From: Promethearchaeota archaeon
Lineage (GTDB): Archaea; Asgardarchaeota; Lokiarchaeia; Sigyniarchaeales; Promethearchaeaceae
Assembly (NCBI GenBank): GCA_016933055.1
Contig: JAFGBS010000014.1
Location: forward strand, 120,001-152,000
Direction of reading: 5' to 3'
DNA: 32,000 bases
Shown here: positions 1 through 32,000 of the stretch, piece by piece
Layout of the letters: every line of letters starts with the position of its first letter
How positions within the stretch are numbered: the stretch's first letter is position 1
The notes under the pieces: generated by a model
Told to the model about the DNA's origin: nothing
Seen by the model: only the letters and a program-made list of their open reading frames with translations
Database searches by the model: none
Position numbers and translations under genes: made by a program

Positions 1-354
1 AATGGTGGAATGTTTTCTTTGGAGGATTTGGAGAATAGAAGTCTTACCAGCTGCATCCAAACCCAATAAGAGGATTTTCTTTTCTTGAGAGGAAGTAGCA
101 AATTGTAATAACATCATAGCTGTACGAATCCATTTATCCATTACACTTTCGGGTAAATCTTGGATTTTAGGTGGGGTGATTACTTGTGCTAAGTCGCTGA
201 TAGTGTGTAATCCATTTTCTTTCAATTTCTCGGTATTTATCGGATCTATTCCTCGTAATAATCCCACATCCAATTCTAAAATGTCTTCGATCGATCTGAC
301 ATTTTGCAAAGCATCCTTTTTGAAAAACTCGATTAACTTCTCAATTTGCTGAAT
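1..354 (-). CDS. Arf-like small GTPase with N-terminal helix-hairpin-helix-like extension (partial, runs off window start)
   Basis: Hand translation of the minus strand: IQQIEKLIEFFKKDALQNVRSIEDILELDVGLLRGIDPINTEKLKENGLHTISDLAQV...SSQEKKILLLGLDAAGKTSILQILQRKHSTI. The G1 motif GLDAAGKT is Arf-type. The frame is open from 354, preceded by TAG at 357-355. Start uncertain: ATT at 354 behind a GAGAGGGG SD-like motif, or TTG at 309. Confidence 0.8.
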   Translation of the reverse strand, partial: MQQIEKLIEFFKKDALQNVRSIEDILELDVGLLRGIDPINTEKLKENGLHTISDLAQVITPPKIQDLPESVMDKWIRTAMMLLQFATSSQEKKILLLGLDAAGKTSILQILQRKHSTI

Positions 355-540
355 CTATATCCCCTCTCACTTATAATTTACTAGCTGGTACTGGATATTT
401 CTAAGTTATTCTTATCTTTAATGTGGAAAAATAAACCTAAGTGTTTGTCTCATTTATTTCGATTAACTAAAAAGATTTTAAGTTCGGTTTTTTTAACATA
501 GGTATAGCAAGTCTAAATTAAAAAAATAAAGTGTGAAAAA

Positions 541-1263
541 GTGTTCGGAAGAGGCGGCGCCGGGGCGTATGACCGTGTTGTGACCATGTTTTCCCCCGAT
601 GGTAGATTATTTCAAGTAGAATTTGCATTAGAAGCAGTACGAAGAGGATCATTAGCCGTAGCCATTAAGAGCACGAAAGGTGCTATTATTGTAGTGTTGA
701 AAAAAACCAATGATAAGTTACGGGATCCTGATACAATAAAAAAAGTATTTCAAGTTGATGACCACATTGGATGCGCGATTTCCGGATTGCATGCAGATTC
801 CCGAGTATTAGTGAACTGGGCTAGGGTTCAAGCTCAATACTATAAGCTCAATTATGGTGAATCTATGAAATTACAGACATTAGTTCGACGTCTGGCTGAT
901 GTAAAACAAATGTATACTCAATCAGGTGGAATACGTCCATTTGGTTGTGCATTTATTTTAATATCTGTAGATCCCGATGGCATTCCACAATTAATGACTA
1001 CGAGTCCTTCGGGTAGATTTTCCTCATGGAAAGCCACCGCTCTAGGACAAAATGAAGATCGTGCAAGAGACATCCTTAAAGAAAATTACAAGGAAGATGC
1101 ATCCTTAGAAGATTTGATGAAATTAGGAATTAAAGTCCAAAAACAGACTTCCGAAGAGGAAATCACTGCCGAAGATGTTGAAATTGCGTTTGTTAATAAT
1201 GTAGATAGAAAATTTGATTTCGTCCCTCAGAAAAAGATCAAACTCCTATTTAATCAAGCATAA
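541..1263 (+). CDS. psmA: 20S proteasome alpha subunit
   Basis: N-terminal signature AYDRVVTMFSPDGRLFQVEFALEAVRRG, plus KVFQVDDHIG, SGLHADSRVL, GGIRPFG and PSG...WKATALG. GTG start. Confidence 0.96.
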   Translation: MFGRGGAGAYDRVVTMFSPDGRLFQVEFALEAVRRGSLAVAIKSTKGAIIVVLKKTNDKLRDPDTIKKVFQVDDHIGCAISGLHADSRVLVNWARVQAQYYKLNYGESMKLQTLVRRLADVKQMYTQSGGIRPFGCAFILISVDPDGIPQLMTTSPSGRFSSWKATALGQNEDRARDILKENYKEDASLEDLMKLGIKVQKQTSEEEITAEDVEIAFVNNVDRKFDFVPQKKIKLLFNQA

Positions 1264-1275
1264 ATCTTTTTTCTC

Positions 1276-2421
1276 TCATACTTTACCCATAAGTAAATCC
1301 TTATATTTTTCTAATCGTCCTAGATTGAATTCTTTTAGTAGCTCTTCAATTTCATTTCGATCATAAGTCCTCATTCTTATTATCAGATCATAATAAGGAA
1401 GACTTTTCAGCACTTCTAAAGGACTTCCCTCAATTCCTTCCGCAACAATTTCTTCAAAGTCCATATTCGTATAGCTTTTACCAACCCCTGGAAAAAGTTG
1501 GAAATACGCAGCCATAAATCCTTCATAAGTCAATCGTTTAACGTCTTCACGGGACCAAATTTCTCGAGTAATCATGCTTTTTATCATTTCTATGGAGGTA
1601 TAAAGATGGTCAATAGACTCTTCTGCAAGGCGGATTGCTTCTTCTTTTTTATTTAACAAATAACAACAATGCATCAAGATAAGCCGATATTCGGATATAA
1701 TGTGTACCAAACGGGTTTTCGCATAAATTGAAATGATATTTAAACGAGATGATTGCAAGTCTCCAAGTAATTCCGATAAATTATTCAATCCCTCATTAAA
1801 AAATTCAAGTAATCTTGAATAAATTTCTAATGCTTCTTCATACATTCCAAATTTTAACAGTTTTATCCCTCGAAATTCTTCTGCACGATAATCAACGGAT
1901 TTTGGATTTAATCGTAATACTGCTAAAATAACTATTCTTTCTCCCACTTCATGTTTTCCTACATATTCATAGCATTCTGCAGCTCTCATCAGAAAGAGCG
2001 CACTAGCGGAACGAAACTCCTCAGGATCAGCTTTCAGGTATAAATCGGCACATTCTTCATAAAAATCCGCAGCAGTATAATAGTCTCCCACTCGGAACGA
2101 TAAGTTAGCCATTTCCATTGCAAGTTTAGCTTCTTCTTCTGGTAAGTCCAGTTCATGTAATCGATTCTTTATTTGACGTAAATACTCCAAAGCTTGGTAG
2201 ATTTTAGATTCGTTGGACAAAATCCGAGAAATCCGCATAAAAATATCGGGTACTTTCAAAAATGCACCAATATTGAAATAAATATTTACGGCTTTATTAT
2301 ATGCTTTCAATCCTGCCATAACTTTACCTTGGTACAAGAAATCCTCTGCTTGAGAAATATAGGATGCGGCTTGGGTTTTCAGATCTTCAATGTCATCGTT
2401 ATTATACTTAGACATATACAT
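1276..2421 (-). CDS. TPR / alpha-solenoid protein, SNAP-like repeats
   Basis: All-helical with TPR-like Ala/Tyr periodicity (AADFYEECADLYLKAD...ASALFLMRAAECYEYVG; EEALEIYSRLLEF). Confidence 0.65.
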   Translation of the reverse strand: MYMSKYNNDDIEDLKTQAASYISQAEDFLYQGKVMAGLKAYNKAVNIYFNIGAFLKVPDIFMRISRILSNESKIYQALEYLRQIKNRLHELDLPEEEAKLAMEMANLSFRVGDYYTAADFYEECADLYLKADPEEFRSASALFLMRAAECYEYVGKHEVGERIVILAVLRLNPKSVDYRAEEFRGIKLLKFGMYEEALEIYSRLLEFFNEGLNNLSELLGDLQSSRLNIISIYAKTRLVHIISEYRLILMHCCYLLNKKEEAIRLAEESIDHLYTSIEMIKSMITREIWSREDVKRLTYEGFMAAYFQLFPGVGKSYTNMDFEEIVAEGIEGSPLEVLKSLPYYDLIIRMRTYDRNEIEELLKEFNLGRLEKYKDLLMGKV

Positions 2422-2474
2422 CTACAATATAAGTTATGCCTTAATGAGTTTTTTGCTACATCAGAAAATGGAAT

Positions 2475-3668
2475 TTATTTGATTAATAAGGTTTTTCCAC
2501 AGACTTTACATGGACGGTTTGCTACCGAATCGAAACATTTTTCGTGATATATTGTGCTACAATAAGGATTTCCACATATGGTTACTTTCTCATCATCATT
2601 GAAGATAGTATTACACACAGGACAGGAAGAATATACAGCAGCATCGCCCAGCTTATTTGCTGTATTGATATTCACTTTATATCCTTGAATCTCTACAGCA
2701 GGTTTACCATTTGTACGTTCTTTTTTGTACTCTTCATGTAATAGAGCGGTTTGTTGAATTTCGGTAGGGATTTTAATCAAATAAAAACAATGGGGACATC
2801 TTACTACACTTCTGCCTTCACTATGAGATTCTGCCCATTCATTAATACAGTGCAGATGAAAACCAGTACCACAATTCGGGCAATATCTACCACTAAGGCT
2901 AAAATCTAATTTTTTTACAGGATCTCGGATATTAAAGCAAATTCCACATTTATTGTAATTGTTTTGGTTCCGAATTCGTGCTACAATTTCTGCGGAACCT
3001 TGTTTCATCTCTGCTTCCGATTTCAATGGCACTGCAATTTTTTCCAGTAATTTTGAGAAGTTTTTAGGCTTGATATAGGAATTTCCAGGTAATTGTCTTG
3101 CAATTTCCTCCATGGTTTTTGTTAAATCGGAGTTTTTATATGCCTCATATAATTTACCCGTAGTAATTTGAGCAATGTTATGGAGGGCTTGGCTGTGGTT
3201 CAATCCACCGATTTTTACAGCGTCAATCTTAATACCCAGACCTGCAGCGATGTTTGCCATTTTTTCAGGAGTTGTATGAGGGGATTGGGTAATATTTCCG
3301 TCACCAATTATAATAATTCGTGGAGTACGCGTTCCTGAAGCGCGTATGTCCTCGATGTGAAGTTTTAATGCAATTCCGATTCCTTCTGCAATGTTACTAG
3401 AACCACCTGGAGTGATATTTTCCATTTCAGTTTCAAAAGATTCTTGATGGGGATAATCTCCAAATCGAAAAATCGTCTGGATTTCTCTGCCTACAACCAC
3501 TAATGCATAAAAAGTCTGGATTTCACTATCTAAAATTCTACGTCGTTGTATAAATTCGAGAATGCTCTGTTTGCAAGCATCTAATCGAGATGGTGATAAA
3601 TCAGTTCGTGCACTAGAACGACTTGCATCAAGAATGAAACATACATTTTCGAATTGTGAAACAGCCAT
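2475..3668 (-). CDS. vWA domain protein with two C-terminal C4HC3 RING/PHD-like zinc fingers
   Basis: vWA with MIDAS DASRS, ...GGSSN..., IIIGDG. Finger 1: CGIC-x18-CPNC-x4-H-x2-C-x16-CPHC (2948-2787). Finger 2: CPVC-x12-CGNPYC-x4-H-x2-C-x8-CKVC (2624-2499). Confidence 0.85.
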   Translation of the reverse strand: MAVSQFENVCFILDASRSSARTDLSPSRLDACKQSILEFIQRRRILDSEIQTFYALVVVGREIQTIFRFGDYPHQESFETEMENITPGGSSNIAEGIGIALKLHIEDIRASGTRTPRIIIIGDGNITQSPHTTPEKMANIAAGLGIKIDAVKIGGLNHSQALHNIAQITTGKLYEAYKNSDLTKTMEEIARQLPGNSYIKPKNFSKLLEKIAVPLKSEAEMKQGSAEIVARIRNQNNYNKCGICFNIRDPVKKLDFSLSGRYCPNCGTGFHLHCINEWAESHSEGRSVVRCPHCFYLIKIPTEIQQTALLHEEYKKERTNGKPAVEIQGYKVNINTANKLGDAAVYSSCPVCNTIFNDDEKVTICGNPYCSTIYHEKCFDSVANRPCKVCGKTLLIK

Positions 3669-3761
3669 TCATATCACTTAAGAACGTTAGTAAGTTACAC
3701 ACTGAATCGTTAGTATTTAATTTATCGTTGTAAAAAATTTTGTAGAATTATTTTAATTTAT

Positions 3762-4170
3762 CAACATCTAATCGGGAATATAGATCGTAAATACCAATGG
3801 GAATTGTCCCATTTACCTTAAAACTATCGTAAAACAGCGGGGTACGTATAAATCGGAATCAAACTCTGATTTTACAGTGCGATGGATAGGTAAACCTGTC
3901 CGAGCGAAGGGATGGATAGACGACAAGATTGGTAACAGATCTTGGTTCATTTAAATTCCCCGATCAGATGTAGAAGGGGTCGATCCTTGGTGCGGGTTCT
4001 TGGGAAGGTAAGCGTTCTAAAACAAAAGCCGAATGCGAAGCATGAGGCAGTATGAATCTATATCAGTACCAAATTGATAGAAGTTCGTAATATATCCCAT
4101 CTGTTCACCTAAGGTAAAATTTTTGGGTATCATCCCATTGAATTTAATAAAATAAAATAATGGGAATGCG
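3762..4170 (+). ncRNA. Candidate structured non-coding RNA of unknown class
   Basis: No ORF of 60 aa or more. Long-range helix 3764-3785/3949-3971 and at least six hairpins found by hand. Wobble pairs are G-U on the + strand. 3881-4050 is 48% GC (53 G, 28 C in 170 nt) versus 17% GC in 3701-3760. Confidence 0.55.
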
Positions 4171-4213
4171 AGAACTGATCGAAAAATCGGATTTCAATAA
4201 TAATGGATTAATC

Positions 4214-4606
4214 TCAGTTCTGAGCAAATTTTTCGAGTTTCTCAGACCGATCTACAATTCGATATCTTTTAAAATCTCGTATAATCGTGTCACCGACCTT
4301 GATATCGGTTGGAACATTAACAAAAGTTTCTTCTTCTAGATCATTCTCTATCAAAGATATGGGTCCATTATGTGGGCTGAATATGTTTCCCTTGGGAAAG
4401 TTCTTAGCTATTTTTAATTCTTTTATTAAAAAGTCTCTTACAGCAACTCGTATCAATTCACTCCTGCTAGGGTACAACCCAGAATCGCCAACTAGGTTTT
4501 TTATTGTGTTAATGTATTGAATTGGCAAATTTACCGTTATTATTTTCATTCTATAAGCCCTTTTTGTATTTTGTATATCTTTTTGTTGTTTATATACAGT
4601 ATACAT
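4214..4606 (-). CDS. Ribbon-helix-helix (CopG/Arc/MetJ-type) transcriptional regulator
   Basis: MKIITVNLPIQYINTIKNLVGDSGLYPSRSELIRVAVRDFL is a typical RHH beta-strand plus two helices. True start is probably the ATG at 4549. Confidence 0.85.
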   Translation of the reverse strand: MYTVYKQQKDIQNTKRAYRMKIITVNLPIQYINTIKNLVGDSGLYPSRSELIRVAVRDFLIKELKIAKNFPKGNIFSPHNGPISLIENDLEEETFVNVPTDIKVGDTIIRDFKRYRIVDRSEKLEKFAQN

Positions 4607-4907
4607 CGAAATCTTTTAAAACTTCCTCTCAATCCGCTCTAATCATCATATAAGAAGCCCACTGCCCGTGAAATACTTCTAATTTTTAGCATTATTTGCC
4701 CTTGAAAAAGGAAATTTTATTGCAATGATTCGATAAAATAATGTTATTCTTTTCTAAATATAAATATTATGTTGGCAAATCTGGTTCAAAAACCTTAAAT
4801 GTGCTTATATTTTTCAAGATACTTTATTAAAGACTTGCAAATTTTTATTATAAACCCATTTAGTTATCGTTTACCCTTTACATATTTTTCTCAGAGGGGT
4901 TAGATGT

Positions 4908-4946
4908 TATATATAAATGCAGATGAACAATGATCAGTATATATAA
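4908..4946. promoter_or_regulatory. Two identical TATA-like boxes (TATATATAA) exactly 30 bp apart
   Basis: TATATATAA at 4908-4916 and 4938-4946, in the divergent intergenic region between the RHH gene and the 5123 ORF. Confidence 0.35.
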
Positions 4947-5122
4947 GCCTTATTGATCCAATCTGATATTTTTTTCCATTTTTTTTAATAATTTACACTT
5001 TCCATATCCTTTTTCCATTTTACTCTTGCGAAATGTCACCCAATACAATTCCTTTTATTCTGCCCCAAAAAATTTAGGAACTCGACACTATACTTACCTA
5101 TCTTTGAGGTTTGTGATTCGGA

Positions 5123-6532
5123 TTGAATGAGAAAGTAGAAAAGATGTTTGAGAAATTATTGAGCGCACTCGAATTCGATAGTACTAAATTTTTTAGCTCT
5201 GAACTAAGTACTGAACAAGAGAAAATCAAAAAGCAGGTCGATGAAATTCTGGGAGATAATATTGAATCGGAAATAAAAATTTTAGGAGGAAAACTCGATG
5301 TGGAGGAATTCAATAAATTAGAAATACAGATCCAAAATCACCTCCAAAATCCCATCTTCAAACCCTATGAGGGTGATCTCACTAAATTGACTGAAAAATG
5401 GCTTCTTCATAAGAAAAATGAATTTATTCATCATCTATTTCTTGTATGGAAGGTAAAAGATTTTCCATTTTCCTCAGTGACCTTTTTCACAGTACCACAA
5501 ATTGATTGGCAAGAGGGAAAAGCGGATCGTATGAAATTAAACACCGATAAAATCGCTTTTTGTGGGGAGATTGAAGCTTTAGCGAACCGAACTGTATTAT
5601 ATGCGAAAATTTCCAAAGCAGATCCCTTATTCGCACCTCATATCGGAAATTTGGATCTGGCATCCTACAAACCCGATGCTGCAGATCAGACCCCAAAGTC
5701 GCACAATTTACGATTTGTAAAGGAAATTTTATCTTCACTTGAAAGAAAATCTACACAAAACCAAGTTACACGCTATGATTCTCAATATGAACGCCACGGA
5801 GAACCTATTTGCGATTATTTCATGCAGAATGATAATTTGAAGAGATCTATGAATAAATTAACCTCCGCTTTAGACTCTAAGCGACAAACTTCGAATGCTG
5901 CAATCTGCGGAATCTTGCTTCCATTACTCAACACTTCTATGGTACTAATTAGCGATGAAAGTTCTGGACTGACAGCGAATAAATTAGAGACAGCCTTTGA
6001 AGCATTACTTAAATTTGCTGCAACAACCTATCAATTCCCTAATGTGAAAAAGGGTCCAGAATTATCACAAGCGATAAATACTGGATCATTAACACCCCAA
6101 ACTTCTGTAGCTTCAACTGGTCCTCAGCTTCAAGTGTGGACAGAAGAAGAACTTGTAGCGGAAGCCACGAAACGAGCTTCAGCAGAACCTGATTTATCAG
6201 TATGGACGGAGGAAGAACTTATCGAAGAATCTAAGAACCGTACTGGAGTAAATTTACCCACTTGGACAGAAGAAGAATTGGAAGAAGAGCGAAAGCGGAA
6301 GATGGGAACGGGAATGAATGTTCCTGATTGGATCCCTGATGAGAGTCTTGTGCAATGTCCAAAATGCCATTACACATGCAAACCAGAATGGGGTTCGTGT
6401 CCAATGTGTGATACACCTTTGCCATCTGTCAACACAACTGAAGCAGAATCTGAACTAGAGTCAAATGATGAAGATCTAGAAGAAGAAAAAGAAGATGTTG
6501 AAGAAGACAGTAATGAAGACAACGAAGAATAA
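5123..6532 (+). CDS. Hypothetical protein with WTEEEL repeats, C-terminal zinc ribbon and acidic tail
   Basis: Three W-T-E-E-E-L motifs plus a degenerate fourth; CPKC-x10-CPMC; D/E-rich C-terminus. TTG start with GAGGT upstream. Confidence 0.8.
   Translation: MNEKVEKMFEKLLSALEFDSTKFFSSELSTEQEKIKKQVDEILGDNIESEIKILGGKLDVEEFNKLEIQIQNHLQNPIFKPYEGDLTKLTEKWLLHKKNEFIHHLFLVWKVKDFPFSSVTFFTVPQIDWQEGKADRMKLNTDKIAFCGEIEALANRTVLYAKISKADPLFAPHIGNLDLASYKPDAADQTPKSHNLRFVKEILSSLERKSTQNQVTRYDSQYERHGEPICDYFMQNDNLKRSMNKLTSALDSKRQTSNAAICGILLPLLNTSMVLISDESSGLTANKLETAFEALLKFAATTYQFPNVKKGPELSQAINTGSLTPQTSVASTGPQLQVWTEEELVAEATKRASAEPDLSVWTEEELIEESKNRTGVNLPTWTEEELEEERKRKMGTGMNVPDWIPDESLVQCPKCHYTCKPEWGSCPMCDTPLPSVNTTEAESELESNDEDLEEEKEDVEEDSNEDNEE
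6134..6349 (+). repeat. Intragenic tandem repeat, 60-66 bp unit, encoding (V/T)WTEEEL
   Basis: Trp codons at 6137, 6203, 6263 and 6329 (spacing 66, 60, 66). Units: gtgtggacagaagaagaactt / gtatggacggaggaagaactt / acttggacagaagaagaattg. Confidence 0.85.
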
Positions 6533-6547
6533 ATCGCGTTATTGTCT

Positions 6548-8086
6548 CTATTTTTTTTGAGAATCTTCTGAAATCTCTACGTGATCGATGGTAACGGTCC
6601 CTTTTTTATCCATCATTCCCTCAGTTTCCTTGTAATACTCATATGATCGTTTCGATACCTTTTTCATGAACGCATCTATTGCTTGGTGTTTTTCGGGAGC
6701 TAATGGGGGAACTCTCTGTATTTCTAGAATTGAATTTACTTTCTCTCTGGCGCGTTGCACGATATCCTTAGATCCTTTTTTTCTCCAGGAAGTTCGCCGA
6801 TTTCTGTCTGCTAAAGCTGGCAAAAAATGAGCAGTACGCATCTGTGTTAAGGTATGCTTATCATCTAAGAAATTTGCTCCTTTCTTTTCACTTCTTACCA
6901 CTCTTTGGATAGCTTCGAGTCCAATGGTATTCTCATTAACTTCTATACCCTCCATTGTGTGTTTAATCATACTCACAAGCTCGTCATCAATTACCAGAAG
7001 CTCCAGTGCTTCAGCTAATGTAGCTTCATAGGAACCCGCACACGTAATATAATTACATCCTGCTTGAGCCGCTAGCATTAATGTTTGATACCGTTCAAAT
7101 CCATTTTGCATATCTAATAGTTTGGAATCGGTAACTGCACCAGGACCACGAGATGGAATATTATAATATCGCCCCAGCTGTGCAATTCCGGCTGTGATTA
7201 ACCCGGTTTCCACCGAACCCATGGCAGAATTCCCCGTTCGCATATCCGTTATATGAGAAACAGTACCGTAAAGTACTGGTGCTCTTGGATTATAGATCTG
7301 AGCCAGAACAGCCCCAGCAAGGATTTCAGCATTGGTTTGGGCAAGTAATCCAGCTAGCGTTATAGGTGCAGTAGATCCTGCTAAAGCTTCTGGTGCTAAG
7401 ATTGTAGGTTGTTTATATTTCGCAAACACTTCAAAACCATTTGTCATCAATTGAGAGAATGAGAGAGGACTGGTAATTGAAAAGAATCCTATTAAACGAG
7501 GGTGAGTAATAAGTTCATTTTTTCCACCCACGATAATTGAGAGTAAATCCATCATATCTTGACTTGGAAGTCTTCCAAAACAGCCTAACCCATAGGGTTT
7601 AGTAGAATTCTGTGCCCAAGCCTTAATTACGTGACAATGTAATTCAAGATAAGGGACATCATGGGGCCAGACATCGACATGCGAACAAATGATGTTTTTT
7701 AATGAATCTACTATCCGAATCTGGTTAATGGTATCGGTAAGAACAGTTTTTCGGACACCCCGCTGATGTTCAGGATCATAAATTCTAACAGGGGTGCCAA
7801 TAGTAGCATATTGAGTAGAGTGAGTGTTCACTTCTGCCGTGAAATCACCATCCCTACCATGGAGAACAAAGGAATCTGGTATTAATTTGAGCTTCTCTTT
7901 CACGAGATCATTAGGAAATTTTACATAAGGTGAGTCGTCAGCTACGATAGCCCCATTTTCATTCAGAGATATCCTTAAGCCGGGATCTTCCACATTAATA
8001 CCAATCTCTTCAAGAATTTGCATAGATGCATTGTGAATCTCTTTTATTTCATCCGAAGAAAATATCTCCAATTTAGGTAATTTCAT
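6548..8086 (-). CDS. Trimethylamine methyltransferase (MttB) superfamily, non-pyrrolysine, paralog 1
   Basis: EIKEIHNASMQILEEIGI, LAGSTAPITLAGLLAQTNAEILAG, APVLYGT, LGRYYNIPSRGPGAVTDSKLLDMQNGFE. No in-frame amber codon. Confidence 0.92.
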   Translation of the reverse strand: MKLPKLEIFSSDEIKEIHNASMQILEEIGINVEDPGLRISLNENGAIVADDSPYVKFPNDLVKEKLKLIPDSFVLHGRDGDFTAEVNTHSTQYATIGTPVRIYDPEHQRGVRKTVLTDTINQIRIVDSLKNIICSHVDVWPHDVPYLELHCHVIKAWAQNSTKPYGLGCFGRLPSQDMMDLLSIIVGGKNELITHPRLIGFFSITSPLSFSQLMTNGFEVFAKYKQPTILAPEALAGSTAPITLAGLLAQTNAEILAGAVLAQIYNPRAPVLYGTVSHITDMRTGNSAMGSVETGLITAGIAQLGRYYNIPSRGPGAVTDSKLLDMQNGFERYQTLMLAAQAGCNYITCAGSYEATLAEALELLVIDDELVSMIKHTMEGIEVNENTIGLEAIQRVVRSEKKGANFLDDKHTLTQMRTAHFLPALADRNRRTSWRKKGSKDIVQRAREKVNSILEIQRVPPLAPEKHQAIDAFMKKVSKRSYEYYKETEGMMDKKGTVTIDHVEISEDSQKK

Positions 8087-8100
8087 CTAGAGTTCCTCTT

Positions 8101-8742
8101 TTATGAAACCAAACCAAGACAGAGTTTTACTGCTCCAATAGCATCATCTGCCCATCCATCTGCCCCGATATTCTTAGCCCAATCTTCGGATGTAGGTGCA
8201 CCACCTACTACAACTTTAAATTTGTCGCGCTTTCCTTCTCTCTTCAATAGTTCAATGAATTTTCTCTGAATATCCATAGAAATAGAGAGAAGTGCTGACA
8301 TTCCGATGATTGTGGCTCCAAATTCTTCTGCTTTTTCCAAAAACATTTCCGGGGCGACATCTACACCTAAATTATGCACTTCAAAACCATTCGCAAAGAG
8401 AAAAGAACCAACCAAGTCCTTCCCAATCGAGTGAATATCGCCTTCTACAGTACCTAAAACGACAACACCTTTAGTTTCTTTTTTTACTCCCGATTCCCGG
8501 ATAATCGGATCAAGTAATTCATCGATAGTAACCTTAACTGTATTGGCAGCAGCAATTAGTTCCGGTAAAAAAATCTCTTCTTTTTCGAATCGATCCCCTA
8601 CCTGTTTCATTACATCTCCAATCATCCTCAAAAGTTCTACTGCGGTAGCTTGTTTATTATCTAATGAAGTTTTACAGATTGATTTCACCTTATTTTCATC
8701 AAAATCTAAAACAGCGGTTTGAAGTTGTTCTTTTAAAGACAT
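8101..8742 (-). CDS. Corrinoid (B12-binding) methyl-acceptor protein, MttC/MtbC type
   Basis: Cap domain (GDRFEKEEIFLPELIAAA), GTVEGDIHSIGK (DxHxxG cobalt ligand), IIGMSALL, VVVGGAP, IGADGWADDA. Confidence 0.93.
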   Translation of the reverse strand: MSLKEQLQTAVLDFDENKVKSICKTSLDNKQATAVELLRMIGDVMKQVGDRFEKEEIFLPELIAAANTVKVTIDELLDPIIRESGVKKETKGVVVLGTVEGDIHSIGKDLVGSFLFANGFEVHNLGVDVAPEMFLEKAEEFGATIIGMSALLSISMDIQRKFIELLKREGKRDKFKVVVGGAPTSEDWAKNIGADGWADDAIGAVKLCLGLVS

Positions 8743-8851
8743 AAGGATAGGATCAATGTGGATGTAAAAAAAGCTTGTCTAGAGTTCCGATTTTAGAAGT
8801 TGAATAAAAATATTAGTTACGAAGCTGAACTAAGAACCAAGGTGCACTATA

Positions 8852-10387
8852 TTGAAACTGCAAAAATTGGAAGCATTATCCCATGCTGAAGTGGAAACAA
8901 TCCATGAATCTACTCTTCGTTTGTTAGAAGATGTTGGCGTTATGGTTCACTCTCAAGAAGCGAGAGATTTATTGAAACAAAATGGATGCATTATTGATGA
9001 AAGTCCCTCAAATTTCTTCCATTACGTGAAATATCCACGACATGTAGTGGAAAAGTATCTAAAATTAGTGCCAGATAAATTTACTTTACATGGTGTGGAT
9101 GGATCTTATAATTTCACGGTAGATACTGAAACAACTCATTATGCAACTGTAGGCACTCCAGTTAAGATATTTGCTCCAGAAAAAAAAAAGAGTGTCCGGA
9201 CATCTGTTCTGGCAGACACGATTAACCAAATCCGAGTTGTAGATTCATTAAAAAACATTAAATGTTCTCATAGTGACGTTTGGGCTAATGATGTGGAATA
9301 TCTCCAGTTGCATTGTCATGTAATTAAAGCTTGGGCTAAAAACAGTCGTAAACCCTTTGGATTAGGGGCTCTGGGCCGTACTGCATCGCAAGATATGATG
9401 AATTTGCTTAGCATTTTGGTGGGTGGTGGTGAAGAACTTAAGAAAAGACCGCGTTTAATTGGTTTTTATAATCCTACTAGTCCCTTACTTCATCCTACCA
9501 TCATGCTTAATGGATTAGTGGTATTTGCGAAATATAAACAGCCCCTTATAATAGCTCCTGCCGCAAGTGCAGGTTCTACTGCTCCAGTAACTCTTGCAGG
9601 ATTGATCGTGCAAACCAATATGGAAGCTCTATCTGCAATTGTTCTTACTCAAATGGTGAATTCTGGAGCCCCAGTGCTTTATTCTACTATGTCCGCTCCA
9701 ATGGATCCTCTAACAAGCAACGTATCTTGGGGGAGTATCGAAACGGGATTAATTACTTCTGCATTTGCTCAACTTGGTCGATATTACCGAATCCCCAGTC
9801 GGGGACCTGGTTGTGTTACTGAATCAAAGATTTTCGATATCCAGAACGGGTATGAACGCTTTATGACTCTTTTTTGTGCGGCAACAAGTGGAATCAATTA
9901 TATAACGTGTGCAGGAACGTATGAGAGTTCTTTAACAGAAGCATTAGAATTGTGGATAATCGATGACGACCTTATGAGTATTGTCTCTAGAGCAAAAGAG
10001 GGAATTATGGTTGATGATAACACACTTGCTACTGATGTAATACGAGAAATATCCCAAAAGGAAAAGAAACATTATTTGGGGCATAAACATTCCGTACGAA
10101 ACATTCGTAACGAATTATATGTTTCAAAATTAGCGGATCGTAATCGTCGCACCATTTGGAAAAAAAATGGATCCAAAGACATTGTACAACGAGCAAAAGA
10201 AATTGTGGAACATATTTTAGAAACTCAAAAAGGACTCGGAATGGATCCTGCTATCGAAAAACGATTTGATGAGTACTGGGATACTTATGTTAAGCCTCGG
10301 ACCATGGATGATTTCAGAAAATTAGAAGGTATGGAAAACGCTACTGAATCAGGAGTATCCTACGGACAAGATATAACTGGAGGATAA
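8852..10387 (+). CDS. MttB superfamily methyltransferase, non-pyrrolysine, paralog 2
   Basis: Same motifs as paralog 1 (AGSTAPVTLAGLIVQTNMEAL; LGRYYRIPSRGPGCVTESKIFDIQNGYE). TTG start with AGGTG upstream. Confidence 0.92.
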   Translation: MKLQKLEALSHAEVETIHESTLRLLEDVGVMVHSQEARDLLKQNGCIIDESPSNFFHYVKYPRHVVEKYLKLVPDKFTLHGVDGSYNFTVDTETTHYATVGTPVKIFAPEKKKSVRTSVLADTINQIRVVDSLKNIKCSHSDVWANDVEYLQLHCHVIKAWAKNSRKPFGLGALGRTASQDMMNLLSILVGGGEELKKRPRLIGFYNPTSPLLHPTIMLNGLVVFAKYKQPLIIAPAASAGSTAPVTLAGLIVQTNMEALSAIVLTQMVNSGAPVLYSTMSAPMDPLTSNVSWGSIETGLITSAFAQLGRYYRIPSRGPGCVTESKIFDIQNGYERFMTLFCAATSGINYITCAGTYESSLTEALELWIIDDDLMSIVSRAKEGIMVDDNTLATDVIREISQKEKKHYLGHKHSVRNIRNELYVSKLADRNRRTIWKKNGSKDIVQRAKEIVEHILETQKGLGMDPAIEKRFDEYWDTYVKPRTMDDFRKLEGMENATESGVSYGQDITGG

Positions 10388-10391
10388 GTTA

Positions 10392-11681
10392 ATGAGTGAA
10401 AATTTAGACAATAAAGAAGAACGAGATGTAAAACAAGATGAACGTAATCGAAAAAAATGGGATAAATGGCGATTTGAAACTCAACTGATGCGTGCTGGAG
10501 AAGAACCATATCCAGAAACCTCTCATTCATTGCGAGTGCCTATTTATGCAACAAAATCCTACACATTTTCGAAATTAGATGATCTAATGCAAGATCGGTA
10601 TTATTATTCGCGAACTGAAAATCCAACTCGATTTGCACTGGATCAAAAACTAGCTACCTTACATGGAGGTGAGGCATGTCTGAGTGTCGCTTCTGGTATG
10701 GCAGCTATACATCAGTGCTGCAGTTCTGTACTCCAGCAACATCTGGAACGCGTTAAACCAAATAAAGCCAGAAAATTATTACCTCAATCACATCCTGACG
10801 ATATACCCAACATTATAATCCATAATAACCAGTACACGGGAACACATCGTTTGTTTACCAGTCTTTACCCTCAGATGGGAATTGAATGCAGACGGGTGAA
10901 TATGGAAGATCTATCTGAAGTGAAAAATACTATAGATGAGAACACTAAACTGATTTTTATAGAAACTCCGGTGAATCCAAATGTACATGTCTTGGACATC
11001 CAAGCCTTATCCGATGTTATCCATGAAGTGGGGGGAGTGAGTATTATAGACAATACTTGGGCATCACCTTCTATTACCAAGCCATTGGAGTTTGGAGCAG
11101 ATATTGTTGTAGAAAGCCTAACAAAATATATCAACGGACATGGTGATGTGGTTGCTGGAGCAATAATTGGAGGGAAGAATAGGATTCGGGATATTAGATA
11201 TTATTGGAATGAGACTCAAGGAGCAGTACTTAGCCCATTTGACTCATACTTAGTATTACGGGGAATTAAAACCTTAGATTTACGTATGAGAAAACATTCC
11301 CAAAATGCAATGAAAGTAGCAAAAGCCTTAGAGAAGCACGAAAACGTAATGAATGTGACCTATCCTGGACTGGAAACTCATCCACAATATAACATCGTAA
11401 AAAAGCAAATGAAACTCAACGGAGGGATGGTAGGAATTGAACTACCATCAGAAGAAGCCAGTCTAAAGTTCATCGATAATTTGGAACTCATAAAAATAGG
11501 AGTGAGTTTGGGAGATACTACGAGTTTAATTGAATACACTGCATTTATGACAGGAATTGATCTTTCACCGTGGGAACGAAAATCCATGCAGATTTCTAAA
11601 TCACAATTCCGATTATCGGTAGGTTTGGAAGATGCACGTGATTTAATTCAAGATCTGAAAAATGCTTTAGATGCTATATGA
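10392..11681 (+). CDS. PLP-dependent Cys/Met metabolism enzyme (cystathionine gamma-lyase/synthase, methionine gamma-lyase family)
   Basis: YYSRTENPT, SGMAAI, ETPVNP, DNTWASP, ESLTKYINGHGDVVAG (PLP lysine), VSLGDTTSLI, RLSVGLED. Confidence 0.92.
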   Translation: MSENLDNKEERDVKQDERNRKKWDKWRFETQLMRAGEEPYPETSHSLRVPIYATKSYTFSKLDDLMQDRYYYSRTENPTRFALDQKLATLHGGEACLSVASGMAAIHQCCSSVLQQHLERVKPNKARKLLPQSHPDDIPNIIIHNNQYTGTHRLFTSLYPQMGIECRRVNMEDLSEVKNTIDENTKLIFIETPVNPNVHVLDIQALSDVIHEVGGVSIIDNTWASPSITKPLEFGADIVVESLTKYINGHGDVVAGAIIGGKNRIRDIRYYWNETQGAVLSPFDSYLVLRGIKTLDLRMRKHSQNAMKVAKALEKHENVMNVTYPGLETHPQYNIVKKQMKLNGGMVGIELPSEEASLKFIDNLELIKIGVSLGDTTSLIEYTAFMTGIDLSPWERKSMQISKSQFRLSVGLEDARDLIQDLKNALDAI

Positions 11682-11706
11682 TCTCTCAAATCTCGAATAA
11701 ATTGTG

Positions 11707-12267
11707 CTATTTTTCTTTTTTGGAAAAACCTTGCAATCCAATCAGTGTTTTTTTCTCAGTTTTATAATACATACCATTCATATATAAAATAAAATCGATT
11801 TTGTCACTTTGGATACTCTGATTTGTGATATATAACTCATCTAGGTGATTTGCTACAATCTCTCCAAAAAATACGGTATGAGACCCTAAGGATTGAAATC
11901 CCACGGTTTTGCATTCCATATTACAAGGGAATTCTGCGATTAAAGGAGTGTTCACAACTATCCCCTTCTCTTTAGTCAATCCCAATAGTTCCCACTTATT
12001 GTGATTTCTTCCACTTATAGTTCCACATGCATCCATAATTTTGGTCTGTTCTACAGTTGGTATATTGAGTACAAATTCCGGGTAAGTTTCAAGAAGGGTG
12101 TGTGAATATCTTGCCGGATGAACTCCGATCGCGATTACTGGGGGATTCATACACACCTTTCCCACATAAGCAAGAGTAATTATATTTGCATTACCCCAGT
12201 TCCCAACAGTAACACATGCGATTGGCATGGAAAATAAGGTTTGATTTATACTAACTTCCTTTTTCAT
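11707..12267 (-). CDS. Flavin reductase-like FMN-binding protein (flavoredoxin, DIM6/NTAB family)
   Basis: ANIITLAYVG, PPVIAIGVHPARYSH, EFVLNIP, CGTISGRNHNKW, PLIAEFPCNMEC, LGSHTVFFGEIV. Start set to the ATG at 12267 rather than 12300. Confidence 0.88.
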   Translation of the reverse strand: MKKEVSINQTLFSMPIACVTVGNWGNANIITLAYVGKVCMNPPVIAIGVHPARYSHTLLETYPEFVLNIPTVEQTKIMDACGTISGRNHNKWELLGLTKEKGIVVNTPLIAEFPCNMECKTVGFQSLGSHTVFFGEIVANHLDELYITNQSIQSDKIDFILYMNGMYYKTEKKTLIGLQGFSKKEK

Positions 12268-12309
12268 ATAATAAAATGAGAAAGAATATGAAAAAAACAT
12301 AACTCACAT

Positions 12310-13707
12310 TTAGTGGTTTTCAGTGTGACGATGTTGCACTTTTTCTTTCTTTTGTTGATGCATCTCATCCAATTGAAACTTAATTTCCTTGACTCGCTTT
12401 TTTGAATATGGAAACACGAACAAACAGATTAAACAAATCATGAGAGATATTGCGGGAAATCCAGCTACTAAAAATCGGATTCCAAATTCCGTGGTTTTCC
12501 CAGGATCAGGAGTCCACTCTCCCCAGCCAGTTCCCTCAAATACTAGTGTAATGCAAAGTATGGATAATATCATTGAAAGTCGCATAAAAAAGTTGGTGAT
12601 CCCGAAGAACGTCCCTTCTCTTCTCACGCCAGTTTTTAGTTCATCTTCATCGATCACATCCGCCACTATTAGATAGATATAATACAAACAACCTCCAAAT
12701 CCTAAACCCATTGCACCTGCTGTGTATGCTGCTTGCATATAATCTGTAATAAAGAACAGCGGAATAGAAGTCCCAACGTAAAAGATAATGGATATAATAA
12801 AGCTTATTTTGCTTCCAATCTTGCGGTGAAGTAACCACCACAGTGGAACGGTTATGAATCCGACAATAAAGAGAATCGCGGTTAGTATAGATGCACTGAA
12901 AGCATCCACATCTAAAATATGCTTTCCAAAGAGGGGAATGACGGTTCCTATCGTAAGAATAAAAAATTCATAGAAAAAATAGATAATTGTATAGATAATA
13001 AAACCTTTGTTCTTGAATGCATACTTTAATCCTTGAAGAAAACTAAATTCATGTTTGTGATCTAGAGAAAATTCAGATCGTTCCTTAATTCCCCAAATCA
13101 ATGAAATTATGACGGTAATGGCTACTATCAATGAAATTACTATTCCATTTATAAGGTATCCTTTTTCGACTTCAATATCGACAATTATGGACCCCGAAAG
13201 GAGATATGCTGCCAATAACCCGATGATGGATGCAAGTTGTTTAAAGGTATTCGACGATGCTCTTTGTTTCTCCGTCAAATACATTTCCGGAAATAGTGTA
13301 TCATATGGTAATGCTAAGCAAGTATAAAAAATATCCCACGCAATCAGCATACCGAGTAAATACCAAAATAGACCAATATCCGTCCTCACGGGCGGAATCC
13401 ACAACACAATTTCCACTACAATTACACCGAGTAACCCAAAGATAATGTAGGGTTTTCGTCTTCCAATCTTTGTTTGTGTTCTATCTGACAAGTAACCGAT
13501 TAATGGATCGTTAACAGCATTCCATAAACTCCAGATCACAAATGCTAATCCGATATATATCGCATCTAGCTTTAAAGCGCTAAAATAAAAGGAAAAAACC
13601 CAAGTACTAAAAGCTGCATTAACAGCCCAAAGGGCTAGATTACCAAAATTAAACGCTACATGTTGAGTCCATCTGGAATAATATCGGTCGTTATTTAGTT
13701 CGTTCAT
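12310..13707 (-). CDS. MFS transporter, glycoside-pentoside-hexuronide (GPH/MelB) cation symporter family
   Basis: WNAVNDPLIGYLSDRTQTKIGRRKPY; ADVIDEDELKTGVRREGTFFG; about 12 hydrophobic segments. Confidence 0.9.
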   Translation of the reverse strand: MNELNNDRYYSRWTQHVAFNFGNLALWAVNAAFSTWVFSFYFSALKLDAIYIGLAFVIWSLWNAVNDPLIGYLSDRTQTKIGRRKPYIIFGLLGVIVVEIVLWIPPVRTDIGLFWYLLGMLIAWDIFYTCLALPYDTLFPEMYLTEKQRASSNTFKQLASIIGLLAAYLLSGSIIVDIEVEKGYLINGIVISLIVAITVIISLIWGIKERSEFSLDHKHEFSFLQGLKYAFKNKGFIIYTIIYFFYEFFILTIGTVIPLFGKHILDVDAFSASILTAILFIVGFITVPLWWLLHRKIGSKISFIISIIFYVGTSIPLFFITDYMQAAYTAGAMGLGFGGCLYYIYLIVADVIDEDELKTGVRREGTFFGITNFFMRLSMILSILCITLVFEGTGWGEWTPDPGKTTEFGIRFLVAGFPAISLMICLICLFVFPYSKKRVKEIKFQLDEMHQQKKEKVQHRHTENH

Positions 13708-13799
13708 AATTTTTTATTTGTTACAAGGTAATATATGAAGTTTTAAGTTCTCCCTATTTGAAAAGAAAACAATTTTTGTAAGTATTAATTACAGTCCCC

Positions 13800-14165
13800 A
13801 TGAATCTATATTTTGTCTTGAAGCAGTTCATTGGAGATTATTGGAATTGCGATCTAGACTGGGAAAAAATGAATTCTGGAAATTTTTTGCAACAGCATAT
13901 CATAAAAGCAGTAGAATTGTCTCTGAGTAGTATTGTAAAATGGTTGGATTATAATTTTTCTCCTCAAGGATACACCTATCTTGCCGTACTATCCAATTCC
14001 TCCATCATCTTGCATACATGGCCGGAAGAATCCTTTATTTCGGTAGAAATATTTACCTGTACGGAAGAATCTAATCCAGAAGCGGGATTACGGTATTTAG
14101 CAGAGATTTTTAAACCGAAATTATTCAAGATTCATCATGTTAAGCGAGATGAAATGGAATCATAA
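13800..14165 (+). CDS. S-adenosylmethionine decarboxylase proenzyme-like protein (SpeD/SpeH class 1B), atypical cleavage motif
   Basis: FSPQG...HTWPEE...VEIFTC are family hallmarks. The canonical ESH is replaced by NSS. Confidence 0.8.
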   Translation: MNLYFVLKQFIGDYWNCDLDWEKMNSGNFLQQHIIKAVELSLSSIVKWLDYNFSPQGYTYLAVLSNSSIILHTWPEESFISVEIFTCTEESNPEAGLRYLAEIFKPKLFKIHHVKRDEMES

Positions 14166-16582
14166 TATTGAATTATCAGAGTTTTCGTTATTTTTTTCAT
14201 CGGCCGATGTCCACTCAAACGCATAGTTTGTAATTTCAAAAAATCATAACTATCCAAAATCACTAAAACCTCATTTTTTGATAACTCAAAAAGAATTGCT
14301 ATCATTGCTTCAACCTTGCTGAATATGGTCGCCCATCTCTCCGTTTCCGGCGGTGTACAAATTAACTCCTTCGATAATTGCACAATTTCAGAGATAATTT
14401 TCGAGTATTTTGGGTTTGTTAAAATAAGTCTTGATGGAACGGGGATTCTGTTTATAAGATAATAATTCAAATTGATTCCCGTTAGGATAATTCGGATAAA
14501 AAATTCGACCAAGAAACTATTGGACAATGCGAGAAGAAAATACAGCAATTCCTTGTCATCAGCAGATTTTAACGAGATTCTTGTACAGGAATTATCAACT
14601 GCTACATCTTTAGGAGGAATAGAGAAGATAATTCGCTTTGCGCTATTAGGTAAAATATTTCTGCAAATAATAGAATATTGAGGTAATATTAGCGAAGATT
14701 GCTGATCTTCTTTCAAAAATCTTCGGCTTTTTCCATGGAAATAATATGGACCGAAATTTCTACCCCCAAAAATTGATATCATGGTAGAATTCTGAGAAAA
14801 TTTATCTCTATGCCGCGTCACATGAAGATCTTGTGAAAAATTGAGGATTATCTCTTTATTTTTCCAATTTAACTTTTCTAAATTATGGTTAGTATTCATG
14901 ATCTTCTCGAAGACAATCCTTTGTCTCTTATTAGCAAATCCAAATATCTGTAATTCTTCGCCTGATAGATTATGATATAAATGAGGAGAGATAACCTCAA
15001 AAGATTTGAATTTAGATGTTAATTCCTCATTTGAACTGCATTTTTTATAGAGAACTTCAGATTTTTGACCAGATAGCTTCTGAAAAAGAAAAAGAATTAA
15101 CTTCTGATTGGGATCCACATTCTCAAAAATCGTATAGTTATCGGTTAGGTTGGAAAATTCCCAAATTCCAAGGAATTTTCCATTGTTAAGATAGAGGGAT
15201 CGTAAGTTTGCACAACTTTTACTACCAAGGAAGTTATGTTGCACAATTAGAGAAATAATCCCGTTATTACTCACAATTTTAAATGCGATTTCCAGAAAGT
15301 ACTTATATAATTGAGGATCTCCTGTGTAGATTCTACCTTGAATAAAGGAACTTTGATGGGAATAGCTTAGATTAGAGATAAGGTTTGTTTCTAGGGTTAT
15401 ACGATTTGAGTAACCTTCGTACGCTTCAGCTACTGATGTATTATTCAGTAGTTGTTTCCGAATATTATCTTGCTGCAATCTCTCCAGTTTAATAAAATCC
15501 TTGCAATAATTACTAAAAAACTCGCGATCGTTTGGTTTTAAAATTTCCCATGGGGGATTACCAATCACAAGATTAAATCCACTATGAGCCTTATCCCTTG
15601 TAAAAACTTCAGGAAATTGCTTGCTCCAAATGAAACCTTTACGACGGTAAATCTTGATTTTGATATTATTGTCTTCAGGTTCTTTTTGTGAAGTTAAAAT
15701 AGTATTTTTACAGATCAAATGAGAAATGTTCCGTGGTGGTAGGTTTATTATAGAATTAATTTTCAAACTGATAATAATTTGTGCCATTCGGTATATTTTT
15801 TCATCCATCTCGATTCCATAGATGCAATTATTAACTATATAATGACCTATTAGAGTATTTTCCTCTTTCTTTGAAACATTTAAGCAAAAATTAATCAAAT
15901 TACAAATCCTTTGAACATTCAATTTATCCATTTTAGGAAAAAGAAGATTTTGGAGGATTTTCTTACATTTTTTAAGATAAGAAATTAGAAACGGAATTGC
16001 ACCACACAAGAAATTTCCAATTCCCATAGATACATCGATTATACGAAGTGGAACTGTATTGATCAACTTTTCCAGGGATTGCTTTTGGTTCGACTTGTTT
16101 ATTTTCAACAAAATGTCATTGATGACTCGAAATTTTTCTCGAGAAATGTGTCTGATAGCTTCTGCGACCATGAACTCGCTCATAAAATGGGGGGTATAAT
16201 AGGTCCCTCGGGTTTTGACCGATAGTTGTCGTTTATCCCCATAATTTAATTCAGCACTAATCATATTTTTATCTGTATTAACCACCCATTTTATGCGTAA
16301 ATGGGAAAAATGGTTGAAAATTTTAATTAACTCTGCAGAAAGATCACCCATATATTCTAAGTAGTGCTTTTGAACCTCTTCCATAGTCTTCAACAGAAAA
16401 AAAAAAATAAGTTCTTTTGAATTCTCCCCTTGATTGAGAAACTGTAGTTTTGGGTTCCAACCGTCCTCTAATTCTGCAATTAAAGAAGAATTCGTTATAT
16501 TTTCCAATTCTTCTAAAGGTGTAGTATTAATAAAACTTTCAAAATTGGGTAAAAATGATGAACTTATGTGATTGACATCCAT
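14135..16582 (-). CDS. Eco57I/TaqI-like N6-adenine DNA methyltransferase with C-terminal target-recognition region
   Basis: RGTYYTP, motif I IIDVSMGIGNFL, IYGIEMD, motif IV NLVIGNPPW, LYKYFLE, C-terminal LLALSNSFLVEFF...NRIPVP. Confidence 0.82.
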   Translation of the reverse strand: MDVNHISSSFLPNFESFINTTPLEELENITNSSLIAELEDGWNPKLQFLNQGENSKELIFFFLLKTMEEVQKHYLEYMGDLSAELIKIFNHFSHLRIKWVVNTDKNMISAELNYGDKRQLSVKTRGTYYTPHFMSEFMVAEAIRHISREKFRVINDILLKINKSNQKQSLEKLINTVPLRIIDVSMGIGNFLCGAIPFLISYLKKCKKILQNLLFPKMDKLNVQRICNLINFCLNVSKKEENTLIGHYIVNNCIYGIEMDEKIYRMAQIIISLKINSIINLPPRNISHLICKNTILTSQKEPEDNNIKIKIYRRKGFIWSKQFPEVFTRDKAHSGFNLVIGNPPWEILKPNDREFFSNYCKDFIKLERLQQDNIRKQLLNNTSVAEAYEGYSNRITLETNLISNLSYSHQSSFIQGRIYTGDPQLYKYFLEIAFKIVSNNGIISLIVQHNFLGSKSCANLRSLYLNNGKFLGIWEFSNLTDNYTIFENVDPNQKLILFLFQKLSGQKSEVLYKKCSSNEELTSKFKSFEVISPHLYHNLSGEELQIFGFANKRQRIVFEKIMNTNHNLEKLNWKNKEIILNFSQDLHVTRHRDKFSQNSTMISIFGGRNFGPYYFHGKSRRFLKEDQQSSLILPQYSIICRNILPNSAKRIIFSIPPKDVAVDNSCTRISLKSADDKELLYFLLALSNSFLVEFFIRIILTGINLNYYLINRIPVPSRLILTNPKYSKIISEIVQLSKELICTPPETERWATIFSKVEAMIAILFELSKNEVLVILDSYDFLKLQTMRLSGHRPMKKITKTLIIQYYDSISSRLT

Positions 16583-16585
16583 TCG

Positions 16586-17533
16586 CTACAATAATATCTT
16601 GTCCTTGTCTAATATATATTTTCCGAGAGCAAGCGCACCTAATAACCCAATTTCATCTCCCAATTTGGTTAATTTTATGGAAGGAACTCGATTTATAGTG
16701 AATTTTATAGTTTGTTTTTCAAAATTCTCTAAAATAACGGGAAGAATCAGATCAGCATCGTTGGTAATTGCACCCCCAATATAGATGGCTTCAGGATCAT
16801 AAAAATTATTAATTAACCCGATTCCTACCGTATTATAAAAATTTGCTTGATCTACTATCTTCTGTGCCATAGTATTACCTTTTCTAGCATTTTCATATAG
16901 TTCTTTAGTAGTCCATTTTTTCCCCACAGCAGAAATTTGTTTTGATAATCCCGATCCCGCACTGAAGGATTCCCAACACCCTGAAGCGCCACAACTGCAT
17001 TCAACTGGCGATATTGGATTAATCATACCATGTCCTGCTTCGGCAGCGTTTCCATCTTTTCCGCGCAATAAATGTCCATTTACAATAACTCCTGCTCCAA
17101 TTCCTGTTGACATTGTAATGTATACCAAGTTATCCTTTTCATCGTCGGTAGCTTCATAAAAGTGAACTCCTAGAACTGCACCATTAGCGTCGTTGATCAT
17201 ATTACATTCAACAGAGGGAAAAGCTTGTTTAATTGGACCTTTTATTCGGATAGTTCTATGTCCAAGATTAGCGTTATTGAAAATGACACCAGTTTTCACG
17301 TCTAATGGACCTGCGGTTGCAATATTTATAGAAACCAATTCGGTAACTTGGATCATGTTTTGAGATAACAATGATCGAATCATTCGGATGATTTGTCTGC
17401 TTAATGCACTCTCGTCTGTTTTTAAAGTTCTTTCTTTTAGTTTGATGATAGTTTCCTTGTTCATATTCTCAAAAGACGTAATACAAGTCCGTATGTGAGT
17501 CCCGCCTATATCCACTCCGACTAAATATTGCAT
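16586..17533 (-). CDS. ROK family sugar kinase (glucokinase-like)
   Basis: GVDIGGT, NDANGAVLG, STGIGAGVIVNG...GNAAEAGH, CSCGASGCWE zinc motif. Start set to ATG 17533 (the track's 17548 is TTG). Confidence 0.92.
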   Translation of the reverse strand: MQYLVGVDIGGTHIRTCITSFENMNKETIIKLKERTLKTDESALSRQIIRMIRSLLSQNMIQVTELVSINIATAGPLDVKTGVIFNNANLGHRTIRIKGPIKQAFPSVECNMINDANGAVLGVHFYEATDDEKDNLVYITMSTGIGAGVIVNGHLLRGKDGNAAEAGHGMINPISPVECSCGASGCWESFSAGSGLSKQISAVGKKWTTKELYENARKGNTMAQKIVDQANFYNTVGIGLINNFYDPEAIYIGGAITNDADLILPVILENFEKQTIKFTINRVPSIKLTKLGDEIGLLGALALGKYILDKDKILL

Positions 17534-17677
17534 ATACCAAATATCCAATTCTTAGTTTAAAATGTTTAACGCATTTACTAATAATGAATAATTCAAATTG
17601 ATTAAATTCATATGAAATATATTTACCGAATGGTACCACTCTAGAGCAAAAGCGATTAAAAACCGGTTGGATACAAA

Positions 17678-18475
17678 ATGAAAGTAGGATATATTCAGAA
17701 TTACCCTGAAAACGGGAACAAAGAAGCTAATTTTCAGCAAGTAGAAAAAATTCTTGGTGATAGAAAAGCAGATTTGATTGTTTTGCCAGAATTATTTGCT
17801 ACAGGATATATATTCGAAAATACAGACGAAGTAAGGCAATTATCTGAAGATTTCACGGGGGAAACCACCCAATTTCTATATAAAATGGCGCGTAAAACCG
17901 GTGCGACTATGGTTGGAGGTTTTGTCGAATTTGGTGAGGGTAAAGCATTCAATTCAGTAGCATGTGTTTCTGCAGATGGTTTAGTTGGGTCCTATCGTAA
18001 AATCCATTTATACGGCAGAGAAAAAAAATGGTTTTCTCCCGGAAATAAGCCATTACACGTGTTAGAAATTGGTGAAGAAAATGATTGGGTGATCGGTCCC
18101 ATGATTTGCTTTGATTGGGTTTTTCCCGAAGTAGCACGTAGTCTAGCCTTATTAGGTGCGGATATTATTACTCACTCAGCAAATCTGATTTTACCATATT
18201 GCCAAGCTGCAATGATTACCCGTAGTTTAGAAAATCGAATATTCACAATAACTGCAAATCGAATTGGTCGAGAACAAAAAGCAGGATTGGATTTATCTTT
18301 TACGGGAAAAAGTCAGATCGTAAATCCCAATGGTGAGATTCTCTCAACAGCGCCTTTGGATGAGGAGTATATAGATATTGTGGAGATTGATGTCGAGTTA
18401 GCACATGACAAGCAATTTACTAGCATGAATCATTTATTTCAAGATCGACGACCACAATTTTATCATCTGAGATAA
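17678..18475 (+). CDS. Nitrilase-superfamily carbon-nitrogen hydrolase (amidase)
   Basis: Intact Glu-Lys-Cys triad: VLPELF, YRKIHL, MICFDWVFPE. C-terminal DRRPQFY. Confidence 0.93.
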   Translation: MKVGYIQNYPENGNKEANFQQVEKILGDRKADLIVLPELFATGYIFENTDEVRQLSEDFTGETTQFLYKMARKTGATMVGGFVEFGEGKAFNSVACVSADGLVGSYRKIHLYGREKKWFSPGNKPLHVLEIGEENDWVIGPMICFDWVFPEVARSLALLGADIITHSANLILPYCQAAMITRSLENRIFTITANRIGREQKAGLDLSFTGKSQIVNPNGEILSTAPLDEEYIDIVEIDVELAHDKQFTSMNHLFQDRRPQFYHLR

Positions 18476-18554
18476 ATCCTTTTTTAAATTATTCATATTC
18501 AATTATTTTTTCACTAATAATGGGTCTTATAATGAAATCGATCTTCCATTAATT

Positions 18555-20000
18555 ATGGGTGGTCTATTCGGAATAGTATCACATACGGATTGCGTGTCAG
18601 ATTTATTCTACGGAACAGATTACCACAGCCATATGGGGACCAAACGTGGAGGTATGGCAGTCCTTAATGGCCTTGGGATCAAACGGTATATTCATGATAT
18701 CTCCCAAAGCCCATTTCGTTCGAAATTTCAACCTGATTTGAATAAATTAAATGGCACAATGGGTATTGGAGTAATAAGTGATACTGATGATCAACCTCTA
18801 ATTATTCGGTCTCATTTAGGGACTTATGCTATAGTAACTGTAGGCAAAATCAATAATCTGTCAGAACTTGCAGAAAATGCTTTTAGAAAGGGCACTTCTC
18901 ATTTTTCTGAAATGAGTGGCGGTGAAATTAATCCCACGGAATTAGTTGCTACTTTGATAAATAATGGAAAAAACTATGAAAGGGGGATACTGCGTGCTCA
19001 AGAACTGATAGAAGGATCGTGCAGTTTATTACTTCTTACTAATAAGGGAGTATATGTTGCACGGGATAAGCACGGTCGAACACCATTAACTATTGGTGAG
19101 AAACTCAATTATCAAGTACCTGTCGGTCAAAAAACTCTTATAGATCCTCCTAAAAGCAGAGTAGTGACAATGGAAACGTCAACATTTCCAAATTTAGATT
19201 ATCACAAGGTAAGACATTTGGGACCTGGTGAAATTGTACTCATTCACAAGAATGGAATCGATCTAATTAAACCCCCTAATCACAATAACCACATCTGTGC
19301 CTTCTTTTGGGTTTATTATGGATATCCCGCCTCCTCTTATGAAGGAATAAATGTAGAACAAGTTCGATATAAATGCGGGGCTGCACTCGCAAAAAATGAT
19401 GATATTAAGCCTGATATTGTAGCGGGTATTCCCGATTCGGGAACTGCACATGGAATAGGATATGCAAATGAATCGAATTTATTCTATGGTCGTCCTTTTG
19501 TCAAGTATACCCCTACGTGGCCACGGTCGTTTATGCCTCAAGATCAAGAAATACGGGATGAGGTTGCTCGTATGAAACTTATTCCTATCAAGGAATTAAT
19601 TCAAGGAAAATCGCTGCTTTTCTGTGAGGATTCGATTGTACGGGGTACCCAATTAAAAGAAACCATCAAATCGTTGTATGATCGCGGTGCAAAAGAAGTT
19701 CATATGCGGGTGGCTTGTCCTCCTCTAATTTTTGAGTGTAAATATCTTAATTTCTCACGGTCTAAATCTGAGCTCGAATTAGCGGCTCGAAGAGCAATTC
19801 AGAAAATCTCGGGAGAAAATACTAAAGACTTGAGAGAATTCCTCAATCCGGAATCGCATAAGTACAAACAAATGGTTGAAATAATACGTAAAGAATTCAT
19901 CTTAACCTCTCTGAAGTACCAAAAAATGGGGGATCTGGTTGAAGCGATCGGATTACCGAAAGATCAGTTATGTACATACTGCTGGGATGGTGTAGAATAA
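18555..20000 (+). CDS. purF: Amidophosphoribosyltransferase (PurF)-like protein lacking the N-terminal catalytic Cys
   Basis: VAGIPDSGTAH, YTPTWPRSF, EDSIVRGT (PRPP motif), RVACPP, LCTYCW Fe-S ligands. N-terminus is MGGLFG instead of MCGIFG. Confidence 0.88.
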   Translation: MGGLFGIVSHTDCVSDLFYGTDYHSHMGTKRGGMAVLNGLGIKRYIHDISQSPFRSKFQPDLNKLNGTMGIGVISDTDDQPLIIRSHLGTYAIVTVGKINNLSELAENAFRKGTSHFSEMSGGEINPTELVATLINNGKNYERGILRAQELIEGSCSLLLLTNKGVYVARDKHGRTPLTIGEKLNYQVPVGQKTLIDPPKSRVVTMETSTFPNLDYHKVRHLGPGEIVLIHKNGIDLIKPPNHNNHICAFFWVYYGYPASSYEGINVEQVRYKCGAALAKNDDIKPDIVAGIPDSGTAHGIGYANESNLFYGRPFVKYTPTWPRSFMPQDQEIRDEVARMKLIPIKELIQGKSLLFCEDSIVRGTQLKETIKSLYDRGAKEVHMRVACPPLIFECKYLNFSRSKSELELAARRAIQKISGENTKDLREFLNPESHKYKQMVEIIRKEFILTSLKYQKMGDLVEAIGLPKDQLCTYCWDGVE

Positions 20001-20086
20001 AGAAATTCTTCGTGAAATTGACCTTTCACGTGCAATTATGATACAGAGAAATACTTCATCGGACCACGTAGATGTTATAAATCAGA

Positions 20087-21319
20087 TTAGGGTGCCATTT
20101 TTCTTTTCCGCATTATATGCACCAAAACAAGTGAAACCCCAACTAAAAATATACCTATGATAGAAGCCAATAGTACGATTCGAAACTGAATCTGCAACTG
20201 ATCACTAAAAAGAGTAAGTATTCCTCCAAATAAGTTGCCAAACACTATTCCTGCAATGTTCACAAACCCCGCGAGTGCCATGTTGCGAATTGCTTGGGAT
20301 TTATCCCACTGATGGGAGGCAAGATATTCCGTAGATAAGCGAAATGTATAAGCAGGCCATATCCAAACTAGAAAAATAATAACAACATTATTACTCAGAA
20401 GACCTAAGTAAACCAATAAATAAGAGATCCATCCAAAATGATAGAGAGTATTTGGTCCAAATCGATCTAGAATTCTTCCAAATAGGTAAAACATGAAAAT
20501 CGCAAGAATCCCGGGTATTGCGTTGGATAATCCGAAAAACCAAGTAGGCAGATCAAGAAACTGTAAATAGGCAGATAATAACCCAAAAAATGAGGTAGCC
20601 GCAAATAGTAATATGAATTGATAGATCAGTGCTTCTTTAAACGACAATATAGATTGATAAGGGGGATGGACATCTGCTAAACTTGGATCTGGGTACAAGG
20701 TCTTATCACTAGTTTCTGGGGTCACCATTACGGGTAGAAGGGGGATAAGGATAATAGTTACGGCAGACAAGGCGATTGCAATAAGAATCATTATGAAAAG
20801 AGGAACAAGATCATATAGAATACTACCAACCAATATACCAATTGCCCATGACAAGGATTCTACTATATTTATGCTACTTAGCGATTTACCTCTATTTTTT
20901 GCCTTGATATTATGGGAGGATAAGTAGGTTTTTATAGCGGGAATGTAGGCTACAATGAATAAATTACATACTCCAGTCACCAGTAACAATAGATATGAGT
21001 TATTGGTGAGTCTATTGACAAAATATAAGGCAACAAATTGAACCAAATTCACCCCAAATCCTACAATTACTAAGAATCTGACATTACGTTTTTTCTCTGC
21101 AATCCAGCTAAACAAATACATAGTAGTCGCTTGAGCGAAAAAAGGTGCTACCCATATGAGTATTGCAATAAATAATCGCATCCGTGGACTAGTTGATTTT
21201 AAACTGTCCAACGATAAGAATGGATTAATAAAGTATATGCAAAATTGGGATAAAAAATAGGAAATATACAAGAACAAATTAGAATGTCTTTTTTCCATGG
21301 AATAAACTCCATTATCCAT
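20087..21319 (-). CDS. MFS transporter
   Basis: About 12 hydrophobic helices; RGKSLSSINIVESLSWAIG; GRILDRFGP (motif A-like). Alternative start at ATG 21298. Confidence 0.82.
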   Translation of the reverse strand: MDNGVYSMEKRHSNLFLYISYFLSQFCIYFINPFLSLDSLKSTSPRMRLFIAILIWVAPFFAQATTMYLFSWIAEKKRNVRFLVIVGFGVNLVQFVALYFVNRLTNNSYLLLLVTGVCNLFIVAYIPAIKTYLSSHNIKAKNRGKSLSSINIVESLSWAIGILVGSILYDLVPLFIMILIAIALSAVTIILIPLLPVMVTPETSDKTLYPDPSLADVHPPYQSILSFKEALIYQFILLFAATSFFGLLSAYLQFLDLPTWFFGLSNAIPGILAIFMFYLFGRILDRFGPNTLYHFGWISYLLVYLGLLSNNVVIIFLVWIWPAYTFRLSTEYLASHQWDKSQAIRNMALAGFVNIAGIVFGNLFGGILTLFSDQLQIQFRIVLLASIIGIFLVGVSLVLVHIMRKRKMAP

Positions 21320-22490
21320 GATTGGTTTTATTTTTGATGAAATCTACAATTTCATTTCGGAAATCGTGAGGTTCTGTTTCAAGCTTACCTTGTGCATTGT
21401 GAGAATTACCTCCGCCTTTTCCTCCAAATTTTCCGCATAAATGATTAACAAATTCATTTGAAGGTACACGAGTTGAGGAGGATAAGATTAAATACAAATT
21501 GTCTTCCAACTTTGCAATAAGGATGGCATTTTGTCCTAATAACTCGAAGCCGTTCATAATTGCTTTTTTGTTAATGGGATCTTCCAAATACCGGTAGATA
21601 ATCCCTTCAATATCTATACCCGGGCTAAATGGGAGTAATTCCATTACACGGTATCCCAATTTGGTCTCATTTTTCGCACTTATTATGAATTTTTCAAATT
21701 TATTCGTAAATATCTGTTCAAAATCATCCATAGAACATGCAAGTTTTTGTGAAACAGTGATCGCTCCAAAATTAATCAACGATACATGTTCTATAGCTTT
21801 TTTACCACAAAAATACGTCACTTCGCAATTTCGATTTATTTTTATTATAATGATTGGTCCAATCTCCGTAGTGGTTCGTACATGAGTTCCACCGCATGTG
21901 TTATAATCAACTCCTTCCACCTCTAAAATACGTATACTCTCCATTTTTGGTACCTTTCCGCGTATTTTGTTCGCATATCTCTGCTGAGCAGTGTTATAAT
22001 CTAATGTGTGAGAAATTATTTTTCGATTCTGAGAGGTATACAGAATATTGATTTCTTTTACAACTGATTCTAATTGTTGTTGTGTAAATGGCTCGAACTC
22101 GATAGTTACCTCGTCTGGTTTTATGTTTGCATGATTAGTTGTAACGTTATGCTGCTGTAACATAACGGCGGAAAAAATGTGTTGACTTGTATGAGCTTTC
22201 ATAATCGCATACCGACGTTCCCAGTCTAAATTTGCTTTTACCTTCTGTCCTATACAATTGTTGGATGGAGGAGGGTGAATAAAGTGCAGTATTTCCTCAT
22301 TTTCTTTTTCTACATTGATCACTTTGTGATATTTTCCATTGATCGTCAAAGTACCCGTATCGTGAATTTGATTTCCCGCGGTAGCGTAAAAGAGAGTTTT
22401 ATCTAGGATTATCGCTCCTTTTTTAATGGCAATGATTTTTCCTGTGAACTGTTTTTTGTATGGTTTTTCCCAGTAAAGAGGTATAGTCAT
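21312..22490 (-). CDS. alaX: AlaX-type trans-editing aminoacyl-tRNA deacylase with C-terminal DHHA1/C-Ala domain
   Basis: LDKTLFYATAGNQIHDTG; DWERRYAIMKAHTSQH (HxxxH); TCGGTHV (CxGxH); C-terminal GKGGG. No aminoacylation domain. Confidence 0.88.
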   Translation of the reverse strand: MTIPLYWEKPYKKQFTGKIIAIKKGAIILDKTLFYATAGNQIHDTGTLTINGKYHKVINVEKENEEILHFIHPPPSNNCIGQKVKANLDWERRYAIMKAHTSQHIFSAVMLQQHNVTTNHANIKPDEVTIEFEPFTQQQLESVVKEINILYTSQNRKIISHTLDYNTAQQRYANKIRGKVPKMESIRILEVEGVDYNTCGGTHVRTTTEIGPIIIIKINRNCEVTYFCGKKAIEHVSLINFGAITVSQKLACSMDDFEQIFTNKFEKFIISAKNETKLGYRVMELLPFSPGIDIEGIIYRYLEDPINKKAIMNGFELLGQNAILIAKLEDNLYLILSSSTRVPSNEFVNHLCGKFGGKGGGNSHNAQGKLETEPHDFRNEIVDFIKNKTNHG

Positions 22491-22542
22491 GCAATCACCA
22501 TTAATTCTTTATTCTGTGCAATATAGTCTTTTCTGAGATAAA

Positions 22543-23433
22543 ATGTCCCTTCCTCCCTCGCAAATCATTATTCGTCCACCTGTGGAAGCCTACAGTATCT
22601 TAATCCCTGTAACAGGGGGATGCTCTTGGAATCAGTGTAGATTCTGCGGGGTGTATAAGGGAGTTCAAAAATACACCATTCGTCCATTAGACGAGGTTAT
22701 TAGAGATATTGACCTTTATGCGGACTCTTATCCCGATCATAAATGGGTGTTTCTTGCCGGAGGAAATCCCACTTCAGCACCAACGGACTATTTAGTAAAA
22801 ATCTTGACTCACGTCAAAGCCAGGTTCAAAAGTTTGGAGCGACTTAGTACGTATTCCAAAGCTCTAGACATTGTTAGGAAGACGGATGCAGAGCTTATGC
22901 AACTAAAAGAATCAGGGTTGGATATAGTCTATATGGGATTAGAAAGTGGCTCAAATACAGTTCTTAGATTGATGAAGAAAGGTACAAATGACCGTACAAT
23001 TATTACTGTGGGGAGAAGACTTCTTAAAGTGGGTATAAGATTATCTCTTTACGTGATTCTTGGACTGGGTAGCTATGAGCATTCGGATGAACATGTAAGA
23101 GAAACTGCTCGCGTGTTGACCGAAATCAATCCCACAATTTTTCGATTTCGCACATTAAACGTAATTCCTACTGCTCCCCTTTGGCAAGATGTGCAAAACG
23201 GAAAATTCACTGTAATGCGCCCTGTTGACATTCTGAAGGAGGAACGTGACATTCTCATGCAATTGGGTTCGAATGTGACTTCAGAAATGTATAATGATCA
23301 TGTTTCGAATTACTGTACATTCAGCTCCAAGAATGTTTCCCTAGATCGAGAACAATTAATTGCACAATTAAACCGATTAATTGAAAACCCCAAAATTCAA
23401 CAAATGGAGCCTAAATGGCTACTGCATATGTGA
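22543..23433 (+). CDS. Radical SAM protein of unknown function
   Basis: IIRPPVEAYS...GCSWNQCRFCGVY (Cx4Cx2C variant), FLAGGN, YMGLESG, YVILGLG. Confidence 0.88.
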   Translation: MSLPPSQIIIRPPVEAYSILIPVTGGCSWNQCRFCGVYKGVQKYTIRPLDEVIRDIDLYADSYPDHKWVFLAGGNPTSAPTDYLVKILTHVKARFKSLERLSTYSKALDIVRKTDAELMQLKESGLDIVYMGLESGSNTVLRLMKKGTNDRTIITVGRRLLKVGIRLSLYVILGLGSYEHSDEHVRETARVLTEINPTIFRFRTLNVIPTAPLWQDVQNGKFTVMRPVDILKEERDILMQLGSNVTSEMYNDHVSNYCTFSSKNVSLDREQLIAQLNRLIENPKIQQMEPKWLLHM

Positions 23434-23439
23434 TTGTGG

Positions 23440-25248
23440 ATGAAAAAAGCATATCTCGTGGATTATTCTAAATGCACCTATAATTCATGCGGTCGTCCTT
23501 GCATTAAAAATTGTCCCGTTACCTTGACAAATCTCAAAAATAAAGGCAAGAAGAAAGGCAATCCTGCTATTGATTTTAAAAATTCTTCAAATCAGATTAT
23601 TATTCATTCAGATGTGTGCATTAAATGTGGTATTTGCGTTCAAGTTTGCCCCAGAAATGCGATTTACGTGAAGAATTACGTTGAAGAAGACCCTTCTCAA
23701 GAAAAAATTCATCAATACCATGAAGGTTTCCGATTATATCAACTGCCCACTCTAACAAATGGGACTGTTACAGGTTTAGTCGGACCAAATGGTATTGGTA
23801 AATCTACAATTATGAATATTTTGAGTAAATCGTTAAAACCAAACTTCGGTCTGGAGGAAGAATTGTCCTGGCAAGAAATTGCGGATCTTATAAAAGATAA
23901 CAACATTCGCAACCATTTTCTTTATAATAGAAAGGTTAGCTATAAAAAACAAGTTCTACAAGTACTGTTTGATCAGTATAAGAGTGAAACTATCAAGAAT
24001 ATCCTCCATCACAATCAATCGCATCCACAATATCAGAAGATAATGGATGCGTTAGATATTCCGAGTATTGAGAATCGGTATTTAGAGCAATGCTCTGGAG
24101 GAGAACTTCAACGATTTTCTATTGCGAATGTTTTACTAGCAGACGCTGATATAATATTGGTAGACGAGCCTTGCACGTTTCTCGATGTGAAAAAACGAAT
24201 AGATTTAGCCGAAGTCCTACAAGATCTTAAGGAAGATAATAAAGCGTTTTTAGTGGTAGATCATGATTTAGCAATCCTTGATTACATGTCGGATATGGTG
24301 CACTTGTTTTATGGAGAACCCAACACCTTTGGAATGATATCACGAGTTCTGAATGTGAAAAACGGTATAAACACATATTTGAACGGATTTATTAGTTCGG
24401 AAAATATTGAATTCCGAGAAAGCAAAATCCGATTTAGAAAGACAGTTTCTGGTAGAACATGGTCAAATGCACGCGTTTTTTCAAAATGGTCGACCCTAAA
24501 GAAGTCTTTTGATACGTTTTCTTTAACAATTCATCCGGGTATATTGTATGAAAATGAGATCTTAGGAGTAGCGGGGCAGAATGGACTTGGTAAGACAACT
24601 TTCTTTAAATTACTAACAGGGATGCTAAAACCAGATGAGGGGGTATGGGAAGAAAAAGTTTCCATATCATACAAACCTCAATACATTACAAAGGATTTTC
24701 ACGACACTGTAGAGGAGTTCATCACAAATTTCTCACAAAAATACATCCATGATGAAAATTTACTCCAACAACTCTACGAACCATTGGGAGTAGATACATT
24801 TTTTGATCAATCCGTATCTGAGCTCTCTGGTGGACAATTACAACGGATGTATATCGCAGCATGCTTAACCAAAGATGCAAATCTTTATTTAATCGATGAA
24901 CCCTCCGCTTACTTGGACGTTGAAGAACGTTTAAAAATAGCAGAAATTATAAGATCCCATACGAAACGTACCGACTCCACCACTATTGCAATTGAACACG
25001 ATATCCAAATTATTGACGCTCTTGCAGATAGATTACTTATATTCCTTGGTGAACCCGGAATTAACGGATACACAATTGGACCCCTAACAAAGCAAGATGG
25101 CATGAATGAATTCTTGAAATCACTTGATATTACATTTCGTCGAGATCAAGAAACAGGTAGAGCTAGAATTAACAAAAAAGGTTCAAAGAAGGATGTTCAA
25201 CAGCGGATTAATAACGAATATTATTACATTCGGATGAAAAAAGAGTAG
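23440..25248 (+). CDS. rli: ABCE1/RLI ribosome-recycling ATPase (divergent)
   Basis: Eight Fe-S cysteines (CTYNSCGRPCIKNCP; CIKCGICVQVCP), two ABC domains (GPNGIGKST; GQNGLGKTT), C-terminal FRRD..GRARINK...EYYY hinge. Start set to ATG 23440. Confidence 0.92.
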   Translation: MKKAYLVDYSKCTYNSCGRPCIKNCPVTLTNLKNKGKKKGNPAIDFKNSSNQIIIHSDVCIKCGICVQVCPRNAIYVKNYVEEDPSQEKIHQYHEGFRLYQLPTLTNGTVTGLVGPNGIGKSTIMNILSKSLKPNFGLEEELSWQEIADLIKDNNIRNHFLYNRKVSYKKQVLQVLFDQYKSETIKNILHHNQSHPQYQKIMDALDIPSIENRYLEQCSGGELQRFSIANVLLADADIILVDEPCTFLDVKKRIDLAEVLQDLKEDNKAFLVVDHDLAILDYMSDMVHLFYGEPNTFGMISRVLNVKNGINTYLNGFISSENIEFRESKIRFRKTVSGRTWSNARVFSKWSTLKKSFDTFSLTIHPGILYENEILGVAGQNGLGKTTFFKLLTGMLKPDEGVWEEKVSISYKPQYITKDFHDTVEEFITNFSQKYIHDENLLQQLYEPLGVDTFFDQSVSELSGGQLQRMYIAACLTKDANLYLIDEPSAYLDVEERLKIAEIIRSHTKRTDSTTIAIEHDIQIIDALADRLLIFLGEPGINGYTIGPLTKQDGMNEFLKSLDITFRRDQETGRARINKKGSKKDVQQRINNEYYYIRMKKE

Positions 25249-25254
25249 AACAAA

Positions 25255-26298
25255 CTAAATTTTATTTTTACGTTTTTTTGGTATGGTTTCACTTATCATT
25301 TCATTCAATAATTTCTTATAATCGATTAGTTTCTGCTGTATTTCTGGAGATAATTTCTGTATTTCTTGATCAAATCCTGGTTGATTTATTCGGTTCCAAT
25401 GTTTCATCATTAAATTACTGAAATTCATAAACGAAGGTTGATCTTTCACTTGTAAGAACATTCCCTTCTTGAAGCTCTCCAAGTCTTTTATATTTTGATG
25501 AATGATATCGTCAAGAACTTTATCCCGTAAAGATTTTGAGATGTCCAACGCTACCTTATATGAGGATAAAGCGTTATCGTAATCATCTTGTAATCCATAG
25601 ACATAGGCAATATTGTTAAGGAATAAAGTTTGACCATATAAATCGCGGTATCTGGCTGTCGCTGCTAAACCATAATGCAGCACTTCTAAAGCTTCGGGTA
25701 GCATTCTTTTTCGTATGAATCTCTCTGCAGATTTCATACACATAATTGCGTATTTATGGAGCTTTCTTTTCAATCGACGATTTTTGAATCTGTGCTGCTT
25801 AATCAAATGCATGTGATAAACTTCGAGCATCTCTTTGTATTCTTGATTGAGGGGATCGAATTCTTGGGCTTTTTCTTCAAAGGAAAAACTCTGATCAAAA
25901 TCCTTCAATCGTGAATATTCATAAGCGATTTTGTGGAATATTTCCGGATTATCCGTCCATATATCCAAAATATCTGCATATTTTTCAATTGCTAAACCAG
26001 GTCGAGATAATTTCGAGTAAAGTAATGCAATTTTATCTTGATATAAAACATAGTTCGTACTTTGCTCTTCTTCAATCATCTGAAGTAGCTTTTTAATATT
26101 TACTTTTTTGGGAGTTCCATATGAGGTCGAAAAATTCATTAATAATTTCTTCTTCCGGTTGGGGAGGGCTATACACTCATGATTCCAAAAATGCCGATGG
26201 AATTTACAGAAACTCTCGCCACATAGCTTGCATTTCCGCCGTGTTAAACCGAGTATTAAATTATCGCAGAAGTAACATCTTTGCGTTGTTGCCCCCAC
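25255..26298 (-). CDS. AN1-type zinc finger plus TPR repeat protein
   Basis: CYFC-x10-CKLCGESFCKFHRHFWNHEC matches the AN1 pattern. TPRs: LFLNNIAYVYGLQDDYDNALSSYKVALDIS. GTG start. Confidence 0.8.
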   Translation of the reverse strand: MGATTQRCYFCDNLILGLTRRKCKLCGESFCKFHRHFWNHECIALPNRKKKLLMNFSTSYGTPKKVNIKKLLQMIEEEQSTNYVLYQDKIALLYSKLSRPGLAIEKYADILDIWTDNPEIFHKIAYEYSRLKDFDQSFSFEEKAQEFDPLNQEYKEMLEVYHMHLIKQHRFKNRRLKRKLHKYAIMCMKSAERFIRKRMLPEALEVLHYGLAATARYRDLYGQTLFLNNIAYVYGLQDDYDNALSSYKVALDISKSLRDKVLDDIIHQNIKDLESFKKGMFLQVKDQPSFMNFSNLMMKHWNRINQPGFDQEIQKLSPEIQQKLIDYKKLLNEMISETIPKKRKNKI

Positions 26299-26686
26299 CT
26301 ATATAAGATACGTTCAATACTCCATATTAAATTTGTCATATAATTTTGATAAGTAATTCTCAATTTCAGCAAAAAATATTCAGTTTTTTCCTTAAAATTT
26401 CAATACATTTCAACGCAAAGAATCTTATAGATAGGGGGTAATTCCAGTACTTTCATAGGTACACGACTTATCTACCTTTTTAACCATGTCTTTATCTGTT
26501 CAGATTACAACATAGAACGTTTAACCATAATAGTGTTTATAGAGCGAATTAGATTACTTCTACATGTATCACAGAGACTTTCAATGCATATTCAACCTGT
26601 CAAACTATATTTTCTACGATCTAATGGTAAAATGGCAACTTCTCGACTTTAGCATTCGGATTGATCGGATTGTTATCAAAGGGACT

Positions 26687-27586
26687 TTATGGGATGAAGT
26701 CTAGTGGTCGGAACGAGTTGACTAGTAAAATTCCACCTATTATCATGAGAATTGCTCCTATCAATCTCCCCTTAATATCTTCTTTAAGAATCCACACTGA
26801 TAAGCCCAAGGTGACCAATAAGGATAACATGGATAATGGTTCTGCGATTGAAAGTTCAAAATTAAAAAACGATAGCAAGACTAATAGAAGAACATAACTG
26901 TAAGCATTAGCGAAGCTGCCTAATAGAAAATGCTTATAATTACCTGCAATTACCTCTCTTATTAATCGCAGTTTTTTGGTTCCAACAATTGCTATTAGAA
27001 GATAAAGAGAAATAATCCAATATTGAATTATTGAATATAAAAATGGATCAGTGGTGGTTTTTACAAACAAACCATCTATTATTCTGCCTAAAGCAATAAG
27101 GAGACTCACCACAATCATCAATAAACATCCTCGGTTCGTAAATACCGCCTTGACACTTTCTTTAAGAGAGTGTTTCCGTTCAAGTAGGGCTGTTCCAATG
27201 AATAATAACGCCATACCCACCAGCTTAAACCAATAAAAGGATTCTCCCAGAAAGAGAACGGACAAGATAAACAAAAAGAATACATTGAAATTATAAAGAG
27301 GAGTCACGAGGGAAACTTCATAGTTGGAGAGAACGTATACATACAATGTAAAAGCTAAAGAATACAATGTTCCACTTAGGGAAGCATATCCAATTCCACT
27401 AAGAGCATCAAAGTCTGTGAGAAATAATAAAGGAAGAAGCATAATACCGGCTATAGAAAATAAAAGAAATGTGGAAACAAGAGGATCTCGATTTTTAGCG
27501 GCTCGATTAAATTCTATTCTCTCGTAACCTAACAGTGAGATCCTACCAAACATAATCAAGATAATGAACAGAACACTTAGGTTCAT
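26687..27586 (-). CDS. EamA/DMT family transporter
   Basis: Two repeats of five TM helices; YEVSLVTPLYNFN...LFLGESF; IAEPLSMLSLL...ILKEDI. Confidence 0.88.
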   Translation of the reverse strand: MNLSVLFIILIMFGRISLLGYERIEFNRAAKNRDPLVSTFLLFSIAGIMLLPLLFLTDFDALSGIGYASLSGTLYSLAFTLYVYVLSNYEVSLVTPLYNFNVFFLFILSVLFLGESFYWFKLVGMALLFIGTALLERKHSLKESVKAVFTNRGCLLMIVVSLLIALGRIIDGLFVKTTTDPFLYSIIQYWIISLYLLIAIVGTKKLRLIREVIAGNYKHFLLGSFANAYSYVLLLVLLSFFNFELSIAEPLSMLSLLVTLGLSVWILKEDIKGRLIGAILMIIGGILLVNSFRPLDFIP

Positions 27587-27674
27587 TACAAAAATATAAT
27601 GATTCTAGATTTTGAATGTTTTGAGTATAGAAATACTTATTCAATACGTTGTTGAAAAAGAAATTTGATGAATA

Positions 27675-28034
27675 TTATTGCTCTTCAAACATTTTTTTTA
27701 GTTTTTCAAGTACCAAAGTTTTTTCAGCAATGAACCAGTGGAGTTTTGATTTTTCAGGTTTTTGTTCTTTAATTATTTTTGCTAATTCCTCCACATCTTC
27801 ACTATTAGGTTCTATAAGCTTATCATGGCGAAGCCGGGCTCTCATATCATCGACGGTTTTAAATACATTGATATCAATCCATGCGTCATCTTGACAACCA
27901 TTCAAATCTAGATTCAGTTGTAGAGTTTTGCACAGTTTTGCTAATCGGAAGATCATTTCATCATATTGAATGTTTTTTCGATACAATCGGAGTGCGAGAA
28001 CGGAAATTTCTTCATGGGGTATAAGAGTTTGCAT
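27675..28034 (-). CDS. Small hypothetical protein with two internal helical repeats (DUF2934-like W/FxxAE motif)
   Basis: EEISVLALRLYRKNIQYDEMIFRLAKLC versus EDVEELAKIIKEQKPEKSKLHWFIAEKTL. ATG 28034 has AGAGGAGA just upstream, so it is preferred over the track start at 28154. Confidence 0.65.
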   Translation of the reverse strand: MQTLIPHEEISVLALRLYRKNIQYDEMIFRLAKLCKTLQLNLDLNGCQDDAWIDINVFKTVDDMRARLRHDKLIEPNSEDVEELAKIIKEQKPEKSKLHWFIAEKTLVLEKLKKMFEEQ

Positions 28035-28215
28035 TGGGTCTCCTCTGGTAGAGAGTTGATTTGTCGACAATAAAAACAATGATCGGGATCTTTTATCCCT
28101 TGTGGTACGGTTTTTCCATAAATATTCTAAGATATGCTTAAATAACGTTCTCATTACAACAAGGAGTTCTGAAAGGAAGACTCATTACCTAATATGTATT
28201 ATCACAGTAATACAG

Positions 28216-31200
28216 TTACAAACCGAACGCATCTAGTTTTTTTGTCCCTTTAATTTCTTCCCAATTTATATCCAATGCATCTAATAATTGTTCTAAAACA
28301 TTCTGGAGATTCTCTTGATACTTTTTTACATCGATATCTTGGATAGATGCTAATGACACTGGTTTAACATGTTCTGAATCCCTCGTTTTCACATAACTTA
28401 TATACTCTCCAGCTTCTATCTTAATACCAGTCCTTTTTTCCTCCATCATCGCTGCTTTTACATGTTGGGGCATCGTTTTTTTGTAACTACTAATTGACTT
28501 TGTTAGTTTGGTTGAGATTGCATAATCTTCAATAGGAAATCCATTTTTCTCTAAGGATTTTCCAATACGTTTCAAATAAGATTTTGTTATATTGATAATT
28601 TTTGCTTTTTCCTTCTCAAATTCAGCTTTACTTGTGATTTTCTTTAAAATACCTGAAATTTCATCAAAAGCTTTGAAAATAAATGGAGGTGTGTTGCTCT
28701 TTTTTGCAGACATACCTTTAACATCTATAGAATTTCCTCCTTTATAGACCCCTACATAATTTTTCTTTCGTTGAGACAAAGCTAAAAATTGGTAAACTTT
28801 TTCTTCTTCTAAATCTAAATCTAATTTCTTTTTGCTCCATTGGGCCATTTCCTTTATTTGTTCCTTGCTCGGAGAGTGTAGAAATACACTGTCAGTGTCC
28901 CCGTAGAGCACTTGTATATTAATCTCTTTGGCCCTTCTTGCTGTTTGTTGGATCGAATACCTACCAATCGCTGTGGTCGATTCAGCAACAGGTTTACACC
29001 TTAGCACGAAGGGAACGCTCCCTAGTACTCCATAAATAGAATTAAGAAAAACTTTAAGCGCTGACTGTAAAATCTTCGCAAAATTTCGCTCTTCAGGAGA
29101 GACCTCTTTATCTAATGAACGTGGTTTGTACCATCTCACACGAACATCTCGGAAAAATCCTACTATTATCGTAAAAATTCCCAATCGTTTGCTGCAAATG
29201 TGATAAGGAACGTTAGGTAACAAATTGCTCTGGCATTCCGGGTGAAAACAATTAACTGTTTCGTAGGAAAGGTTTCTACTTTTGATGATTGTCGGATATA
29301 GACTACTAAAATCCATCACACTAACATTGAAATGTATACCAGGTACAGGATCGAAAACAAATCCACCTTCGAATTCATCTCCCATTCCCGGTTTTAACTC
29401 CGCCAATTCTGACTTACGCGGAATCAGATACCCTCGGATCCTATGTTCATAATAAAATATATTTCTAACCCATACTGATATTTGGTGCCGGAATAGATCC
29501 TGGAGGGGTAATTTCGTGATCCGCATCAAATAAACCAATAAATTCCATACCGTATTGCCACCAAACTGTGTCAGTTCTAAGGTCAGAACGGAATCGATCA
29601 TGTTATAGTACGCAAGAGTGTTTAATTCCATTGTTGCAATATCGATCGGGGAAAATTTTTCTCCCGTACCATGCTTTATTTTTTCACTTCCTAAAAATGC
29701 TTTAGAAATATCATCTAAAGAATTTCGTTCATATATTTCCCCGAAAGCATACCCCTTAAGACTCCTATTCGCGAAAATCTGGTATAAATCAAGATGAATT
29801 GAGTGTTTAAGGAAAGCATTTGTATCAACAAGAGATAATCCCCCCTGGCGTTTGATCTCAATTGGATTTATCTCATTAGGAAGGTCTAAATTTTTTGCTC
29901 GATGGAATAAATAATTCAGATCGAAATTATCTCCATTAAATGAGACTACCAATGGATAATTCCATAATATACGGAAACATTCGGTTATGAGATCTTTTTC
30001 TTCCTCAAAATAGATTATTTCTGCATTCTCCGGAAATTCGTCTATAATGGTGCCTATTGGGACTTCATCTCGCCAAAGAACATATACTCTGTTCATGCCA
30101 TCGGAACCTGCAAATGATATGCTCGTAACTCGTTCTCGCGCGATTAGTGCCTCTGGTAAATTTCCCGTCTTTGGAACTTCAACTTCTATATCGAACGCGA
30201 CTCTACGAACGTCAGGTATAGGATAGGAAAACACTTTCATATACCGTCGAGCCATTTCTTGAAATACCTCCGGTTCGTTCGCAAACAATTTTAATAATTT
30301 TTTTTCAAGATCAGGAGTTGTATGCAATTCCATTGGGGAAATTGACCCATCTTTTATTTGATAAATTAAACCGGGTATTAAATCTCGGTCATAGATATAA
30401 TTATGGTGATAGCGAATATTTGCTTCCCATGCACCATTATACCCTGCTCGTGCTAGTATATTAAATATCGAATTAGGGCTGAGAGTCATGGGATCATCAT
30501 TTTGAATATCTCCTTTTTTGCCGATATCGTTTGGAGTTTTTCCATAAATTTTCGAAACCATTATTTTTTCGTCGTGTAATAAATCTTCAATTTCCACAGT
30601 TTCAATTCCATCAAATCCAGAAAAATTGACCAATTCGGGAATTTGTTCAAGTTTTTCCTTTTTTTCCTTGTGCAATGCGTAAGGACGATGGTTAGTATTG
30701 TCTATCCAAAATTTGATTATTTTTTCATTGATATCATAAAACCGCGCATATGCTTTGTTTTGTTTTCCAGAGTATTCTACTGTAAGTAATATCCCTTGTT
30801 CCATATGGGAACAAATTTCCCCGTTTTGGATGAGGTTTTCTACATATACTGCCTTTGCAGCTCCCTTTCTATCTTCTACTGGATTCTCAAACCGTTGTTC
30901 CCCAAATGGAGTTGTGTCTTTTTTATAGAAAGTCAAATCAGATTTTTTCAGTGTTTCCACTGAATTGGGTTGGGACGATAGGGTCTTTTTTTGAGGAACA
31001 TCTTGTTTCTTTTTTTGCTCAACCATCTGTTGTAACTTTTCAAGTTGCTTTTCTTTCTCAGGGAGCTTTTCTGATGAAAAATCTGCAACTTGTTCTTTTT
31101 TCGTAGATTTTTTCAAATTTTTCTCGGAATCCGATTCTATGAATCGCATAAGGCTATTCTTTGCGGTAACAGGTTTGGTTTTCTTTTTTGATTTACCGCT

Positions 31201-31227
31201 GGTTTTTTCAGATTTTTTAAAAGTCAT
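28216..31227 (-). CDS. polB: Family B DNA polymerase, archaeal PolB1 (Dpo1-like) type, with long charged N-terminal extension
   Basis: ExoI AFDIEV, ExoII FNGDNFD, ExoIII YNMID; DFSSLYP, KVFLNSIYG, YGDTDS, KKNY, TPPF, MPQHVKAA. Resembles Sulfolobus Dpo1 in layout. ATG 31227 has AAGGGGA upstream. Confidence 0.93.
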   Translation of the reverse strand: MTFKKSEKTSGKSKKKTKPVTAKNSLMRFIESDSEKNLKKSTKKEQVADFSSEKLPEKEKQLEKLQQMVEQKKKQDVPQKKTLSSQPNSVETLKKSDLTFYKKDTTPFGEQRFENPVEDRKGAAKAVYVENLIQNGEICSHMEQGILLTVEYSGKQNKAYARFYDINEKIIKFWIDNTNHRPYALHKEKKEKLEQIPELVNFSGFDGIETVEIEDLLHDEKIMVSKIYGKTPNDIGKKGDIQNDDPMTLSPNSIFNILARAGYNGAWEANIRYHHNYIYDRDLIPGLIYQIKDGSISPMELHTTPDLEKKLLKLFANEPEVFQEMARRYMKVFSYPIPDVRRVAFDIEVEVPKTGNLPEALIARERVTSISFAGSDGMNRVYVLWRDEVPIGTIIDEFPENAEIIYFEEEKDLITECFRILWNYPLVVSFNGDNFDLNYLFHRAKNLDLPNEINPIEIKRQGGLSLVDTNAFLKHSIHLDLYQIFANRSLKGYAFGEIYERNSLDDISKAFLGSEKIKHGTGEKFSPIDIATMELNTLAYYNMIDSVLTLELTQFGGNTVWNLLVYLMRITKLPLQDLFRHQISVWVRNIFYYEHRIRGYLIPRKSELAELKPGMGDEFEGGFVFDPVPGIHFNVSVMDFSSLYPTIIKSRNLSYETVNCFHPECQSNLLPNVPYHICSKRLGIFTIIVGFFRDVRVRWYKPRSLDKEVSPEERNFAKILQSALKVFLNSIYGVLGSVPFVLRCKPVAESTTAIGRYSIQQTARRAKEINIQVLYGDTDSVFLHSPSKEQIKEMAQWSKKKLDLDLEEEKVYQFLALSQRKKNYVGVYKGGNSIDVKGMSAKKSNTPPFIFKAFDEISGILKKITSKAEFEKEKAKIINITKSYLKRIGKSLEKNGFPIEDYAISTKLTKSISSYKKTMPQHVKAAMMEEKRTGIKIEAGEYISYVKTRDSEHVKPVSLASIQDIDVKKYQENLQNVLEQLLDALDINWEEIKGTKKLDAFGL

Positions 31228-31361
31228 TAAGTTCCCCTTACTAGTTACCACTGAATATTGGAAAATCTATCTATAAAGTATTTATTTACATGGAGTACAT
31301 GCAAAATTGAATAGAATAGAGAGTCAATTCTATATTAAATATATTATTAACCACTCAAAAA

Positions 31362-32000
31362 ATGGAAGATGAATTCGTGATGAAAAAAAGAGATGTTGTC
31401 ATAGTTAGTGCTTGTAGGACTCCAATTGGTGCATTTGGAGGGAGTCTGCGACCAGTTCAAGCACCTCAGTTAGCTTCTTTAGTTATGCGTGAGGCAATCA
31501 AACGTGCAAAATTACAGGATCAATTAGATCTGATCCAAGATGTGAGATTTGGGAATTGCTTAGAACCAGTTGATGCGATGAATGTAACACGCATTGCAGC
31601 ATTACTGGCAGGGGTTCCTAACTCGGTTCCCGCGGTTACCGTAAATCGTGTTTGTATTTCAGGAATGACTGCGGCTTTAGATAGTATGGTTTATATACAG
31701 AATGGATTATTGGACTGTTGCCTAGTAGGTGGAGTAGAGTCAATGAGTAATGTACCTTATGTGGTTCAAGAAGCCCGTTGGGGTCTGAGATTACAAGATG
31801 CGGCATTTGCTGATGGATTAATTCGTGGTTTGCAATGCGGTTCTATCTTCGTGCCTTATCCTAAAGATGGACCAGTCGAGTGGGCTCGTGGAAAACCCTT
31901 CATAATGGGTCAAACTGCTGAGTTTCTCGTTGCGCGAGATGGCTGGACACGGGAACAACAGGATGAAATCGCTCTACGATCCCATAACAACGCCGAACGG
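31362..32000 (+). CDS. Thiolase (acetyl-CoA C-acyltransferase), partial at window end
   Basis: Hand translation: M(EDEFVM)KKRDVVIVSACRTPIGAFGGSL...VTVNRVCISGM (catalytic Cys)...GGVESMSNVPY...MGQTAE...REQQDEIALRSH. Start 31362 or 31380. Confidence 0.93.
   Translation, partial: MEDEFVMKKRDVVIVSACRTPIGAFGGSLRPVQAPQLASLVMREAIKRAKLQDQLDLIQDVRFGNCLEPVDAMNVTRIAALLAGVPNSVPAVTVNRVCISGMTAALDSMVYIQNGLLDCCLVGGVESMSNVPYVVQEARWGLRLQDAAFADGLIRGLQCGSIFVPYPKDGPVEWARGKPFIMGQTAEFLVARDGWTREQQDEIALRSHNNAER

Follow-up and report, generated by a model that had tools for sequence, protein, structure and literature searches.

The window analysed here, a stretch of 32,000 nucleotides from a Promethearchaeota archaeon, contains two methyltransferase genes of the MttB superfamily next to a gene for a PLP-dependent enzyme of Cys/Met metabolism. 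On the minus strand lie mttB-1 (6548..8086), which encodes a non-pyrrolysine MttB-superfamily methyltransferase of 512 aa, and, upstream of it, the gene for a corrinoid (B12-binding) protein of 213 aa that resembles MtgC/MtbC (8101..8742; PF02310 and PF02607). Both are located divergently upstream of mttB-2 (8852..10387, plus strand), which has a TTG start and encodes a second non-pyrrolysine MttB paralog of 511 aa. The 109-bp AT-rich region that separates mttB-2 from the corrinoid gene (8743..8851, no strand assigned, 'aataaaaatatt') presumably holds a bidirectional promoter. On the same strand as mttB-2 follows the gene for the PLP enzyme, an MGL-like protein of 429 aa that we call the lyase (10392..11681; PF01053, Cys_Met_Meta_PP, E 2e-121). 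An MFS_2 (GPH-family) importer is encoded convergently with it on the minus strand (12310..13707; PF13347, E 5e-65), and between the two lies the minus-strand gene of a flavin-reductase-like protein of 197 aa (11707..12300; PF01613, E 1e-26). A preliminary description of this DNA had remarked that only 4 bp separate mttB-2 from the lyase gene, as is indeed the case (junction ...ACT GGA GGA TAA gtta ATG), and a Shine-Dalgarno-like motif, GGAGGA, lies inside the 3' end of mttB-2; the short spacer, together with this motif, indicates that the two genes are an operon.

Genes for non-pyrrolysine MttB enzymes abound in genomes, and the known members take one methyl group from a quaternary alpha- or omega-amine, giving tertiary-amine products. 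To our knowledge, only five substrates have been recorded for them, namely glycine betaine, proline betaine, carnitine, gamma-butyrobetaine, and phosphocholine. Both proteins of the window match PF06253 over their full length and above its gathering cut-off of 25 bits (344.9 bits, E 6e-103, for MttB-1 and 316.7 bits, E 2e-94, for MttB-2), and they share about 52–55% identity. Their reading frames are open, without an in-frame UAG, and the residue of MttB-2 that aligns with the pyrrolysine (X) in M. barkeri MttB (7xcl) is Val322, which does not vary across 39 sequences. Pyrrolysine read-through in MttB-1, considered because of a TAG in the match, was rejected, given that the frame is open from the ATG at 8086 and that the TAG lies past this ATG, in non-coding sequence.

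The best solved match of the MttBs is MtgB (E 4e-64 to 4e-73; 4e-73 for MttB-1 with 9yce/2qne), which belongs, with MtgC, to the glycine betaine:corrinoid methyltransferase system of Desulfitobacterium hafniense (PDB 2QNE, 9YCE) and has as relatives MtpB, MtcB, MtyB, and MthB in Eubacterium limosum (PMC13080624). As in that system, the MttBs are superfamily TIM-barrel MT1 proteins that lack pyrrolysine, a corrinoid protein with a DxHxxG motif (here D-I-H-S-I-G) is encoded alongside, and the genes for the MT2 and the activase are located at other sites. Unlike in that system, two paralogs share one corrinoid protein, and the genes are coupled to those of a PLP lyase and of a carrier that is of the MFS_2 type and not of the BCCT or ABC type. 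Neither component reaches the corresponding NCBIfam threshold: the TIGR02369 scores of the MttBs are below cut-off, and the best model for the corrinoid protein, MtgC NF047995, gives 192 bits against a cut-off of 310.

The residues of the active site allow for a more precise comparison. In MtgB, R312 binds the carboxylate and is conserved in MtcB, MtpB, MthB, and MtyB, while glycine betaine is bound by Y97, H348, and F356; all the characterised non-pyrrolysine MttBs use quaternary amines that bear an acid group (PMC13080624). Arg317 of MttB-2 and its equivalent in MttB-1 align with R312 and are invariant in our MttB alignment (A1), which argues for a substrate that also carries an acid group. 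The other three positions have been lost in both paralogs, with Val100 in place of Y97, a gap at H348, and Ser (MttB-2) or Thr (MttB-1) at F356, and the proteins are thus set apart from the glycine-betaine type, in line with the preliminary description, which had proposed a new substrate class. Instead, both paralog groups share the clade-specific residues Cys138-Ser-His140, Asp142, and Trp144 (a C-S-H-x-D-x-W motif) and Cys353, and of these, neither MtgB nor M. barkeri MttB nor 4yyc has Cys138, His140, or Cys353. By alignment and strand positions, from which all our statements about the pocket are taken given that the pLDDT of the MttB-2 model is <50 around residues 354–374, Asp142, Trp144, and Cys353 lie just beyond the ends of barrel strands, Cys138 in the middle of a strand, and His140 near a strand end. 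The Cys and His residues might form a metal site, and for the set as a whole, with Asp and Trp, possible ligands are a metal or an alpha-ammonium group.

The lyase has its best match, in both sequence and fold, in methionine gamma-lyase (MGL, EC 4.4.1.11; C. freundii 2RFV, P. putida 1GC0), with 38% identity. The best fold matches of its AF2 model (pLDDT 88.6) are MGL structures, with a TM score of 0.86 to the query and 0.94 to the target, and the best NCBIfam model is TIGR01328 (MGL), at 363.6 bits against a cut-off of 549.7, with CGS models at 353; no NCBIfam equivalog cut-off is reached by the lyase. The catalytic residues Y72, R74, Y148, D220, K245, S372, and R407 are conserved in its orthologs, and K245, D220, Y148, R407, Y72, and R74, aligned to 2rfv, are invariant in the lyase alignment (A2). 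The MGL set is therefore present, with the PLP Lys, the PLP-N1 Asp, Tyr113, the alpha-carboxylate Arg374, Tyr58/Arg60 of the neighbouring subunit, and an equivalent of Ser339. Two departures from MGL had been singled out in the preliminary description, and both are real. The Tyr113 loop of C. freundii MGL, 'aIYGCTH', aligns with 'nQYTGTH' in the lyase (Y148-T149-G150-T151), so that YTGT stands for YGCT and Gly150 replaces the active-site Cys (Cys115/116), and the insertion of some 20 aa before it corresponds to residues ~117–140 (HLERVKPNKARKLLPQSHPDDIPN), which are unmatched in 2rfv and amount to 21 aa against E. coli MetB. In 120 of 120 Asgard orthologs, the insertion, 21–22 aa long, is gap-free, and Y-T-G is conserved at 95–100% (Gly150 at 95%); this conservation means that both features are genuine and do not stem from errors of assembly or alignment. 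Further differences from MGL are Asn/Glu for Lys239/Asp240, MTG for MTH, a 6-aa deletion near Phe49, a clade-specific extra N-terminal helix, and Arg153.

This last residue brings the lyase closer to the cystathionine enzymes. In CGS and CGL, a Glu (E325 in E. coli CGS, which we take to be E339 in human CGL) binds the distal amino group of cystathionine, and an Arg (R106 in E. coli CGS, presumably R119 in human CGL) binds the distal carboxylate. The lyase shares with E. coli MetB (1CS1) and human CGL (2NMP) the fold, the catalytic residues, and the loop Y-x-G-[ST]-[YH]-R-L-F, whose Arg153 aligns with R106 and is 100% conserved in the 120 orthologs. In contrast, 'AESLGG' of MetB aligns with 'GVSLGD', in which E325 is replaced by Val371, the residue found in MGL ('VSLGD') and conserved across the clade. 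Another difference is 'SRTENPT' for 'SRRGNPT'; Glu76, in 'YSRTENPT', is conserved and unusual, as the family has Gly. On these residues, the lyase is a catalytically intact hybrid that combines the Val of methionine lyases with the Arg of cystathionine enzymes. Its initial description as MGL-like thus holds for the fold and for Val371, but the loop 'GSYRLF' is closer to CGS/CGL than was implied, and given Arg153 and the missing MGL Cys, the enzyme may have a cystathionine-like or gamma-replacement role.

Several observations are at odds with an ordinary housekeeping transsulfuration enzyme, in agreement with the catabolic role proposed in the preliminary description. The lyase clade is a single, isolated 50%-identity cluster: it scores 596 bits, the next single-domain protein reaches no more than 278, and identity to any protein outside the clade is at most 44%. 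The lyase is the only Cys_Met_Meta_PP gene of the genome, and in this 91%-complete genome, there is no PF04204 match for MetA and no MetX above cut-off, TIGR01392 having given only fragments of 19–29 bits against 500. Thus, unlike CGS and CGL, it stands in an accessory, transporter-linked context in a genome in which no homoserine-activating enzyme was found. Among 41 related genomes, most lack the gene, complete genomes included, which makes the lyase accessory rather than housekeeping.

The preliminary description had raised the conservation of the mttB-lyase pairing as a point to be checked, and the linkage proved to be both maintained and specific. We compared 12 loci from several Asgard lineages (this window, L013–L020, L022, L024, and L025) and found a cassette of MttB-1, corrinoid protein, optional MttB-2, lyase, and MFS_2 importer in Loki-type and other Asgard archaea. 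Wherever the contig covers those positions, the lyase gene adjoins the genes for the corrinoid protein and MttB-1, with or without MttB-2, and MFS_2; the contig of L024 is cut at the MttB-2 end, leaving its corrinoid/MttB-1 side outside the sequence. Gene order varies among the loci and identity is around 60%. Orthologs of the importer, 48–55% identical, adjoin the lyase or MttB-2 gene in 11 of the 11 other loci. In addition, the lyase and MttB1-type orthologs occur in the same 10 of the 41 related genomes, adjacent where contigs allow, with one exception, G001, which is 76% complete and whose contig ends within the cluster. Another genome, G040, carries a decayed MttB1-like pseudogene and no lyase. 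As a negative control, a profile search of genome contigs with the lyase alignment provided 79 bacterial and other non-Asgard loci with related PLP genes (at most 40% identity), none of which has an MttB or MFS_2 gene within 10 kb; this search was dominated by generic family patterns and added L025 as the only further Asgard locus. The adjacency in 12 loci, the co-occurrence across genomes, and the control set exclude a chance linkage of the PLP gene with MttB.

The partner of the lyase is not quite the one first proposed, however. Linkage to an MttB stands, but the role of partner does not fall to MttB-2, as MttB-1, the corrinoid protein, and MFS_2 are more constant. The MttB-1 type is present in every complete version of the cassette, including the two loci with a single MttB (L013 and L020), from which MttB-2, an optional extra paralog, is absent. 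For MttB-2, at least 120 Asgard ortholog clusters were found. Sister MttB paralogs with 46–52% identity sit in unrelated gene contexts, which gave no hint of the substrate. A complex prediction for MttB-2 and the lyase gave a score of 0.00, which speaks neither for nor against binding. The flavin-reductase-like protein is not a constant member, since among the 12 loci, a homolog was found only in this window and beside MttB-1 in L013.

The importer is closest, among solved structures, to the MFSD2A lysophosphatidylcholine symporters (E 1e-25, against 7e-12 for MelB), and MFSD2A carries a substrate with a zwitterionic quaternary-amine (trimethylammonium) head group. Elsewhere in the genome are found MtrH and eight URO-D-like genes, together with the gene of a RamA-like activase at 49066–49860 of the same contig. 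Starting from what is directly observed, that is, the identities of the genes, their intact catalytic residues, their strict co-occurrence and adjacency, the isolation of the lyase clade, and pockets that differ from that of MtgB, we lean slightly toward an accessory catabolic cassette for the import, demethylation, and subsequent cleavage of a methylated, amino-acid-like zwitterion. The MFS_2 carrier would import a methylated zwitterion with an acid group, most likely an alpha-amino-acid moiety, from whose onium centre (quaternary N or sulfonium S) MttB-1, together with MttB-2 if present, would move a methyl group to the Co(I) corrinoid protein. The methyl group might then pass on through methyltransferases encoded elsewhere (MtrH, URO-D-like MT2s), with the RamA-like activase, also encoded elsewhere, keeping the corrinoid reduced. 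Finally, an alpha,gamma- (or alpha,beta-) elimination catalysed by the PLP enzyme would split off a leaving group from the demethylated amino acid and yield ammonia and a 2-oxoacid. We infer the order of these steps, the catabolic direction, and the nature of the substrate. Points against this reading are that the lyase keeps Arg153 and lacks the MGL Cys, that the cassette of this window contains no MT2, and that tertiary amines are not substrates of PLP enzymes unless the onium is on the side chain.

As for the substrate, the preliminary description had thought of S-methylated compounds such as S-methylmethionine (SMM), S-methylcysteine, and methionine, and a sulfur-bound methyl group is a plausible idea. 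The leading specific candidate is SMM, degraded through methionine to 2-oxobutyrate, an assignment that we make only tentatively. In such a scheme, an MttB would convert SMM to methionine, a second or the same MttB might convert methionine to homocysteine, and the lyase would split methionine or homocysteine into 2-oxobutyrate, NH3, and methanethiol or H2S. It is consistent with the proximity of the lyase to MGLs in sequence and fold and with its MGL-type Val371, and also with the clade-specific Cys, His, Asp, and Trp residues in both MttB groups. Two paralogs could suit two successive demethylations, and cassettes with a single MttB exist. On chemical grounds, the spacing between onium and carboxylate in SMM equals that in gamma-butyrobetaine and carnitine (substrates in PMC13080624). 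On the other hand, the signature Cys of MGL is absent, Lys239/Asp240 are Asn/Glu, and Arg153 would be superfluous for methionine. Moreover, a stable isotope probing (SIP) study of marine sediment detected no uptake of 13C-methionine by three Asgard OTUs, which need not carry this patchy cassette (PMC11905757). We consider it rather doubtful that MttB-1 and MttB-2 take methyl groups from sulfur (SMM, possibly methionine) and that the lyase splits the product. We also know of no MttB-family member that uses sulfur-bound methyl groups. The preliminary description had further suggested that an MttB could capture free methanethiol; we rate this as unlikely because the acid-binding Arg317 is invariant.

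Arg153 would have a role with another candidate, an N-methylated, quaternary amino-acid-like substrate whose onium is on the side chain or distal moiety (for instance, a trimethylammonio amino acid or a homoserine- or homocysteine-linked betaine), which the MttBs would demethylate before the PLP enzyme eliminates a gamma-substituent whose carboxylate is bound by Arg153. The quaternary amines used by the characterised non-pyrrolysine MttBs, the retention of Arg317 (PMC13080624), and the CGS/CGL-type loop of the lyase all favour such a substrate; the conserved Glu76 would suit a charged distal group, and the resemblance of the importer to MFSD2A points the same way. Against it, no abundant natural compound of this kind can be named, and the aromatic pair with which MtgB binds trimethylammonium is not conserved in the MttBs. 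Argued wholly from residues, this possibility seems unlikely to us.

We consider it very unlikely that the cassette serves methionine supply, with a methyl group from an imported betaine passing through MttB and the corrinoid protein to homocysteine made by the PLP enzyme (as a CBL, CGS, or sulfhydrylase), which would amount to a B12-dependent counterpart of betaine-homocysteine methyltransferase. The loop around Tyr148/Arg153 does resemble E. coli MetB, the CGS scores in NCBIfam are near those of MGL (353 against 364 bits), corrinoid methyltransferase clusters are tied to methionine or methyl-sulfur metabolism elsewhere (mlp, PMC10418091), and core methionine synthases can use methyl-corrinoids (PMC7857596). 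Nevertheless, the failure to find MetA, or MetX above cut-off, in this 91%-complete genome, the accessory distribution of the lyase gene, the replacement by Val of the Glu for the distal amino group of cystathionine, and the lack of a homocysteine methyltransferase in the cassette all oppose this role. Its variant, a plain transsulfuration gene linked by chance, is excluded by the locus, genome, and control comparisons described above.

We found no paper describing a cassette of MttB with a Cys/Met-PLP enzyme. MttB-like genes that adjoin MtrH have been reported in other Asgard classes, but these are not the lyase cassette (PMC11291895). A parallel exists in the type 1 mlp clusters of non-methanogens, for which Kountz and Balskus proposed a methyl-sulfur or methyl-selenide metabolism (PMC10418091). 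There, too, genes for corrinoid-dependent methyltransferases lie beside those for methionine or sulfur-amino-acid enzymes, but the methyltransferases are MtaA/MtbA-like (URO-D family) rather than MttB, their partners are MetY, MetB, and MetC of the ordinary type, and the taxa and the gene set also differ. The Asgard cassette suggests that a methylated amino-acid-like compound is consumed by a route not yet described, and with the tie of two MttBs to a modified PLP lyase and an importer, the search for a new substrate, probably a methylated amino acid, gains a starting point that can be tested. If this substrate is sulfur-methylated, the MttB superfamily would gain its first class of sulfur-methyl substrates, and the cassette would allow methionine and SMM to be degraded with conservation of the methyl group. 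It would also connect corrinoid methyl transfer and the Wood-Ljungdahl pathway with the cycling of methyl-sulfur compounds (SMM, methionine, methanethiol). Asgard archaea are the closest archaeal relatives of eukaryotes, and the cassette bears on the use of methylated organic matter by those that live in sediments. Among the sequencing runs listed as matching the locus, the only full match is a sediment metagenome, which may be the source of this DNA, and none is an RNA run.

In the window, MttB-2 (8852-10387, plus strand; TTG start, 511 aa ORF) is followed on the same strand by a 429 aa PLP enzyme of the Cys/Met-metabolism family (10392-11681), here called the lyase. The preliminary description placed 4 bp between them, and we find the same spacer (GTTA); with a GGAGGA motif also lying within the final codons of mttB-2, the pair is laid out as an operon with linked translation. 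Divergent and upstream, on the minus strand, are a corrinoid protein (8101-8742; B12-binding and B12-binding_2 domains, with DIHSIG as its DxHxxG motif) and a second paralog, MttB-1 (6548-8086), and downstream, convergent with the lyase, are a flavin-reductase-like gene (PF01613; 11707-12300) and an MFS_2/GPH carrier (12310-13707). We favour, with modest confidence, the reading of these genes as an accessory catabolic cassette for the import, demethylation, and PLP cleavage of a methylated, acid-bearing, and probably amino-acid-like zwitterion. The MFS_2 carrier would import this compound, the MttBs would move one or two methyl groups onto the corrinoid, and a dedicated PLP eliminase would cleave the demethylated product.

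The linkage of MttB and lyase, whose conservation the preliminary description had proposed to check, proved to be both conserved and specific across 12 loci, including the window. Lyase orthologs with 57-66% identity are present in 10 of 41 related genomes, and we took neighbourhoods of 15-20 kb from seven of these ten. Six have MttB-1 and the corrinoid protein, divergent MttB-2 and lyase, and then the convergent MFS_2 gene; the seventh (locus L013) lacks MttB-2 and keeps all the others. The same gene set is found in other orders in MAGs labelled Hod-, Thor-, and Hermodarchaeota; the lyase precedes MttB-2 at locus L022, locus L020 has one MttB only, and the pattern is again present in another Promethearchaeota MAG (L025). 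Because the MttB of single-MttB loci is of the MttB-1 type, the constant core consists of MttB-1, corrinoid protein, lyase, and MFS_2 carrier, to which the paralog MttB-2 is an optional addition. At a threshold of E below 1e-200, MttB-1-type orthologs occur in the same ten genomes as the lyase and in one more (G001, 76% complete), whose contig stops within the N-terminus of MttB-2. Another relative, G040, has a decayed MttB-1-like pseudogene (C310:54902-55813; 58% identity across residues 207-510, four in-frame stops) and no lyase ortholog that we could find, an apparent joint loss of the cassette. As a control, neither MttB nor MFS_2 was found within 10 kb in any of 79 non-Asgard loci with PLP homologs of 40% identity or less.

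Both MttBs are full-length PF06253 proteins with no internal stops, and Val322 stands where M. barkeri MttB has its pyrrolysine. Their best solved relative is the glycine betaine methyltransferase MtgB, in which four glycine-betaine-binding residues were set by experiment (Y97, R312, H348, and F356; PMC13080624). Of these, both MttBs retain the carboxylate-binding Arg alone (invariant Arg317, equivalent to R312), whereas H348 falls in a gap, F356 is replaced by Ser or Thr, and Y97 by Val. R312 is also conserved in MtcB, MtpB, MthB, and MtyB, whereas the aromatic pair is not (PMC13080624). Thus, with the Arg kept and the other three residues lost, both proteins appear to be MttB-family enzymes of the methyl-removing type (MT1) whose predicted substrate bears an acid group and is not glycine betaine. 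Common to both paralog groups are Cys138-Ser-His140-x-Asp142-x-Trp144, His154/His156, and Cys353; His154 also aligns with a His of MtgB. At the corresponding positions, MtgB, M. barkeri MttB, and 4yyc have none of Cys138, His140, and Cys353. In TIM barrels, active sites lie just after the barrel strands. Asp142, Trp144, and Cys353 are just past such strands as assigned in the MttB model, from which we infer that they sit at the active-site end. An alpha-ammonium group or a metal could be the ligand of these additional acidic, aromatic, and thiol residues, which are our chief clue that the substrate may be of amino-acid or sulfur type. The chief difference between MttB-1 and MttB-2 is one loop (GTVSHITDMRTGNSAMGS versus STMSAPMDPPTGNVAWGS), which suggests related yet distinct substrates, or successive steps.

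The lyase has an intact catalytic set: Y72/R74, Y148, and R407 (equivalent to Y58/R60, Y113, and R374 of methionine gamma-lyase, MGL), D220, the PLP lysine K245, and S372 are conserved. Its AF2 model is confident (pLDDT 88.6), and the folds that match it best are those of MGLs (TM score 0.86 for the query, 0.94 for the target). Alignment with C. freundii MGL agrees with the earlier reading of YTGT instead of YGCT in the Tyr113 loop and with the reported insertion of about 20 aa (residues ~117-140). This insertion measures 21 aa against E. coli MetB, shows no gaps in 120 of 120 orthologs, and contains a predicted helix (123-129). Its sequence markers of specificity make the lyase a mixed case. 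Like MGL, the lyase has in its GVSLGD motif Val371 instead of the E325 with which E. coli cystathionine gamma-synthase (CGS) binds the distal amino group of cystathionine; Glu339 of human cystathionine gamma-lyase (CGL) presumably sits at this position. Unlike MGL, it lacks the MGL Cys, and its loop Y-T-G-[ST]-[HY]-R-L-F is CGS/CGL-like, with Arg153 at the position of E. coli CGS R106. The lyase reaches none of the NCBIfam equivalog cut-offs, scoring 364 bits for MGL (cut-off 550) and 353 for CGS (513). Conserved features specific to its clade are Thr149, Glu76 (in YSRTENPT; Gly in the family), MTG replacing MTH, Asn/Glu replacing MGL Lys239/Asp240, the loss of 6 aa near MGL Phe49, an N-terminal helix of basic character, and the insertion.

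The S-methyl substrate first suggested, S-methylmethionine (SMM) or methionine, has chemical appeal but is a possibility that we hold doubtful: the onium-carboxylate spacing in SMM equals that in gamma-butyrobetaine, two MttBs could match two sulfur-bound methyl groups, and the MGL-like fold and Val371 are consistent with it, but the missing MGL Cys and the retained Arg153 argue against it, and to our knowledge the MttB family has no precedent for S-methyl substrates. An amino acid with a side-chain quaternary amine is about equally likely. The invariance of the carboxylate-binding Arg makes capture of free methanethiol by an MttB unlikely.

Several observations bear on whether the lyase serves instead in the biosynthetic supply of methionine. 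It is the sole enzyme of its family in its own genome, MetA was not found and MetX had no match above the cut-off in this 91%-complete assembly, and the gene is absent from most of the 41 relatives, complete genomes included; these results mark the lyase as a cassette-bound accessory enzyme rather than part of housekeeping transsulfuration, and a methionine-supply role is quite improbable. The lyase falls in one isolated cluster: in a search of 1.8 billion cluster representatives at 50% identity, its own cluster scored 596 bits and the next single-domain proteins at most 278 bits, with at most 44% identity. Grouped at 90% identity, the orthologs make up at least 120 clusters, and every named one is Asgard. 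Three proteins of ~760-800 aa (P0125, P0126, and P0127) each have two stretches matching the lyase at 36-37% identity, and may carry Cys/Met PLP domains in tandem or as a fusion.

For the catabolic cassette that we favour, an MT2, the methyltransferase taking the methyl group onward, is found inside the cassette in none of the 12 loci. Elsewhere the genome has genes for MtrH, for eight URO-D-like proteins that are MT2 candidates, and, on the same contig, for a RamA-like activase. The cassette itself therefore need not supply methyl hand-off and corrinoid reactivation, which is the usual situation in bacterial MttB systems. Among proteins of solved structure, the closest to the importer are MFSD2A lysophosphatidylcholine symporters (E 1e-25; MelB, 7e-12), a weak hint that its cargo might be zwitterionic and onium-bearing. 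We found no description of a cassette combining MttB with a Cys/Met-PLP enzyme in the literature searched; the closest published parallel is the family of mlp clusters, in which URO-D-type methyltransferases accompany methionine-metabolism genes (PMC10418091).

At other loci, sister MttB paralogs that share 46-52% identity with MttB-1/2 have other partners: a URO-D-family MT2-like gene (L108:6589-9154), an FAD oxidoreductase and MFS_1/BT1 carrier (L109:3926-8245), and a DUF362 Fe-S protein (L106:7543-10386). Outside the window, the genome's third MttB (contig 27, 3291-5296; ~29% identical to MttB-1) belongs to a type that is widespread in the sister family. It is adjacent and convergent to a 344-aa ORF that is the genome's sole Meth_synt_2 (MetE/URO-D clan) match, and the two are probably a separate MT1-MT2 pair. 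A flavin reductase is present in 2 of the 12 loci and is not part of the core; the second homolog (L013:12782-13357) adjoins MttB-1 in a genome from another family, the remaining ten loci have none, and the gene may assist in redox steps as an optional member or be there by chance. The 469 aa ORF beside mttB-1 (5123-6532) has no Pfam/NCBIfam match and no homolog detected in the seven loci searched (L013-L019). A tandem pair of paralogs (366-382 aa, without Pfam matches), not present in the window, adjoins the MFS_2 importer at 8 of the 11 other loci (L015:12209-14711, L016:4141-6570, L020:11936-14235, and five more), and may represent extended synteny or an optional cassette part. For 6548-13707, all sampled words occur in a sediment metagenome, possibly the source, and 46% of them in a hot-spring metagenome run, so another habitat may harbour a close relative.
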